Positions 1-64,000 of a DNA stretch of 64,000 nucleotides are shown here, piece after piece. The notes below the pieces were generated by a model. It saw nothing but the letters and a program-made list of their open reading frames with translations. It made no database searches and was not told the origin of the DNA. Position numbers and translations under genes: made by a program. Location: positions 12,412 through 76,411 of the forward strand of contig CAZWKL010000005.1 in assembly GCA_964633875.1 (NCBI GenBank), written 5' to 3'. Origin of the DNA: an uncultured Pseudomonadales bacterium. Its GTDB lineage: Bacteria; Patescibacteriota; Microgenomatia; UBA1400; PJMF01. Each line of letters begins with the position of its first letter. The stretch's first letter is position 1.

Positions 1-39
1 TCCGAAGACAAGTGCTCTAATCCACTGAGCTACTGGCGC
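1..39 (-). tRNA. partial tRNA (5' half; anticodon loop reads TCG, possibly tRNA-Arg) cut by the window edge
   Basis: The reverse complement, GCGCCAGTAGCTCAGTGGATTAGAGCACTTGTCTTCGGA, has a canonical acceptor 5' strand, a D-arm (TAGCTCAGTGG...GAGC) and an anticodon stem-loop start. The 3' half lies outside the window. Confidence 0.4.
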
Positions 40-846
40 TTGAAAGCATATTGTACCTCAAAAGCCTGGCTGAGTACACAAATCTTACCCCCAGACAAAA
101 CCAAAAAAATCTACTATAATCACCTAGTAATTATGGAAATTAATTACTACCCCCTCATCAACAAAGTTTACCGCTTACTCAATCTCAAAAAAGAGATCTC
201 TGACGATGAAGACTACGAAAGCTCTTTTATCGTGCCTTTTATTACCGTCGCCCGTGAGCCAGGCAGTGGCGGTGCGCCGATTGCTAGGAGAGTGGCGGAA
301 AAACTCAACTTTGAGTTCATTGATGAGCAGTTGGTTGATGAAATCGCCAAATCCACCAAAAAACGCAAGCAAATCATTAGCGCCATCGACGAAAAGAGCA
401 GAACTAAGTTTGAAGACATCGTTCACAACCTTTTCAATACTGAGTATGTTGACGACTACAAATACATTTCAGAACTGGCCAAACTGATTCTGGCTCATGC
501 TCACAAAGGCAGAACTGTCATCCTGGGCAGAGGCGCCAATTTTATTACTCCTTTTGCCAAAGGCTTACATGTTAACATTACTGCGCCCTACGAAGTCCGG
601 GTGCAACGGGCGATGGATTTTGAAGGCCACACTCGAGCCACAGCCAAAAAAGTGATTGCTAAAGTCGAAAAAGAGCGCCGGGATTTTGTTCAACAGTACT
701 TCAAAAAAGACCTTACCAAACACAACGCCTATGACTTAACCATCAATACCACCTATTTCCGGGTAGAAGAGGCTGCCGACGTCATTATCGAAGCTCTCAA
801 AAGAAAGTTCAGCCGCTCTTTCCCGAGACTTGGGAAACGCATCTAA
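40..846 (+). CDS. cytidylate kinase-like family protein (P-loop NMP kinase fold)
   Basis: 268 aa ORF. The motif ITVAREPGSGGAPIARRVAEKLNFEFIDEQL resembles the N-terminal nucleotide-binding region of the cytidylate kinase-like family. Confidence 0.6.
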   Translation: MKAYCTSKAWLSTQILPPDKTKKIYYNHLVIMEINYYPLINKVYRLLNLKKEISDDEDYESSFIVPFITVAREPGSGGAPIARRVAEKLNFEFIDEQLVDEIAKSTKKRKQIISAIDEKSRTKFEDIVHNLFNTEYVDDYKYISELAKLILAHAHKGRTVILGRGANFITPFAKGLHVNITAPYEVRVQRAMDFEGHTRATAKKVIAKVEKERRDFVQQYFKKDLTKHNAYDLTINTTYFRVEEAADVIIEALKRKFSRSFPRLGKRI

Positions 847-880
847 TTGTATTACAATACAGTCTTGTTGATATGCTAAT

Positions 881-964
881 GCCGAAGTGGCGGAATGGTA
901 GACGCGCACGCTTCAGGAGCGTGTGGAGGCAACTCCGTGGAGGTTCAAATCCTCTCTTCGGCAC
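881..964 (+). tRNA. tRNA-Leu(CAG), type II with long variable arm
   Basis: Acceptor GCCGAAG/CTTCGGC; D-arm GCG-GAATGGTAGA-CGC; anticodon stem CACGC/GCGTG with loop TTCAGGA (anticodon CAG); long variable arm; T-loop TTCAAAT. Confidence 0.85.
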
Positions 965-970
965 AGACAA

Positions 971-2419
971 ATGCAACAAACCCAAAAAATTATCACACTG
1001 CTCCTGGCTACCTGCTTCCTGGCATTTGTAGTTTTGTCCTGGTGGTTACTGTTTCGTGATGAACGAGCGCTGGCAGGTATTGGGTTTTTTTATCCGCATT
1101 TGGCTGGCTGGCTTTTTGCCACTCGCACCTGGCTGCTTGACCGAAGCGTCAATTTGTTACCCACGCTGTTGTTTGCAGCAACCAGCCTGGTTGCTTTTGC
1201 TACTTACCTAGTCAGCTTAAGACTTAATTTTTCTAAGCGCACCAGTATTACGATGGCGTTAGTATTCCAAGTTGTGGCTTTTTTTTCATACCCGGTGTTG
1301 TCTACAGATATTTTTTCTTACATTTATTCGGATCGGGTACTTTTTGAGTACGGCCAAAACCCGTGGGAAGTTGCTCCCGGAAATTTTCCTGACGATTCTT
1401 TTGGCTTGATGGCAGATTGGACCGATCAAACCAGAGTTTATGGACTAGTCAATCAAATAATTTACTGGCCGGCTGCTGTGATTGGGGCGGGGCAGTTGCT
1501 CTCAACAGTGCTGAGTTATAAATTAGTAGCAGTGGTTTTTTATCTGGCCGCACTGGCTACTAGCTTAAAGTTAGTCGAAAAATGGCCAGAAAAACGCCAG
1601 GCTTTGCTGGTTCGGGCTATTTTTTGGAATCCTCTAATAGTACTGGAATTTGTGTCATCGGCCCATAACGATATTGCTATGATTTTTTTCCTATTATTGA
1701 GTTTGGCTTTTTGGAACAAAAAAGTGTGGTTTTTGGCGGGGATGCTGATAGCTTTGTCAGTGCAGGTCAAGCTTATTCCTGTTTTGGCCTTTGGTTTTTT
1801 CACGCTACAATTGCTTCAAGAGAAAAATCTCCGCGCGCTTACTCAATATACATTGAGTTTTCTGGCCGTTAATTTCCTGTCGTTTGCACTCATGGGTATT
1901 AGCCCGCTGAGTTTCCTTGAGCGCGTGCTTTACAACACCACTGTTTATTGGCAGTCTTTACCCGAATTAGTTGAGAGATTCTTGCCTGGAATTACAATGC
2001 CATTTGCCTTGATTTTTGTAGTAGTTGTAGCCGCGTTGGCGGCATTACAAATCAAAAATGGCTGGCCGCCGCTTAAAACTACCGCTCTGGCTTTAGCGCT
2101 GTATCTGGTTTTCTTTTCTGCCGCTAATTGGAATTGGTACATTCTTTGGCCATTTGTGCTGATTTTATTCTTGGAAGAGAATAGTGGACTCAAAAATTAC
2201 CTGTTATTGGCTACCGGCACTGCGCTGATGGCTTATCCGCTGCTTTGGTTTTCACACCGGTTTGGGTTTGGCCACCCGGCTTGGTCACTTGCAACCTACT
2301 TGCTTATCTTTGTCTTGCCCCTTATAGCAATCAAGATTAACAACGTTAAAAAACTGCGGCACACACCTTTACTCGGGGAGCATTCTCGATTATACTATGG
2401 CACATCATTTAACAAATAA
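971..2419 (+). CDS. polytopic integral membrane protein, GT-C-like glycosyltransferase candidate (DUF2029/GT87-like)
   Basis: Long ORF with more than 10 predicted hydrophobic helices. The six-frame ORF starts at 923 inside tRNA-Leu, so I moved the start to the first ATG after the tRNA (971, MQQTQKII...). Confidence 0.45.
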   Translation: MQQTQKIITLLLATCFLAFVVLSWWLLFRDERALAGIGFFYPHLAGWLFATRTWLLDRSVNLLPTLLFAATSLVAFATYLVSLRLNFSKRTSITMALVFQVVAFFSYPVLSTDIFSYIYSDRVLFEYGQNPWEVAPGNFPDDSFGLMADWTDQTRVYGLVNQIIYWPAAVIGAGQLLSTVLSYKLVAVVFYLAALATSLKLVEKWPEKRQALLVRAIFWNPLIVLEFVSSAHNDIAMIFFLLLSLAFWNKKVWFLAGMLIALSVQVKLIPVLAFGFFTLQLLQEKNLRALTQYTLSFLAVNFLSFALMGISPLSFLERVLYNTTVYWQSLPELVERFLPGITMPFALIFVVVVAALAALQIKNGWPPLKTTALALALYLVFFSAANWNWYILWPFVLILFLEENSGLKNYLLLATGTALMAYPLLWFSHRFGFGHPAWSLATYLLIFVLPLIAIKINNVKKLRHTPLLGEHSRLYYGTSFNK

Positions 2420-2501
2420 GCCCAGGTGGTGGAACAGGTAGACACGCAGTCTTGAGGAGGCTGTGCTTAACAGCGTGGAGGTTCAAGTCCTCTCCTGGGC
2501 A
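2420..2501 (+). tRNA. tRNA-Leu(GAG), type II
   Basis: Acceptor GCCCAGG/CCTGGGC; D-arm GTG-GAACAGGTAGA-CAC; anticodon stem CAGTC/GGCTG with loop TTGAGGA (anticodon GAG); long variable arm; T-arm GGAGGTTCAAGTCCTCC. Confidence 0.85.
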
Positions 2502-2702
2502 CTATGAAAATCTGCATCTGCTCGTCGATGGCTTTTTATCCTCAATGACATTATCAAGATAAAATAATAAACCATGACAGCAATAGAGATTGATAGTTTC
2601 CATTAGCCTGGTAAAATATAATCATTATCGGGAGGAGGGTTCTAATAAGAGTCGTCCCCACACCAATACCAGTAATTACTGCTAATTGGTTTTAAAAATA
2701 TT

Positions 2703-2942
2703 GTGATGGCAGACTATAAAAAAGGACCTCTGGTCATATCAATAAAACAGATTAAGGGTGAAACTCCTGCGAAGATCACTTTCGTTGGTGAAAAAGAGGA
2801 CAAATATCCGAATAATCTGTATATTGACGTTACTCCAGAAGAAGCAGCAGAAATTCGTAGCACTGGACAACTACCTGTATCAGTACAAGATAAAATATCA
2901 GAAAGTCAGCACACTCTGCCACCAGATAACTCGGCCGCTTAG
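2703..2942 (+). CDS. hypothetical small protein (79 aa)
   Basis: ORF in an AT-rich intergenic region with no recognisable motif. Its 3' end overlaps tRNA-Val by about 10 nt. It may be spurious. Confidence 0.25.
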   Translation: MMADYKKGPLVISIKQIKGETPAKITFVGEKEDKYPNNLYIDVTPEEAAEIRSTGQLPVSVQDKISESQHTLPPDNSAA

Positions 2943-3006
2943 CTCAGTTGGTTAGAGCGTCCGGTTTACATCCGGGAAGTCGGGGGTTCGAGTCCCTCAG
3001 CGGCCA
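2933..3006 (+). tRNA. tRNA-Val(TAC)
   Basis: GGCCGCTTAGCTCAGTTGGTTAGAGCGTCCGGTTTACATCCGGGAAGTCGGGGGTTCGAGTCCCTCAGCGGCCA. Anticodon loop TTTACAT gives anticodon TAC. Confidence 0.85.
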
Positions 3007-3011
3007 CATAT

Positions 3012-3060
3012 GCCAAGCTAGCCAAGGTGGTTCCGCCTACGGCGGATCTGAAAAACATGA
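3012..3060 (+). pseudogene. degenerate 5' fragment copy of tRNA-Phe carrying a TCCGCC-TAC-GGCGGA hairpin ('decoy')
   Basis: The first 20 nt (GCCAAGCTAGCCAAGGTGGT) are identical to the tRNA-Phe 5' end at 3093. The hairpin TCCGCCTACGGCGGA (3032-3046) then replaces the D-stem/anticodon-stem segment. The 14 nt TCTGAAAAACATGA is shared with the anticodon loop region. No T-arm or acceptor 3' strand follows. Confidence 0.7.
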
Positions 3061-3092
3061 AACGCTAGCGATTAACAAACGATTTGATACAA

Positions 3093-3168
3093 GCCAAGCT
3101 AGCCAAGGTGGTCACGGCGCATGTCTGAAAAACATGAGATTGAGGTTCGACTCCTCAGCTTGGCACCA
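3093..3168 (+). tRNA. tRNA-Phe(GAA) with encoded CCA
   Basis: Acceptor GCCAAGC/GCTTGGC plus ACCA; anticodon stem CATGT/ACATG with loop CTGAAAA (anticodon GAA); T-arm TGAGG-TTCGACT-CCTCA. Confidence 0.8.
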
Positions 3169-3170
3169 TC

Positions 3171-3199
3171 AAAAAACGCCCTCTCGTTGGGCGTTTTTT
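3171..3199. terminator. bidirectional rho-independent terminator
   Basis: AAAAAACGCCC-TCTCGTT-GGGCGTTTTTT: GC stem flanked by an A-run and a T-run, between the convergent tRNA cluster (+) and the gene at 3213..4028 (-). Confidence 0.7.
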
Positions 3200-3212
3200 C
3201 TTCCAACTGCGT

Positions 3213-4028
3213 TTACTCTTTCCACTGTGCGTTTGCCTTCTTATGATCGGCCTCATCGGCAACATCAAACCAAATTCCCTGAAAAATAAAAGCGCTCAGC
3301 TCTCCGTTTTCGGCCAGTTTAGGAAAAATGTCTGCCTCCATGCTGGCCACTTTGCCCCTGGGAATAGCCGTCAAAACCTCCGAATTTAGAACATAAATGC
3401 CGGTATTAACAATACTAATACCTTTATTGGCGCCCCTCTCCATAAAACGAATGATTTTATTGCCATGCAGAAAAGCCTGGCCAAATTTTTTCTCACTCAT
3501 TCGCGGCTTAACCCCAATCGTTGCCTTCGTATTTTCGCGCAAATGAAACTTAATCAAATCTTGAAGATTAATATCTGTCAAAACATCGCCGTGAATGACC
3601 AAAAAAGGATTGCCTGTCACATATTTTTCAGTCAATTTAAGAGCGCCGGCCGTGCCCAGCGGCTTTTTTTCCTCCACATAGGTAAGCTTCACCCCAAACT
3701 GGCTGCCATCGCCAAAAACTGTTTTAATCTGTTTTTCGTAAATACCGCCACAAACGTAAACATCAACAATTCCATGCTTCTTGAGATTTTCCAAAGTAAT
3801 GGCCAATAAAGGCCGGTTGCCAATTTTTTTCAGCGCGAGCGGAGTAGCTAATTTTCTCTTGCCACCAGCCAAAATCACCGCCATCGACACTGTTGGCTCC
3901 ATGCTGCTACGAATCAGCAACTCAATCGCGTGAGAACGATTACGCACTGCTTTGCCATCCACCAAATCATCAACCTTGGTTAAAAGCTCTCCGGGTAAAG
4001 TAATTGTCAACCTGGACTTGTGCCTCAT
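3213..4028 (-). CDS. sugar-phosphate nucleotidyltransferase with N-terminal ribbon-helix-helix-like segment
   Basis: MAVILAGGKRKLATP...(G-rich NTP_transferase signature) plus the core nucleotidyltransferase fold. The roughly 45 aa N-terminus (LTITLPGELLTKVDDLVDGKAVRNRSHAIELLIR) looks like a CopG/RHH domain. Confidence 0.7.
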   Translation of the reverse strand: MRHKSRLTITLPGELLTKVDDLVDGKAVRNRSHAIELLIRSSMEPTVSMAVILAGGKRKLATPLALKKIGNRPLLAITLENLKKHGIVDVYVCGGIYEKQIKTVFGDGSQFGVKLTYVEEKKPLGTAGALKLTEKYVTGNPFLVIHGDVLTDINLQDLIKFHLRENTKATIGVKPRMSEKKFGQAFLHGNKIIRFMERGANKGISIVNTGIYVLNSEVLTAIPRGKVASMEADIFPKLAENGELSAFIFQGIWFDVADEADHKKANAQWKE

Positions 4029-4091
4029 AGGTCATACTTTATCATACATTAGACCTGCAGCAAAATCAGTCGGGGCAAAATTCGCTTAAAA

Positions 4092-5123
4092 CTATTCCGC
4101 AGCACTGAGCTGCAGTTGCTGGTTAAAATATTGCTTCTCCATAGCTGAGCGAAAGGCATTATATTGGGCAGTAGGATTATCGGCTGTATCAAGAAAACTA
4201 AAACCGGCAAACGGCCCGGGCGAGCCTTTCAAAATAAACGGTGTCACCGCTGCCACTCTGTCATGCGACCAAATATGCTCAAGAGCGTAAACATAGTAAG
4301 CGGGCAACCAACGCCTGAGAGCAGAGCTTTCCTCCCAGCCGGTTTCAGTGATATAAACTTGCAAATCTTGCTTAGTTTTACCTGCCAAAAACTGTAGCTC
4401 ATACTCGAAACCATTCATGCCATTTTTGGCTTTTCTCTGCGGTGAGGCCGCGAAACCAGGATTAGGATAAGAGTGCGAGTTCCAAGCATCAGCATAAGCA
4501 AAAATCTCTGGGTCAAACTCATGCATCCGCGTTAAATAATTAAAAGCTTCCATAGTTTCCGGACCATTAGGAGCGGCCAAATCCATCGCTGCCGGCATCA
4601 CTACAAACGCACTGTCCACCGCGTGAGCCCAACTGCTGGCAAAACGAAAAACCCGGGCGTAATCAATCGGATCAATGACGCCACCCCATTCCTTAGCGTG
4701 ATTGACCTCGTTGTAAATAATGATGTGTTTCTGCTGAGTGGGCCACTGAAATTGACTCAAGGCATTGATCTGATCCACTGTATTTTTGCGGTTGGGAATA
4801 GTCCAGCCCTGGCCATCCATGGTAGAGGCCAGTCTGACAATAGGAATAATTCTGTTTTCCTTGGCTTCATCGAAAAACTTTTGCCACTGAGAGGTTTTGT
4901 CAATGTCCTCAAGAGTGTAGGGCACCGTCACGTAATGCCAATTTTTATCTACCTCATGCATCCGCACCAACTGCTTGGCATCCACTATTTCTTCAGGATG
5001 AAGAATATGAATACCCATCTTAGAAACATTGGCTGCGCTGACCTGAGCAGGAAACACCCACAGCCCAAAAAACAGCAAGCTGAGCAACAATTTTTTCATC
5101 ATTGTAATATTATAGGATATCAT
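4092..5123 (-). CDS. secreted glycoside hydrolase, clan GH-A (GH5-like TIM barrel)
   Basis: Signal peptide MMKKLLLSLLFFGLWVFPAQVSA. NE in IIIYNEVNH and E in ITETGWE match the acid/base and nucleophile motifs of GH-A enzymes. Confidence 0.5.
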   Translation of the reverse strand: MISYNITMMKKLLLSLLFFGLWVFPAQVSAANVSKMGIHILHPEEIVDAKQLVRMHEVDKNWHYVTVPYTLEDIDKTSQWQKFFDEAKENRIIPIVRLASTMDGQGWTIPNRKNTVDQINALSQFQWPTQQKHIIIYNEVNHAKEWGGVIDPIDYARVFRFASSWAHAVDSAFVVMPAAMDLAAPNGPETMEAFNYLTRMHEFDPEIFAYADAWNSHSYPNPGFAASPQRKAKNGMNGFEYELQFLAGKTKQDLQVYITETGWEESSALRRWLPAYYVYALEHIWSHDRVAAVTPFILKGSPGPFAGFSFLDTADNPTAQYNAFRSAMEKQYFNQQLQLSAAE

Positions 5124-5253
5124 ATTTTGCTTGCACAGTCCATACTGGCCTACTTCGGCCCTTACTTTTCTTGCTTTGCTATACTAGCATACAGACACGG
5201 TTTTTAGAGAAAATAATTGTAATAATTGTGTAAAAGTCGAAGCTAGTAAAATT

Positions 5254-6021
5254 ATGAAAGCTGTCTTTTTAGCTTTTTCCTGGATATTGCTTTCCTCTGG
5301 AGTGATCCTTACTGGTATCGCTGGGCTGCAGTTTTTTAATCTGGCTGAAGCGATTAAGCAAACTGAAGAAACACCGTCAAATGTCTTAATTTCTTCCTCT
5401 CTGGACGAATCGATGAGAATTGATGGCGCTAGTGCCGCCAATATGGCTGCAATTATGGAGGCCGGCGACGCCAGAGCCCAGATTATCGCTAATTTCCTCG
5501 AGAGGCATAATTCTCCCCTCAAGCCGTACGATTATTATGGTGAGTTTTTGGTTGAAACAGCGGATAAATATGGCCTGGATTTCCGGTTTTTGCCAGCCAT
5601 CATGATGGAGGAGAGCAATCTTTGCCGAGTGACACCGAAAATCCGCACCAATCCTGACGACCCAGATTCCGGTTTAGCCGAAACTTATAATTGTTTAGGT
5701 TTGGGTGTTCACTCGAGGGGAACTTGGGGGTTTAAATCCTATGAAGAAAATCTGGAAAAAGCTGCCGAAATCCTCAAAAAAAATTATATTGACCAAGGCA
5801 GGCTGACAACTTATCAGGTAGCGCAAAAATATACCGCCAGCGTGGATAAATGGACCAACTCGGTCAATCAATGGATGGCGGAAATGCGCTATGACGACCG
5901 AGTTCTAGGGCGTTCCATGAAAGAAAATACCGATGTAACCGAGTTTACCGGCAGCAGCGCCACGCCCGCTGCTACTCTATCGCCCGAAACTGATTTGGTG
6001 CCACTCGACTCACTCGAGTAA
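5254..6021 (+). CDS. membrane-anchored lysozyme-like/SLT-like protein (hypothetical)
   Basis: N-terminal TM helix. LPAIMMEESN resembles the catalytic-glutamate motif of SLT domains. Confidence 0.35.
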   Translation: MKAVFLAFSWILLSSGVILTGIAGLQFFNLAEAIKQTEETPSNVLISSSLDESMRIDGASAANMAAIMEAGDARAQIIANFLERHNSPLKPYDYYGEFLVETADKYGLDFRFLPAIMMEESNLCRVTPKIRTNPDDPDSGLAETYNCLGLGVHSRGTWGFKSYEENLEKAAEILKKNYIDQGRLTTYQVAQKYTASVDKWTNSVNQWMAEMRYDDRVLGRSMKENTDVTEFTGSSATPAATLSPETDLVPLDSLE

Positions 6022-6154
6022 AAAACAACTTTTCCTCAAGAGATATTATTATATAATTTGATATATTTTAATAGGTTATTGACACTTATAGACATTTAGT
6101 ATATATTTTGATTACCTCTGAAGGTTCGACCTCACCGGGACGTACGTTCAGAGA

Positions 6155-6188
6155 CAAAAAAACCCTGGCTTCTGGCCAGGGTTTTTTG
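6155..6188. terminator. bidirectional rho-independent terminator
   Basis: AAAAAAACCCTGGC-TTCTG-GCCAGGGTTTTTT, between the gene at 5254..6021 (+) and tRNA-Leu (-). Confidence 0.7.
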
Positions 6189-6195
6189 TTTTGAG

Positions 6196-6277
6196 TGCCA
6201 CGGGTGGGACTCGAACCCACACGGCTTGCGCCACACGATTCTAAGTCGTGCTTGTCTACCAATTCCAACACCGTGGC
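6196..6277 (-). tRNA. tRNA-Leu(TAG), type II
   Basis: Reverse complement: GCCACGGTGTTGGAATTGGTAGACAAGCACGACTTAGAATCGTGTGGCGCAAGCCGTGTGGGTTCGAGTCCCACCCGTGGCA. Anticodon loop CTTAGAA gives anticodon TAG. Confidence 0.85.
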
Positions 6278-6346
6278 TAGATAAAAAAAGAGCCAGCTAT
6301 ATTCTACAGGAGCGTGATAAAATTGGCGAGTAACCGGTAGCAAACC

Positions 6347-7024
6347 ATGTCAGCCATCACTTATCAGCATCGCGTCAATCCCAGAGCTAAAAGGCTAATT
6401 ATGAGGGTGGAGCCGGATGGTACCGTCTTGGTCACCACACCCAGATTTACCCCGCAAAAAACCATTGCCCGTTTTGTTGAAGAGCACCAAGACTGGATTA
6501 CGGCTGAAAAAAACCGGCACCAAAATAAGCCACGGCCAATCACTCAAGATGAAGTGATGGTTTTTGGCAAAAAATACACCAAGACTTTGCGTTATTCTAG
6601 CCAAGTGCCGGTAGGAGTGAAAATTGTTGGTGACGAGCTCATCCTCAACCCCACCGAAAATAAATCATCCTGGGGTAGAAGCGAAAATAATTTACTGAAA
6701 AACTACCTCAAGCACACTGCCGAGAGATACATTCTTCCCAGAACCGCGCAATTTGGGGAAAAAATGGCTATTACCTATGGCGCTATCACCCTGAGAGAAC
6801 AAAAAACCAGGTGGGGTAGTTGCAGCAGCAGAGGTAATTTAAACTTCAACTGGCGGTTGGTGCATTACCCCCCGGAAATCATTGATTATGTGATCATTCA
6901 TGAGTTGGCTCACCGGCAACACATGAATCATTCTAAACAATTTTGGCACTTGGTGGCGGAACATGATCCCGCCTACCGCGTACACAGGGGGTTCTTGAAA
7001 AGACAGGGAATGTCGCTAGGATAA
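6347..7024 (+). CDS. YgjP-like (DUF45/M48-like) metal-dependent hydrolase
   Basis: WRLVHYPPEIIDYVIIHELAHRQHMNH contains an HExxH motif in a context typical of YgjP/SprT-like proteins. Confidence 0.65.
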   Translation: MSAITYQHRVNPRAKRLIMRVEPDGTVLVTTPRFTPQKTIARFVEEHQDWITAEKNRHQNKPRPITQDEVMVFGKKYTKTLRYSSQVPVGVKIVGDELILNPTENKSSWGRSENNLLKNYLKHTAERYILPRTAQFGEKMAITYGAITLREQKTRWGSCSSRGNLNFNWRLVHYPPEIIDYVIIHELAHRQHMNHSKQFWHLVAEHDPAYRVHRGFLKRQGMSLG

Positions 7025-7029
7025 AGTCA

Positions 7030-7707
7030 ATGTTAATAATTCACGGAGACAATATCATCCAATCCAGGCAAAAGCTCAAGGAGGCGCTGGATCAAGCTAG
7101 GCAAAAGGGGCTGGAAATTGTCAGGGCGGAAGCGAAAAACCTCACTGAAGCGGCACTGGAGGAGCTTTTGGGAGCGACTGATTTGTTTGGCACTGGCAAT
7201 TTTATTATTATTGAAGGCCTCCACTCCCTGCCCCGGTCGAAAAAAAAAGATGCGCTCATTGAACAAACTGTTTCACATCAAACCGACAACCTGGTGCTTT
7301 GGGAAAAAAGAAGTCTCACCAAAACCATGCTCAAAAAGTTTCCTGCAGCCAAAGTAGAGGAATTTAAATCCAGTAGCGCCACTTTTAAATGGTTGGAGCT
7401 TTTGGGCACTCCTAGGCAAAAACAAAAACTTGAGCTGCTGCATCAAGGCATCGCAGCCGATAGCGATTACTTTTGTTTTATCATGCTGATTAGGCAAATT
7501 GGGCTGCTGATCCAGGCAAAGGATGGTGGCAAAATCGCCGGCCCGCCGTTTGTGGTGCAAAAAATTAAAAGCCAAGCGGCCAGACTCACCATGGCACAAC
7601 TGCTCGAAGTTCACGAAAAACTGTACCAACTCGATCTCAGGCAAAAAACTTCGCGATCACCGCTCAATCTGGCTCAGGAACTTGACCTGATCACTTTATC
7701 GTTGTAA
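7030..7707 (+). CDS. holA: DNA polymerase III delta subunit-like (short HolA)
   Basis: N-terminal pattern LIIHGDNIIQSRQKL...LTEAALEELLGATDLFGTGNFIIIEG matches the HolA N-domain consensus. Short at 225 aa. Confidence 0.5.
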   Translation: MLIIHGDNIIQSRQKLKEALDQARQKGLEIVRAEAKNLTEAALEELLGATDLFGTGNFIIIEGLHSLPRSKKKDALIEQTVSHQTDNLVLWEKRSLTKTMLKKFPAAKVEEFKSSSATFKWLELLGTPRQKQKLELLHQGIAADSDYFCFIMLIRQIGLLIQAKDGGKIAGPPFVVQKIKSQAARLTMAQLLEVHEKLYQLDLRQKTSRSPLNLAQELDLITLSL

Positions 7708-7750
7708 ATTGGAGAAGTTCATACTTTTTCATACATTGCGAAGGAGCATT

Positions 7751-9163
7751 ATGGATATAAATCCCGGTATTTTCAAAGCCTACGACATCAGGGGAATTTG
7801 GAACAAAGAACTCTTCCCCGAAACTACCTATTTAATTGGCCTGGGTTTGGGCACTTACTTTAAGCGCAACGGTGTTACTACCGTTCATGTCAGTCGCGAT
7901 AACCGAGTAAGTGGCGAAGAAGTCCGGGATAATCTAGTCAAGGGCCTGAGAGAAACCGGCGCCAACGTCATAGATCTTGGAATGATTACTACGCCCATGA
8001 ACTATTCGAGTTGGTATCTGCGTGATGCGGTAGCCAGTATCAGCATTACTGCTTCCCACAACCCTCCGGAATATAATGGCTTCAAGGCAGCCCTGAATAA
8101 GGTCCATTTTACCTCCGAAGACTATCAGCAGATCAAGGACCTGGTCATCAGGAGTGATTTTGATAAAAGCAATGAGCCTGGTACTTACACTCAAGATGAC
8201 CTCTGGTCTGACTATGCAGCCCGGGTGACTCAGGATATCCGGCTCAAAAAACCGGTTAAGGTTGTGCTCGATTGTGGCAACGGCACCTGTAGTGACACCA
8301 CTGAAAAAATTCTTCGGGACATCGGTTGTGAGGTTATCGAACTTTTTTGTGAACATGACGGCTCTTTTCCCAACCATCCACCCTACCCACAAAAGGAGGA
8401 TTTTTATGCTGTGCTCAAAGAAACCATCGTCCACGAACAGGCTGACTTAGGCATTGCTATGGACGGAGATGGAGATCGGTTTGGTGTCTATGACGAACGG
8501 GGTAATTTTATTAGCAATGATTTAATAGGTGCCCTGATTGGTACGGGTATGGCTACAGAAAACCCCGGCATGAAAGCAGTGTTTAATGTTTCAACTTCCC
8601 GAATTGCTATTGACCAACTCGAAAATCAAGGCGTAACGGTGGTGCTTTGGAAAACCGGCTATCCATTTATTATTGAAAAGATGAAAGAAACCGGAGCACT
8701 TCTCGGTAACGAAATAGCCGGTCATTTTTTCCTCAAAGATAAATACTACGGTTTTGATGATGCTACCTACGCAGCCGCTCGCTTCATTGAATTCTATTCC
8801 AACCAAAACAAAACTGTTTCTGAGTTAGTGAATAGCATGCCCCAGTACCTGAGTACACCAGAATTTCGGGTACCCGCTCCGGATGAGCCAGACAACAATA
8901 AATTCACTATTATTGCCGCGATTGTGAAGGAATTCAGAGAAAAATTCAAAAATGCGGACATCATGGACTTTGATGGCCTCAGAATAACTTTCTCGGACAA
9001 CAGTTGGATTCTGATTAGAAATTCAAACACCGAACCGCTCATCACTGGCCGAGCTGAGGCAAAAACAGCAGAGCGACTTGGAGAGCTCAAAGAACTATTG
9101 GTATCGACGTTACAACAACATGGCGTAGCACTCGACTGGTCCAACCCAATTGCCAGTCACTAG
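7751..9163 (+). CDS. phosphoglucomutase/phosphomannomutase (alpha-D-phosphohexomutase)
   Basis: Active-site Ser loop ITASHNPPEYNGFK; metal-binding loop GIAMDGDGDRFGV. I chose the start at the ATG preceded by AAGGAG (7741-7746). Confidence 0.9.
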   Translation: MDINPGIFKAYDIRGIWNKELFPETTYLIGLGLGTYFKRNGVTTVHVSRDNRVSGEEVRDNLVKGLRETGANVIDLGMITTPMNYSSWYLRDAVASISITASHNPPEYNGFKAALNKVHFTSEDYQQIKDLVIRSDFDKSNEPGTYTQDDLWSDYAARVTQDIRLKKPVKVVLDCGNGTCSDTTEKILRDIGCEVIELFCEHDGSFPNHPPYPQKEDFYAVLKETIVHEQADLGIAMDGDGDRFGVYDERGNFISNDLIGALIGTGMATENPGMKAVFNVSTSRIAIDQLENQGVTVVLWKTGYPFIIEKMKETGALLGNEIAGHFFLKDKYYGFDDATYAAARFIEFYSNQNKTVSELVNSMPQYLSTPEFRVPAPDEPDNNKFTIIAAIVKEFREKFKNADIMDFDGLRITFSDNSWILIRNSNTEPLITGRAEAKTAERLGELKELLVSTLQQHGVALDWSNPIASH

Positions 9164-9216
9164 GGGACAAACTGGAGTAAACTATAAGTACTCTGTACAG
9201 AAAACAATAAGGAATT

Positions 9217-10317
9217 ATGCCAAATCAATCCATCCTCGACTCCCGCGAAGAAATCGCTCAGCTGGACCAATCCAACATGCTCGGCTCTATTGAGGCCCTC
9301 GGCAAGCAAATTGAGCATGCTTGGAAAGAGGTGCAGACTGTTGAGTTTAAGCCTCAAGCAGAAATCCGCAACGTGGTGGTAGCCGGCATGGGCGGCTCTG
9401 GATTGGGCGGGGATGTCATCAAACACTTGTTCAAAGATGAAATTACAGTGCCGTTTGAAATAGTTCACTCTTACACCCTACCGGCTTATGTTAACGAAAA
9501 TACACTGGTGTTGCTTTCCAGTTACTCAGGCACTACCGAGGAAGTGCTGGCTTGCGCCGAGGCAGCGCACCAAAAAAACGCCCAAATAATGATTATTGCT
9601 GCCGGGGGAGAACTGGCGAAACATGCCCAAGAACATCAGCATCCTGCCTACATCATCGACCCCATCCACAATCCTTCCCAACAGCCACGAATGGCCATTG
9701 GCTATGCTGTTTTTGGCACCATCGGTCTGCTGGCCAAGGCAGGCATCATCACCATCAACGACCAAATGGTGAACGAAGTCGTGGCCACCATTGATACCGT
9801 GATTGCCGATAACAATGTCGAAGTTGTTGGTGAAAGTAACCCCGCCAAAGCTCTGGCTTTCAACATGGTTGGCAGACGAGGGGTTATTGTCGCGGCTGAG
9901 TTTCTTGAAGGCGCCGCGCACGTGGCTGCCAATCAACATAACGAAAATGCCAAAGCCTTCGTGGATTACAAAATCATTCCCGAGCTCAACCATCACCTCA
10001 TGGAAGGCTTGCAGTTTCCGCGCTCAAATCCAACCGACCACTTCTTCCTGATGATTCAATCTCAGCTTTACAACCCCAAAAATGGCTTGAGGATGAGGCT
10101 GACTCAGCAAGTGATTGAGAACAACGAAATTGATACTCTGAGCATCCTACTGCGCGCCTCCACCAAAATCAGCCAGGTTTTTGAAATGATTACCCTGTTT
10201 GCTTTTGCCGGTTTTTATCTTTCTATGTTAGAAGGCATTGATCCCAGCCCGATTCCTTTTGTGGATTACTTCAAAGACGAGCTGAAGAAACAAAGCCAAG
10301 ACTACCAACTCACATAA
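9217..10317 (+). CDS. bifunctional phosphoglucose/phosphomannose isomerase (SIS domain)
   Basis: SIS-domain nucleotide-binding pattern VVVAGMGGSGLGGDVIKHL. Size and layout fit archaeal-type PGI/PMI. Confidence 0.65.
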   Translation: MPNQSILDSREEIAQLDQSNMLGSIEALGKQIEHAWKEVQTVEFKPQAEIRNVVVAGMGGSGLGGDVIKHLFKDEITVPFEIVHSYTLPAYVNENTLVLLSSYSGTTEEVLACAEAAHQKNAQIMIIAAGGELAKHAQEHQHPAYIIDPIHNPSQQPRMAIGYAVFGTIGLLAKAGIITINDQMVNEVVATIDTVIADNNVEVVGESNPAKALAFNMVGRRGVIVAAEFLEGAAHVAANQHNENAKAFVDYKIIPELNHHLMEGLQFPRSNPTDHFFLMIQSQLYNPKNGLRMRLTQQVIENNEIDTLSILLRASTKISQVFEMITLFAFAGFYLSMLEGIDPSPIPFVDYFKDELKKQSQDYQLT

Positions 10318-10338
10318 CCTAGTGCAACCATTTCTGAT

Positions 10339-12228
10339 TTGAGTTATGATAGAAGGGCAATGTCAACACCTGCCCTGATCTTATTAGCCGATTATAGTGG
10401 CTCTGCTAAAGAGCTGGTTGGCGAGCGAGCTTACAGCCAAGGCAGACTTCATGAACAAGAAATTCCGGTGCCAAGGTCCTTTTGTGTCACGGAAAACGCT
10501 CTTCAATCGATTGCTAAGGTCAACAATCTCAAAAACAAAATTGACAAAGCACTGCCGGCAAATATCAGCAGTGAAACGCAAAAGTCTCGGGCCAAAAACA
10601 ACTTTCTCAAAATTTTTGCCACCTTAAAAGTTCCCCGTGACATTGCTAGTGAGATGGTCGGTTTGTACCGTCAGTACTTGTGGGAAGACTACGTTCACAT
10701 TATGCCCAGTAACAGTCCTAACTACAGCTCTGAGTGGGTGCATGACAACGTCAGGGGAGAGGCCAATGTCATTGAGTCTATCCTGCAGGTGTGGGGCAGG
10801 CTAGTTTTTGCCAACTCCATGCATTCCGCTAAAAATACGCCTTTGCACACCCGGCTTTTTTCTTCACCCATCATGGTGGAGTGGGCGCCTCAGGCTGAGG
10901 CGTCCGGCGTGGCTTTTACCAAAGATCCGGAAACCGGCTCGAAAACTGAAGTTACCATTTATGGTGTGCCGGGCATTTTTCATCCGCAAAAATCAGAGCA
11001 GCATGATGTTTATAAAGTCGATGTCAGAACCTGGAATCTGGTCAGCCAGCAAATCGCGACCAAAAAACAGGCCTTTGCCCGAGGTGATGAATCTTTGGCG
11101 GTGGTAAAAGTGCCCGGCTCAATTGCCAACCAACCGGTACTCGAGCGTGGTGAGGCCGAAAATCTGGCGCGGCTGGTTTTTAAGATTAAACAACAGTCGC
11201 TGCAACAGCAAAAAGTGCATTGGTTGATAATCAATCACCAACTGTTGATCACTGCTATTGAACCAGTAGCGGAGTTTGAGTTTGAGCATCCGGCTGCTAA
11301 TCACCCAGAAATGGCTAAAAAGCCAGGCATTAAGTACCTCACTGCTCTCTATATTTCCGCGGGCAACCCCGACAAAGCCGGTGAGCAAGTTCAAGAAATC
11401 ATTGACGGGGTTGGCCTGCTTAGGAGTGAGTACGCCATTGCCAAATTCGGTCTTCACCCTCAACACGTGCTCAAAAGCAAAAAACACACCGCTCTGCTCA
11501 AAGAGGAACTAATCAAGACTATTCAAACTTACCGCCAACATCTCAATGGCAGGCCGCTGATCTACCGCTCACAAAACTTTACCTCGGCGGAATTGCTCAC
11601 CTTAAAATTTGCCAGCAACTACGAACCGAATGAACCCAATCCCTACCTGGGATACAGGGGGGGCTTAAAAATCGCTGCTCAGTCCGAGCTTTTCAACTTT
11701 GAACTGGATGCCATTCTTGAAGTAATGAGTCAAACCGGCCAGGCTCCCTTTGGTTTGATGGTGCCTTTTATTAGAACACCGGGTGAGCTGCGTACTGCCA
11801 TCGACCTGATCGCTAAAAAAGGCCTGTTGCATAAAAGCCACTTCCAAGTCTGGCTACAACTTAATACGCCGGAAAATATTTACAACTTATCAGCCTACCC
11901 GCTCAATCAAGTGGCCGGTGTTTCCCTTAACGCCCGCAGCCTGCATGGTCTACTTAGCGGCATCGATCCGGATAACGCGGAAATGCTGTCCAGATACCCA
12001 CTACCGGCAAACTTATTGCTCAACCTGATCAAGCAAGTAACCGATAAACTGCAGGAGAGCGGCGATTACCACTCAACCAAAGTTTTCCTTCACCTGGAAA
12101 ATTTCAACGCCTATCTGGCCGCGGAAGCGATTAAGCTCGGCATTAACGGCCTTATCGTCAAACCACAAGTTGCCCGATTGGCTCAAGAGTGTATTATTGA
12201 TACTGAAAGAACGCAAATAATTAGCTAA
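10339..12228 (+). CDS. PEP-utilizing enzyme family protein (PPDK/PEP synthase-like N and C domains; phosphohistidine domain not recognisable)
   Basis: The N-terminus resembles the PEP/pyruvate-binding domain. The C-terminal TIM barrel carries LLRSEY and NPYLGYRGG, similar to GLFRTEFLF and NPxLGxRG of PEP-utilizing enzymes. I could not find a GGxTSHAAI-like motif. Confidence 0.5.
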   Translation: MSYDRRAMSTPALILLADYSGSAKELVGERAYSQGRLHEQEIPVPRSFCVTENALQSIAKVNNLKNKIDKALPANISSETQKSRAKNNFLKIFATLKVPRDIASEMVGLYRQYLWEDYVHIMPSNSPNYSSEWVHDNVRGEANVIESILQVWGRLVFANSMHSAKNTPLHTRLFSSPIMVEWAPQAEASGVAFTKDPETGSKTEVTIYGVPGIFHPQKSEQHDVYKVDVRTWNLVSQQIATKKQAFARGDESLAVVKVPGSIANQPVLERGEAENLARLVFKIKQQSLQQQKVHWLIINHQLLITAIEPVAEFEFEHPAANHPEMAKKPGIKYLTALYISAGNPDKAGEQVQEIIDGVGLLRSEYAIAKFGLHPQHVLKSKKHTALLKEELIKTIQTYRQHLNGRPLIYRSQNFTSAELLTLKFASNYEPNEPNPYLGYRGGLKIAAQSELFNFELDAILEVMSQTGQAPFGLMVPFIRTPGELRTAIDLIAKKGLLHKSHFQVWLQLNTPENIYNLSAYPLNQVAGVSLNARSLHGLLSGIDPDNAEMLSRYPLPANLLLNLIKQVTDKLQESGDYHSTKVFLHLENFNAYLAAEAIKLGINGLIVKPQVARLAQECIIDTERTQIIS

Positions 12229-12241
12229 TTAGAGAGTAATA

Positions 12242-13528
12242 ATGGCGCAAATCAGCGGGGTTCATGCGAGAGAAATTCTAGATTCAAGAGGCATACCTAC
12301 CATTGAATGCACCCTGTGGTTAGACAATAACGCCATTGTGGTTACCGATGTGCCGGGAGGTACTTCCAAAGGCAAGTACGAAGCCGTAGAACTGCGCGAC
12401 AACGACCCAGAGCACATGATGGGCAGAGGCGTACTCACTGCCGTCAATAATATTAACAGCATTATTGCCCCCCAACTGATCGGCAAAGACCCCACTCATC
12501 AAACTGAGATAGACCAGTTATTAGTCGATTTAGACGGTACACCAGACAAATCCAAGCTTGGCGCCAATGCCATTCTGGCTGTGTCGCAGGCGGTTTTGAA
12601 GTCGGGAGCTTTGAGCGCCAACGTGCCGCTGTATTTCTACATCCAACAAAAATACCAAATTATTCAGCAGCTACTTATTCCTACACCCATTTTCACCATG
12701 GTCAACGGCGGCGAACACGGGGCGGATAACCTGGATATTCAGGAATTTCAAATTGTGCCAGCCAGCCACACTGATTTCATGCAGTCGTTGGAAATGGCCG
12801 CAGCTTTATTCCAACGTTTTGGTGAGGTTTTGGAGATGAAAGGCGCCGTCCACTCTACCGGCCTGGTGGGTGGTTATACCCCCAATTTATACAGCAACAG
12901 CGACGTTTTTGAGTTACTGGTAGAAACGATTAAGTCCACGCAGTACACCTTTGCTCAGGATTTGTTCTTTGGTGTCGATGTGGCTGCCTCTGTGCTTCAT
13001 GATGGCGGCAAGTACAAACTCAAAGACCGCACCGAACCATACTCCAGCAAAGAACTGCTTGACTACTACAAAAAACTGCGCGAACTTTATCATGTTTTTT
13101 ATATCGAAGATCCTTTTGAAGAAGATGACCTGAAATCATGGCAAAGTATCACTGCTGAGTTAGGAGAAACTACCAAAATTGTCGGTGACAGTTTGTTGGT
13201 GACCAATAAGCAAAAAACCCTTGATGCCATCGAGCAAAAAACTTGCAATACGCTTTTGGTGAAACCAAATCAAACCGGTACCATTAGTGAAACCGTAGAA
13301 GTTGTTAAGATTGCCAAAGGCGCGGGTTGGCAAACAGTCATGTCACACCGCAGCGGTGAAACCAATGATGACATTGTCGCCGATTTGGCAGTTGGACTTG
13401 GAGTTGATTATACTAAGTTCGGCCCACCTAATCGCGGTGAACGCGTGGCCAAATACAATAGGCTGATGCAAATCTACGAAGAAATTAAACGCAGTAATGA
13501 ACAGGCAAATGAACAGACAGGAGCTTAA
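12242..13528 (+). CDS. eno: enolase
   Basis: AREILDSRGIPTIEC N-terminus and the SHRSGETNDD motif. Confidence 0.95.
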   Translation: MAQISGVHAREILDSRGIPTIECTLWLDNNAIVVTDVPGGTSKGKYEAVELRDNDPEHMMGRGVLTAVNNINSIIAPQLIGKDPTHQTEIDQLLVDLDGTPDKSKLGANAILAVSQAVLKSGALSANVPLYFYIQQKYQIIQQLLIPTPIFTMVNGGEHGADNLDIQEFQIVPASHTDFMQSLEMAAALFQRFGEVLEMKGAVHSTGLVGGYTPNLYSNSDVFELLVETIKSTQYTFAQDLFFGVDVAASVLHDGGKYKLKDRTEPYSSKELLDYYKKLRELYHVFYIEDPFEEDDLKSWQSITAELGETTKIVGDSLLVTNKQKTLDAIEQKTCNTLLVKPNQTGTISETVEVVKIAKGAGWQTVMSHRSGETNDDIVADLAVGLGVDYTKFGPPNRGERVAKYNRLMQIYEEIKRSNEQANEQTGA

Positions 13529-13530
13529 AA

Positions 13531-15483
13531 ATGTTTCGTTCAATGCTCAAATCCCTCAAAAACTTAGGGCGCAAGCCCCAGCCAGCAGCTCAACCACCAG
13601 CAACAGCCAGCCTCCCAGCCGCTACCACTCCCGATCCGGCCAATCTGGCTGAAAAATTCGGCAATTCAGGCACTGAACAAGTTCAAACCCCCGAGCAAAA
13701 AATTGAGGGCGTTGAGTCACCGGCAACGAAAACCAAAACCAAAACTGCCACAGCCACTCCGAAAGCAACTCAGCCAACAGAAACCAAATTACAGCTGATC
13801 AAATCGGGCAAACCTTTTTCCGAAACTTATCCCAGAAAAGAATATAAAGGCCCTAAGCCAACCGTTCTTTTAATCCTCGATGGTTGGGGTATAGGGCCAA
13901 GCAACGCCGGCAACGCTATTTCCAGAGCCAAAACACCAAATATGGATAAGTTTTGGGCCTCCTGTCCCCACACTCAATTGGAAGCCAGCGGACAGGCGGT
14001 CGGTCTCCCTCAAGGGGAAGACGGCAACACTGAAACCGGCCATCTTAATATTGGCGCCGGTCACATTGTTTATCAAGACTTACCACGCATAAACATGTCT
14101 ATTGCCGACGGCAGTTTCGACAACAATCAAGCCTTTCTGAACGCCATCAATCATGTTAAAAAACATAACTCGGCACTTCACCTGATGGGTTTAATTGGTG
14201 CTGGTGGCGTTCACTCAAATATTGAGCATCTTTACGCTTTGCTCCACTTTTGCAAACAACACGAGTTACAAACAGTCTATATCCATGGCTTTACTGACGG
14301 CCGCGACTCACCACCAACTTCGGGAATCAATTACGTCCGCCAGATTATGGAGCGCTGCGATAGCTTGGGTGTCGGCAAAATTGCCACCCTGATGGGCAGA
14401 TATTACGCCATGGACCGCGATAAAAAATGGGACCGGATTGAAAAAGCCTATAACGCCCTCACCATTAGCGTAGCTGACCAGTGCGTCACCGACGCGGTTG
14501 GGGCGCTGCAAGAGCAGTATGACAAAGGCACCACTGACGAATTTATCGAGCCAATTGTTATTTGCGAGCCTGATGGAACCAAGCGCGTCATTCAAGACAA
14601 CGACGCGGCTATCTTTTTTAACTACCGGATTGATAGACCTCGTGAACTTACCCGCGCCTTTGTGATGCCGGATTTTGAAAGAGGTATTGATGATCTTGGT
14701 TTTGACCCCTACACGGAAAAATATGAAAAAACCAACATTCAGAAAAAAGAAGTGATTCAAACTTTCGAACGGAAGAAGAAGATCACCAACCTCTACTTCG
14801 TTACCATGACCAGATACGAAGAAAATCTGCCCACCGACGTGGCTTTTCCACCGCAAAATATCAAAATGCCGCTGGGCAAGGTTTTTGCTACCAAAGGACT
14901 GAGGCAATTGCGCATTACTGAAACAGAAAAAGAGCGGTTTGTTACTTACTACATGAACGGTCAGGAAGAAATTATTTTTCCCGGAGAAGAGCGGATCATT
15001 GTGCCTTCCAAAGGGGTAAAGTCCTATGATGAAACCCCAGAAATGAGTTCCCGAGAAATCGCCGTGGCCATGATTGAAGAAATCAGAAAGAAAAATTATG
15101 ATGTTATTGTCGCCAACCTTTGTAACGGTGATATGGTCGGGCATACCGGCAATTTAGAAGCAACCATCCAAGCCTGTGAGATTTTAGATGAGGTGGTCGG
15201 CACCATTGTCAACGAGGTGTTGCTGCATGATGGCGTTGTTCTCATTACTGCCGATCATGGCAATGCCGAAGAACTGATCAACAACGAAACTGGCCAAGTT
15301 GACACCGAACACTCAATTTATCCAGTACCATTGATAGTTATCAGTAAAGAGTTACTGGGCAAGTCCACTATGCTCCCCAGCGGCATTCTGGCTGATGTAG
15401 CGCCAACTATGCTCCACCTGATGGGCATTGATAAGCCGGACTCTATGACTGGCCGAGCGTTGACGCGAACTATTAAAAATTAG
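13531..15483 (+). CDS. gpmI: 2,3-bisphosphoglycerate-independent phosphoglycerate mutase with Pro/Thr/Ala-rich N-terminal extension
   Basis: LILDGWGIG...GNTETGHLNIGAG iPGM core. About 110 aa of low-complexity sequence precede it. Confidence 0.9.
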   Translation: MFRSMLKSLKNLGRKPQPAAQPPATASLPAATTPDPANLAEKFGNSGTEQVQTPEQKIEGVESPATKTKTKTATATPKATQPTETKLQLIKSGKPFSETYPRKEYKGPKPTVLLILDGWGIGPSNAGNAISRAKTPNMDKFWASCPHTQLEASGQAVGLPQGEDGNTETGHLNIGAGHIVYQDLPRINMSIADGSFDNNQAFLNAINHVKKHNSALHLMGLIGAGGVHSNIEHLYALLHFCKQHELQTVYIHGFTDGRDSPPTSGINYVRQIMERCDSLGVGKIATLMGRYYAMDRDKKWDRIEKAYNALTISVADQCVTDAVGALQEQYDKGTTDEFIEPIVICEPDGTKRVIQDNDAAIFFNYRIDRPRELTRAFVMPDFERGIDDLGFDPYTEKYEKTNIQKKEVIQTFERKKKITNLYFVTMTRYEENLPTDVAFPPQNIKMPLGKVFATKGLRQLRITETEKERFVTYYMNGQEEIIFPGEERIIVPSKGVKSYDETPEMSSREIAVAMIEEIRKKNYDVIVANLCNGDMVGHTGNLEATIQACEILDEVVGTIVNEVLLHDGVVLITADHGNAEELINNETGQVDTEHSIYPVPLIVISKELLGKSTMLPSGILADVAPTMLHLMGIDKPDSMTGRALTRTIKN

Positions 15484-15679
15484 TTCTACTAAAAAAACTA
15501 ACTCCGCCTTTCGGGATATCCCCTCTTAATTTATTTTTGTAAGTTGATATATTTTGTTATTTTTCTATACTGTAATATGTAGTTGTGATTTTGGGTTGAC
15601 TTCGGTTATGCTAGTAATACTTCGGGAATGATTGGCCCGAAACTAACAAAGCTCAAATATTAATTACTAAAAGGAGAAC

Positions 15680-16300
15680 ATGGCAGTCACTCTTTATAAA
15701 CGTCAAAGACAAATCGTCGATTTTCTGGCTCAGTACATTCAGAAGAACGGCTACGCGCCTACCTTACAAGAAATTGCTAACGCCATCGGTGTTTCCTCTT
15801 TGGCTACCGTCCATGAGCATTTGCAAGCGCTGGAACGCAAAAAAGTTATCAAAAAACATGAAGGCACAGTTCGCGGTATTGAGTTGGTGGACAGAACTTT
15901 CCTCAACACTACCGAAAGTGTCGACTTGCCGCTCATGGGCTATATTGCTGCTGGCTCGCCTATTGAGCCGCACTCCGATCCCAACGCCTCATTTAAGGTT
16001 TCACCGGAAATGATTAGTGGTAAGAAACGGTCGTATGTTTTGCAAGTCAAAGGCCAGTCGATGATCGAAGACCATATTCAGGATGGTGACTATGTGGTCA
16101 TCGAAGAAACTCCTGAAGTAAACAACGGTGACATTGTGGTGGCTTTGCTTGACAACGGCTTGGCTACTCTTAAAAGATACTTCAAAGAGGTCACTAGAGT
16201 TAGGCTCGAGCCGGCCAATGCCAATATGAGTCCGATTTACGCTACCAATGTGCAAATTCAGGGCAGAGTAGTCGGGCTAATCCGCAAATTCCAGTATTAA
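15680..16300 (+). CDS. lexA: LexA repressor
   Basis: N-terminal winged HTH (TLQEIANAIGVSS...HLQALERK). C-terminal S24 peptidase with the Ser of GQSM and the Lys of LKRY. The start is preceded by AAAGGAGA. Confidence 0.9.
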   Translation: MAVTLYKRQRQIVDFLAQYIQKNGYAPTLQEIANAIGVSSLATVHEHLQALERKKVIKKHEGTVRGIELVDRTFLNTTESVDLPLMGYIAAGSPIEPHSDPNASFKVSPEMISGKKRSYVLQVKGQSMIEDHIQDGDYVVIEETPEVNNGDIVVALLDNGLATLKRYFKEVTRVRLEPANANMSPIYATNVQIQGRVVGLIRKFQY

Positions 16301-16322
16301 ATTGCTAAAGTGAAACTGGGGC

Positions 16323-16357
16323 AAATTAGCAGTCAAACGAATTGACTGCTAATTTTG
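16323..16357. terminator. bidirectional rho-independent terminator (14 bp perfect stem)
   Basis: AAATTAGCAGTCAA-ACGAA-TTGACTGCTAATTTT, between lexA (+) and the convergent gene at 16452..17006 (-). Confidence 0.7.
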
Positions 16358-16451
16358 CTGGCGAAGAATTTTCATTGGTATACCGGGCAAATTTTTGTGT
16401 CAAATTTGTATAGTTTGATACTTTTTTATGTAGTTTGATCAATTATGAGCT

Positions 16452-17006
16452 TTATTTTTGGGAGTCAAATTCTTGCTCGCGGTACTCAAGAGCGTGGTTG
16501 ACGTAGCAACGGAGTACATACAAATAATCTGAGAGGCGGTTGATGTATTTGAGCAGCAGCGGCCGAATGGGCTGACGTTCATTTTGGGTTACTATCAATC
16601 GCTCGGCCCGACGGGCCACAGTTCTGGCTATATCTAAGTAAGCGCCCAGTTCCGTGCCTCCCGGCAACAGAAACTTGGTGTGCCAGCCACCAGCCATTGA
16701 GGTTTGCAGCGCGGCTGATTTTCTCTCAACTTTTTGTAACTGTTTTTCGGTGAGAAATTTCTTTGAGCCGGCCACTTCGGCGCCGACATAAAATAAAGTA
16801 TCTTGAACTTCGTAAAGAAATTTTTTGTGTGGGGCAAACTCGCTTTCAAACTTGGCCGTCACCAACCCCAACCAGGAATTAAGCTCATCAATGGTACCGA
16901 TAACCTCAAAGATCGGATCGCTTTTGGAAAGCCGCTCGCCGCTGGCCAAACTGGTTTTACCTTGATCACCGGTTTTGGTAGAAACATTAAGAATTTTTTT
17001 GGGCAT
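16452..17006 (-). CDS. ATP:cob(I)alamin adenosyltransferase, PduO-type (MMAB family)
   Basis: N-terminus MPKKILNVSTKTGDQGKTSLASGERLSKSDPIFEVIGTIDELNSWLG matches the PduO/Cob_adeno_trans family. Confidence 0.75.
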   Translation of the reverse strand: MPKKILNVSTKTGDQGKTSLASGERLSKSDPIFEVIGTIDELNSWLGLVTAKFESEFAPHKKFLYEVQDTLFYVGAEVAGSKKFLTEKQLQKVERKSAALQTSMAGGWHTKFLLPGGTELGAYLDIARTVARRAERLIVTQNERQPIRPLLLKYINRLSDYLYVLRCYVNHALEYREQEFDSQK

Positions 17007-17019
17007 AAGTTATTATAAG

Positions 17020-17766
17020 CTATTGGTTCTGCTGCCAATCCACGGCAGTGAGCAGAGGACCATAAACATCGTCTTCGATAGCAATTTGCAGTTCTTTTAA
17101 TTCGGTTGGGGAGGGCGGCTGCTGGGTGAACCGGACCGCGCCAGCGGCTTCAATTAAGCAAAACGGCTGTGCTTCATCGGCTTCGCCCATCTCCACCACC
17201 GCAGCAGCCGCCAACCCCTCAGCTACATTTACCTGGGTCACGTTCATCAACTTCCCAAAAAGATCAGGCTTACCAATGAAATTATTCAGTGGCGCAAAGC
17301 CGCAATAGGCCAAAGCCGTGCCCATAGTTCCCCATTTCAGCGGAAAAGTTTTACTGTCTGTAATCAAAACCCCCACTTCCTTCAGCCCATACTGATGACG
17401 AAGAAACTTCCAGATTTCTGCTGCCGACCGATACGGATCTTCTGGCAACAACACATACTGACTATCAGCGTTTGACTCATCCAACCCGGCATTGACCGCC
17501 AAAAGTGAGTGCTTAATCGTCAACATCATTTGATACTTCGACGCCGTCGGCTCCAAGTAATAATCAGCCTCGCGCCTCACCAAGGCATGTTTTTCCTCTT
17601 TGGTTCCTTCAGCTTTTGAAACCACCGCGCCTTCACTCAAAGCCACCACTTTCGAAGTCACCACCACCACGGTTTTTTCTGACAACGGCGGCAGTACTTG
17701 TTTCAACAAGGCATACAAATCATCATGGGCATGAACAATGGGAGATTGCAGAGGAGTCACTTTCAT
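17020..17766 (-). CDS. CofE-like (F420-0:gamma-glutamyl ligase family) protein
   Basis: KVTPLQSPIVHAHDDLYALL...VVVTSKVVALSEGAVVSKAEG matches the CofE-like fold. The longest ORF runs to 17841 and would overlap the uvrB start, so I chose the internal start MKVTPL. Confidence 0.5.
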   Translation of the reverse strand: MKVTPLQSPIVHAHDDLYALLKQVLPPLSEKTVVVVTSKVVALSEGAVVSKAEGTKEEKHALVRREADYYLEPTASKYQMMLTIKHSLLAVNAGLDESNADSQYVLLPEDPYRSAAEIWKFLRHQYGLKEVGVLITDSKTFPLKWGTMGTALAYCGFAPLNNFIGKPDLFGKLMNVTQVNVAEGLAAAAVVEMGEADEAQPFCLIEAAGAVRFTQQPPSPTELKELQIAIEDDVYGPLLTAVDWQQNQ

Positions 17767-17835
17767 GCCCCGATTATACACGCCCCACCCATACCCATCA
17801 TCTATTTGCATAAGTGCGGTATAATGACAGGTTGC

Positions 17836-20127
17836 ATGCAATTCAAATTAAGCTCCCGGTTTCAGCCCACCGGTGACCAGCCAGACGCCATTACCAAGCT
17901 CACTCAGGGCATCCTTAATGGCAAACAACACCAAACTCTCCTTGGTGTTACTGGTAGTGGCAAAACCTTTACCATGGCCAATGTAATTGAGCGGGTGCAA
18001 AAACCCACACTCGTCATTGCCCACAATAAAACTTTAGCTGCTCAACTTTACCAAGAATTCCGCGACTTTTTCCCAAATAATGCCGTCAGCTACTTTGTTT
18101 CTTATTATGATTATTACCAGCCGGAGGCCTACATTCCCACCACCGATACCTACATTGAAAAAGAAGCCACCATCAACGACGAAATCGACAAGCTCCGCTT
18201 GGCCACCACCACCAACTTGCTTACCAGGCCGGACAGTATTGTAGTGGCTTCGGTTTCGTGCATTTACAACCTGGGCAATCCAGTTGAGTACGGCCGCTAC
18301 ATGCTCAGGCTGGTTGAGGGCGAAGTGATCTCGCGCGAAACTTTGCTGCTGCAGTTGGCCAACTTGCAGTACGACCGTAGCGACAATGAGTTCAGGCGTG
18401 GCACTTATCGTTTGCGTGGAGACACTTTGCATCTCTGGCCAGCCTATGAAGACAAAGCGCTCCGGATTGATACTTTAGAAAATCAAATTGAATCAATTAA
18501 ATGGATCGACCCAATTTCCGGCATCGTGGTTACTCCCGACAATGACAGCCTTGGCCCCAACAAAACTGAGCAAGGCAAAGAGTTCGTGATTTATCCTGCT
18601 AAACATTACGTCATGAATCCCAAATCCCAGAACCAGGCTTTGGCAGAGATTCGCCAGGATTTGCAGCTCAGACTTGAAGCCTTGAAAGCGGAAAACAAAA
18701 TCGTTGAGGCTTACCGTCTCGAGCAAAAAGTCCAGTATGATCTGGAAATGATGCAAGAGTTTGGTTATGTCAATGGCATTGAGAACTACTCTCGTTACTT
18801 TGAAGAACGCGGTCCGGGCGATCCTCCTTACACCCTCCTTGATTATTTCCAGGCCAATGCGGATGAGTTCGCCGGCGGTTCATACCTCACCATCATTGAT
18901 GAAAGTCATATCACTTTGCCACAAATTAAAGGCATGCATAATGGTGATCGCGCCCGCAAAGAAACCCTCATCGAGTACGGCTTCCGCTTGCCCAGCGCCC
19001 TGGATAACCGGCCGCTCAAGTTTGAGGAGTTTATGAAAGCCTCCCGCCAGCTCACTTATGTTTCGGCCACTCCCGAGCAACTGGAGTTGTCACTTTCAGG
19101 TCATCAAGTAATCGAGCAACTAATCCGGCCCACCGGACTGGTAGACCCCAATATTGAACTGCGCCCGATAGACGGCCAGATAGAAGACTTGGTGATTGAA
19201 GTGCTCATCCGCAAGCAATTCGGCCAAAGAGTCCTAGTCACCACCCTCACCAAAAAAATGTCGGAGGCGCTGACCGATTACCTCAACAGTCCGGAAAAAA
19301 TTGACAAGCTCGTGGCCAACTACCAAGAAAAAATGGTGGCCGAGAAAGAGCGCCGCCTGGACTCGGCTGAGAATCTGGAAACAATCTGGCGCCAGGAGCA
19401 ATTGCCGATTGAACAGATGGCGATCGGGGCGATTGAGCCCAAATACTATCACCATCTGGGCAAAACCGACGCTACTCATCTCGACCTCAATAATCTCGAT
19501 TATCCCAAGGTGGCCTATCTGCACTCAGATATCGAAACCTTGGAGCGCTCTGACATTCTCGACGATCTCCGGCGAGGTGAGTACGATGTTGTCGTCGGCA
19601 TCAACCTCCTGAGAGAAGGCCTGGACTTGCCCGAAGTTTCCCTGGTGGCTATTCTTGATGCTGACAAAGCCGGCTTTCTTAGATCACGCACTTCTCTTAT
19701 TCAAACTATGGGCCGGGGCGCCAGGCATATTGAGGGTCACGCCATTCTTTACGCTGACTTTCTTACTGCCGGAATTAAGCAAGCTGTAGAAGAAACTCTT
19801 AGGAGAAGAGAGACGCAAATCAAATATAATCAGGATCGTGACATCACTCCCACCTCGATTATCAAGCCCATCCGCAAAAGAATGATTGAAAAGAAGGCAG
19901 AGGAGGAGGCTGATGAATCTGACTACACCGCGGGTACTGAGCCCATCATCGTGCAACTCACTAAAAATGAGCAAATCGACCTCAACAGAATCGAGGCCGC
20001 GGCTCTCACGCCATATGACAGAAAAAAATTAGCGGAGAAACTGCGTCGCCGCATGGGGCAAGCAGCCAAAGATATGGATTTTGAGCTGGCGGCGTTGCTG
20101 AGGGACAAGATTAAGGAACTTAATTAA
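17836..20127 (+). CDS. uvrB: excinuclease ABC subunit B
   Basis: MQFKLSSRFQPTGDQPDAI...LLGVTGSGKTF...YFVSYYDYYQPEAYIP aligns with the E. coli UvrB N-terminus. C-terminal UVR motif DFELAALLRDKIKEL. About 75 aa are inserted before the YLHSDIETLER block. Confidence 0.9.
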   Translation: MQFKLSSRFQPTGDQPDAITKLTQGILNGKQHQTLLGVTGSGKTFTMANVIERVQKPTLVIAHNKTLAAQLYQEFRDFFPNNAVSYFVSYYDYYQPEAYIPTTDTYIEKEATINDEIDKLRLATTTNLLTRPDSIVVASVSCIYNLGNPVEYGRYMLRLVEGEVISRETLLLQLANLQYDRSDNEFRRGTYRLRGDTLHLWPAYEDKALRIDTLENQIESIKWIDPISGIVVTPDNDSLGPNKTEQGKEFVIYPAKHYVMNPKSQNQALAEIRQDLQLRLEALKAENKIVEAYRLEQKVQYDLEMMQEFGYVNGIENYSRYFEERGPGDPPYTLLDYFQANADEFAGGSYLTIIDESHITLPQIKGMHNGDRARKETLIEYGFRLPSALDNRPLKFEEFMKASRQLTYVSATPEQLELSLSGHQVIEQLIRPTGLVDPNIELRPIDGQIEDLVIEVLIRKQFGQRVLVTTLTKKMSEALTDYLNSPEKIDKLVANYQEKMVAEKERRLDSAENLETIWRQEQLPIEQMAIGAIEPKYYHHLGKTDATHLDLNNLDYPKVAYLHSDIETLERSDILDDLRRGEYDVVVGINLLREGLDLPEVSLVAILDADKAGFLRSRTSLIQTMGRGARHIEGHAILYADFLTAGIKQAVEETLRRRETQIKYNQDRDITPTSIIKPIRKRMIEKKAEEEADESDYTAGTEPIIVQLTKNEQIDLNRIEAAALTPYDRKKLAEKLRRRMGQAAKDMDFELAALLRDKIKELN

Positions 20128-20128
20128 A

Positions 20129-23110
20129 ATGCAAAAACTAGATAAAATCATCATCGAGGGCGCCCGCGAACACAACCTCAAAAACATCAATGTAGAGATA
20201 CCAAAAAATCAGTTGGTGGTTTTTACCGGCTTGTCAGGCAGTGGCAAAAGTTCGCTGGCTTTCGATACTTTGTATGCTGAAGGTCAGCGGCGTTATGTGG
20301 AAAGCCTCAGCTCTTACGCTCGGCAGTTTTTGGGCATTATGCGCAAGCCTGATGTGGATCATATTGAAGGTCTCTCGCCGGCCATCTCGATAGATCAGAA
20401 AACCACTTCACACAACCCGCGCTCTACCGTCGGCACTATCACCGAGATTTATGATTACCTCCGGCTGCTTTATGCGCGGATCGGCCACCCTCACTGTCCC
20501 CAATGCGGCAAAGAAATATCCACCCAATCTGTCGATCAGATTTTGGACCAGATTATTAATGAGTTTGCCAATCGCGCCGCCACCGGCCAACCGGTGAGAG
20601 CGCTTATTCTGGCTCCGGTGGTGCGCCAGCGCAAAGGAGAGTTTGGTTCGCTTTTTAATAATATCCGGCAAGCAGGCTACCAACGCGCCCGAATAGACGG
20701 CACTATTTATGATCTGGCTGAAGACTTAACTTTAATCAAAACCAACAAACACAGCATTAGCGTGGTGATTGATCGCTTGGTCATTGCCGCCAAACAGCTT
20801 AAAGACGAAGAAGAGTACAAAACTCAGCGCCGACGCATCTCCCAATCTATCGAAGAAGCGCTGAAGTTAGCCGATGGCCTGGCGACTGTTTCTTTTATCG
20901 AAGACGACTCCCTCAGTTTTCCCGAGAACCCCAAGCAATTCACTGACAAATTATTCAGCGAGAAACGAGCTTGCAGCGACTGCGGCATTTCTATTCCCGA
21001 GATCGAACCACGGCTTTTCTCTTTCAACTCGCCTCAGGGCGCCTGTCCTACCTGCAATGGCCTTGGGAACTTGCTCAAAATCAATGAAAATAAAATGCTG
21101 GCTCCGGCGCTCACTCTCAGTGAAGGCGCTATTATCCCGTTTTCAAGAACACTGAGCCAAGACACTTGGTGGGCGCGTTTGGTGCGGGTGGTGGTGGAAA
21201 ATCAAGGCTACGATTTTCGCAAAACTCCCTACGAAGCTATGGATGAAGATACTCAAAAAATCCTACTACACGGCTCTGAGCAGGTTTACCGGGTAGAGGG
21301 GGAAAATCGGCAAGGCAGGCAGACAGTGATCCACGAAACTTTTGAGGGTTTTATCACCAATCTGGAGCGTCGCTACGAAGAAACAGACTCAGATTACATT
21401 CGCAGAGACATTGAGCAATACATGGAACGGCAAATTTGCCCTCAGTGTCGTGGCACCAGGCTTAAAGAAGAGGCTCTGAGCGTGCATATTGAAGGCAGGC
21501 ACATTGCTCAGGTTACCGGCTTGGCTTTGAAAAAAACTTTAGCTTGGGCAGAGCAGCTCTGGGCAGGCGAGATTTTGACTGCCAAAGAAAAAGTCATCGG
21601 CGAATCAATTCTCAAAGAAATTATTTCCCGGCTCAAATTCCTTAATGCCGTTGGTCTTAATTACCTGAGCCTGGATCGGGAGGCTAGCACTTTGGCTGGC
21701 GGCGAGGCGCAAAGAATCCGCCTGGCGTCGCAAATTGGCACCGGCTTGACCGGAGTGCTTTATATCCTGGATGAACCGACCATTGGCCTGCACCAGCGCG
21801 ACAATCATCAACTCATCGAAACTCTCAAAAATCTTCAGCAAAAAGGCAATACGGTGGTGGTAGTTGAGCATGACCGTGATTTGATGAAGGCCGCCGATTA
21901 CATCATTGATTTCGGCCCTAAAGCAGGCAAGCACGGCGGAGAAGTGGTGGCGGTGGGCACTCCGGCAGAAATTATGAGTAATAACAACTCCATTACCGGC
22001 CAGTACCTGAAGCGCAAAAAGGATGTCGTGCTTAAAAAACCCAACCAAGAGAGAAGAGTTGTGCCCGATGATGAAGTGCCCAGCAAAACTCAGTCGGGAG
22101 CAAAAATCAGAATTGTTGGCGCCAATCATCACAACCTCAAAAATATTGACGTTGAGTTTCCGCTCAGCAAATTTGTTTGTATCACCGGCATTTCTGGCTC
22201 CGGCAAATCAACCTTGCTGCACGAAACTCTTTATCCTCACCTGGCTAAAAGTCTGGATCGTGCTACTGAAATTATACCCGGCCCAATCGCTAGTATTACT
22301 GTCCCCGACGCAGTCAGGCGAGTGAGTTTGATCGACCAAAGCCCGATTGGCAGAACCCCGCGGTCTAATCCGGCCACTTACACCAAAATTTTCGATTATA
22401 TCCGCAAAACTTTTGCCAACACTCAGGAAGCTAAAATCCGTGGTTACCAATCGGGCAGGTTTAGTTTTAATGTCAAAGGCGGGCGCTGCGAAGCTTGTCA
22501 GGGTGACGGTCAAATCAAAATCGAAATGCAGTTTTTGCCTGACGTTTATGTTACTTGTGATGTCTGTGAAGGCAAGCGCTACAACTCCGAAACGCTGGAA
22601 GTAGAGTACCGCGGCAAGAATATTTATCAGGTCCTCAAAATGACGATTGAAGATGCTTATGAATTTTTTGAGCACAACAGCACCATTCGTGGCAAACTGA
22701 AAACCCTACTTGACGTGGGGCTGGGATATATCGAACTCGGCCAGCCCGCTCCCACTCTGAGTGGTGGTGAAGCGCAAAGGGTTAAGCTGGCCAGAGAACT
22801 GTCAACTCGTACCTATGACCACGTGGTTTACATGCTTGATGAACCCACTACCGGCCTGCACTTCGCCGACATCCAAAAACTGCTTAAAGTCCTGCAGCAA
22901 CTGGTAAACCAAGGCAATACCGTCATTACCATCGAGCACAATCTTGATGTGATTAAAAATTCAGACTGGATTATTGACCTTGGCCCTGAAGGTGGCGAAG
23001 GTGGTGGTGAAGTTATCGCTGTCGGCACCCCGGCAGCAATTGTCAATGATCCCAATTCTATTACCGGAAAATATTTACGAGAAGAATTCGCAGAAATGGC
23101 TAACAAATAG
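20129..23110 (+). CDS. uvrA: excinuclease ABC subunit A
   Basis: Two ABC ATPase modules (GLSGSGKSSLAFDT, GISGSGKSTLLHE) and zinc-finger Cys pairs. 993 aa. Confidence 0.95.
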   Translation: MQKLDKIIIEGAREHNLKNINVEIPKNQLVVFTGLSGSGKSSLAFDTLYAEGQRRYVESLSSYARQFLGIMRKPDVDHIEGLSPAISIDQKTTSHNPRSTVGTITEIYDYLRLLYARIGHPHCPQCGKEISTQSVDQILDQIINEFANRAATGQPVRALILAPVVRQRKGEFGSLFNNIRQAGYQRARIDGTIYDLAEDLTLIKTNKHSISVVIDRLVIAAKQLKDEEEYKTQRRRISQSIEEALKLADGLATVSFIEDDSLSFPENPKQFTDKLFSEKRACSDCGISIPEIEPRLFSFNSPQGACPTCNGLGNLLKINENKMLAPALTLSEGAIIPFSRTLSQDTWWARLVRVVVENQGYDFRKTPYEAMDEDTQKILLHGSEQVYRVEGENRQGRQTVIHETFEGFITNLERRYEETDSDYIRRDIEQYMERQICPQCRGTRLKEEALSVHIEGRHIAQVTGLALKKTLAWAEQLWAGEILTAKEKVIGESILKEIISRLKFLNAVGLNYLSLDREASTLAGGEAQRIRLASQIGTGLTGVLYILDEPTIGLHQRDNHQLIETLKNLQQKGNTVVVVEHDRDLMKAADYIIDFGPKAGKHGGEVVAVGTPAEIMSNNNSITGQYLKRKKDVVLKKPNQERRVVPDDEVPSKTQSGAKIRIVGANHHNLKNIDVEFPLSKFVCITGISGSGKSTLLHETLYPHLAKSLDRATEIIPGPIASITVPDAVRRVSLIDQSPIGRTPRSNPATYTKIFDYIRKTFANTQEAKIRGYQSGRFSFNVKGGRCEACQGDGQIKIEMQFLPDVYVTCDVCEGKRYNSETLEVEYRGKNIYQVLKMTIEDAYEFFEHNSTIRGKLKTLLDVGLGYIELGQPAPTLSGGEAQRVKLARELSTRTYDHVVYMLDEPTTGLHFADIQKLLKVLQQLVNQGNTVITIEHNLDVIKNSDWIIDLGPEGGEGGGEVIAVGTPAAIVNDPNSITGKYLREEFAEMANK

Positions 23111-23138
23111 CTCACAAAAACGTTACAATGTTGATAAT

Positions 23139-25028
23139 ATGCGTAAATTGTTGAGAATCATCGCCGTGTTTTTTGCGGCCGTTTTTGTTTTTGGCAGAAC
23201 GCCGGTTTTGATCAAGGCCCAAACACCAAGCGTCAATGAATTCCACACCAAGCTCGTTACTACCTATCTGGTGGATCAAGCTGGTAACTCGAGGGTAAAA
23301 CATGATTACACTATTAAAAATCTCACCCCAACTGCCTTTATCAAACAATACACTCTTACCTTAGCTTACCCCAACCTTAGCAATATCGAAGTAACTGAAA
23401 GCGGTCGGAAAATCAATGCCGATATCAGTGAAGCAAAACCTCTTACCACTATTGTTATCACCTTTCCTCAGGACGTAGTTGGCGAAAACAAGATTAGAAA
23501 TTTCTCTATTGAATATGTAAACCCGGATTTAGCTTCAATCGGCGGTAATTCTTTGGAAATACACGCTCCCGAACTGGCAAATCCTGAACAATACAATGAG
23601 CATGAGGTCATTCTCGTCACCCCGATCAAGTACGGTAATCCCATTCGTTCCAACCACGCAATCGCCAACAAAACCATCACCGAACAAGGTATCAGAACTA
23701 CTTTCTACGGGCTTGGAGGCAAAGCGCTTTCAGTCTTGTTCGGCGATAAACAAATCTACTCACTGACACTCAGATACAATCTGGAAAACCTCAGTAGCTC
23801 GGCCGCGTTTACCCAAATCGCTCTCCCTCCCGATACAGCCTTTCAAAAAATGCATTATCACTCCCTTGATCCGCTACCTCAGGAAATGAAAAGAGACGCT
23901 GACGGCAACTGGATTGCCAAATACAACCTGCCTGCCAACAGCATTACCCCAGTTTACCTGACTGCCAACGCTCAGATCACTCTGGAGCCACAGCCAGAAA
24001 TAAAAGTTTTACCACCCAATCAACTCCACACCAAAAAGGCAGATTACTGGGACACTCGCAATTCCCGAGTAGCTGGTGAAGCCTCCCTCCATCGCACCCC
24101 TGAAGATATCTACAATTTTGTCACCAAAACCTTGCAATACTCGTACGATTTTGCTGCTACTCAAAATCGACTCGGCGCCGTTAAAGCTTTGGATAAACCG
24201 GATCAGGCAGTCTGTCAAGAATTTACCGACCTTTTTGTTGCCATGTCTCGAGCGAACAACATTCCTACCAGAAGACTAACTGGCTTTGCTTACAGCCAAA
24301 ACGACACTCTGCGCCCGTCCAGTTTTAATGGCGACATCCTGCACGCCTGGCCGGAATACTTTGATAATGACAAAAATTTGTGGATCCAAGTAGATCCAAC
24401 TTGGGGCAACACTACAGGCGGCGTGGATTACTTTCATCAGTTTGATCTCAATCATATAGTTTTTGCCATCAACGGCACTTCCAGCACTACCCCTTTTCCG
24501 GCCGGATCATATAAAGTAGAGGATGAAGAAACCAAAGATGTTGAAGTGACCTTTGCCAACGAGTTTCCGAAAGTTGAACCAAACTTTTCACTCAATTTCC
24601 AACCGGCCAAAGTGTTGGGTATTTCCCTGCCGGGTTTCTACAACCTCACCATTACCAACAACACTGGACAAGCGTGGTACGATATTGACGCAAGGTTTAA
24701 TTACGCTCGAGATGCAGCACAACTAAACAGAGGAGAAAACCTAGAAATTCCTGCCTTATTGCCATTTCAAACCCAAACTTTTGCCATCACGGCTCACACC
24801 CCACAGTGGCAAATTATCAATGATCTATCGGTCAGTATCGAATTAACCTCGGCAGCTAATCCTCAAACAGCAAGCACAGTACTATATGAAAGCCAAGAAA
24901 ATTACCTTAAAGCCGGACCAGCCATCATCGAACACATTAAAAACACCCAAGTGGTCGTTGGTGTGGGCGTCGGCCTTATCCTCCTTACCCTCATCGGCGG
25001 GAGTATATTGGTTTTTAGACGAACATAA
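23139..25028 (+). CDS. secreted transglutaminase-like cysteine protease superfamily protein with C-terminal TM anchor
   Basis: Signal peptide MRKLLRIIAVFFAAVFVFG. TGase core with Cys (AVCQEFTDLFVAMSRANNIPTRRLTGFAY), His (DILHAWPEYFD) and Asp (WIQVDPTWG). C-terminal hydrophobic helix VVVGVGVGLILLTLIGG. Confidence 0.7.
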   Translation: MRKLLRIIAVFFAAVFVFGRTPVLIKAQTPSVNEFHTKLVTTYLVDQAGNSRVKHDYTIKNLTPTAFIKQYTLTLAYPNLSNIEVTESGRKINADISEAKPLTTIVITFPQDVVGENKIRNFSIEYVNPDLASIGGNSLEIHAPELANPEQYNEHEVILVTPIKYGNPIRSNHAIANKTITEQGIRTTFYGLGGKALSVLFGDKQIYSLTLRYNLENLSSSAAFTQIALPPDTAFQKMHYHSLDPLPQEMKRDADGNWIAKYNLPANSITPVYLTANAQITLEPQPEIKVLPPNQLHTKKADYWDTRNSRVAGEASLHRTPEDIYNFVTKTLQYSYDFAATQNRLGAVKALDKPDQAVCQEFTDLFVAMSRANNIPTRRLTGFAYSQNDTLRPSSFNGDILHAWPEYFDNDKNLWIQVDPTWGNTTGGVDYFHQFDLNHIVFAINGTSSTTPFPAGSYKVEDEETKDVEVTFANEFPKVEPNFSLNFQPAKVLGISLPGFYNLTITNNTGQAWYDIDARFNYARDAAQLNRGENLEIPALLPFQTQTFAITAHTPQWQIINDLSVSIELTSAANPQTASTVLYESQENYLKAGPAIIEHIKNTQVVVGVGVGLILLTLIGGSILVFRRT

Positions 25029-26310
25029 TCTTGTTCTTTACGTCGGTAAAGCCAAAAACCTCAAAAAGCGAGTTCAGTCTTACACCCGCTTCGGGCAACT
25101 TTCTAACCGAATCAGGCAACTGGTGAAAGTGGCCACGAAAGTCAAGTTTAAAGAGCTGCCCAGCGAACTGGAAGCCCTACTCACGGAAGCTGAGCTGATT
25201 CGCCGCTACCAACCTCAATATAATGTTCTACTTAAAGACGATAAAAGTCCTCTTTATATTCATATTACTAACGAAATTTATCCTCGAGTCCTGCAAGTTA
25301 GAAAAAAAGAGCTTAACACCAACAATCTCAGGGGCACCATTCTTGGTCCCTTTCCGAGCGCTTACAAAGTTAAGGAAGTTTTGCAAATCGCACGAAAAAT
25401 TTTTCCCTGGTGCAACCGAGCGGGCAATCTTGAACAGAAAAACAACAAAGCCAAGTTGACTCCATGTTTTTATTATCATATTGATCAGTGCAATGGCGCC
25501 TGTATTGAAAAAATCAGCCCTCAAGAGTATCGGGAGAACATTAACCAGCTTATTATTTTCCTCAAAGGTAAAAAATCGGTTGTTACCACCCAGCTTAAAA
25601 ATGATCTCGAAGAAGCAATTGGGACCGAAAACTTTGAAGCGGCAGCGGTTTACCGCGATAAATTAACCCTAATAGACGAGGTGACGCAACCCAAAAAAAT
25701 TCTCAAGCCTGAGTTAACCACCCCGGGACTAACTGCCAAAATCGAGCAAGACGGCATTATCTACTTGCAAGACATTCTGTCTACTCACTTGGGCTTACCA
25801 AAGAAGTTTCCTCTGGAAAGAATTGAGGGTTATGATGTCAGCAACACCATGGGCACCAATCCATCGGTAGCGATGGTGACATTTATTGATGGAGTGGCCG
25901 ATCCTTCCCACTACCGGCTTTTCAATATCCGCTCCATCCAAACACCCAACGACTACCAAATGATGAAAGAAGCTATTTCCAGAAGACAAAACAACCGGCA
26001 GTGGGGCCTTCCTGATTTGCTGGTGATTGACGGCGGCAAAGGCCAGGTAAGATCGGCACTGAGTGTTTGGAGTTGGCAGGCTCCGGTCATTGGTCTGGTA
26101 AAAAACCCCGACCGACTGGTTTTGCCCATGCTTGATTGGTCTGCCAGAACTGAGAGCAGTTATTTTGACTTAAAAAACCTGCAGTATCTTGAGCTCAAAC
26201 TCAAGGGAGGCAATCCTGCCTTAAAATTATTGCAGCGTATCCGTAATGAGGCCCACCGTTTTTCCAAAAAACAGCACACCAGAAGACGGCTCAAAAGTAT
26301 GTTTGAGTGA
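24886..26310 (+). CDS. uvrC: excinuclease ABC subunit C, short form (GIY-YIG, UVR and RNase H-like endonuclease domains; no C-terminal HhH)
   Basis: GIY-YIG (GVYWFLDEHNLVLYVGKAKNLKKRVQSY), UVR-like (NFEAAAVYRDKLTLI), and the C-terminal endonuclease domain (IEGYDVSNTMG...LLVIDGGKGQV). The start is uncertain: ATG at 24886, or GTG at 24961. It overlaps the end of the upstream gene. Confidence 0.8.
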   Translation: MKAKKITLKPDQPSSNTLKTPKWSLVWASALSSLPSSAGVYWFLDEHNLVLYVGKAKNLKKRVQSYTRFGQLSNRIRQLVKVATKVKFKELPSELEALLTEAELIRRYQPQYNVLLKDDKSPLYIHITNEIYPRVLQVRKKELNTNNLRGTILGPFPSAYKVKEVLQIARKIFPWCNRAGNLEQKNNKAKLTPCFYYHIDQCNGACIEKISPQEYRENINQLIIFLKGKKSVVTTQLKNDLEEAIGTENFEAAAVYRDKLTLIDEVTQPKKILKPELTTPGLTAKIEQDGIIYLQDILSTHLGLPKKFPLERIEGYDVSNTMGTNPSVAMVTFIDGVADPSHYRLFNIRSIQTPNDYQMMKEAISRRQNNRQWGLPDLLVIDGGKGQVRSALSVWSWQAPVIGLVKNPDRLVLPMLDWSARTESSYFDLKNLQYLELKLKGGNPALKLLQRIRNEAHRFSKKQHTRRRLKSMFE

Positions 26311-26359
26311 GTCCGGTAACAAACTTGCGCGCCAAGGTCATGGCCCGTATACTGGAAAC

Positions 26360-26716
26360 ATGGTTAGGATTTTGCTTCATACCATTGTGACCTTGGGCTT
26401 GTTGGCAGTCGTGTTGCCCACAGTCAACTTTGCCAGCCTGACAGCTCTGATTTTTGCCAGCATTATTTTTGCTATTTTGTTTCACTTCATCAAACCTATC
26501 TTGAACATACTTCTTTTTCCGGTCAACTTCGTCACTCTTGGCTTATTTTCTGCTTTGATTAATATCTTTTTACTCTGGTTGGTTGAGTATCTGGTGCCGG
26601 GCTTCACCATTCAAGCCATGATTCTGTTTGGCCTGCAGTTAAGCTATTTCTGGACTCTGGCGGTTTTGTCAATGTTGATTGGTTTTACTGGCTCCATAAT
26701 TGGAAAAATAATATAA
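26360..26716 (+). CDS. DUF360 / phage-holin-4_2 family small membrane protein
   Basis: Four hydrophobic segments. LLFPVNFVTLGLFSALINIFLLWLV matches the PxxxxTLGLF core of PF04020. Start taken at MVRILLH. Confidence 0.55.
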   Translation: MVRILLHTIVTLGLLAVVLPTVNFASLTALIFASIIFAILFHFIKPILNILLFPVNFVTLGLFSALINIFLLWLVEYLVPGFTIQAMILFGLQLSYFWTLAVLSMLIGFTGSIIGKII

Positions 26717-26744
26717 AAATTAGCTAATACGGTATAATTGCACC

Positions 26745-27686
26745 ATGAAAAGCCTCTTTCTCACCGCTCTTGTTTTTTTGTTATCGACTTTTGTCTTAAG
26801 TGCTCGACTGCCTCATCAGGCTGTTGCTCAAGTGCAAGACGAACAAGTGATAGATTTGAGCGTGGCTACCGATGAGGCTGAAGCTACCGGAGAAGCCGAA
26901 ACCGCCAGCCCATCAGCTGATGTTGAGCAGAAAATTCAAGAACAGACAGACAATGACATCACGGAGAGAACTGGGCCACAGCGTAGCCGGCTAACTACCT
27001 ATCTAACTGAAAATCCACCAGCAGAACTGAGTTGGCACAATTTCCTCCAACATGCCATTTACAGCGCGGTCACCAACGGCCTATCGGCCAACATTGTGGT
27101 TTTGCTGATTCTCTTCCCGGTCATTACCTCAGTCATCGCCGCTTTCCGCCACCTTATTGGCCTCAGGGGTTTTGGCGTTTACGCGCCGGCAGTCTTGTCG
27201 GTAGCGCTGGCATCTACCGGAATCACCACCGGGTTGATTGTGTTCTTTATTGTGCTAATGACAGCCTTAATTTTCCGCTCGCTCACCAGAAAACTGCGGC
27301 TCCAGTACCTGCCTAGAACTGCCATGTTGCTGTGGGGAGTATCTTTGGTGGTGCTCCTGTTGATGATTTTCTCAGCCATGTATGAGATGACCTTTTTCAT
27401 GGCGATCAGCATTTTCCCACTGCTGATTATCATGCTGCTCACCGAAAACTTCATAGAAACCCAATTGATGAGCAGCCAATCCCAAGCCGTTCGCTTAACT
27501 ATTGAGACAGTTTTGATTGCCATTGTTGGCTCACTTATCATTGGCTCTGAAACCCTACAAAGAACAGTGATCTTAAATCCTGAAGCTACCATTCTGGGTG
27601 TGGCAGTCATTAACATTCTGGTTGGTAAGTATGCCGGCTTGCGATTTTTGGAATATTTCAGATTTGAATCAATTCTGGAGAGGTAA
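26745..27686 (+). CDS. 7TM membrane protein (7TM_transglut-like) with acidic extracytoplasmic N-terminal region
   Basis: Signal peptide, then an acidic low-complexity segment, then 7 predicted TM helices. Sits immediately upstream of the ATP-grasp gene. Confidence 0.55.
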   Translation: MKSLFLTALVFLLSTFVLSARLPHQAVAQVQDEQVIDLSVATDEAEATGEAETASPSADVEQKIQEQTDNDITERTGPQRSRLTTYLTENPPAELSWHNFLQHAIYSAVTNGLSANIVVLLILFPVITSVIAAFRHLIGLRGFGVYAPAVLSVALASTGITTGLIVFFIVLMTALIFRSLTRKLRLQYLPRTAMLLWGVSLVVLLLMIFSAMYEMTFFMAISIFPLLIIMLLTENFIETQLMSSQSQAVRLTIETVLIAIVGSLIIGSETLQRTVILNPEATILGVAVINILVGKYAGLRFLEYFRFESILER

Positions 27687-27688
27687 TC

Positions 27689-28972
27689 ATGCCCGCAGCC
27701 AAAGACATCCTCGGTCTCAACTCCCGCAATCAGCTTTTTGTTTCCCTGAATCCCGCCTCTTCGCGGAGTTTTGCTTCCTCCAAGTACGCTACCAAGCTGT
27801 TACTTGATAGCAAAGACATTCCAGTGGCCAAAATCTTCGGTTTGCTGGCCACTAATGAAGATGTCAACGACTTTGACTGGTTTTCTCTCAAGAATAATTT
27901 TGTGATTAAACCCACTAACGGCAGTGCCGGCAAAGGCATTGTGGCTTTCAAAAAACAGCTGCCTGACGGCAAACACTGGCTGGATGTTTTGGACAAAACC
28001 TGGTCGATTGATGATATTTTGTTTCACTGCTACGACATCTTGGATGGGCAGTACAGCACTTGGGGAGCTCAACACAACATTATTGTGGAAGAAAGAATTA
28101 TTACCCACCCAACAATTGCCAAATACTGTCAAAAGGGTACTCCTGACCTTAGGGTGATTGTCTTTAATTCCGTTCCTGTCATGGCTATGCTCAGGCTGCC
28201 AACAGAAGAATCCGAGGGGAGAGCCAATCTGCACCAGGGAGCCATTGGTGCTGGCGTGGATATGACTACTGGCGTCACTACTCACGCTATTACCGGCAAA
28301 GGCAAATCAATCCAATACTTGCCGGGAACCAAAAAGAAACTTAATGGTATTAAAATTCCCAACTGGAAAGACTATTTGCTGACAGCTGTCCAGGCAGCAG
28401 AAGCCGCCCATCTCAAATTTTCCGGCATTGATCTTTTTATCAGTGAAGACAGAGGACCGCTGGTGGTGGAGCTTAACGCCAATCCTGGACTTTCAATCCA
28501 ACTCGCCAACGAAGCCGGACTAAGAAGACGATTGGAAAGAGTAGCTGATCTCCAAGTCCAGAATCCCGAGCATGGTGTCAGGATTGGCCGGTCTTTATTT
28601 GCCACTATTTATGCTGATAAAATTATTTCCCAGGAAGGTTTGGCCGTCGTCAATCCCAAGGAAAAAATTATTGTCTACAGCGATGCCAAAGAGAGAATAG
28701 AAGTACCGGCGCTGCTGCACACCGGCCGCTTTAGGAGTGCGATTTCTTACAGCCTGGCACAAGATTTGGGCCTGCTGGACCCGGAAGACTTGCTTTGGTT
28801 TCAAAGAGAAAAAAGAGAGGGTATGGCTCCTGTAGTAGAAACCACCATTAAAATTAAAGACCGGAAAATCAACACTGCCATGGTTGTTTCCAAGAGACTG
28901 AATAAAACCAAGCATAAAATGGAAATTGGCCGCCGCGATCTAGCTGGCTTTTTAATAGGCACCAGCCAATAA
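27689..28972 (+). CDS. RimK-related ATP-grasp amidoligase (alpha-L-glutamate ligase-like)
   Basis: N-terminus ILGLNSRNQLFVSLNPASSR...DSKDIPVAKIF and central ATP-grasp blocks resemble the alpha-L-glutamate ligase-related family. Glycine-rich loop TNGSAGKGIV. Confidence 0.65.
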   Translation: MPAAKDILGLNSRNQLFVSLNPASSRSFASSKYATKLLLDSKDIPVAKIFGLLATNEDVNDFDWFSLKNNFVIKPTNGSAGKGIVAFKKQLPDGKHWLDVLDKTWSIDDILFHCYDILDGQYSTWGAQHNIIVEERIITHPTIAKYCQKGTPDLRVIVFNSVPVMAMLRLPTEESEGRANLHQGAIGAGVDMTTGVTTHAITGKGKSIQYLPGTKKKLNGIKIPNWKDYLLTAVQAAEAAHLKFSGIDLFISEDRGPLVVELNANPGLSIQLANEAGLRRRLERVADLQVQNPEHGVRIGRSLFATIYADKIISQEGLAVVNPKEKIIVYSDAKERIEVPALLHTGRFRSAISYSLAQDLGLLDPEDLLWFQREKREGMAPVVETTIKIKDRKINTAMVVSKRLNKTKHKMEIGRRDLAGFLIGTSQ

Positions 28973-28977
28973 TTATT

Positions 28978-29958
28978 ATGGGCATTATCCTCGACCTCAT
29001 TCCCACTAACTTAGATTCCGAAAAAGCTAAATTCTACGCTGACGCTCATTACAATCCTCAGTTTACCTATGTTAGGGAATTTACTGATGAAGAGATGAAC
29101 AAGTATGATCATCCCAAAAAAGAGTATTTTGAACATGCTCAAAAAATGCTTGAGCTGTACGGGTTGCCCTTGCTGTCGGGGGAAGTCGAGAGTTTTCCGC
29201 CAGATACACCACCTTACGCAACTCAACAGGAGGTGGAAAACTACCTTCGGGATCTGGTTGGAAAATTGGGCCTTCCCGATCTACCGGTACGTTTTTCCGA
29301 AGAATTTGGCTCCCAGATGATGTTGGTGGGAGGTAGTTTGCACATTCGCCTGCCAATTAAATTTACCACCAACAACCTCAGACATAAGTTGAATCATGAA
29401 ATTCAAACTCACTACTTGCGCCGTTACAACCAAGACTTGCAGGAGTGGAATCTTGAATCGGAAAAAAAAGACCCTCAAGCTTTCAGAACTACCGAAGAAG
29501 GTCTGGCAAATTTGCACTCTTTCGTCGAGCGCCCGGATCCGGTCATGCGTAAAACTTACCTCAATTACTTTGCTGCCTACTTTGGTCATCACGCTTCCTT
29601 CAGGCAACTCTACAACGAACTGATTGCTGTTGGCGTCAATGAACGCCTGGCCTGGAACTTGACGCTGAAACAAAAGCGGGGCTTGAAAGATACCAGCCTG
29701 CCTGGCGGCTGGTCCAAAAACCACATTTATTTTGAAGGCACGGTTAAAGTTTGGCGCTGGCTTGCAGACAGTACCAACGACCCCAGAGCTTTGTACTACG
29801 GCAGGATTACGCTTGAAGATGTGCCGCGCGTGCTTGAGTTGCCTCTTAGCCAAGACATCATTTTTCCGACTTTTTATCAAGACCTCAACTCATACCGGCA
29901 ACTGATTGATGCTATCGGGGAAATCAATAAGCTGTCGGCACTGCCGGTTTTTACCTAA
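28978..29958 (+). CDS. DUF1704 / MATCAP-like metallocarboxypeptidase (QEGLA family; atypical HExxxH)
   Basis: HEIQTH (HExxxH) zinc motif and a TTEEGLANLHSF (QEGLA-like) motif. Conserved neighbourhood with the RimK-like ATP-grasp gene. Confidence 0.6.
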   Translation: MGIILDLIPTNLDSEKAKFYADAHYNPQFTYVREFTDEEMNKYDHPKKEYFEHAQKMLELYGLPLLSGEVESFPPDTPPYATQQEVENYLRDLVGKLGLPDLPVRFSEEFGSQMMLVGGSLHIRLPIKFTTNNLRHKLNHEIQTHYLRRYNQDLQEWNLESEKKDPQAFRTTEEGLANLHSFVERPDPVMRKTYLNYFAAYFGHHASFRQLYNELIAVGVNERLAWNLTLKQKRGLKDTSLPGGWSKNHIYFEGTVKVWRWLADSTNDPRALYYGRITLEDVPRVLELPLSQDIIFPTFYQDLNSYRQLIDAIGEINKLSALPVFT

Positions 29959-30007
29959 AAAAGAACAGACTGATGTATAAAATTGTGATTTTAGACTGAG
30001 GAGCCTG

Positions 30008-30754
30008 ATGATTTTTCCGTTGTATAAACCTCTGGGGCAGTCTGCTCACTTGTTAGCTCAAGCCGCAGGGAAGAGACGGGGTGAAAAAGCGACGCACACC
30101 GGCACTTTGGACCCCATGGCAGAAGGAGTTTTACTAGTTTTGACCGGCGAGGACCGGTTTAAAAAAGGCTCGCTGAGTGAATATGCCAAAATTTACGAAT
30201 TTGCGGCTCTGCTGGGGGTGAGTACTGATTCCAATGACCTGCTGGGACTGGTGACGGCAGTTGAAAAAGGCGGGTTTTCTTTGGATGAAGTTAAGTTGCG
30301 GGCAGCTGCTCAAACATTTGCCGGCCGGCAACAACAAAGATTGCCGGATTTTTCAGCCAAAAGAAGCGGAGGCGAGAGCTACTTTGATCTTGCTAAAGCC
30401 GGTAGAAAACCGCCTGCGGCTTATGAAGAAATAGAAATTTACTCTCTTGAGTTGGCTAAGCTCAAAAAAATATCTGCTCAGCAACTGAAGCAGGCGCTAA
30501 CCCAAAAAATCAAGCTGGTTGAAGGAGATTTCCGGCAGCTGGAAATATTAGACCGCTGGCAACAATTTTTCCTCCAAGATGCCCCGGAAAGCTTTTGGCT
30601 GGCTTCCTTTACTGCTCAAGTTTCCAAGCGGACATATATTAGGGCGCTAGTGAGAGATTTGGGAGCTAAACTTGGTATTCCCACCACTACTTTTAGCCTG
30701 GTCCGCACTGCTAATGGTCCTTACACCATCGCGGATTGCCTCTGCCTGATATAA
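30008..30754 (+). CDS. truB: tRNA pseudouridine synthase (TruB-like)
   Basis: KATHTGTLDPMAEGVLLVL contains the catalytic Asp of GTLDP. Overall similarity to the TruB N-terminal half. Confidence 0.75.
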   Translation: MIFPLYKPLGQSAHLLAQAAGKRRGEKATHTGTLDPMAEGVLLVLTGEDRFKKGSLSEYAKIYEFAALLGVSTDSNDLLGLVTAVEKGGFSLDEVKLRAAAQTFAGRQQQRLPDFSAKRSGGESYFDLAKAGRKPPAAYEEIEIYSLELAKLKKISAQQLKQALTQKIKLVEGDFRQLEILDRWQQFFLQDAPESFWLASFTAQVSKRTYIRALVRDLGAKLGIPTTTFSLVRTANGPYTIADCLCLI

Positions 30755-30766
30755 TAATGCCCCTAA

Positions 30767-31939
30767 ATGACCGGAAAACAAACCAAATACCAATCAAATA
30801 AGGTTCAAGCTTCACACCGGCAGCCGAAAATTAAGGTTGCGGTGGGAATGTCTGGCGGGGTTGATTCATCGCTGGCTGCCCATTTGCTGGTAGAGCAGGG
30901 GTATGATGTCACCGGAGTTTTTCTGGAGTGTTGGCGCGCACCCGGCTGCCGCAGTGATGAGGACCGTAAAGATGCCCTGGAAGTGGCGCTGGGTTTAAAC
31001 GTTCCTTTCAAAGTTTTGGATTTTAAAGCAGCTTACCGCCAACAAGTGGTGGAAAACTTCTTTGCCGAGTACGAAGCCGGCCGGACTCCCAACCCAGACG
31101 TGCTTTGCAACAAAGAAATCAAGTTTGGCCTGTTTTATGACTGGGCCATGAGTGAGGGTTTTGATTATATTGCCACCGGACATTATGCCAAAAAAGTGGC
31201 AATTGAGGCGCAAAATTTCCTGGCCATTCCTGCTGATCACGCTAAAGATCAGACTTATTTTATGCACTTGATCACTCAAAACCAACTTGATCACACTATT
31301 TTTCCTCTGCAGGAACTTAACAAAAATCAGGTTCGCACCGAAGCCAAAAAAAGAAAGATTCATGTGGCGGAGAAAAAAGATTCTGTCGGCATTTGTTTTA
31401 TCGGCGATATCAACGTGCATGATTTCCTCGAGGAGAGGCTCGGGAAAAATCCGGGCGAGGTGGTTGATACTCAAGGTAACGTCATTGGCGCTCATCAAGG
31501 GTTATGGTTTTATACTGTCGGCCAACGCAGCGGTTTTACCGTTAACCAAACTAGCCTGGTCAAACACACTGACGGCTCCACCATTACTAAACACAACATC
31601 CCGCCTTTTTATGTGATTGGTAAGGATGCAGAGAAAAACCAGCTGGTGGTTGGGTTTGGGAGCAAGACTTTTAGGGACGAGTTTAGTATTTCCGGGCTGC
31701 ACCTTATCGACCCAAAAAGTTCGTCTGTTTTGCGCGAAGAAAGGCTGAAAGTTAGAATCCGTCACACCGGCGAGTTAATTCCTTGCCAAGTTGAGGGCAA
31801 TTCTAAAGTTATTTTGGAGAAACCGACTAAAGGCATCGCGGCAGGGCAGAGCGCGGTGTTTTATCAGCAGACCGGGAATGAGATTATTTGTCTTGGGGGT
31901 GGGGTGATTGAGTTTGGTATTGAGGATCTACACGCATAA
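30767..31939 (+). CDS. mnmA: tRNA-specific 2-thiouridylase
   Basis: PP-loop KVAVGMSGGVDSS and MnmA-typical central and C-terminal blocks. Confidence 0.9.
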   Translation: MTGKQTKYQSNKVQASHRQPKIKVAVGMSGGVDSSLAAHLLVEQGYDVTGVFLECWRAPGCRSDEDRKDALEVALGLNVPFKVLDFKAAYRQQVVENFFAEYEAGRTPNPDVLCNKEIKFGLFYDWAMSEGFDYIATGHYAKKVAIEAQNFLAIPADHAKDQTYFMHLITQNQLDHTIFPLQELNKNQVRTEAKKRKIHVAEKKDSVGICFIGDINVHDFLEERLGKNPGEVVDTQGNVIGAHQGLWFYTVGQRSGFTVNQTSLVKHTDGSTITKHNIPPFYVIGKDAEKNQLVVGFGSKTFRDEFSISGLHLIDPKSSSVLREERLKVRIRHTGELIPCQVEGNSKVILEKPTKGIAAGQSAVFYQQTGNEIICLGGGVIEFGIEDLHA

Positions 31940-32879
31940 GCATTTCAATCAACCTCAACTTGAAAAATGTCCTGGTGTTAAGTAGCGCATCTTTCCATCT
32001 GTCGGGGCCTTTATCAGCCATTACTCTTTGTTCATGTTTATAACTATCTTCTAATCCTTTACCTATAAGAAACCGGGTGGGAACACCACCAATGCTGATA
32101 CCTCTCACATCTGCTGGTGATTCAACTAAACGTTGTTTGGGATTTCCTGCTTGGTCCACCTCTTCTTCATTGTACATAGACACCACTTCGCCATTTTCGT
32201 TCACTCGGATACTTTGAAGAGTTTCAACATCAGTCTCCCCATCCCTGTCTACTTTTCCGCTCAAGCCACTAAATAAATGGGCATCTATTACTTCTTTCCC
32301 AGCTTCGTCTAAGATACTAAATTGTCTAAACAAGTATGAAGTAAGCCCTCTCGGATGCGGTTCGGCATTACTTTCATTAATTGTTGATAACTTGATAATT
32401 CCTTTTTCATTCAGTTCTTTTAGGGCAGCCTCAACTTCTTCCAACATATCCACTGGGACCAGTAAATCAACATCATTAAATGTGTCTCCCTCTACTCCGA
32501 ACTCTTCTTGATGCACCATTTCGACAGGAATCAAATGCCCTTGATGTAGGCTTAAAGCCCATAAATAAATAGCTACAGATCGAGTAATAACCAAGGGCAC
32601 ATCATGTTTTTCAAAAACTTCTTGCACAGGACCTATAATTTTTAATAGACGTTTTAAGACCTCATAGAGAGCGTATTCTTTCTCGATTTTCCGAACTTTT
32701 TCTTCTGGAATACCTGGCTCATGTCTCAAATCAGAAACTAGTTCAAATTCAGGAAACTTAGGAGAGAAATCTGGTTCTTGGGACAAATCAGGTGCTGGTA
32801 TTTCGCGCACTAACGTAAGTCCTGGCACTGCAGACCCTTGTTCTCGATTTTCATCCACAGGACCATCTATTTCTGACAT
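31884..32879 (-). CDS. hypothetical acidic protein with possible minimal nucleotidyltransferase-like motif
   Basis: FGVEGDTFNDVDLLV resembles the hG[GS]x(n)DhD core of Pol-beta-like NTases. The N-terminus is acidic. Convergent 56 nt overlap with mnmA. The local sequence looks AT-richer than the surroundings. Confidence 0.5.
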   Translation of the reverse strand: MSEIDGPVDENREQGSAVPGLTLVREIPAPDLSQEPDFSPKFPEFELVSDLRHEPGIPEEKVRKIEKEYALYEVLKRLLKIIGPVQEVFEKHDVPLVITRSVAIYLWALSLHQGHLIPVEMVHQEEFGVEGDTFNDVDLLVPVDMLEEVEAALKELNEKGIIKLSTINESNAEPHPRGLTSYLFRQFSILDEAGKEVIDAHLFSGLSGKVDRDGETDVETLQSIRVNENGEVVSMYNEEEVDQAGNPKQRLVESPADVRGISIGGVPTRFLIGKGLEDSYKHEQRVMADKGPDRWKDALLNTRTFFKLRLIEMLMRVDPQYQTQSPHPQDK

Positions 32880-32946
32880 ATAGATTTATTCTTACACAAA
32901 GTAAATAATGAAGTCCAGCAGCAGTAAATTCGTTAACAAAACACTC

Positions 32947-32974
32947 TTGACAATCACTTGCCAGATGTTAAGAT
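32947..32974 (+). promoter_or_regulatory. putative sigma70-like rRNA promoter
   Basis: TTGACA (32947-52), about 16 nt spacer, TAAGAT. It lies about 500 nt upstream of 16S and is followed by a GC hairpin and a boxA-like AAACAATTTA. Confidence 0.35.
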
Positions 32975-33377
32975 ATAAATCCTCATAGAGATCAAGTCTC
33001 CGCCAACTGGCGGACGAAACTAGTCTCCCCAAACAATTTAAGTTGTGCATTAGCCAAGATGATAGAGAGAATCAAACCTCTCTGTTTTTTGCTGATTCAA
33101 TTGGGAAAAGAGGATTGGCGGTAATTTAAGACCGCCCAGCTATTTAAAAAGTGAATATCTGACATAAACATGGTGGTAGAACCGCGACACAAAAGTGTGA
33201 GAAGCGGAACACTATCATGTTTTTTATGACAGTGATCCGTCATATTTGAACTTTGAGTTCAGTAAAGACTGCGAGTAATTCGCAGCACAAATACGTATAA
33301 CGTAAACACAATGAGCACAAATTCAAACCTCAATTAAGTCAATAGCTTTTTAGACTTCGGTTTAAAAAGTTAAAGAA

Positions 33378-33440
33378 ATTCTTTATGAGAGTTTGATCCG
33401 CCGCAGGCGGATGAACGCTGGCCAGCTTTTGCCGGTCCAA
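33378..33440 (+). other. degenerate duplicate of the 16S 5' end carrying a TCCGCC-GCA-GGCGGA hairpin (leader 'decoy')
   Basis: TTTATGAGAGTTTGATCC and GGATGAACGCTGG are identical to 16S positions 1 to about 40 at 33466 onward. The native CTGGCTCAGG is replaced by GCCGCAGGCGG, which keeps a hairpin. Confidence 0.7.
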
Positions 33441-33473
33441 CGTAACAAACAATCATGAAGACAGCTTTTTTAT

Positions 33474-33509
<36 letters not shown>

Positions 33510-34505
33510 TGTGCCTTAGGCATGCAAGTCGAACGGGAAGTCTCCTTCGGGAGACAGAGAGTGGCAGACGGGTGAGTAACGCGTAGGAATCTACCCAGTA
33601 GTGGGGAATAGCCCACCGAAAGGTGGGGTAATACCGCATACGATCGCAAGATGAAATCTACCGCAAGGTGGAGCTATTGGAGGAGCCTGCGTGCTATCAG
33701 CTAGTTGGTGGGGTAATGGCCTACCAAGGCGACGACGGCTAGCCGATGTGAGAGCATGATCGGCCACAAGGCTACTGAGACACGGAGCCTACACCTACGG
33801 GTGGCAGCAACCGGGAATATTGCGCAATGGACGAAAGTCTGACGCAGCGACACCGCGTGTGGGAAGACGCTCTTCGGAGTGTAAACCACTGTGGCGAGGG
33901 ATGAAGTTCTGACAGTACCTCGCTAGAAAGCACCAGCTAACTACGTGCCAGAAGCTTCGGTAATACGTGGGGTGCAAGCGTTATCCGGATTTACTGGGCG
34001 TAAAGGGTCCGTCGGCGTCCCTGTAAGTCTCTTGTTCAAGCCCGAGGCTCAACTTCGGAAAGGCAAGGGAAACTGCAAGGATAGAGTTTGTTCGAGGAAA
34101 CTAGAATTCTTGGTGGAGGGGTGAAATCCGTAGATATCAAGAGGAATACCATGCGCGAAGGCAGGTTTCTAGGACATAACTGACGCTCAGGGACGAAAGC
34201 TTGGGTAGCAAATGGGATTAGAGACCCCAGTAGTCCAAGCTGTAAACATTCCTTGCTAGTTGTCCGCCTTTGGGTGGATGACGTAAGCTAACGCGTTAAG
34301 CAAGGCGCCTGGGGAGTACGACCGCAAGGTTAAAACTCAAAGGAATTGACGGGGGAGCGCACAACCGGTGGAGCATGTGGTTTAATTCGATACAAAGCGA
34401 AAAACCTTACCCGGATTTGACATGTACCTGCACGTCTGCCGAAAGGCAGACTTCTTCGAGAGTGGTACACAGGTGATGCATGGCTGTCGTCAGCTCGTGT
34501 CGTGA

Positions 34506-35393
34506 ACAAAAAACTCGCGACCCGTACTAGAAATGGTACGAGAAAAATCTGGCTCATATCGGTGAAGTCCGGTTATCGCAAACTGTTTGCAAGGAAATTC
34601 TTGTAAACTTGCCATAATGGATAATACCGAGGGAAGTCGGGTAATTACGAGTGTCTTTAGAGCTCGGAAAAATCTTGAGCTCTGTTTAACTAATCGTCAA
34701 ATGTCCATAGTTCTAGGTTCAATTCTCGGTGACGCTTATGTCCATCCAAAAGGAAAAATCTGCTTTGAACACTCAGAGCAGCAAAAAAATTACCTTTTAT
34801 GGAAGTATGTAGAACTAAAGAATTTAGCTTATCCTCAAGTAGCAAAAGTTACTCGTAAGGATAGGCGGAACAACAAACAGACAATTAGTTGGCGGTTCTT
34901 CTTGAGGCAATATTTTCGCCCCCTGAGAGCTGCTTTCTATTTCAAAGGCAAAAAAGTAGTACCAGATGATCTTAATCTTTGGTTTACGCCCTTGCTTTTG
35001 TCGGTCTGGTACATGGATGACGGATACCTTGATCAAGGAAAATACCCAGTTTTTATGACTGAGTGCTTTGATAACAAAAATATAAGTCTTCTAACAGAAA
35101 TGTTAAGAGAAATATTTAAACTGCAAAGCATTATTACTTCCAAGAACAGGATCCGTATAGTTAGTAAAAGCAGAACACAATTCTTTTCACTGATAGAGCC
35201 GCATATTACTAAAGACCTCAAATATAAATTACCCTGACCCCGTAACGACTGGAAGCCGCTTATCAGGCGGTGGAAGATCCGCCCCAGGCGGATAACACGC
35301 CAGCCCCTATTTTCTGTAATTGATTTCTGTAATTGATTATAGAAAAAGGGTGAAGGTATAGTCTGGCATTTAGAGTAATCTAGATGGTTTTGG
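34506..35393 (+). mobile_element. 16S intron 1 (about 0.9 kb, probably group I) with homing endonuclease ORF
   Basis: The sequence between 16S exon GTCGTGA and the resumption GACGTCTATTTAAGTATAGTAACGAGCGCAACCC. Boundaries are approximate to within a few nt. Confidence 0.7.
34587..35237 (+). CDS. LAGLIDADG homing endonuclease (double-motif) encoded in 16S intron 1
   Basis: Motifs LGSILGDAYV and VWYMDDGYL. The start may be internal (MSIVLGSILGDAY). Confidence 0.8.
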   Translation: MQGNSCKLAIMDNTEGSRVITSVFRARKNLELCLTNRQMSIVLGSILGDAYVHPKGKICFEHSEQQKNYLLWKYVELKNLAYPQVAKVTRKDRRNNKQTISWRFFLRQYFRPLRAAFYFKGKKVVPDDLNLWFTPLLLSVWYMDDGYLDQGKYPVFMTECFDNKNISLLTEMLREIFKLQSIITSKNRIRIVSKSRTQFFSLIEPHITKDLKYKLP

Positions 35394-35700
35394 AGACGTC
35401 TATTTAAGTATAGTAACGAGCGCAACCCTTGCCGTATGTTATACGTGTCATGCGGGACTGCCTGTGCATTGCACAGGAGGAAGGAGAGGACGACGTCAAG
35501 TCAGCATGTCCCTTACATCCGGGGCTACACACATCCTACAATGGGGTAGACAACAGGTATAGCAACAGCGCGAGCTAGAGCCAATCCTCTAAACTACTCC
35601 TCAGTTCGGATTGGAGGCTGCAATTCGCCTCCATGAAGCCGGAATCGGTAGTAATCGCAAATCAGCAGGTTGCGGTGAATACGTTCTCGCTCCTTGTACA

Positions 35701-36606
35701 AATAAATATGCGCCTTCCGCGCATACTATCCAGTTAGTTTAAATCTAACGTGTCATAAGCAAGTAGACACAAGCAAAATTGCAAGCCTATCCGGGTAACC
35801 GGCAGGCTGAAGGGCAAAAGTAGCGGTGGTCAGCTTGGAGTTTAAACGGCATAGTGCTGTGAGGATCCTGCGTACAACTGGAGAACTCACTTGCTAACAC
35901 AAACAGCACTCTGTATGTGGGCTCGAGATGATCGCGAATGGATAGTATGTGAACGAAGGGAGATCCTGTTTGCTCTCTATTTGATGCAAAGAAAATAGAG
36001 TATAGTGAAGGTAACAACACTAAATTAGTAAGCAGGAAGTCTGCAGAGGTCATAGTATCAGCGCCTTGGCGTTGAGAAGGACCAAACTTAGTGTCATGAA
36101 ATTGTCTCCTGAATATGTGTGCGGGTTTGTTGATGGCGAAGGTTGCTTCACTATCACCATTGCCAAGCACAAACAGAAAAAACTCGGCATCGATGCCCGT
36201 CTTCATTTTGAGATTGAAGTGCGAGCAGATGATATTGAAATTCTGAGAAGAATTCAAGAAACGCTGGAGTGTGGCAGAATATATCATCTCAATTATGAGA
36301 GGTATGGCTGGCATCCCCATGCAGAATTCAAGGTTTCTTCTTTAAAGGACATTAGAGAAAAAGTAATACCATTCTTTCAAAGGTATCCACTTCAGGCAAA
36401 GAAAAAGGTTGCTTTTGACCAATTCGTTAAAGCAGCAAAGATTTTTGCCGAAAAGCGACACCTAACCTCAGAAGGTATTAAAGAATTAAAACAAATCAGG
36501 AAACAAATGAATATATATAGACACCAAGGGTTCGCCACGGTGCGGGAAAACCGCGCGCCGGGCGGCGAGAGACACATGAATCAGTGATGACATGATGATC
36601 TCAGAA
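35701..36606 (+). mobile_element. 16S intron 2 (about 0.9 kb) with homing endonuclease ORF
   Basis: Insertion between CCTTGTACA and CACTGCCCGTCAAGCC. Boundaries are approximate. Confidence 0.7.
36096..36587 (+). CDS. LAGLIDADG homing endonuclease (single-motif) encoded in 16S intron 2
   Basis: CGFVDGEGCFTITI is the LAGLIDADG motif. The ORF track extends the start to 36066. Confidence 0.8.
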   Translation: MKLSPEYVCGFVDGEGCFTITIAKHKQKKLGIDARLHFEIEVRADDIEILRRIQETLECGRIYHLNYERYGWHPHAEFKVSSLKDIREKVIPFFQRYPLQAKKKVAFDQFVKAAKIFAEKRHLTSEGIKELKQIRKQMNIYRHQGFATVRENRAPGGERHMNQ

Positions 36607-37122
36607 CACTGCCCGTCAAGCCAGCAAAGTCAGCAACGCCCGAAGCGGGTGACCGTAATTATCTTTTGATGAAGCGGCCCTTCTACGGCGAGGTTGGCGA
36701 TGAGGACTAAGTCGTAACAAGGTATCCGTACTGGAAGGTGCGGATGGATCACCTCCTTTCTAAGGAGATGGGTAGGAGCAATCACGACCTCCTGTTTCCC
36801 GCGCTTAGTAATAAGCGCAAAACAAATTAAAAAAATCCCGTGGCTATCATACCCGGGCCGTGTCCGCCGGAAGCGGATCGGCTCTACCACCATGTTTGTG
36901 TCAGAATTCACTTAAACATTTTCCAAACTTTTGTTAATTTCAGCAAGAATTGGTCAAGCCAGTGAGCTAGTTTAATGATATCTTCTATATCAAAACATAT
37001 CTTTATACATCATTTTTCCTTGATACATCAACCAGAAAAATTTCAGCCGCAATTTAGCAGTCTTTTTTCTTGTCTGCTAATTACTACTTCACACCATCTC
37101 ATAATCTAGTTACAATAACTGA

Positions 37123-37581
37123 GTGCCAAGTAAAATCAAAAACTACACCCTAGTGTTTCTGTTTAATGAGGATCTTTCTAAGGTAGTGCTCATCAAGAAA
37201 ACTCGGCCTAAGTGGCAGAAAAATAAGTTCAATGGCGTTGGTGGAAAAATTGAGAATGGAGAAAAAACTGTTGAAGCTGCAGCTCGGGAAATAAAGGAGG
37301 AAACAGGTTATGTCATTAATAATAAGTCAAAATTAATAAAAATTGCCAGCATGGAATCGAATGAGTGGAAAGTACATATCTTTGCCGCTCAAATATATGA
37401 AGATGTAAAAATGCACGAAGCCACAGAAGAAGGAGAGGTTCAGTGGCACCAAACAAGCAATCTGCCCACTAACTGTATAGATAACTTGCCTTGGTTAATT
37501 CCATTATGCCAAAATAAACTAAAAGAAAATTACATTGATAGATGCCATATTTTTTACAAAAACGACACCGAGCATCAGTAA
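37123..37581 (+). CDS. NUDIX hydrolase
   Basis: NUDIX box GGKIENGEKTVEAAAREIKEETG. GTG start. Confidence 0.8.
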   Translation: MPSKIKNYTLVFLFNEDLSKVVLIKKTRPKWQKNKFNGVGGKIENGEKTVEAAAREIKEETGYVINNKSKLIKIASMESNEWKVHIFAAQIYEDVKMHEATEEGEVQWHQTSNLPTNCIDNLPWLIPLCQNKLKENYIDRCHIFYKNDTEHQ

Positions 37582-37601
37582 ATGCCTAAAGGAGGACGCT
37601 T

Positions 37602-40166
37602 ATGGATATGAACAAACTCACCACTAAATCAGCCGAAGCCCTGCAAGGGGCGATGCAACTGGCCGGAGAGCTGTCTCATCCGGAAATTTTGCCGCTCCAC
37701 CTGGCAGTTGTTTTGATCAATCAGCCGGCAGGGATTGTGCCGGCACTTTTGCAAAAACTGGATCAGGACCCGCAAAAAATTTCCAGCGCTCTCCAAGAAG
37801 CACTGAGCCAAAAGCCCACCGTGTCCGGGCCCACCCAGGCCTATCTCTCTTCAGCTTTAAAAACAGTCTTTGATGTTGCCGAGAAAGAAGCCGGACAAAT
37901 GAAAGACGAGTTTGTCAGCACCGAGCACTTGTTTTTAGGCTTGCTGGAACAAAAAGAAGTTGGCGAAATTTTCGCTGTCTCAACCAAAGAAGTCAAAAGC
38001 GCGCTTAAAAACCTGCGAGGCAAGCAAAAAGTCACCGACCGTGATCCTGAAAACAAGTTTCAGGCTTTAGAAAAATATACTCTGGACTTCACCCAGTTGG
38101 CTGCTGACGGCAAGATCGATCCCGTTATCGGCAGGGATCAAGAAATCCGCCGGATTATGCAAATTCTGTCCCGCCGCACCAAAAATAATCCAGTGCTGGT
38201 AGGGGAGCCGGGAGTTGGTAAAACCGCTATCGTGGAAGGCTTAGCTAAGAAAATTATTGAAAATGATGTCCCAGACCAACTGCGGAATAAGAAATTGCTT
38301 TCGCTGGATATGGGTAGCTTGGTGGCTGGAACCAAGTATAGAGGAGAATTTGAGGACAGATTGAAAGCAGTAATTCAGGAAATCGAAGCAGCGGAGGGAC
38401 AAATCATTCTCTTTATTGATGAGCTGCACACCATTGTCGGCGCCGGAGCGGCGGAAGGCTCTACCGATGCCGGCAATCTGCTTAAGCCGGCTTTAGCTCG
38501 TGGCAGTCTACGTACAATTGGCGCCACCACTTTGAAAGAATATCGCCAGTATGTGGAAAAAGACGCTGCCCTGGAACGGCGCTTCCAGCCAGTGATGGTT
38601 AACGAACCAAGTGTGAGCGACACCATTTCCATTCTTAGAGGCATTAAAGAAAAGTACGAAACTCACCACGGGGTGAGGATTAGGGACAACGCTTTGGTGG
38701 CCGCGGCCAAGCTTTCCGACCGCTATCTGCCTGACAGATTTCTGCCTGACAAAGCCATCGACCTTATGGACGAAGCCGCCGCGGCCATCAAAATTGAACT
38801 CGACAGCAAGCCTACCGAGCTTGATCAACTAGAAAGACACCTCCGGCAGCTGGAAATTGAAAAGCAAGCGCTCAAAAAAGAAACCGATGAGCAATCCAAA
38901 TCCAGGCTGAACAAGATTGAAAAAGAGCTTTCCGATCTGGGAGAGCAGTACTCGCAGCTGGAACTGCAGTGGCAAAATGAAAAGAAAGTCATTGATGAAA
39001 TCAAGTCCTTAAATCAAAAATTGGATGAACTCAGAGAGGCGGCAGCCCAAGCCGAGCGCAATCTTGACCTGCAAAAGGCAGCAGAAATAAATTATGGCGA
39101 AATTCCCAGTGCCAAAAAGCGCCTCGACGAACTCCAGCAAGAATTGGAAGAAGTGCAGCAACATCAGCAAATTCTCAAAGAAGAGGTGACGGAGGAGGAT
39201 ATAGCCAGGGTGATTGCCCGCTGGACGGGTATTCCCACCGAAAAAATGCTCATGGAGGAAAGTGAAAAACTCGCCAAGATGGAAGAGGAGATCGGTGTGC
39301 GCTTGATTGGACAACGCCAGGCGGTGGCGGCCGTCGCCAACGCGGTCCGGCGTAGCCGGGCAGGGATTAAGGAGGAGGGCCGGCCGATTGGTTCGTTTAT
39401 GTTTCTTGGCCCCACCGGGGTTGGTAAAACCGAATTGGCCAAGGCTTTAGCGGAGTTTCTTTTCAACGATGAAGACGCCATTATCCGTATTGATATGAGT
39501 GAGTACATGGAGCGCCACGCGGTTGCCAGACTAATCGGCGCTCCTCCCGGTTACATCGGCTACGAAGAGGGCGGCCAGCTCACCGAAGCGGTGCGGCGCC
39601 GGCCATACAGCGTAGTTCTTTTTGATGAAATTGAAAAAGCCCACCCAGAAGTTTTCAACACTCTGCTGCAAATCCTTGACGAAGGCAGACTGACAGACAG
39701 CAAAGGCAGAACTGTTGATTTTAAGAATACTGTTATCATCATGACTTCCAACCTCGGCAGCGACAAAATTCAAGCGCTCCAGGGTGATAAGCCAGCAGTA
39801 GAGGAGGCGGTCCACCAAGTTCTCAGCCAAAAATTCCGCCCGGAATTCCTCAACCGCCTCGATGAGATTATTATTTTTGACCCACTTTCAGAGGCAGAAA
39901 TCGGCCAGATCGTTAAACTGCAAATCGCTGAGGTGCAAAAAAGGCTGGCGGACAAAAATATTACTATCGAAATATCAGCAGAAGCCGCCGCCGAGTTGGC
40001 TAAACAAGGTTTCGATCCGGTTTTCGGCGCCAGACCGCTCAAGCGCCTGATTCAAAATACCATTCTGGACCAGCTTTCCCTGCTGATTATTGAAGGTAAA
40101 ATCAAAGAAGGCGGAAAAGTCAAAGCGGTGGTGAAAAACGGCCGGATTGTCTTAAATAAGGCGTGA
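37602..40166 (+). CDS. clpB: ATP-dependent chaperone ClpB
   Basis: Two AAA+ modules ([16 protein letters not shown]), a coiled-coil middle domain, the ClpB N-domain, 854 aa. Confidence 0.95.
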
Positions 40167-40228
40167 TATAATTCAATTCGCGCCAATTTTTGCGCCTGCT
40201 TATGTTACAATAACCCTCTCAGGAAGAT

Positions 40229-40302
40229 GGGTGACTAGCTCAGTTGGTTAGAGCGCAGTCCTGATAAGACTGAGGTCAATGGTTCGAATCCATTGTCACC
40301 CA
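40229..40302 (+). tRNA. tRNA-Ile(GAT)
   Basis: GGGTGACTAGCTCAGTTGGTTAGAGCGCAGTCCTGATAAGACTGAGGTCAATGGTTCGAATCCATTGTCACCCA. Anticodon loop CTGATAA gives anticodon GAT. Confidence 0.85.
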
Positions 40303-40378
40303 CATTTTCTTTTCCCATAGGTTCGCTGTTCCTATTCACCCTTGCGCTTTAGCAGACAAACATTTAGAATGCTAATTT

Positions 40379-42826
40379 ATGAATGCTGATCAAGCCAAAG
40401 AAACAAAAATAATTACTATTAAGCCGAGTAAAAACAAGACCCTGCCGGTAATTCCCATCAGGGAAGGAGTGCTTTTTCCCAGTACTGAATCCGTGCTTAC
40501 TTTCGGCAGAAAAGTTTCTCTTAACGCTCTCAAGGCTGCCAATGGTACCAAAAAACAAGTGGTACTGGTGACCCAGCGCGACGCCAAAATTGACGAGCCA
40601 ACCCCTGAAGATTTGTACCAGATTGGCACGCTGGCAGTTATTGAAAAAACCCTCAAAACAGAGGACAGCATTAATGCTTTGGTCAGGGGACTGGGCCGGG
40701 TGAAAATTCTCAACTTTATTGAAACTGATCCTATGTTTTCTGCCGAAATTGAAAAGCTCGACCCCACCAGCGAAGACGATGAAGAAATGGCCGCTATGGT
40801 GGCTCATTTGCAAAAAGAATTCCGCAAAGCCGTCCACATGGGCAAACCAGTGGAATTTCTCAACTTCATGAAATTGATGGGTGGAGTTACTCATGGCGAG
40901 TTAGTTGACCAAATTGCTAGTACTCTGAGCATTAAAACCCCAGAGAAACAGATGTTGCTTGAGCTGACTGATGTTAAAGAGCGGATGAAACTGGTGATCA
41001 AGCACTTGGCTCACGAAATGAAGGTGTTGGAAATTGAAAAAGACGTAGTTCACAAAACCCAGGAAAAATTTGACAAACACATGCGCGAAAATATTCTGCG
41101 CGAAAGGCTGAGGACGATTCAGCGCGAGTTGGGTGAAATTGACGATGATGAAGAAGTTGTCGGCGATTACGAAAAACGCCTCAAGAATCTAGTGCTCAGC
41201 AAAGACATCAGGAGCAAAATTAAGAAAGAGATTAAGCGGCTGAGACAAATGTCCGTTAATAATCCTGAAGCGGGTTATATCCGTTCATGGCTTGATACTA
41301 TTTTTGAACTGCCTTGGAATAAAGTTAGTGAAGGCAATGTCAACCTTGAACGAGCTGAGGCTGTGCTGGAAAAAAATCATTACGGACTGGAGGAAGTTAA
41401 AGATCGCATTCTCGAGTCCATCGCGGTGATGCAGTTGGGTCAGCAAAAGCAAATTGACGAAATTACTCAAGGTAAAGTGATTGAAAAGACCAGCTTGCCC
41501 ACCATTCTGTGTTTTGTGGGGCCGCCCGGTGTGGGTAAAACTAGTATCGGTAAAGCTATCGCGGAGTCACTCGGCAGAAAATTTGTTAAAATTTCTCTTG
41601 GAGGAGTTAAAGACGAAGCAGAAATTCGCGGCCACAGGCGCACTTATGTCGGCGCTATGGCGGGAAAAATTATTAACGGCATTAGAAATGCCGGCACTAA
41701 GAATCCGGTCTTTATGCTTGATGAAGTCGATAAAATCGGTGGTGACTACAAAGGCGATCCTTCCGCAGCCTTACTGGAGGCGCTTGATCCGGAACAAAAC
41801 AACAAGTTTGAGGATCATTATCTTGACTTGCCGTTTGATCTGTCTCAAGTAATCTTCATTACTACCGCCAACCGCCTGGATACTATTCCCCCAGCACTGT
41901 TGGACCGTTTGGAAATCATCCAGTATTCAGGCTACACGCACGAAGAAAAATTCCACATTGCCAAAGAACACCTGCTACCCAAAGTAACTGCGGCCAACAA
42001 TCTCAACAGCGGTCAAATAAAAATTTCTGACCGGGTCATTAAAACTATTATTGAACTTTATACCAAGGAGGCAGGAGTTAGAAGTCTGGAACGAACCCTG
42101 AGCAAAATCATGAGAAAAGCTGCCAGAGAACTAATTGCTTCTTACCAAGATGAAAAATCGCAAGATGTGGAAAGCATTGCTATTTCTAACGATAAGCTAG
42201 AAGATTTTCTGGGTCCAGCCAAATACGATGTGACTTTAGCTGAAGAGCAAGACATCGTTGGTCAGGCTACCGGCTTGGCTTTCACCAGTGTGGGCGGCGA
42301 CGTGCTCTTTATTGAAGTAGCCCTCACTCCCGGCAAAGGTGAAATTAAGCTCACCGGTAAACTGGGTGATGTTATGAAAGAGTCAGCCCAAGCAGCGCTC
42401 ACTTACGTCAAGTCCAACGCCGACAATCTGGGTATAGACAAAGAGGCCCTCAAGAAAACAGATGTTCATATTCACGTTCCGGAAGGAGCGGTGCCTAAAG
42501 ACGGCCCTTCAGCGGGTGTAACTATTACTGCGGCGATTGTTTCAGCCTTTACTAACATCCCTGTCAAAAAAGATGTAGCCATGACCGGCGAAGTCACTTT
42601 GCGAGGTAGGGTGCTGAGAATTGGCGGTTTGAAAGAAAAGAGCATTGCTGCGCACAGGGCAGGCAGCAAAGTTGTCTTAATTCCGGCAGAAAATATGCGC
42701 GATCTTCCTGAATTGCCAGATGCAATCAAAAAGGAAATTAAGTTCATTGGTGTTTCGCACGTCTCGGAAGCCTTGCGGGAAGCCTTGACTAAGCCTCCTA
42801 AGTCCTTGAGCCGGCTGGTGAGCTAA
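40379..42826 (+). CDS. lon: ATP-dependent protease Lon
   Basis: LON N-domain, AAA+ (GPPGVGKTS) and protease domain with DGPSAGVTITAAIVSAF. Catalytic Ser-Lys dyad. Confidence 0.95.
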   Translation: MNADQAKETKIITIKPSKNKTLPVIPIREGVLFPSTESVLTFGRKVSLNALKAANGTKKQVVLVTQRDAKIDEPTPEDLYQIGTLAVIEKTLKTEDSINALVRGLGRVKILNFIETDPMFSAEIEKLDPTSEDDEEMAAMVAHLQKEFRKAVHMGKPVEFLNFMKLMGGVTHGELVDQIASTLSIKTPEKQMLLELTDVKERMKLVIKHLAHEMKVLEIEKDVVHKTQEKFDKHMRENILRERLRTIQRELGEIDDDEEVVGDYEKRLKNLVLSKDIRSKIKKEIKRLRQMSVNNPEAGYIRSWLDTIFELPWNKVSEGNVNLERAEAVLEKNHYGLEEVKDRILESIAVMQLGQQKQIDEITQGKVIEKTSLPTILCFVGPPGVGKTSIGKAIAESLGRKFVKISLGGVKDEAEIRGHRRTYVGAMAGKIINGIRNAGTKNPVFMLDEVDKIGGDYKGDPSAALLEALDPEQNNKFEDHYLDLPFDLSQVIFITTANRLDTIPPALLDRLEIIQYSGYTHEEKFHIAKEHLLPKVTAANNLNSGQIKISDRVIKTIIELYTKEAGVRSLERTLSKIMRKAARELIASYQDEKSQDVESIAISNDKLEDFLGPAKYDVTLAEEQDIVGQATGLAFTSVGGDVLFIEVALTPGKGEIKLTGKLGDVMKESAQAALTYVKSNADNLGIDKEALKKTDVHIHVPEGAVPKDGPSAGVTITAAIVSAFTNIPVKKDVAMTGEVTLRGRVLRIGGLKEKSIAAHRAGSKVVLIPAENMRDLPELPDAIKKEIKFIGVSHVSEALREALTKPPKSLSRLVS

Positions 42827-42844
42827 TCGTGATAAACTAGCAGT

Positions 42845-43717
42845 ATGAAGAAAGTGCTTGCTTTGGGGCTGCTGATCGGAGCGGCCGTGCTCGTGGCCGC
42901 CTGCATTCCCCTCGCCAAACCTGAAAAATCAGGCATTAGGGTTGTTACCAATGGCGTTGACAGCACTGTCTATCTCAATGACAATTATCTGGACAAAACC
43001 CCAACCCTGAATCAGAGCTTATCTCCAGGCACTTATACTCTAAAAATTCAGCCCAATGATCCGGAATATGTACCCTACGAAACCACGGTGAAGCTCCACC
43101 CCGGCTCACTGACAGTAGTAACTTGGAATCCCAGCACGCGCATAGAGTACAGCGGCGGCATTATTTTCGAAATGGAACCAATTAGATCCAGTAATACCGC
43201 GGAAATTTCGGTGGTTACTATTCCTGATGGAGCCATTATTAAACTGGGAGAGGGAGATAAAGAATTTGCTCCTTTTATTTTCCAAAACGTTCAGCCAGGC
43301 CAACATGAGTTGGAAATTATGTTGCCTTCGTATGAAGTGCAGCAGCACACTTTGGATGTGCCAACGGGTTTCCGGCTCCTGGTTAATGTGAAGTTGGCAA
43401 AGCAGCTGAATCCTGCTGATACCAGCGAGAAAAACATCACTGCTCCAGAAAGAGAGGAAGACACCAGTGAACCAGCTACTTCATCAGCCATGATTGCCAG
43501 ACCAAGGGTACAAATCCAAAAAACCGGTTTCTTTAATAACGGGCAGGAGGTTTTGCGGGTGAGAGACGCTGCTGGGTTGGTAGGCAAAGAGCTGGGGTTT
43601 GCTCCTGTCGGCTCGTGGTATCAGTACTTAAATGAAACCAATGCCGGCTGGCTGAAGATCAATTTCAACAATCAAGTAGGTTGGGTGAGCCAAGATTATG
43701 CGTTGCTTGAAAATTAG
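42845..43717 (+). CDS. secreted/lipoprotein with PEGA-like repeats and C-terminal SH3b-like domain
   Basis: Signal/lipobox region LIGAAVLVAAC. Two PEGA-like segments (VVTNGVDSTVYLND..., VVTIPDGAIIKLGEG...). C-terminus GWLKINFNNQVGWVSQDY. Confidence 0.45.
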   Translation: MKKVLALGLLIGAAVLVAACIPLAKPEKSGIRVVTNGVDSTVYLNDNYLDKTPTLNQSLSPGTYTLKIQPNDPEYVPYETTVKLHPGSLTVVTWNPSTRIEYSGGIIFEMEPIRSSNTAEISVVTIPDGAIIKLGEGDKEFAPFIFQNVQPGQHELEIMLPSYEVQQHTLDVPTGFRLLVNVKLAKQLNPADTSEKNITAPEREEDTSEPATSSAMIARPRVQIQKTGFFNNGQEVLRVRDAAGLVGKELGFAPVGSWYQYLNETNAGWLKINFNNQVGWVSQDYALLEN

Positions 43718-45383
43718 CAGTTGGATTTTCCTGCTGTTTTTCCTGGTTTATTTTTCCTATTTTTGGTTGAATGTGGGTAAATTCGAAAATGGTAATTTTT
43801 TCCTGCGCCAAAGTAATATGTGGGGAGATTGGGCGCTCCATTTTACTGTTGGTTCTGCTTTTGCCGAACGATCGTTTTGGTTGTCTGAAAATCCACTCCT
43901 GATCAATACTCAGATTTCATATCCTCCTTTTACCGGCTGGTTAGCGGCAATTTTGTTTAAGTTAGGCTTGCCTTTTTTTGCCGCTTTTATTGTTCCAAGT
44001 TATTTTTTTTCGCTCCTCATAGTTTTGGTTCTGTTTTTATTTTTTAAAATTTTGCTGAAATCACAAAAAATGGCGGTCGCTGCTTCGCTTTTGTACTTAC
44101 TCAATGGTGGTTGGGGCTTTATTTATTACTTTGCTGAGATTGCCAACAGCGCAGATAAGTGGAGAGCCATCTTTTTTCCTGTTCAAGAATACACTGACAT
44201 GGCGGAAAAAGGCATTCACTTCATGTCTTTTCTCACTAGCATGATTTATCCGCAGCGGGCTTTTGCCGTCGGTTTTCCGCTAGTGTTGGGAGCGCTTGGA
44301 ATTGTGATGTACTTATTGGTGTTGAAGAAAAAAGTGAACAAGCAGTATCGCTGGCCATTGTTGGCAATCACCACTATTACCATCGGCATCTCACCAATCA
44401 TTCACCCCCACGCGGCTTTAGCTGCTGCTATTATTTTGCTTTCCTGGTTTGCTTTTCATCTGGCAGAAAATTGGCGGGGTAAAAACCTCCAGCAAAAGTT
44501 GAGTCGCGCGCTGCGAAAATCCCGAGAGTGGTTGGCAGTTGGTGGCGGCTCTATTCTGATTGCCTTGTTTTTACTAGTGTTTTTCTTTGCCAGCAGCGTA
44601 GAAAACAAAACTAGCTTTATCAGCCTCAACCCAGGCTTTATGTCAGCTGAATCTGATTATTCTTGGCCAGTTTACTGGTTGATGAATTGGGGTCTGGTTC
44701 CTGTGCTGGGAATATCGGGATTATTGCTGTTGTTCAAATTCAATAAAACCGCCGGCAAAGTAATTTTTCCCTTTTTCTTGATTTTCTTACTCGCCAATAT
44801 CTGGCAATTCCAACCCTGGATTTGGGATAACATGAAGTTGCTGGCTTGGTCAGCGGTGGGGATTGTCGCCGCGGCAACCATTGCGATCCAAAAAATCTGG
44901 AGCCAAAAAGGCTTACTGCCCAGATTGGCCGCGGCCTTGATTTTCTTGTCTTGCATCTCTTCCGGTTCACTGGAAATGCTCAAAAATCTCCAGTTTTCTA
45001 GACATCATTACTTGATGTACTCGGCAGAAGAACTGGAGTTGGCTAACTGGATAAAAAGCCACACCCACAAAGACAGCATTTGGCTTACCAGCACTGTTTC
45101 CAACAACTGGACTTACAACCTAACCGGCCGGCAAACCATTTTGGCCTATCCTGGTTGGCTAATATCGCACGGGTATAAGATCAATGAAGTGATGGAAGAT
45201 CATGCCCGGATGATGCGCTCACCTCAGACTGCACTTGATTTATTTGCCAAGTATCAAATTACTCATATCGCCATTGGACCAAGAGAAATAGAACAGCACG
45301 ACGCCGACCTTGAAAGATTCGGCCAGTTATTCACTCCCATCAAAACCACTCAGAATTACACCATTTTTCAGACAGAAAATTAG
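43698..45383 (+). CDS. polytopic membrane protein (GT-C-like/unknown)
   Basis: More than 10 hydrophobic helices. No soluble catalytic motif recognised. Confidence 0.4.
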   Translation: MRCLKISSWIFLLFFLVYFSYFWLNVGKFENGNFFLRQSNMWGDWALHFTVGSAFAERSFWLSENPLLINTQISYPPFTGWLAAILFKLGLPFFAAFIVPSYFFSLLIVLVLFLFFKILLKSQKMAVAASLLYLLNGGWGFIYYFAEIANSADKWRAIFFPVQEYTDMAEKGIHFMSFLTSMIYPQRAFAVGFPLVLGALGIVMYLLVLKKKVNKQYRWPLLAITTITIGISPIIHPHAALAAAIILLSWFAFHLAENWRGKNLQQKLSRALRKSREWLAVGGGSILIALFLLVFFFASSVENKTSFISLNPGFMSAESDYSWPVYWLMNWGLVPVLGISGLLLLFKFNKTAGKVIFPFFLIFLLANIWQFQPWIWDNMKLLAWSAVGIVAAATIAIQKIWSQKGLLPRLAAALIFLSCISSGSLEMLKNLQFSRHHYLMYSAEELELANWIKSHTHKDSIWLTSTVSNNWTYNLTGRQTILAYPGWLISHGYKINEVMEDHARMMRSPQTALDLFAKYQITHIAIGPREIEQHDADLERFGQLFTPIKTTQNYTIFQTEN

Positions 45384-46066
45384 TCTGAAACAGCTTTGGC
45401 TATTACGGCTGCAAACTCTCCGACATTCAACGAAGCGCCACCCACTAAAGCTCCATCAGTAACCAAAGTGTACTCCCCGATATTTTGCGGCTCAACGCTG
45501 CCGCCATATAAAACCGGTACCTCGCCAAAAGAGTTCCTGATTTTCTCCCGCACTTGTTTCACTTGGCCGACATCGGCATTTCGGCCCGTGCCAATGGCCT
45601 CAAGCGGCTCGTAAACTACCAAGCATTGCCGCAAGTACTCATCATCAATGGCCGCGGCTTGTGGCTCGACATCATTTTCATCAACGCAGACAAGCGGCTT
45701 TAAACCTGCACTAAGCGCTTGATCAATTTTGCCGGCCACCTCTTGATGAGTTTCATGAAAATAGCGCCGCCGTTCTGAGTGCCCAAGAATGGCGTAAGCC
45801 ACACTTAAACCCATAATGTTTCTGGTAGCAATAGCGCCGGTGTAACTGCCGGCAGAAAAATGACTGAGGTCTTGAACCGCCAGCTTCACCTTGGTGCCGA
45901 CAAACTTTTCCGCCAGCGCCGGCAATAAAGTAAAAGGCGGCGCCACCACCACTTCAACTCCCGCCGGAAAACTGTCGCTCTCGGCCAAAAACTGATCTGC
46001 CCAGTGGCGCGCTTCTTCAATATTTTTATTAGCTTTCCAGTTACCCACTACGATTTTTTTCATCAT
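45380..46066 (-). CDS. tpiA: triosephosphate isomerase
   Basis: GNWKANK, AILGHSERR and YEPLEAIGTG motifs. Confidence 0.9.
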   Translation of the reverse strand: MMKKIVVGNWKANKNIEEARHWADQFLAESDSFPAGVEVVVAPPFTLLPALAEKFVGTKVKLAVQDLSHFSAGSYTGAIATRNIMGLSVAYAILGHSERRRYFHETHQEVAGKIDQALSAGLKPLVCVDENDVEPQAAAIDDEYLRQCLVVYEPLEAIGTGRNADVGQVKQVREKIRNSFGEVPVLYGGSVEPQNIGEYTLVTDGALVGGASLNVGEFAAVIAKAVSD

Positions 46067-46112
46067 GAAGTCACTATATCATTACGACTCACGGCTGTGC
46101 TAGTATGTTGGC

Positions 46113-48005
46113 GTGCTGAATTTATTGGACAAGCTCAACGAACAACAAAAAAAGGCAGTGCTCCACAGCGAAGGGCCGGCTATTGTCCTGGCTGGCGCTG
46201 GTTCCGGCAAAACTACCGTCTTGACTACCAGAGCCGCTCATCTGATTGCCAGCAAGCAGGTTGATCCTCGGTCAGTGATGGTGGTGACTTTTACCAACAA
46301 AGCAGCAGGAGAAATCCGCCAACGCATTCAAAGCAGCACCGGTTTCAGCCTTCCTTATTCAGGCACCTTTCACAGTCTTTGCGCTAGAATCCTGAGAATC
46401 GATGGCCAGCATATTGGCCTCAACCGTGATTTTGTCATCTACGACACCGACAACCAAAAGCAGCTCCTAAAACACATTTACAAAGAGCGGGGATTGGAAA
46501 ATAGCCGGTTTGGCCTTCAGGCGGTCCGGAGTGTCATTTCTCAAGCGAAAAATGAAATTATCAGCCCTCAACAATACGCAGAAATGGCTCAGGGCAAGTA
46601 TCAAGAACAAGCTGCGCAGATATACGCTTGGTATCAGCGGGAGTTAGAAAAGGCTCAAGCGGTTGATTTTGATGATCTGCTGCTTAAAACTCTGCAGTTA
46701 CTTAAAAATGTCCCGATGGTGAGAGATAAATATCAGAACCAACTTGAACATGTTCTGGTCGATGAGTACCAAGACACTAACAAAGTTCAGTACGAATTAA
46801 CCAAAATTTTCACCCAGCCGCACAACAACTTATACGTAGTTGGCGACTTCAGTCAAAGCATTTACGCCTGGAGGGGAGCTGATTACCGTAACATGTTACT
46901 TTTACGCCAAGATTTTGCCGGTATCACCGAGTACCGGCTTGAACAAAATTACCGTTCCAGCCAAACTATTCTTGACGCAGCCACTCAGGTAATTTCCCAC
47001 AACACCAATCACCCTATTCTCGAACTTTGGACCACCAAAACCGCCGGCAATAACATCAACGTCATCGAGGCCGCCAGCGGCAGAGAAGAGGCCCGCGAAG
47101 TAGTCAAGCATATTCAAAAAGAAAAAGTCCAGTACCCCTACAGCGAAATGGCCATTTTGTACCGGACTAACGCTCAATCGCGCGAGTTTGAAGAAGCGCT
47201 GATCCGGGCGGGCATTCCTTATCGTCTGATTGGCGGCACCAAATTCTACGAGCGCAAAGAAATTAAGGACGTGATTTCGTACCTCAGCTACTTCGTCAAC
47301 CAAATGGATGTGGTTAGTTTTGCCCGAATCCAAAAACTTGGTAAAAGGAGACTAGAAAAATTTACTAACTGGTTCCAGAGTAAGAAGGTGCAAGACAAAG
47401 ATCCGGCCGGCATTCTAAAATCCATCCTGGATGTCACCGGCTATCTGGATAAATACAACAAAGAAAATGAAGAGGATCTTAGCAGAATCGAAAACGTTCA
47501 CGAGCTGATCAACGTAGCCGCTCAATTTACCACCGTGCAACAGTTGCTGGAAAATATTGCCCTCATTCAAGACGACGCTTTTGCCGACGTCAGTGAAAAA
47601 GAAACAAACAATGCTGTCAGTCTGATGAGTCTGCATTCTGCCAAAGGTTTGGAATTTGAGGTAGTTTTTATGGTGGGGATGGAAGATGGCCTGATGCCGC
47701 ACTCGCGATCAATGCTGGACCCGGAAGAAATGGAAGAAGAAAGAAGGCTTTGTTATGTCGGGATTACCAGGGCCAAATCTCAGCTTTACTTAACTTACGC
47801 CCGTTCCAGATACCAATACGGCAGCCAACAAAATGCTCTTCGCAGCCGGTTTTTGGGCGACATTTCCGAGCAAATTTTGCACTTTTCCGGCGGTGATCAA
47901 GAAAATCATTCTCCAACCAACAGACGATATGTTCAGATAGACGAAAATTTGGTAGAGGGCATCATTAAGGGAGAACTGGACCTTGATGCTTTCATCGACA
48001 GTTAA
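46113..48005 (+). CDS. uvrD: ATP-dependent DNA helicase UvrD/PcrA family
   Basis: Walker A LAGAGSGKTTVLTTR. SF1 helicase motifs (VDEYQDTN, TVHSAKGLEF-like LHSAKGLEF). GTG start. Confidence 0.9.
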   Translation: MLNLLDKLNEQQKKAVLHSEGPAIVLAGAGSGKTTVLTTRAAHLIASKQVDPRSVMVVTFTNKAAGEIRQRIQSSTGFSLPYSGTFHSLCARILRIDGQHIGLNRDFVIYDTDNQKQLLKHIYKERGLENSRFGLQAVRSVISQAKNEIISPQQYAEMAQGKYQEQAAQIYAWYQRELEKAQAVDFDDLLLKTLQLLKNVPMVRDKYQNQLEHVLVDEYQDTNKVQYELTKIFTQPHNNLYVVGDFSQSIYAWRGADYRNMLLLRQDFAGITEYRLEQNYRSSQTILDAATQVISHNTNHPILELWTTKTAGNNINVIEAASGREEAREVVKHIQKEKVQYPYSEMAILYRTNAQSREFEEALIRAGIPYRLIGGTKFYERKEIKDVISYLSYFVNQMDVVSFARIQKLGKRRLEKFTNWFQSKKVQDKDPAGILKSILDVTGYLDKYNKENEEDLSRIENVHELINVAAQFTTVQQLLENIALIQDDAFADVSEKETNNAVSLMSLHSAKGLEFEVVFMVGMEDGLMPHSRSMLDPEEMEEERRLCYVGITRAKSQLYLTYARSRYQYGSQQNALRSRFLGDISEQILHFSGGDQENHSPTNRRYVQIDENLVEGIIKGELDLDAFIDS

Positions 48006-48082
48006 AGTCAACACCTGGCCAAACAGGAACAAAAGAAACATGATTGGAGTTTTGTCATGAGTTCTTTATAATACCACTCAGT

Positions 48083-49129
48083 ATGATCGTGCGTGAAATC
48101 AGGGAAGAAGAAAAGCAAAAATATAACCAAGCTGTCCAACACCCGTTGCAATCTTGGGAGTGGGGTGAGTTCCGCAAACAAACCGGCACTCGGGTAGAGC
48201 GGGTCGGATTTTTCCGTGAAGGCAAACTCGAAAAAGCTTTTCAAGTTACTTTTCATCCACTTCCCTATATTCACCGGTTTATCAACAAAAACGTCGGCTA
48301 CCTCCCCAAGGCTTTCATGCCTGATGAAGAACAAATCCACACCCTGAAAGAGTTGGGCAAAAGAAATAACGCTCTTTTCATTAAGCTAGAACCCAATGTA
48401 GCCAGGAGCATTGAGACCAAATCGGGTTTTAACACCATTACCAAGTTTTTACTTGATAAGGGAGCACAACCAGGCAGGCCGCTTTTCACTAAATACACTT
48501 TTCACCTCGATCTCACTCAACCAGAAGATAAACTCTTCACCAATCTGGAAAGCAAAACCAGGTACAACGTGCGGCTGGCCATCAAAAAAGGTGTGGAGAT
48601 TTACGAGAACACCACTCAAGAAGGCATGGAGCAGTACATCAAAATTCTGGAGGAAACAACACAGCGGCAAGGTTTTTATGCCCATACACCGGACTATTTC
48701 CGAAAAATGTGGGCTGAGTTGGGTAGCTCCGGCATGCTGAGAATCTTCAACGCTGTCTATGAAGGAGAAATTTTGGTTTCTTGGATTGTTTTCATTTTCA
48801 ACAATCGTCTTTATTATCCTTATGGCGCTTCAAGAGATATTCACCGCAACGTCATGGCCAGCAATTTGATGATGTGGGAAATTATTAAGTTCGGCAAAAG
48901 GGAAGGCTGCACTACTTTTGATATGTGGGGCTCACTCGGTCCGGACGCCAGCGCTGCCGATCCTTGGTATGGCTTTCACAAGTTCAAAAGCGGTTATGGT
49001 GGCGACTTAGTGGAATACTTAGGCACCTACGACCTTGTTTTTGACCCAGGCATGTATAAAATATTTAGAGTTGTTGAAAACTTGCGCTGGAAATGGTTGC
49101 GGCTAAAAACCCGTGTTCCATTTTTGTAA
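48083..49129 (+). CDS. FemAB-family / GNAT-fold aminoacyltransferase-like protein
   Basis: Size and blocks (YNVRLAIKKGVEIYE, FDMWGS) resemble FemXAB-type peptidyltransferases. Start taken at the ATG just after a TATAAT. Confidence 0.45.
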   Translation: MIVREIREEEKQKYNQAVQHPLQSWEWGEFRKQTGTRVERVGFFREGKLEKAFQVTFHPLPYIHRFINKNVGYLPKAFMPDEEQIHTLKELGKRNNALFIKLEPNVARSIETKSGFNTITKFLLDKGAQPGRPLFTKYTFHLDLTQPEDKLFTNLESKTRYNVRLAIKKGVEIYENTTQEGMEQYIKILEETTQRQGFYAHTPDYFRKMWAELGSSGMLRIFNAVYEGEILVSWIVFIFNNRLYYPYGASRDIHRNVMASNLMMWEIIKFGKREGCTTFDMWGSLGPDASAADPWYGFHKFKSGYGGDLVEYLGTYDLVFDPGMYKIFRVVENLRWKWLRLKTRVPFL

Positions 49130-49160
49130 TTTTGTAGTCAATAATTAATTAAGGAAAAAT

Positions 49161-49904
49161 ATGGCAAGTCCAAGATTCAAAAGAGTGATGCTCAAAGTTG
49201 GTGGCGAATCTCTGCTCGGCAACCGGGAGTACGGCATTGATCCCCAAGCTGCTCTTGAAGTTGCAGAGCAAATTAAAGAAATTTACGCCAAGCATGTGCA
49301 AGTGGCCATAGTTATCGGCGGCGGCAATATTTTCCGCGGCTTGGCTGGTTCAAAACACGGGATTGAGCGCGCCACCGCTGATTACATGGGCATGTTGGCC
49401 ACTGTCATGAACGGCTTGGCGTTGCAGGATGCTTTAGAAAAAATCGGCGTCCCCACCAGGATGCAATCGGCGCTTTCCATGCCGGCTGTAGCCGAGAGCT
49501 TCATTCGTCGGCGCGCCATCCGGCATATGGAAAAGGGCAGGGTAGTAATTTTGAGCGCCGGCACCGGCGTGCCTTATGTCACTACCGACACTGGCGCTTC
49601 GCTGCACGCGTTGGAGCTTCACTGTGATGTACTGATTAAAGCCACCAAAGTTGATGGGATTTTCGACAAGGACCCGGCTACAAATCCCGATGCCAAGCGG
49701 TTTGCCACACTTTCATTTAAGGACGCCATCAAAATGGAAGAAGTCCAGGTGATGGATACTGCCGCTCTGGCTATGTCGATGGAAAATAACATGCCGGTGA
49801 TGGTTTTTGAGCTTTTCAAAAAAGGCAATCTGAGCAAAGCTATAGACGGCAAAGATATCGGCACTTACGTCAGCAATGAAGTGGAAACTCAGTTAGCGGA
49901 GTAG
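49161..49904 (+). CDS. pyrH: UMP kinase
   Basis: MLKVGGESL...VAIVIGGGNIFRG; preceded by AAGGAAAAA. Confidence 0.9.
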   Translation: MASPRFKRVMLKVGGESLLGNREYGIDPQAALEVAEQIKEIYAKHVQVAIVIGGGNIFRGLAGSKHGIERATADYMGMLATVMNGLALQDALEKIGVPTRMQSALSMPAVAESFIRRRAIRHMEKGRVVILSAGTGVPYVTTDTGASLHALELHCDVLIKATKVDGIFDKDPATNPDAKRFATLSFKDAIKMEEVQVMDTAALAMSMENNMPVMVFELFKKGNLSKAIDGKDIGTYVSNEVETQLAE

Positions 49905-49977
49905 CTTCAAGTCATGATATTCTAGTTAGTAGATGAAATTTAGCCAGTTATTTCTGGGGAAAACCACAGAAAGGTTG

Positions 49978-51024
49978 ATGATGAAAAAAACATTTGGCAT
50001 TAACGGTTTTGGCCGAATCGGCCGCACCAGCCTCCGGGTTTGGTGGCAATACTACCGCGATCAAGCTGATTTGAAAGTGATCAACACTTCCGGTTCGATG
50101 GAGGTTGAAGACTGGGCGCACTTGCTGAAGTATGATACTAATTACGGAGTTTTTGGCAGTGAAGTTCGGGCAGAAAGACACCAGTCCAAAGACGAAGTTT
50201 CAGATGAAAATCCAGTGCTGGGCACGATTACCCTTGATGGCAATTACTCAATGACTGTGCTGGCTCAGCGCGATCCCAATAAAATCCCCTGGGGGCAGCA
50301 TGGCGTTCAGGCAGTAATTGAAGCCACCGGCGTTTTTGTCACTGAAGAAAAAGCGGCGCAACACTTGGCGGGCGGAGCGGAAACGGTGATTATTTCGGCA
50401 CCGGCCAAAGGAGAGGGTGTCAGTACTGCTATTGTTGGTGTCAACAACTTTGATTCAAATAACAAAGTCCGCTCTAACGCTTCCTGCACCACCAATTGCG
50501 TGGCACCGGTGGCTCAATTGATGGTCCGGCACTTTGGGGTAGAAAAAGCTATGCTCACCACCATTCACGCCTACACCGACGATCAAAACACTCAAGACAA
50601 CTCGCACAAAGATCTGCGCCGGGCACGCAGCGCCGCGGAAAATATTATTCCCACCACCACCGGCGCAGCCAAAGCTACTGCCGAAGTAGTGCCGGAGCTT
50701 CAGGGTCTGTTTGACGGTCTAGCCATGAGGGTGCCGGTGCGGACCGGTTCTATTTCGGATATGGTTTTTTTGGTGAGGCGCGAGGTGACGATAGAGGCAG
50801 TCAACCAAGTTTTCATTAACGCAGCCCAAGAAGAAAAATGGCAAAATATCCTGGCGGTTACCCATGAGCCGCTGGTTTCTTCGGATATTGTGGGCAGACG
50901 GGAATCCTCGATTGTGGACTTGAACTTCACCAACGTGATTGGCGGCAACTTGGTAAAAGTGGTCAGCTGGTATGACAATGAGTGGGGATACTGCAACCGG
51001 CTGATTGAGCAAGTTTGGGGTTGA
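49978..51024 (+). CDS. gap: glyceraldehyde-3-phosphate dehydrogenase
   Basis: FGINGFGRIGR NAD-binding motif. Catalytic SNASCTTNCVAP. Confidence 0.9.
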   Translation: MMKKTFGINGFGRIGRTSLRVWWQYYRDQADLKVINTSGSMEVEDWAHLLKYDTNYGVFGSEVRAERHQSKDEVSDENPVLGTITLDGNYSMTVLAQRDPNKIPWGQHGVQAVIEATGVFVTEEKAAQHLAGGAETVIISAPAKGEGVSTAIVGVNNFDSNNKVRSNASCTTNCVAPVAQLMVRHFGVEKAMLTTIHAYTDDQNTQDNSHKDLRRARSAAENIIPTTTGAAKATAEVVPELQGLFDGLAMRVPVRTGSISDMVFLVRREVTIEAVNQVFINAAQEEKWQNILAVTHEPLVSSDIVGRRESSIVDLNFTNVIGGNLVKVVSWYDNEWGYCNRLIEQVWG

Positions 51025-51120
51025 TAACCACATATTTCTCCGACCAAATTAGATGCTACAGTTTTTGCAAGCTTGATGAGCTAAAACTTGCTTGTGTCAT
51101 CAAGAACTTATTCCGCCACC

Positions 51121-52596
51121 ATGATTGGTCTTAAGCCAATCAAAATTGAAATCGAAGTAGATATTGCCCGTGGTCAACCCAAATTAATTATCATTGGCTT
51201 ACCTTCTCGAACCGTAACGGAAGCCAAAGAACGCATTACTACCGCCTTGCAAAACTGTGGCGTGAGGATTAAAGCCAAACGTACAATCGTCAATCTGGCT
51301 CCGGCCGATATTCGCAAAAAAGACAGTTGTTTTGAACTGGCTATTGTGGCTTCTTTGCTCAAGGAATATGGCATTTTGAGCGTCGATATGGAGTCGACTA
51401 TGTTTTTTGGAGAGTTGGCACTAAATGGGGAAATCAAGCCGATGAAAGCAGCGCTGCCGCTGCTCATCGCTGCCAAAAGCATGGGTTACTCGCGGGTACT
51501 GATGCCTGCAGCGAACGTTAGAGAAGTGCAACATCTCCGGGGAATTAAAATTTTTCCCATCAGGCACCTGCGTGATCTAATTGATTTTGCCAAAGGAAAA
51601 AAGCTGGCTGAACTAAAAAAGCAAGAGTTTATTACTACTGCTCGGGAAAAGTATAAAATTACGCTTGATGACATTTCCGGACATGGTCAAGCTAAAAGAG
51701 CTCTGGAGATCGCGGCGGCAGGCGGACACAACTTGCTGATGATCGGGCCTCCTGGCAGCGGCAAAAGCATGTTGGCTCAAGCAATCACCTCACTCCTGCC
51801 GCCGCCCAACCAAAAAGAGGCCACCGAGATATCGAGTATTCATTCTTTAGCCGGAGAATTGAAAAATGGCTTGATCACCTACCGCCCCCTCCGCAGTCCA
51901 CATCATTTTATTACTATCACCGGTCTGCTTGGAGGAGGCGCAGACCTGCTTCCGGGTGAAATTTCCCTAGCTCACAAAGGCGTGCTTTTTTTGGATGAAA
52001 TTAATGAATTTCCACGAATCAGTCTAGAAGCGCTAAGAGAGCCACTAGAACAAGGTACGATTACGATCAAAAGAGCGGTTGGCACTGCTCAATATCCGGC
52101 AAACTTTGCTTTAATTGCGGCAGCCAATCCTTGCCCATGCGGCTACGCCGGTAGCCACCACCGCAAATGCAATTGCACTCCTTATCAAATTCATCAATAT
52201 CAGAGTAAGTTGTCAGGCCCGCTCAAAGACAGGATCGACCTTCAGCTTTTTATTGAACCTGTCAATCCTCAGAGCCTTACCACCCGGAGCCAAAACCAAA
52301 ATTGGCAAGCAATCGCAGCAACAATTAGAAAAGCTCGCGACAAACAAGCTCAGAGGTACGAAAACACCCGCTATAATTCAAACTCTGAGCTTGATTCACG
52401 GGGAGTAAGAAAGCACTGTTTTTTAACAGATGAGGCCTCAAAATTGCTCTTAAAAGCCAGCAAGAAACTACCCCTAACCAGCAGAGGCTACTTTTCCGTA
52501 ATTAAGGTTTCCCAGACCATTGCCGATTTAACCTCATCAGCCATGATTGAAAAAAGACACCTGGCCGAGGCCCTGCAGTACCGGATGTTACAATGA
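51121..52596 (+). CDS. YifB/ComM family ATPase (Mg-chelatase-like AAA+)
   Basis: N-terminal Lon-like fold (IEVDIARGQPKLIIIGLP), AAA+ motifs (GPPGSGKSM) and a C-terminal Mg-chelatase domain. Confidence 0.85.
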   Translation: MIGLKPIKIEIEVDIARGQPKLIIIGLPSRTVTEAKERITTALQNCGVRIKAKRTIVNLAPADIRKKDSCFELAIVASLLKEYGILSVDMESTMFFGELALNGEIKPMKAALPLLIAAKSMGYSRVLMPAANVREVQHLRGIKIFPIRHLRDLIDFAKGKKLAELKKQEFITTAREKYKITLDDISGHGQAKRALEIAAAGGHNLLMIGPPGSGKSMLAQAITSLLPPPNQKEATEISSIHSLAGELKNGLITYRPLRSPHHFITITGLLGGGADLLPGEISLAHKGVLFLDEINEFPRISLEALREPLEQGTITIKRAVGTAQYPANFALIAAANPCPCGYAGSHHRKCNCTPYQIHQYQSKLSGPLKDRIDLQLFIEPVNPQSLTTRSQNQNWQAIAATIRKARDKQAQRYENTRYNSNSELDSRGVRKHCFLTDEASKLLLKASKKLPLTSRGYFSVIKVSQTIADLTSSAMIEKRHLAEALQYRMLQ

Positions 52597-52600
52597 TTTT

Positions 52601-53146
52601 ATGCTTAAAAATAAGTATTTTAAGATTGCTTTAGTGATAATACTAATTTTGGCTCTTTCTCAGGCAGTCTACTTATTGCCTGAGCTTTCCTCCCCCAAGC
52701 CAGTTGCTGACCAAAAAAATATTCAGGAAGCAACCAACCAACAAAGAGATTTTAATACTGAAGGGCTTTACTTACTCATCAACGCCCACCGGAAAGAAAA
52801 TAATCTCAGCCCACTCTTAATCGATCCCCGCCTAGAAGAAAGCGCTGCTGCCAAAATCAACGACATGATCAGCCAAAAATATTACCGTCATGAAGACACC
52901 GTCAACCAAGAATCATGGTATCTCTTCAACTCAGCAGGATATGATTACAAAATGGCCGGAGAAAATATTTCTCTCAGCCACAACACTCCCTGGCAAGTTT
53001 TTCAAGCCTGGTCTGAAAGCGAGACACACAATGAACAAATGCTTAAACCTAATTACGAAGAAATGGGGTTAGCAGCGGATTGTCATAGCTTCAGAGAATA
53101 TGGCGGCGAAAACTGCGTCATTGTGCTTCATTTGGGGCTTAGATAG
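52601..53146 (+). CDS. secreted CAP/SCP/PR1-like (YkwD-like) domain protein
   Basis: N-terminal TM/signal segment. YYRHED...HNEQMLKPNYEEMGLAADC matches CAP-domain blocks. Confidence 0.55.
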   Translation: MLKNKYFKIALVIILILALSQAVYLLPELSSPKPVADQKNIQEATNQQRDFNTEGLYLLINAHRKENNLSPLLIDPRLEESAAAKINDMISQKYYRHEDTVNQESWYLFNSAGYDYKMAGENISLSHNTPWQVFQAWSESETHNEQMLKPNYEEMGLAADCHSFREYGGENCVIVLHLGLR

Positions 53147-53930
53147 CGCCGGCAAAGTGAAAAATAAGCAAACTAGTCCCAGCCAACCAGCAGTAAACGG
53201 CGAAATACTCAAACTTAGCCCTGTTAATCATGGCTCTAAGCAGCCAAAGGCTGCCAAGCCCAACTACAAAAGCAGACAGAAAACCAATCCCAAAAACCAA
53301 CTCATCAATCTCTGCCAAACTGAATGTTTCCAGTTTTGCCAACTCATTGGCGCTTGCTCCTAAAATTACCGGGATTGCCATTAAAAACGAAAATTCAAAG
53401 GCCTTGATTCTGCTCAGTTCTTGCTTTAATCCTCCCAAAACGGTTGATCCGGAGCGGGTCACACCCGGAATCAGGGCAATCATTTGATATAAACCAATGG
53501 TCAAAGCGCTCCGATAAGTAAGCGTTGTTTTTTCAGGTTTTTCCGCCTTTTTTCCCAGAGAATGCAGTTTCAATTCCCTGCTAATCATGAAATTAATCAC
53601 ACCAGAAACCAGCAGCGACAAAGCCACTAGCAAGACATTGCTGTATGACTCTACAATTAAATCATTAAAGAAAAAGCCCACCAGTCCAGCAGGCACAAAA
53701 GCAACCAGCAGTAAAACAATTTTCTGAGCCTTTAATTCATAAATTTGCTTACGGAAAAAAAGCAAAATCGCCAACAAAGTAGCGCAATGAAGCATCACTT
53801 CAAACAGCACATTGTGATCTGTCACTCCAAGTAAAGCTTGAGTCACCACCAAGTGTCCAGAACTGGAAATCGGCAAAAATTCAGTTAGGCCTTGGACAAT
53901 TCCAAGAAAAATTGAGTCAAAAACTGTCAT
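53139..53930 (-). CDS. uppP: undecaprenyl-diphosphatase
   Basis: MTVFDSIFLGIVQGLTEFLPISSSGHL N-terminus and 8 TM segments. Confidence 0.9.
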   Translation of the reverse strand: MTVFDSIFLGIVQGLTEFLPISSSGHLVVTQALLGVTDHNVLFEVMLHCATLLAILLFFRKQIYELKAQKIVLLLVAFVPAGLVGFFFNDLIVESYSNVLLVALSLLVSGVINFMISRELKLHSLGKKAEKPEKTTLTYRSALTIGLYQMIALIPGVTRSGSTVLGGLKQELSRIKAFEFSFLMAIPVILGASANELAKLETFSLAEIDELVFGIGFLSAFVVGLGSLWLLRAMINRAKFEYFAVYCWLAGTSLLIFHFAGAI

Positions 53931-53945
53931 ACATTGAAATTGAAG

Positions 53946-54728
53946 CTATTCTTCTTCTCTAATCTGGTGATACCAATCATGCAACATTTCCTGAATCAAA
54001 TCTTTAGCTCCCAACCCGATTGCCAATGCAAACCCAAGAGAAAACATCAGCACAAAACCAATAAACAAAATCAGAATAAATTCTCTGGCGATTCCCAGCT
54101 CAGAAACCGCCACTAACCCGGTAATGCTGAAAACAAAATAGCCTGCTAGCTTACCAGCTACCAAGGCACTTTTGTTGTCGCGGCCATCAATTGATCTGAC
54201 CGCACTCTTCACTAAACTTTCAACCAGCCCAGCCAAAACAACACCAAAAATAAAGACTATAAACGCGGCGATGATATTAGGAATGTAGTTGATAATTTGC
54301 TCCAACAAATGCGAGAGTGAAGACAAACCCAAAACCGCTACCGTCGAATGAATCACCACCAACATAATAATCCAAAAAATCACTGACGCAATTAAGTCCT
54401 CGATTTTATGATCAAGTTCTCCGCGTTTGAAAAAATCGCTAATTGGCGCTTTCTTAACCACTTTTGAATCGAACACCGTCTTAAGAATTTTTAAGACCGA
54501 ACCCTTAATAACCTTCGCCAAAATCCAACCCACCACAAAAATTACCAAAGCCGCAGCCAGTTGCGGAATATAGGCAATCATGCCAGCTAGGGCATTATTA
54601 ACCAGAGAAATAAAGGTGGCGTAGCTTGTATCCATAAAACCTCCTGATTGCATTATACGGAATATTAGTAGAAATAGTAAATACCAAGACAATGAGTTTC
54701 TATAAAAAATCCTCCACAACGTGACCAA
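53946..54728 (-). CDS. membrane protein with conserved TM-helix repeats (MscS-associated-like)
   Basis: Several hydrophobic helices and repeats resembling the Conserved TM helix family. The start is uncertain because the long ORF approaches the RNase P RNA 3' end. Confidence 0.45.
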   Translation of the reverse strand: MVTLWRIFYRNSLSWYLLFLLIFRIMQSGGFMDTSYATFISLVNNALAGMIAYIPQLAAALVIFVVGWILAKVIKGSVLKILKTVFDSKVVKKAPISDFFKRGELDHKIEDLIASVIFWIIMLVVIHSTVAVLGLSSLSHLLEQIINYIPNIIAAFIVFIFGVVLAGLVESLVKSAVRSIDGRDNKSALVAGKLAGYFVFSITGLVAVSELGIAREFILILFIGFVLMFSLGFALAIGLGAKDLIQEMLHDWYHQIREEE

Positions 54729-54741
54729 GTGAAGGATTTTG

Positions 54742-55090
54742 ATACAGAGTTCATAAGCCGGATTCTGTACTAGGTAATGATTTATCTAATGCCTGAAGCT
54801 TTATCATCGGCCGCTATAAAGCGGCTGGGAATAGATCCAATGCGATGAAACTCGTCAGTTGCAGCGGGGAGGATTGCCGCCCATTTGGCCTGAGCCAAAC
54901 CAGCACCCGATAGCTTGGTCGTTTCAACTGCCGCTACGCAGCTCGTCTCTGTGGCTCTGACTGTATCCGCCCGGGGGCGGACCTTTGGCTTAAACCTCAC
55001 GAAGAGGCCACCGCCAAACACCCTCTATTCTGCTGTCCGGACTTTCCTCCCATTGCGTTGAGCGCAACAGGCCATTACCGAACTCTGTGG
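54742..55090 (-). ncRNA. rnpB: RNase P RNA (bacterial type A)
   Basis: Minus-strand RNA contains P4 GGGAGGAAAGUCCGGAC (plus strand ctgtccggactttcctccc), the 3' consensus ACAGAAUCCGGCUUAU, and P1 pairing ACAGAGUUC with GAACUCUGU. Ends approximate to within about 5 nt. Confidence 0.8.
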
Positions 55091-55141
55091 AAACATTATA
55101 CAACAAAAAAGAGAATTTTGGAGCTGATTTAGTCGGAGATA

Positions 55142-56209
55142 TTAAGCTTTTTCTATTTTTTCAATGTCTTTTTTATCAACCAAATTGAAAAAGGTGACGT
55201 AGGTAGTTCTCAAGATAATGTAACTAGGTACAGCTAAAAGTGCGCCAAGAACACCTACCAACTTCAGGCCAATCAAAATTGAGAGGATTGAAATTAAAGG
55301 ATTGACATTGGCTTGAGCGCTCATCACTTTTGGCACCAACAAATTATTTTCTACTTGCTGAATCACCACAAAAAGCAGCAACACAACTAGCGCCATCACC
55401 GGCCCAAAAGCCAAATAGGCAATGATAATGGCAGGAATGGCGGAAACGGTCGGACCAATATTGGGCACAATTTCCAGTAAGCCAGCGATCAGCGCCAGGG
55501 GCAGAGCGCGTGGAATGCCCAGTAGCATCAAGCCAATGTAAGTAAACAAGCCCACAGCCAGCATTAAGATGACTTGTCCTCGCACCCAGCCGCCCAGCTG
55601 CAGCTCGATTGAGTCAATAAACCCTTTTGCCTGACGGAAATGTTTTGGTTTATTGGTAAACCAACCAATTTTTTTATAAAGATTATCGCGATCAATCATT
55701 AAGTAAACTGAGATCACAAAGATTGTCAGTAACTTGAAAACTGTACTAAAAGTCGCGTTGATGACGTTAAAAACCATATTGACTGATTGCCCGATTCTGT
55801 CAGCGTAATCATTAAGTTGACTGAGAGAGAATTCGAAGGTTTTGATCTCGTTCTCAATAGCAGGCAAATCAACAGACGAAATAAACTCTATCACCTCTTT
55901 TGCTAACGGAGGCAAAACAAATAACAAGAAAACCAATAGTCCTGCTAGAAAAATAATGTAAGTAGCGACTATAGCCAAAAATTTTTGAAATTTCAGACGA
56001 TTCCTAAACCACATCACCACTGGCCTTAATGCCACCATGATAATAAAGGCCAGGAGCATCAGTAGCAAAATGTCTTTGATATAAAAAAGAAAATAAAGCG
56101 TTAGCAGAATGAAAATTGTCAAAAGAATAGACTGGGGGGCTACAAAAATTGTTCGTTTATCAGAAAATAGAGACATCATAAAATTCAGTATAGCATGTAT
56201 AAGCTTCAT
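55142..56209 (-). CDS. AI-2E family transporter (PerM/UPF0118)
   Basis: 8 TM segments and the conserved GPTVSAIPAIIIAYL block. Confidence 0.7.
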   Translation of the reverse strand: MKLIHAILNFMMSLFSDKRTIFVAPQSILLTIFILLTLYFLFYIKDILLLMLLAFIIMVALRPVVMWFRNRLKFQKFLAIVATYIIFLAGLLVFLLFVLPPLAKEVIEFISSVDLPAIENEIKTFEFSLSQLNDYADRIGQSVNMVFNVINATFSTVFKLLTIFVISVYLMIDRDNLYKKIGWFTNKPKHFRQAKGFIDSIELQLGGWVRGQVILMLAVGLFTYIGLMLLGIPRALPLALIAGLLEIVPNIGPTVSAIPAIIIAYLAFGPVMALVVLLLFVVIQQVENNLLVPKVMSAQANVNPLISILSILIGLKLVGVLGALLAVPSYIILRTTYVTFFNLVDKKDIEKIEKA

Positions 56210-57164
56210 TTACGATTTCGGGGTTTTCGGCTTTTAGCCAAGTGATTTTCTTATTTTTCTTAAACCAGGTCGTTTGTCTTTTGGCGTAGGAAAGTTCTTT
56301 TTTGGTCCAGATTTCTACGCATTCTGTTTTAGATATCTCGCCTTGTGTGTAAGCTAAAACTTCTCTGAATCCCAAGGTTTTATAAACCGGGCTAGTGGTT
56401 TTGGTGGCATCAAGCAAGCTGGCAACTTGTTCCACTTCCAGAATCGCGCCTCCGTTCAGTCGCGATAAAACCCGGGATTTAATTCTTTTGGCTAATTCTT
56501 CAGGTTCAAGTCGCAAACCAAGATAAAAGTGTTTTAAAGCTTCTAGAGTTTCTGAAATTTGGATGGGTGCGGTCGGTTGAGCTTGAGCAATTTCAATCAG
56601 ACGAATAAGGCGGCGGGGGTTGTTTTGGTCTGAGTGATTCATTTGTTGATACTTTTTTGGATCGGCATTTTCAGCCCAATCTTTTAGTCCTGCCAAAGAA
56701 AGTTGGCCTGCTTTTTCACGCACAGCAAAATTAGGAGCAACACTAATAGCCGGATCATTAGAGAGGAAATAATCGTGATATAAGCCGGTGCCACCAACAA
56801 TTATAATGGCATAATTTTTCACAATATATTTTTTTATAAGTTGTTGTGACATAGCTCTGAAATGGGCCACTGACCACTCATCGATCGGCCCAATAATACT
56901 TATACCGTGAAGAGAAAGCTTGTTTGTTTCGGCCGCAACGAAGTAAGCATAATCCAGTTCATCATCAACTTTTTTCACAAAATTAACCGGAATATCTCCG
57001 CCTGTTAAAAGTTCTAGGCCTTGATAAACTTGGCGGGAATCAGCTGAAATTACCGCCACCCCACTAGCTACATTTTCAGCCAAGAGTTTATGGGCTAAGT
57101 TCAGCGCTAGATCAGTTTTGCCGCTAGCCGTCGGACCAACAATTGAGAGTACCGGAAGTTGCAT
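56160..57164 (-). CDS. miaA: tRNA dimethylallyltransferase
   Basis: P-loop IVGPTASGKTDLAL and MiaA-typical blocks. Confidence 0.9.
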   Translation of the reverse strand: MQLPVLSIVGPTASGKTDLALNLAHKLLAENVASGVAVISADSRQVYQGLELLTGGDIPVNFVKKVDDELDYAYFVAAETNKLSLHGISIIGPIDEWSVAHFRAMSQQLIKKYIVKNYAIIIVGGTGLYHDYFLSNDPAISVAPNFAVREKAGQLSLAGLKDWAENADPKKYQQMNHSDQNNPRRLIRLIEIAQAQPTAPIQISETLEALKHFYLGLRLEPEELAKRIKSRVLSRLNGGAILEVEQVASLLDATKTTSPVYKTLGFREVLAYTQGEISKTECVEIWTKKELSYAKRQTTWFKKNKKITWLKAENPEIVNEAYTCYTEFYDVSIF

Positions 57165-57168
57165 ACTT

Positions 57169-58350
57169 TTATACTACCACTGGGCGATTGGACAAGTTGT
57201 CTTTGTTAATAATTTGGTCCAGGTACTCCCAGCGTTCTTTCTTGACATGATGAGGAATATCATCAGGATAAATTCTCCAGCTGGCAGTGCCGGGACGAGG
57301 AGAGTACATGGCAATAAATGCCACTTGCCAATCAACGTCCTCAGCCAACTTCACCGTTTCCGCAAACTCTTCATCGGTTTCGCCAGGAAAGCCAACAATA
57401 ATATCCGTGCCTAAGACAATTTTTGGATCAGCTTGCCTCAGTTTTTCCACCACCTCCAAATATCTCTCTTTGGTGTAACCGCGGTTCATCCGGTAAAGCA
57501 CCTGGTTGCTGCCGGATTGCACCGGCAAATGGACATAGCGGTCAATTTTCTTGTTTTTGCCGATTTCATCGATTAGTTCATCATGAAAATCCCAAGGATT
57601 GCTGGTCATAAACCTGATTTTCTTGATCTGCTTAAACTGCGAAATTGCCTGCAGCAGCCTCACAAACGGTGGAGTTTCAGTCGGCCGTAAATACTGAGAT
57701 TGGTTGTCCGGCAGGTCTTTCCTGGTAAAACCTTTGTTTTCCAGCATCAATTTCCTAAACCCAATCCCTACTTTTTCTAACCCCCAAGAGTTAACGTTCA
57801 TGCCCAGCAAAGTTACCTCTTCATAACCTTTATCAACCAAAGCTTGCATTTCCTGCATAATGGCCTCAAATGGCCTTGATTGTTCCCGGCCGCGTGAGTA
57901 GGGCACGATGCAATAAGTACAAAAAGAATTGCAGCCAGTCGAAATCGGTATCCAGGCGTGTTTTTGATCTTTCCTCACTGCCGCTTGATTAAAACCAACC
58001 TCGTTGATCGGCAAAATTTCATCAATTGCCGGGATCATTTCATATAATTTTTCGTTGCCGTGATGGGTCATGCAGCCAGTGAGAATAATCTTGGGCCGCT
58101 GCTGACCCAATTCATGAAAATAAACCACCACGTTGTGAATAAATCCCCGCGCCCGATGTTCAGCCCGCTGCCTGACCGCGCAAGTATTGACTACTAGTTC
58201 GTCACACTGCCGCCAATCCTTAGCTTCAGCATAGCCACGAGACAAGTAATCACCGGCAATTCTTTCAGAATCACTTTTGTTGGATTGGCAACCAAAAGTA
58301 TGGATGTAGTAGGTTTTAACAGCGCTACTCATGGGGTGATATTTTAGCAA
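57169..58350 (-). CDS. miaB: radical-SAM methylthiotransferase (MiaB-like)
   Basis: MTTase N-domain Cys (YIHTFGCQSNKSD). Radical SAM CxxxCxxC (GCNSFCTYCIVPYSRG). TRAM-like C-terminus. Adjacent to miaA. Confidence 0.85.
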   Translation of the reverse strand: MLKYHPMSSAVKTYYIHTFGCQSNKSDSERIAGDYLSRGYAEAKDWRQCDELVVNTCAVRQRAEHRARGFIHNVVVYFHELGQQRPKIILTGCMTHHGNEKLYEMIPAIDEILPINEVGFNQAAVRKDQKHAWIPISTGCNSFCTYCIVPYSRGREQSRPFEAIMQEMQALVDKGYEEVTLLGMNVNSWGLEKVGIGFRKLMLENKGFTRKDLPDNQSQYLRPTETPPFVRLLQAISQFKQIKKIRFMTSNPWDFHDELIDEIGKNKKIDRYVHLPVQSGSNQVLYRMNRGYTKERYLEVVEKLRQADPKIVLGTDIIVGFPGETDEEFAETVKLAEDVDWQVAFIAMYSPRPGTASWRIYPDDIPHHVKKERWEYLDQIINKDNLSNRPVVV

Positions 58351-58351
58351 A

Positions 58352-59038
58352 TTATTCTTGGGAAGATACCTGCCAATATCTGATCCAGGAAATTACCAAA
58401 ACGATAAACTGTAATAACAGGAGAACGGCCCAGATGGAGCCAATATAGACAGCATGCAAAAAGATGAAAATCATAATAATATAGGTAAGGCGGTGAATCA
58501 TGTGTCTCCAGTTACCCAGTAATTCAATAGCCAAGTCATTAGAAGTAATCCAGAGAGGAATGAGCAAAATCAAGGCCGTTAGTCCCCAAATTTGACCTTG
58601 CCAGATCTGTTCATACCAATAATGAAGCCCTTCCTGGATAACTGCAGGGAGAATAAAAATAAAAAGCAGATGAACAAACAAAAGCAAGAACATCAAAATG
58701 CCCATTCGCCTCCGAAAGATCACCAATAAATTGGCCAAAGGAACCGTGTACTCAGGTTTAACTTTCAGCCTTTTGAGAATGCCCGGAACCAAAGTCATTG
58801 AATACAAAAAAATCGCCGCCGAGCCGGCAAAATTGCCTATTTGCTCAATCGCTAGACGGTAGGTGTCATACTGTTGGATCAACAAGCTACTGCCCATCCA
58901 ACCCACCACAATCACGGTAATTTCCAAAAGTTGAAAAATTTTAATAAAGAAACCTTGCCAATCAATATCTACAGCGCGGATATTCGCTAACAGAGTACGC
59001 ACACCTTTTAGTATAACTAATACCAAACAATAGAACAA
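58352..59038 (-). CDS. ferric-reductase-like transmembrane heme-binding protein (MsrQ/YedZ-like)
   Basis: 6 TM segments with conserved His pairs (VIFRRRMGILMFLLLFVHLL; HRLTYIIMIFIFLHAVY). Confidence 0.4.
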   Translation of the reverse strand: MFYCLVLVILKGVRTLLANIRAVDIDWQGFFIKIFQLLEITVIVVGWMGSSLLIQQYDTYRLAIEQIGNFAGSAAIFLYSMTLVPGILKRLKVKPEYTVPLANLLVIFRRRMGILMFLLLFVHLLFIFILPAVIQEGLHYWYEQIWQGQIWGLTALILLIPLWITSNDLAIELLGNWRHMIHRLTYIIMIFIFLHAVYIGSIWAVLLLLQFIVLVISWIRYWQVSSQE

Positions 59039-59053
59039 ACAACAAACAAAAAG

Positions 59054-59128
59054 AGGCGCAGACGGGATTCGAACCCGTGAATCGAAGGTTTTGCAGACCT
59101 CGCCATTAGACCACTTTGGTACTGCGCC
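59054..59128 (-). tRNA. tRNA-Cys(GCA)
   Basis: Reverse complement: GGCGCAGTACCAAAGTGGTCTAATGGCGAGGTCTGCAAAACCTTCGATTCACGGGTTCGAATCCCGTCTGCGCCT. Anticodon loop CTGCAAA gives GCA. Discriminator U. Confidence 0.8.
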
Positions 59129-59203
59129 GGCGGTATCTAGTTATTATAACCGAAGAAAATCTGGCTCAAAAAGCAAAAAGCCAAATAGAACTTTTAATCT
59201 GGT

Positions 59204-59232
59204 TTGAGAAAAAAGACCTTCCTGTATATAAT
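59204..59232 (+). promoter_or_regulatory. sigma70-like promoter of tig (possibly leaderless)
   Basis: TTGAGA, 17 nt spacer, TATAAT. The ATG at 59241 lies about 8 nt after the -10 element. Confidence 0.45.
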
Positions 59233-59240
59233 GCACCCCT

Positions 59241-60233
59241 ATGGCGAAAACTCAATCATCAACAAAAACCAAAACTACAGTCAACGCTCCCAAGAAGAGC
59301 CCTATTATTGACAACACCGTCATCACCCTAACTTTGCCGGCAGCTGATACTGCCAAGGCATATAGACAAGCCCTCAACCGGTTGAAGAAAAATGTGGCTG
59401 CTCCAGGCTTTAGAAGAGGCGCTGTTCCTACCAAAATCGCCGAAGAAAAAATCGGCCCAAATGAAATCATTGAACATGCCCTGCAGCAACTGATTCCGGA
59501 CCTCTATCAAGCAGAAATCACTAAAAATAACTACCGCCCCTTGACTCAACCTGAATTTCATCCGGTCAAGCTAGAAAAAGGTAGTGACTGGGTGATTGAA
59601 GTTCATATTGCCCAAAAACCAGAGGTAAACCTTAAAAATTACCAAAATGTAGTTAAGAAAGCCAAAAAAGCTGCTGCCAAGCACCTCGAGGAGCAAATCA
59701 AAGAGACTAAAAAGGCTCATGCCAAAACTGTGGCATCAGTAACAAAAAAAGATCCGGAAGAGGGTAAAAAAGCGGCTGAAACGGCAAAAAATCTTACTGA
59801 GCCTAATGAAGAGCAGAAAAAAGAACACGAACTCAGCCATATTTACCAGGCTTTGGTCGAGGAAAATGGTCCACAAATTCCTGAGCTTTTAGTCAAAGAA
59901 GAAGTAAGATATGAGCTCAATAACTTAGTGGGCAAACTTGAGGGCATGAATATGAAACTTGAAGATTTTTTGCAACACCAAGGCATTACCTTCGAACAAC
60001 TTTCAGCCCAATTTGCGTCTGAAACACTGGGAAGAATTCAGCTCACTTTCCTTTTAGACGCGATTGCAGCAGAGGAAAAACTTGAGGTGACTGACCAGGA
60101 AATTGAAGAGCAACTCGATAAAATTGAGGACCAAAAGCTCCGAGCAGAGCAAAAGAATAATCCTCAGTACCGTGCTTTAATCGAGCAAACTCTCAAGCGT
60201 CGCAAGGTGGCAAATTTTGTTGCGTCTTTATAA
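59241..60233 (+). CDS. tig: trigger factor (short form; PPIase domain apparently absent)
   Basis: N-terminal ribosome-binding motif GFRRGAVPTKIAEEKIG (compare GFRKGKVP in E. coli TF). TF-like C-terminal arm. 330 aa versus about 430. Confidence 0.7.
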   Translation: MAKTQSSTKTKTTVNAPKKSPIIDNTVITLTLPAADTAKAYRQALNRLKKNVAAPGFRRGAVPTKIAEEKIGPNEIIEHALQQLIPDLYQAEITKNNYRPLTQPEFHPVKLEKGSDWVIEVHIAQKPEVNLKNYQNVVKKAKKAAAKHLEEQIKETKKAHAKTVASVTKKDPEEGKKAAETAKNLTEPNEEQKKEHELSHIYQALVEENGPQIPELLVKEEVRYELNNLVGKLEGMNMKLEDFLQHQGITFEQLSAQFASETLGRIQLTFLLDAIAAEEKLEVTDQEIEEQLDKIEDQKLRAEQKNNPQYRALIEQTLKRRKVANFVASL

Positions 60234-60268
60234 TCAGCGATCCAGCCAGAGAAATCCCTAACATAGCG

Positions 60269-60297
60269 TTGACATTTACGCCTGGTAATCCTATAAT
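60269..60297 (+). promoter_or_regulatory. sigma70-like promoter
   Basis: TTGACA, 17 nt spacer, TATAAT. Followed by the inverted repeat GCACA-CTGAA-TGTGC (60314-60328) before the ATG at 60337. Confidence 0.5.
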
Positions 60298-60336
60298 TGC
60301 GCAAATTAAACTTGCACACTGAATGTGCAGATTACC

Positions 60337-61005
60337 ATGAACAACAACGGACAGAAAAAATCACCAGGCACAAACGGCACTAGTCCTGCGAATAATCCAT
60401 TTGCCAGGGCCTTGGCTGAAACTGAAAAATCATCCTATAACAATCAGCAATCCGCAGGTGCAGCAAAGAAAAACCCCTTCAGCGAGGCCCTCGCCAAAAC
60501 CGGCGATGGACTGACTGATGACTATTTGTTTGACTCAGAATGGGAAGCCATCCAAAAGCAAAAGCTTAAGGAAGAGCAGCAGCGTGAAGCACTCAAACGC
60601 AAGCTGCATGACAGGGTTAATCCCGTTGACAACAAAGATCTTTTTGATGCCAGGGAAAAACAGGTCAAAAAAGAGATTGAAGAGTTGCGCAAAGAGCTTA
60701 AATTGCTCTCCAAAGAAGTGGCCGCTTTCGACCGAGATATTGAGCTTACCCTCATGACCGAAACAGTCGATCCGGGTGAAGGCAAATACTACATCAATTT
60801 CTTCCAAAAACTCAGGGCTTTTATTATGCTGCTGAGAAAACGAATTCACAGCGCCAGAACTTGGGCCACTCAAATGCAAACTAAGAAAAGAAAAAAGCGC
60901 GGCGCGGGCTTGATGAGTCTTGAAGGCAAAGGCGGTCACGAAAAAACCAAAACCATTTATGACATGATGCATCATGAGGTTAGCAATGCCAGGAGTGGAG
61001 GGTAA
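60337..61005 (+). CDS. hypothetical coiled-coil/low-complexity protein
   Basis: Charged coiled-coil segment (KQKLKEEQQREALKRKL...EIEELRKELKLLSKEVAAFD). Start moved to the first ATG after the promoter; the ORF track gives a GTG at 60325. Confidence 0.4.
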   Translation: MNNNGQKKSPGTNGTSPANNPFARALAETEKSSYNNQQSAGAAKKNPFSEALAKTGDGLTDDYLFDSEWEAIQKQKLKEEQQREALKRKLHDRVNPVDNKDLFDAREKQVKKEIEELRKELKLLSKEVAAFDRDIELTLMTETVDPGEGKYYINFFQKLRAFIMLLRKRIHSARTWATQMQTKKRKKRGAGLMSLEGKGGHEKTKTIYDMMHHEVSNARSGG

Positions 61006-61057
61006 TGTTTGGTAGACCAGCGCCTCAATTTCTTGCTATAATGCACTCCTCAAATAA

Positions 61058-61131
61058 GAACTCGTAGCTCAGTTGGTTAGTCCGCCTACGGCGGAGACAT
61101 CGAAGAGGGCGGGAGGTTGAAAATTAAATAA
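61058..61131 (+). pseudogene. degenerate 5' fragment copy of tRNA-Val(GAC) carrying a TCCGCC-TAC-GGCGGA hairpin ('decoy')
   Basis: 23 nt GAACTCGTAGCTCAGTTGGTTAG are identical to the tRNA-Val 5' end at 61132. The hairpin TCCGCCTACGGCGGA (61081-61095) follows, then the shared GACATCGAAGAGG, then divergence. An extended -10 TGcTATAAT (61034-61042) lies upstream. Confidence 0.7.
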
Positions 61132-61205
61132 GAACTCGTAGCTCAGTTGGTTAGAGCGCTTCGTTGACATCGAAGAGGTCAGAGGTTCGAGTCCTCTCGA
61201 GTTCA
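61132..61205 (+). tRNA. tRNA-Val(GAC)
   Basis: GAACTCGTAGCTCAGTTGGTTAGAGCGCTTCGTTGACATCGAAGAGGTCAGAGGTTCGAGTCCTCTCGAGTTCA. Anticodon loop TTGACAT gives GAC. Confidence 0.85.
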
Positions 61206-61550
61206 CCCTAGATCCGATTTTTCAACTGGTTCCAAACAAGTGACTACAAACTCGTGTCTGGTTCCCCTATCTTTAAAAGGCAGCTCTGCGTACTCAATTG
61301 TAAATGACTTTGCTTCTCTAAATTGCTCAAGTTTTTCCTTCAAACGACTCATCTGCCTATTAAAAAGCCAGCCCCCAGTAGCAACCACGCAGTTTAATTG
61401 GTCGCCTGGCTTCATCGCCTTACACAGCTCCAACAACCTAGGAAAGTTTATAGGCTCAGAGAATGTTAACTCAGCATTTTGCACTGGACCAATATCTTTA
61501 TTATGTTCATGCATTTTTCTCCTTCCTATTAAATTACCAAAATATATCAT
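61203..61550 (-). CDS. hypothetical protein (115 aa)
   Basis: ORF between tRNA-Val and infC with no confident motif. The start may be internal (MHEHNKD). Confidence 0.3.
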   Translation of the reverse strand: MIYFGNLIGRRKMHEHNKDIGPVQNAELTFSEPINFPRLLELCKAMKPGDQLNCVVATGGWLFNRQMSRLKEKLEQFREAKSFTIEYAELPFKDRGTRHEFVVTCLEPVEKSDLG

Positions 61551-61697
61551 AACATACTATTTTCTCCCTATTCCCCTCAAGTGAACTCTGATATAATAGT
61601 ATTTCTGAAAACGGCTATATCCGGCTTGGTCTACAGGGCAAAGTAGGGTATAATTCCATCCGTTCAGCGTATCAAAGAGAAAGGATAGTAGAAAAAA

Positions 61698-62231
61698 GTG
61701 GCACATAATCCATACAAAAGAAAAGATCGCATTGCTCACAATCAATTTATCAGGGCTGATGAGGTCAGGGTGATTGACGATAAAGGTGAGCAGGTCGGCG
61801 TCATGCCCACCAGAGAAGCTATCGCCAGAGCCAAAGAGCAGGATAAAGATTTAGTTTTGATCACCGGGCAAACGAATCCGCCGGTGGCCAAAATTATTGA
61901 ACTGGCCAAATACAAGTATCAGCTTCAGCAAAAAAATGCTGCCAGCCGGAAGAAAGCCAAGTCGCAAGATATTAAGGAAGTCCGTTTCACACCCTTTATG
62001 GGAGCAGGGGACTTTGAATCCAGGCTTAAAAAAGTCAAAAACTTTCTGGAAAAAGGTGACAAGGTCCGCCTCAGTCTGATGTTTAAAGGCAGGGCCATCA
62101 CCAAAAAAGAATTTGGATATGATATTTTTGCCAATGTTATTGAGGCGACCAAAGATATTGCCGCGGTGGAAATGGAGCCAAAATTGTTGGGCAAAAAGTT
62201 AATTGCTCAGCTGATGCCAGTCAAAAACTAA
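61698..62231 (+). CDS. infC: translation initiation factor IF-3
   Basis: IRADEVRVIDDKGEQVGVMPTREAIARAKEQDKDLVLI matches the IF3 N-domain. GTG start. Confidence 0.9.
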   Translation: MAHNPYKRKDRIAHNQFIRADEVRVIDDKGEQVGVMPTREAIARAKEQDKDLVLITGQTNPPVAKIIELAKYKYQLQQKNAASRKKAKSQDIKEVRFTPFMGAGDFESRLKKVKNFLEKGDKVRLSLMFKGRAITKKEFGYDIFANVIEATKDIAAVEMEPKLLGKKLIAQLMPVKN

Positions 62232-62253
62232 AGGCAATTAAAGACAAAGGAGA

Positions 62254-62460
62254 ATGATGAAAAAAATCAAACAGAAAACCAGAAAAGGGGTAACTCGCCG
62301 TTTTAAGATCACCAAAACCGGCAAAGTTTTACGGCGCTCACAAAACATGCGCCACCTTAGGCGCAAGAAAAGCAAAAAAGCCATCAGAAAATACCGCAAA
62401 CCGGTTGAAGTCACCGGTAAAATAGCCAAAAAAATTAAACAAATGGTCGGGCAAGCTTAA
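62254..62460 (+). CDS. rpmI: 50S ribosomal protein L35
   Basis: Basic 68 aa protein KIKQKTRKGVTRRFKITKTGKV. Conserved infC-rpmI-rplT order. Confidence 0.85.
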   Translation: MMKKIKQKTRKGVTRRFKITKTGKVLRRSQNMRHLRRKKSKKAIRKYRKPVEVTGKIAKKIKQMVGQA

Positions 62461-62533
62461 TTGCGCCAATAAAAATTAACAGACAGGATCACCTGTCGGC
62501 CCTCAGCGAATAGCACCGGGCGAGAAAGTCAAT

Positions 62534-62890
62534 ATGGCAAGGACAAAAACTGGCACCACCAGAAAAAAACGCCACAAGAAAATTTTAAAATTAGCCAAAG
62601 GCTATCGCGGCACCAACAGCCGCTTGTACAAACGCGCCAAAGAAGCTGTGCTTCACGCTGGCCAATACGCCTACGTCGGGAGGAAGCTCCGCAAACGCGA
62701 CTTTCGCAAACTCTGGATTGTCCGTATTAGCGCCGCGGTCAAAGAAGCTGATCCGAGCTACAATTATTCACGTTTCGTTCGCGATCTTAAAACTGCCAAT
62801 GTCGAGCTCAATAGAAAAATGCTCAGTGAGTTGGCTGTACATGATTTTCCGGCTTTCAAAACGGTGGTTGAGAAGATTAAAAGTAAATAA
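62534..62890 (+). CDS. rplT: 50S ribosomal protein L20
   Basis: MARTKTGTTRKKRHKKILKLAKGYRG. Confidence 0.9.
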   Translation: MARTKTGTTRKKRHKKILKLAKGYRGTNSRLYKRAKEAVLHAGQYAYVGRKLRKRDFRKLWIVRISAAVKEADPSYNYSRFVRDLKTANVELNRKMLSELAVHDFPAFKTVVEKIKSK

Positions 62891-62905
62891 AGTTTGGAAA
62901 TATGG

Positions 62906-62939
62906 GCCCCAGCTGGCAGCCGCCAGCTGGGGCTTTTTT
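62906..62939 (+). terminator. rho-independent terminator after rplT
   Basis: GCCCCAGCTGGC-AGCC-GCCAGCTGGGGC followed by TTTTTT. Confidence 0.8.
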
Positions 62940-62979
62940 AATAACTACCAATGGGTATGATATCTTTACCCAACCTAAG

Positions 62980-64000
62980 ATGAACAAAGTATTAATTTTA
63001 TTGCTCTCAACCATTATATTTTTGGCGCCCACCAACCTTTTTCTTAATTTAACTGAGCAATTTTCCTATGTCAGTGGCTTAAGAGTAGACTATTTAATCC
63101 CTAAACTTTACCTTTCACAAATTTTTGTCGCCGCTTTCGTGCTGCTCTCACTCCTCAAAGCCATCATCAACAAAAACCTCAACTTAGCCGCCATTCTTGC
63201 TTCACTACGCCGGCATCCTTTCCTGTCAAGTCTGCTTTTAATCTCCAGCGCGGTTATTGCCACCCACACCAGCTTACAAGCGCCTGTCGTCGGCTCCTGG
63301 CAACTGGGCAATTTGCTGCTAATTTGGACCTTGATGCTCAGCGCCGCCAGCCTACTAAAACCCAGCAAACAAAGAAAAGGAATTCCGACCGCTATTTACC
63401 TGGCGTTGACTGTGACCATTATTTTTCAATCCCTGGTGGGCATCTACCAATTCGTCCAACAAACCTCGGTTTATGGCTACAACCTGCTGGGCGAACCGAA
63501 TATTTCTAGTTACCTTAGTCTGGCCAAAACTACGCTGCAGGGCAGAGAACTGGTACTGCCTTACGGTACTACCGCTCATCCAAATCTGCTGGGTGGATTT
63601 TTGGCCATTTATCTGCTCACAATCTGGCTGGTCACTTTCTCTGCAAAAAACAACCCCGTTTGGAAATCCTTGCTGGCAATTTTAGCCAGCATTACCGGAA
63701 CCATTGCCCTGACGCTGACTTTTTCTGTTTCCGCTTGGCTGAGCCTCGGACTTGGCCTGGCTACTTTAGTGCTGAAGCGGCAGAAAATCTTGTTGAGTTT
63801 GGCAGCGGTGATTTTTATTGCCACCCCAATGATGGTTTATTTCTTCGCTGCCAATGGCCTAGCCTTGCCATTTATGGATCAAAATTCCATCCTGCGCCGC
63901 AGCTACCTCAACACCGCTGCTATTAGAATGGGCGGCTCAAACCCTCTGGCTGGAACAGGTCTGAATTCTTTTACCCGGTATGTGGAGCAGTACAGCCCGG
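62980..64000 (+). CDS. O-antigen ligase/polymerase-like (Wzy_C-type) membrane protein, 3' partial (runs off the window)
   Basis: I translated frame 1 from the ATG at 62980 by hand and found no stop through the window end. Multiple TM helices and a loop with YGTTAHPNLLGGFLAIY, typical of O-antigen ligase family proteins. It is absent from the ORF track because it has no stop in the window. Confidence 0.55.
   Translation, partial: MNKVLILLLSTIIFLAPTNLFLNLTEQFSYVSGLRVDYLIPKLYLSQIFVAAFVLLSLLKAIINKNLNLAAILASLRRHPFLSSLLLISSAVIATHTSLQAPVVGSWQLGNLLLIWTLMLSAASLLKPSKQRKGIPTAIYLALTVTIIFQSLVGIYQFVQQTSVYGYNLLGEPNISSYLSLAKTTLQGRELVLPYGTTAHPNLLGGFLAIYLLTIWLVTFSAKNNPVWKSLLAILASITGTIALTLTFSVSAWLSLGLGLATLVLKRQKILLSLAAVIFIATPMMVYFFAANGLALPFMDQNSILRRSYLNTAAIRMGGSNPLAGTGLNSFTRYVEQYSP

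Follow-up and report, generated by a model that had tools for sequence, protein, structure and literature searches.

Hairpin-patched partial copies of stable-RNA genes in a Patescibacteria chromosome as plausible scars of nuclease-associated duplication

The DNA between the promoter and the gene of tRNA-Val(GAC) in the window (the whole 64-kb stretch analysed here) carries what we somewhat favour reading as a recent, non-functional pseudo-copy of the 5' two-thirds of that gene (61058-61131). On this joint reading, the "decoy" of a preliminary description would be the scar of a nuclease-associated duplication and hairpin patching, co-transcribed with the tRNA and then discarded. Two further duplications of the same design, at tRNA-Phe and at the 16S rRNA gene, lie in the same 64 kb, and the patch falls in the same part of the molecule each time. 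The link to a nuclease is strong for Phe, and may be extended to Val by analogy.

Results

Anatomy of the tRNA-Val pseudo-copy

The Val unit consists of the following features.

61013-61042, plus strand: promoter of the tRNA-Val(GAC) unit (TAGACC, 18 nt, TG-n-TATAAT)
61043-61057, plus strand: ancestral 5' leader, 15 nt
61058-61080, plus strand: arm 1, tRNA-Val positions 1-23 (23/23 identical, blastn E = 5.6e-8)
61081-61095, plus strand: hairpin patch TCCGCC-TAC-GGCGGA, TCCGCCTACGGCGGA
61096-61108, plus strand: arm 2, GACATCGAAGAGG, tRNA linear positions 35-47 (13/13 identical)
61109-61131, plus strand: divergent spacer GCGGGAGGTTGAAAATTAAATAA, 23 nt, read from the sequence
61132-61207, plus strand: intact tRNA-Val(GAC) (ARAGORN; Rfam 72.9 bits)

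The promoter joins an extended -10 (TGcTATAAT, 61034-61042) to a -35-like TAGACC at 61013, with 10 of 12 positions matching; neither strand has another promoter-like site between 60900 and 61300. Since neither a terminator nor a second promoter lies between it and the tRNA, the primary transcript very probably starts with the pseudo-copy, as had been proposed.

Arm 1 covers the acceptor 5' strand, the D stem 5' strand and the D loop. Its identity to the tRNA copy reaches 6 nt back into the leader, whose final 6 nt (AAATAA) recur at 61126-61131. The 15-nt patch, a hairpin in all predicted folds, stands in place of 11 tRNA nucleotides, AGCGCTTCGTT, which comprise the D stem 3' strand, nucleotide 26, the anticodon stem 5' strand and the first two loop bases. 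Arm 2 supplies the anticodon GAC, the remaining loop, the anticodon stem 3' strand and AGG. The spacer opens with a degenerate match to the T stem and T loop (GAGGTT) and closes with the second leader copy; nothing similar to it was found in any fetched locus. The preliminary description of this sequence was accurate for the promoter, the 23-nt arm, the 15-mer, the 13-nt arm, the divergence and the intact tRNA downstream, except that the hairpin end and the tRNA start are separated by 36 nt and not 37.

Membership of the tRNA family (RF00005) means a four-arm cloverleaf scoring at least the family threshold of 29 bits, and the pseudo-copy falls outside it, being devoid of the D stem 3' strand, the anticodon stem 5' strand, the 3' half of the T arm and the acceptor 3' strand. 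ARAGORN does not call it as a tRNA, Rfam gives it no match at the gathering threshold, and 61030-61131 has no Rfam match even at E <= 10. The intact gene is 100% identical to tRNA-Val in the relatives L007, L008, L021 and L028.

An assembly artefact, chimeric or arising from a mis-joined repeat, is a practically negligible explanation of the pseudo-copy, even though the source is a metagenome assembly and Logan contigs break around the locus. Pseudo-copy, hairpin and tRNA are identical in three further assemblies from different assemblers (contigs of JGI 3300015214, ENA ERZ27247376 and Logan SRR6484323, found with the upstream DUF5660 gene as anchor). Two more Logan contigs end exactly at ...GGTTAGT, the k-mer-graph branch point expected from the Val repeat, and same-species Logan contigs terminate within the tRNAs. 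These breakpoints are exactly those that a genuine 29-nt repeat predicts, and analogous structures are present in other genomes.

The Val locus in relatives

In eight relatives whose gene order is the same, the promoter's orthologue abuts the real tRNA, which makes 74 nt of the window a lineage-specific insertion. Promoter and leader directly abut tRNA-Val, with no pseudo-copy, in L028, L031, L006-L008 and L165-L170. For example, TTGTTATAATGCATTCCTCAAGATAC aligns immediately 5' of GAACTCG in L028, and the leader of L165 reaches the same point with ...CTAAATAA. Therefore, the pseudo-copy sits at the ancestral position of the gene. The preliminary description had named non-conservation in close relatives as one half of what would speak against a decoy, and the comparison found the Val element non-conserved. 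The closest relative at infC (L005) is uninformative for this locus, as synteny is lost upstream of infC.

Other kinds of duplication also occur among the relatives. In L014 a Val pseudo-copy occurs with another hairpin and without an ORF, and plain partial tRNA duplications, free of hairpins, are present in L018 and L040. A remnant GIY-YIG C-terminus was considered for the Val spacer (...AAA TTA AAT AAG AAC TCG TAG, compared with L058) and dropped, the same leader being present in pseudo-copy-free relatives.

Pseudo-copies at tRNA-Phe and 16S rRNA

Two more loci of the window show the same design, the second of them newly found.

3012-3092, plus strand: tRNA-Phe pseudo-copy (arm 1 3012-3031, hairpin 3032-3046, arm 2 3047-3060, spacer 3061-3092), upstream of the intact tRNA-Phe (3093-3168)
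33382-33468, plus strand: 16S rRNA 5'-end pseudo-copy, upstream of the genuine 16S 5' end (33469 onward)

The Val and Phe hairpins are identical, as noted before: TCCGCCTACGGCGGA stands at 61081-61095 and at 3032-3046. In the 16S pseudo-copy, arm 1 is TTTATGAGAGTTTGATCC (33382-33399), arm 2 extends up to 33422 and the spacer has 46 nt (33423-33468). The patch TCCGCC-GCA-GGCGGA (33397-33411) replaces TCCTGGCTCAGGA and, as at Val, is located in the upstream copy. Compared with the sister species (L158), from which it is absent, the 16S pseudo-copy is an exact 85-nt insertion.

The spacers of Phe and 16S both contain TAACAAAC. A role of this motif in boxA/boxB-type antitermination was set aside. 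The motif is missing from the rrn leader of the sister species and thus came with the insertion. No minus-strand promoter-like site lies near any of the three pseudo-copies, and an antisense bipartite guide RNA was likewise set aside.

A dispersed family of hairpins

Six of the 68 perfect 6-bp hairpins in the window have the stem TCCGCC/GGCGGA, and all six belong to genes or precursors of stable RNAs. Within two mismatches, the 15-mer TCCGCCTACGGCGGA was observed 5 times against 0.05 expected from shuffling. The stem is conserved and the loops vary. Besides the three patches, the family includes the following members.

32999-33014, plus strand: rrn leader hairpin TCCGCC-AACT-GGCGGA, with the rrn promoter about 20 nt upstream
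35278-35292, plus strand: hairpin TCCGCC-CCA-GGCGGA within 16S intervening sequence 1, close to its 3' end
54966-54981, minus strand: helix P9 of RNase P RNA, stem TCCGCC/GGCGGA

The rrn leader hairpin is ancestral, with the counterpart TTCGCC-ACA-GGCGAA in the sister species, and is conserved through compensatory change. Intervening sequence 1 (34506-35392) is absent from the sister species. The RNase P RNA gene occupies 54738-55090 on the minus strand, and its P9 is native, evolving through point mutations and compensatory substitutions, with a loop unlike those of the patches. A derivation of the hairpin from P9 was considered and dropped.

Mobility of the hairpins is indicated by an orthologous intron stem-loop, in which the sister species (L158) has the exact 15-mer and the window has TCAGCGCCTTGGCGTTGA, with flanks 100% identical over more than 60 nt on either side. 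Patched copies, too, are present in some relatives and absent from others. In their dispersed copies far above chance, and in insertion or replacement polymorphism between close relatives, the hairpins resemble small mobile palindromic repeats. Tandem pairs and multi-copy families of hairpins occur, among the matches listed, in metagenome loci without a nearby tRNA or GIY-YIG gene; these are qualitative examples, as the 15-mer scan is biased to the TAC loop and includes chance matches in high-GC coding DNA. The patch sequence itself differs by lineage (L014, L163).

The preliminary description had taken the repeated 15-mer as a sign of either a sequence-specific function or a common origin, as opposed to independent slippage. 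A common origin, or a common mechanism, is upheld by the six window hairpins with the same stem and by the same patch junctions in the sister species; the functional alternative fared less well, as discussed below.

Association with GIY-YIG nuclease genes

At the tRNA-Phe locus of the sister species (L160), the intact tRNA is followed by a 79-aa GIY-YIG ORF (Pfam PF01541, E = 5e-16) and then by a second copy carrying TCCGCC-ACA-GGCGGA as its patch. Its junctions coincide exactly with those in the window's Phe pseudo-copy, and the copies are arranged differently in the two species. Both the ORF and the patched Phe copy are missing from the outgroup L161. At the tRNA-Ile locus of L163 the order is two patched 5' copies, intact tRNA, GIY-YIG ORF and patched 3' copy, and in all three copies the entire anticodon arm is exchanged for TCCCGC-NNN-GCGGGA. 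In a small sample of metagenome loci that were chosen for the hairpin, two unrelated ones (L073, Asn; L100, Ser) have a TCCGCC-type patch in a partial 5' copy and an adjoining GIY-YIG ORF. In every case a hairpin takes the place of an internal segment of the old fragment, and the adjoining intact gene is wild-type in sequence.

Each of the six GIY-YIG ORFs seen lies directly against a tRNA, and the last triplet of three of them is T8-A9-G10 of the tRNA itself. The loci retrieved through protein homology contain 48 tRNAs, a small sample; patched copies accompany both of the tRNAs that abut a GIY-YIG ORF and 3 of the 46 others (Fisher p = 0.009). The ORFs encode 79-87 aa, as minimal UPF0213/Slx1-like domains with no DNA-binding domain. 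Their presence is sporadic among close relatives at conserved loci, as in a SegB-like cassette: at Phe in the sister species only, and at Ile in L163 only. A tblastn search found neither a GIY-YIG ORF nor a recognisable relic at Val, at 16S or across the 93-kb contig. A phage origin was considered as well and rejected, the GIY-YIG proteins having no relatives in viral contigs.

Predicted folding of the precursors

In silico, the real tRNA-Val reaches a cloverleaf probability of 0.041 in the precursor with the actual patch, versus 0.0003 with an unpatched partial copy, and 0 of 400 shuffled or random 15-mer fillers attain 0.041. For Phe, 16-31% of random fillers equal the hairpin in the same kind of prediction, and plain deletion performs better. 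A folding benefit of the hairpin is thus clear in the models for Val and not for Phe. When precursors with and without the pseudo-copy are compared, its presence lowers the predicted probability from 0.086 to 0.041 at Val and from 0.37 to 0.003 at Phe.

Discussion

The reading that we lean towards, a nuclease-associated scar, would involve several steps. A nuclease would break the tRNA gene and repair would restore an intact copy; the 5' part of tRNA-Val would have been duplicated, with the displaced old copy staying on the ancestral promoter. The D-stem/anticodon-stem segment of the old copy would have been swapped for a 15-nt GC hairpin of the dispersed family, so that the retained fragment has its target or its homology interrupted. 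From the Val, Phe and 16S loci of the window genome the nuclease ORF would since have disappeared, so that only scars remain there. We infer that, on transcription, the scar forms an 83-nt leader, which RNase P removes by cutting at the real 5' end, and that the self-contained hairpin may prevent mispairing between fragment and tRNA and interrupt the direct repeat.

Some observations fit this scenario poorly, among them the missing ORF at Val and 16S and a predicted folding benefit of the hairpin that does not extend to Phe. The second Val copy has the ancestral-type leader AAATAA, which suits duplication in tandem at the locus better than import of a cassette of ORF plus tRNA. Simple immunity by target disruption is an incomplete explanation, since the intact copies retain the wild-type sequence that the patch removes. 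Nor does the nuclease model explain why native hairpins, in P9 and in the rrn leader, have the shared stem where no duplication exists.

Among the alternatives, a spontaneous tandem duplication of the gene's 5' part, by slippage or template switching in highly transcribed stable-RNA genes, survives best, although we consider it rather unlikely. The duplicate would then have been invaded independently by a tiny mobile or gene-converting palindromic repeat, and the GIY-YIG genes would be bystanders that favour tRNA neighbourhoods. Besides the leader motif kept on the second Val copy, the hairpin-free duplications in L018 and L040 and the ORF-free Val pseudo-copy of L014 with its other hairpin agree with such events, as does the resemblance of the hairpins to a dispersed repeat, with six copies, the intron swap and the tandem and multi-copy metagenome families. 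It accounts less readily for three duplications of one design within 64 kb with the patch in the same part each time, or for identical patch junctions in two species with differing copy arrangement. Patched copies at both GIY-YIG-adjacent tRNAs of the unbiased set also argue against bystanders.

The idea that the element serves the host, as a functional promoter-proximal decoy or leader, now seems improbable. Fragment and hairpin would regulate maturation of the downstream tRNA through some factor that binds them, for instance RNase P, an enzyme of processing or modification, an anticodon nuclease or a protein of antitermination. However, the element is missing at the orthologous Val locus in all relatives examined, its 16S counterpart is not even in the sister species, and the same architecture is found with GIY-YIG nuclease genes elsewhere, which speaks for the scar of a selfish element. 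Promoter proximity, part of the original claim, is not a property of the class, as the Phe instance lies away from a promoter and begins 4 nt after tRNA-Val(TAC). A decoy would agree with arms that are 100% identical to the tRNA beside a diverged remainder. The stem shared by P9 and the compensatorily conserved rrn leader hairpin makes a common RNA-binding partner conceivable, and in silico the hairpin, as an "inert" filler, is exceptionally compatible with folding of the real tRNA-Val. Yet the hairpin sequence varies between lineages (L014, L163), and the predicted effect on tRNA folding, compared with no pseudo-copy, is neutral to harmful. A known RNA family was also discarded as an identity, with no Rfam match for the pseudo-copy or for the hairpin-bearing metagenome elements.

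A partial tRNA copy beside an intact one, with sporadic distribution, is reminiscent of the classic att scars of integrase-mediated insertion. In three metagenome loci (L051, L122 and L127) a conserved element that contains the same hairpin directly follows the CCA end of different tRNAs, beside a large serine recombinase gene. Nevertheless, a relic of a phage or island that was mostly deleted later is very improbable here. Att duplications have identity to the tRNA 3' end, an integrase or island between the copies, and no internal hairpin patch. At Val, the 5' part is duplicated, with identity confined to that part, a hairpin inside and a spacer of 23 nt; the copies in the window are only 23-46 nt apart, the gene lists show no integrase nearby, and the 16S 5' end has the same design.

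Returning to the nuclease-associated scar, its likeness to known systems is partial. T4 SegB, a GIY-YIG homing endonuclease, is encoded in a tRNA gene cluster and recognises a site in tRNA gene DNA (PMC2330249). SegB-type elements also resemble ours in being sporadic among close relatives, and they spread with co-conversion of flanking tRNA sequence. The ORFs here differ in being minimal UPF0213/Slx1-like proteins with no DNA-binding domain, in residing in Patescibacteria chromosomes, and in being flanked by partial hairpin-patched copies of the target, with the window loci lacking the ORF. We know of no description of such copies for Seg enzymes. Two points count against the nuclease reading. 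To our knowledge, no cleavage activity or specificity is on record for UPF0213-type proteins, a widespread bacterial family with no established function. A survey from 2006 inferred mainly vertical descent for this family (PMC1564403).

The hairpins recall REP and REPIN sequences, which are dispersed short hairpins with a conserved stem and a within-genome mobility inferred from comparison (PMC3116915). They differ in being only 15-16 nt long, in their confinement to stable-RNA genes and pseudo-copies, and in replacing sequence rather than merely inserting into it. No RAYT/HUH-type transposase was noticed in the gene lists checked.

In organelles, double-hairpin elements, yeast GC clusters and repetitive hairpin-forming elements are mobile, GC-rich and short, and land in intergenic regions and RNA genes. 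Invasion by organellar homing endonucleases leaves displaced partial gene copies beside endonuclease ORFs. The mitochondrial hairpin elements differ from ours in being organellar and longer (about 30-60 nt), in targeting mostly protein genes, and in having no fixed patch in place of a defined internal segment. GC-rich hairpin elements of fungal and sponge mitochondria are a subject of PMC4478555 and PMC2800124, and PMC7315562 touches on host-gene fragment exchange through intron mobility.

As a tentative generalisation, we propose that minimal UPF0213/Slx1-like nucleases of Patescibacteria and some other uncultivated bacteria may drive an undescribed mobile system at stable-RNA genes. The intact gene would be rebuilt, and the displaced fragment plugged with a lineage-specific GC hairpin that could provide immunity, break the repeat or act as a structure-specific substrate. 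The hairpin might spread further by short-patch conversion into native stem-loops, namely intron hairpins and possibly P9 and the rrn leader, and the Val, Phe and 16S pseudo-copies would be solo scars.

Pseudo-copies of this kind can mislead annotation and break assemblies at tRNAs. Shortly before the 16S gene, the 16S pseudo-copy adds a further near-match to the region of the universal 27F primer, with the hairpin in place of the primer's 3' end. If our reading is true, it would account for odd tRNA- and rRNA-like fragments in genomes of the candidate phyla radiation (CPR), and would caution against calling such fragments regulatory decoys. The uncharacterised UPF0213/YhbQ-like GIY-YIG family would gain a testable role, as mobile and possibly structure-specific nucleases. 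Selfish DNA would then invade the most conserved genes even in very small genomes, and a tiny hairpin plug would neutralise the damage.

Hairpin-patched copy at the tRNA-Val(GAC) locus

The preliminary description gave an accurate sequence account of the tRNA-Val(GAC) locus; promoter, arms, hairpin and intact tRNA are all present. Here, we use the term pseudo-copy for a partial copy of a stable-RNA gene, the middle of which is replaced by a GC hairpin, the patch. The locus is composed of:

61013-61042, plus strand: sigma-70-type promoter with an extended -10, upstream of the pseudo-copy
15 nt between promoter and pseudo-copy: leader
61058-61080: arm 1, 23 nt equal to tRNA-Val(GAC) positions 1-23 (E = 5.6e-8)
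61081-61095: hairpin patch, TCCGCCTACGGCGGA
61096-61108: arm 2, 13 nt matching tRNA linear positions 35-47 without mismatch
23 nt: spacer, with the leader repeated in its last 6 nt
61132-61207: intact tRNA-Val(GAC) (ARAGORN, Rfam)

The 11 tRNA nucleotides that the hairpin replaces make up the D stem's 3' strand, nucleotide 26, the anticodon stem's 5' strand and two loop residues. ARAGORN does not call the pseudo-copy as a tRNA, and Rfam gives no match even at E <= 10. No other sequence between 60900 and 61300 resembles a promoter on either strand, and the promoter is not followed by any terminator-like site. A conserved 103-115-aa ORF without Pfam match (61203-61550, minus strand) converges on the tRNA-Val 3' end and is not a GIY-YIG protein. 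A small ORF, also without Pfam match, is placed likewise in the comparison locus L028.

An assembly artefact is unlikely, as the sequence across pseudo-copy, hairpin and tRNA is the same in contigs of three further assemblies (JGI 3300015214, ENA ERZ27247376 and Logan SRR6484323). Two more Logan contigs stop exactly at the branch point of the repeat.

The window belongs to a metagenome contig of 93.6 kb from a Patescibacteria bacterium, whose relatives carry the labels Paceibacterota, Pacebacteria or Woesebacteria. Many of them keep the order trigger factor, DUF5660, tRNA-Val and infC. In the relatives' loci L028, L031, L006-L008 and L165-L170, the real tRNA-Val comes immediately after promoter and leader (junction of TTGTTATAATGCATTCCTCAAGATAC with GAACTCG in L028 versus TTGCTATAATGCACTCCTCAAATAA with GAACTCG in the window). 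Therefore, the pseudo-copy sits where the gene itself ancestrally stood, and the 74 nt inserted in the window are lineage-specific. A distant relative has its own, independent tRNA-Val(GAC) pseudo-copy (L014, Woesebacteria DAOQVB010000059.1, about 1611-1700, minus strand), with a different 9-bp hairpin in the D loop, CCAGCTGCT-CGTG-AGCAGCTGG; its close relatives L013 and L015 have none. In L014, a second promoter-like site, GATATAAT, lies ahead of the real tRNA. The preliminary description had proposed a functional decoy, to be judged by its conservation in relatives. With relatives lacking the pseudo-copy, this comparison gives a conserved function no support, and a decoy serving the host is improbable.

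A GIY-YIG gene at the tRNA-Phe locus of the sister species

The tRNA-Phe locus (L160) of the sister species, MAG GCA_964515115.1, is our key result. This genome is the closest relative available (amino-acid identity of 93% for ClpB and 97% for IF-3; 16S nucleotide identity of 97.6%). Its locus consists of tRNA-Val(TAC), 32 nt, the intact tRNA-Phe, an ORF right after the tRNA, and a patched copy. The copy, GCTAGCCAAGGTGGT-TCCGCCACAGGCGGA-TCTGAAAAACATGAGATTGAGGTTCGACTCCTCAGCTTGGCAC, corresponds to tRNA-Phe positions 6-20, the hairpin and positions 31-76, and the patch joins it at exactly the positions seen in the window's Phe pseudo-copy.

GCA_964515115.1 contig 42, 1153-846, minus strand: GIY-YIG ORF, 79 aa (Pfam PF01541, E = 5e-16)

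The ORF is of the UPF0213/prokaryotic Slx1-like type (PDB 1zg2, E = 2e-12) and stops on a TAG within the patched copy. Both ORF and patched copy are absent from the outgroup locus L161 (Val-AGA-Phe-terminator). In the window, the Phe pseudo-copy begins 4 nt past tRNA-Val(TAC), so promoter proximity is incidental.

A third pseudo-copy at the 16S rRNA gene

The 16S 5' end also has a pseudo-copy, at 33382-33468, which the preliminary description overlooked. Its sequence is TTTATGAGAGTTTGATCC-GCCGCAGGC-GGATGAACGCTGGC, as against TTTATGAGAGTTTGATCC-TGGCTCA-GGATGAACGCTGGC at the real 5' end, which lies 87 nt downstream. The pseudo-copy spans a near-match to the universal 27F primer region, with the native TCCTGGCTCAGGA swapped for TCCGCCGCAGGCGGA. 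The syntenic rrn locus of the sister (L158) has one 16S 5' end, relative to which the window carries an exact 85-nt insertion. As at Val, the upstream copy bears the patch. About 250 nt of the rrn leader are about 99% identical to the sister, versus 86% for the flanking genes. The leader hairpin is ancestral; at this position the sister shows a compensatory change (TTCGCC-ACA-GGCGAA).

The 16S rRNA gene of the window is broken by insertions with endonuclease genes:

34506-35392: intervening sequence 1, endonuclease-like ORF
about 35690-36600: intervening sequence 2, endonuclease-like ORF; Rfam group-II D1-D4 family match at 36000-36082

The first is missing from the otherwise 97.6% identical 16S of the sister, and at its start a degenerate version of the 16S segment that lies downstream seems to be present. 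A long leader-trailer complementarity (33160-33185 with 36878-36903, ACATGGTGGTAGAACC / GGCTCTACCACCATGT) encloses the pseudo-copy; this pairing would form a 16S processing stem. The 16S is followed by a NUDIX gene, clpB and tRNA-Ile(GAT) (40229-40303), without a 23S rRNA gene in 36760-40303, and the rRNA genes are thus unlinked.

A hairpin family in stable-RNA genes

The window holds 68 perfect 6-bp hairpins whose loops are 3-5 nt long. Six of them have the stem TCCGCC/GGCGGA, and all six sit in stable-RNA genes or precursors:

3032: tRNA-Phe pseudo-copy
32999: rrn leader
33397: 16S 5'-end pseudo-copy
35278: 3' part of a 16S intervening sequence
54966, minus strand: RNase P RNA helix P9
61081: tRNA-Val pseudo-copy

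The RNase P RNA gene (54738-55090, minus strand) scores 94.8 bits in Rfam, just below the gathering score of 100. Its P9 loop is CCCG, not a GNRA loop, and relatives have TTTGCC-TTCG-GGCAGA or other sequences in this helix. In a group-II-like intron common to window and sister, the sister has the exact 15-mer TCCGCCTACGGCGGA versus TCAGCGCCTTGGCGTTGA in the window, the flanks being 100% identical for >60 nt on each side. This difference is a hairpin-for-hairpin swap. The stem shared with the native P9 and rrn leader hairpins could reflect short-patch conversion, a common binding partner or, partly, chance.

Patched copies and GIY-YIG genes in other genomes

At the tRNA-Ile locus between clpB and lon in a relative (L163/L164), two 5' pseudo-copies are followed by a promoter-like site (TAGATATAAT in L163), the intact tRNA, a GIY-YIG ORF and a 3' pseudo-copy:

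L163, 12642-13214: tRNA-Ile array with three patched pseudo-copies

The entire anticodon arm is replaced by TCCCGC-NNN-GCGGGA in all three pseudo-copies, and the ORF starts directly after the tRNA and stops on the D-loop TAG of the next copy. In window and sister, the tRNA-Ile at this locus is plain. A metagenome tRNA-Ser locus (L100) has the exact design of the window (tRNA positions of about 7-21, two hairpins, then positions of about 36-47, 25 nt of spacer and the intact tRNA), with a GIY-YIG ORF downstream. At a metagenome tRNA-Asn locus (L073), a 5' copy with multiple patches precedes a GIY-YIG ORF and the intact tRNA.

Each of the six GIY-YIG ORFs observed lies directly against a tRNA, and three (L160, L073 and L058) stop on its T8-A9-G10 triplet. 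Among 48 tRNAs in loci fetched by protein homology, the hairpin not being a selection criterion, patched copies occurred at 2/2 GIY-YIG-adjacent tRNAs versus 3/46 others (one-sided Fisher p = 0.009, on small numbers). Among the matches listed in a metagenome scan for the 15-mer, TCCGCC/CCCGCC-type hairpins were often tandem and near tRNAs, lying <=200 nt from one in 10 of 120 loci versus a rough expectation of ~2.

Other arrangements were also seen. Same-family hairpins followed by copies of tRNA 3' parts lie downstream of tRNAs in L141 (2623-2800; a tandem pair of 90-nt units, each of which holds two hairpins plus 18 nt copied from the tRNA 3' end), L058 (7272-7320) and L076 (about 9830-9870). 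In the metagenome loci L051, L091, L122 and L127, a conserved ~150-nt element with the 15-mer directly follows the CCA end of different tRNAs (Leu, Ala). It resembles the terminus of an integrated element, and in L051, L122 and L127 adjoins a large serine recombinase gene. Plain tandem duplications of tRNA 3' end and downstream flank, the copy unpatched, occur in L018 (1691-1708) and L040 (1323-1343; the 15-mer selected by the scan lies further downstream), so partial tRNA copies also arise by other routes in such genomes.

Origin of the patched copies

The best-supported explanation is that a nuclease-associated process acting on stable-RNA genes leaves the patched fragments behind as by-products. 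Repair of a break within the gene or close by would rebuild an intact copy, and the displaced fragment would stay, with an internal segment swapped for a short, self-contained GC hairpin. The hairpin breaks up a direct repeat otherwise prone to recombination, takes out strands able to mispair with the real RNA, and may destroy the nuclease target. Against this reading, the intact copies retain the sequence removed by the patch, and no ORF or relic was found at the Val or 16S loci. With the ORFs gone in the window, the Val, Phe and 16S fragments would be solo scars. Transcription from the ancestral promoter probably includes the Val fragment, within an 83-nt leader, and the RNase P cut at the real 5' end would remove it.

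In thermodynamic estimates, the tRNA-Val cloverleaf probability in the precursor is 0.086 without pseudo-copy, 0.041 in the actual sequence and 0.0003 with an unpatched partial copy, and none of 400 shuffled or random 15-mers matched the effect of the real hairpin. This modelling supports a neutralising role at Val. The effect is weaker for tRNA-Phe (0.37, 0.0031 and 8.6e-5, respectively), where 16-31% of random fillers equal the real hairpin.

The main rival, in which the gene part duplicated spontaneously and a mini-hairpin repeat then invaded independently, is possible but doubtful; the second Val copy retains the ancestral leader motif, in keeping with local duplication. A relic of an integrase att site is unlikely.

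A precedent for the nuclease-associated process is the phage T4 GIY-YIG enzyme SegB, with its recognition site in tRNA genes (PMC2330249). In both cases GIY-YIG genes lie at tRNA genes; the window loci are without the ORF. A point against the process is a 2006 survey that saw mostly vertical descent for the UPF0213 family (PMC1564403). Small mobile hairpins, free-standing homing endonucleases and partial duplications of target genes have all been described before (PMC2330249, PMC3116915, PMC4478555, PMC2800124), and recent work on tRNA genes in Patescibacteria deals with group I introns (10.1101/2025.07.03.662931). In the literature, we found no description of hairpin-patched partial tRNA or 16S copies tied to minimal GIY-YIG genes in Patescibacteria. 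The tRNA-Val 'decoy' is a degenerate member of this pattern.
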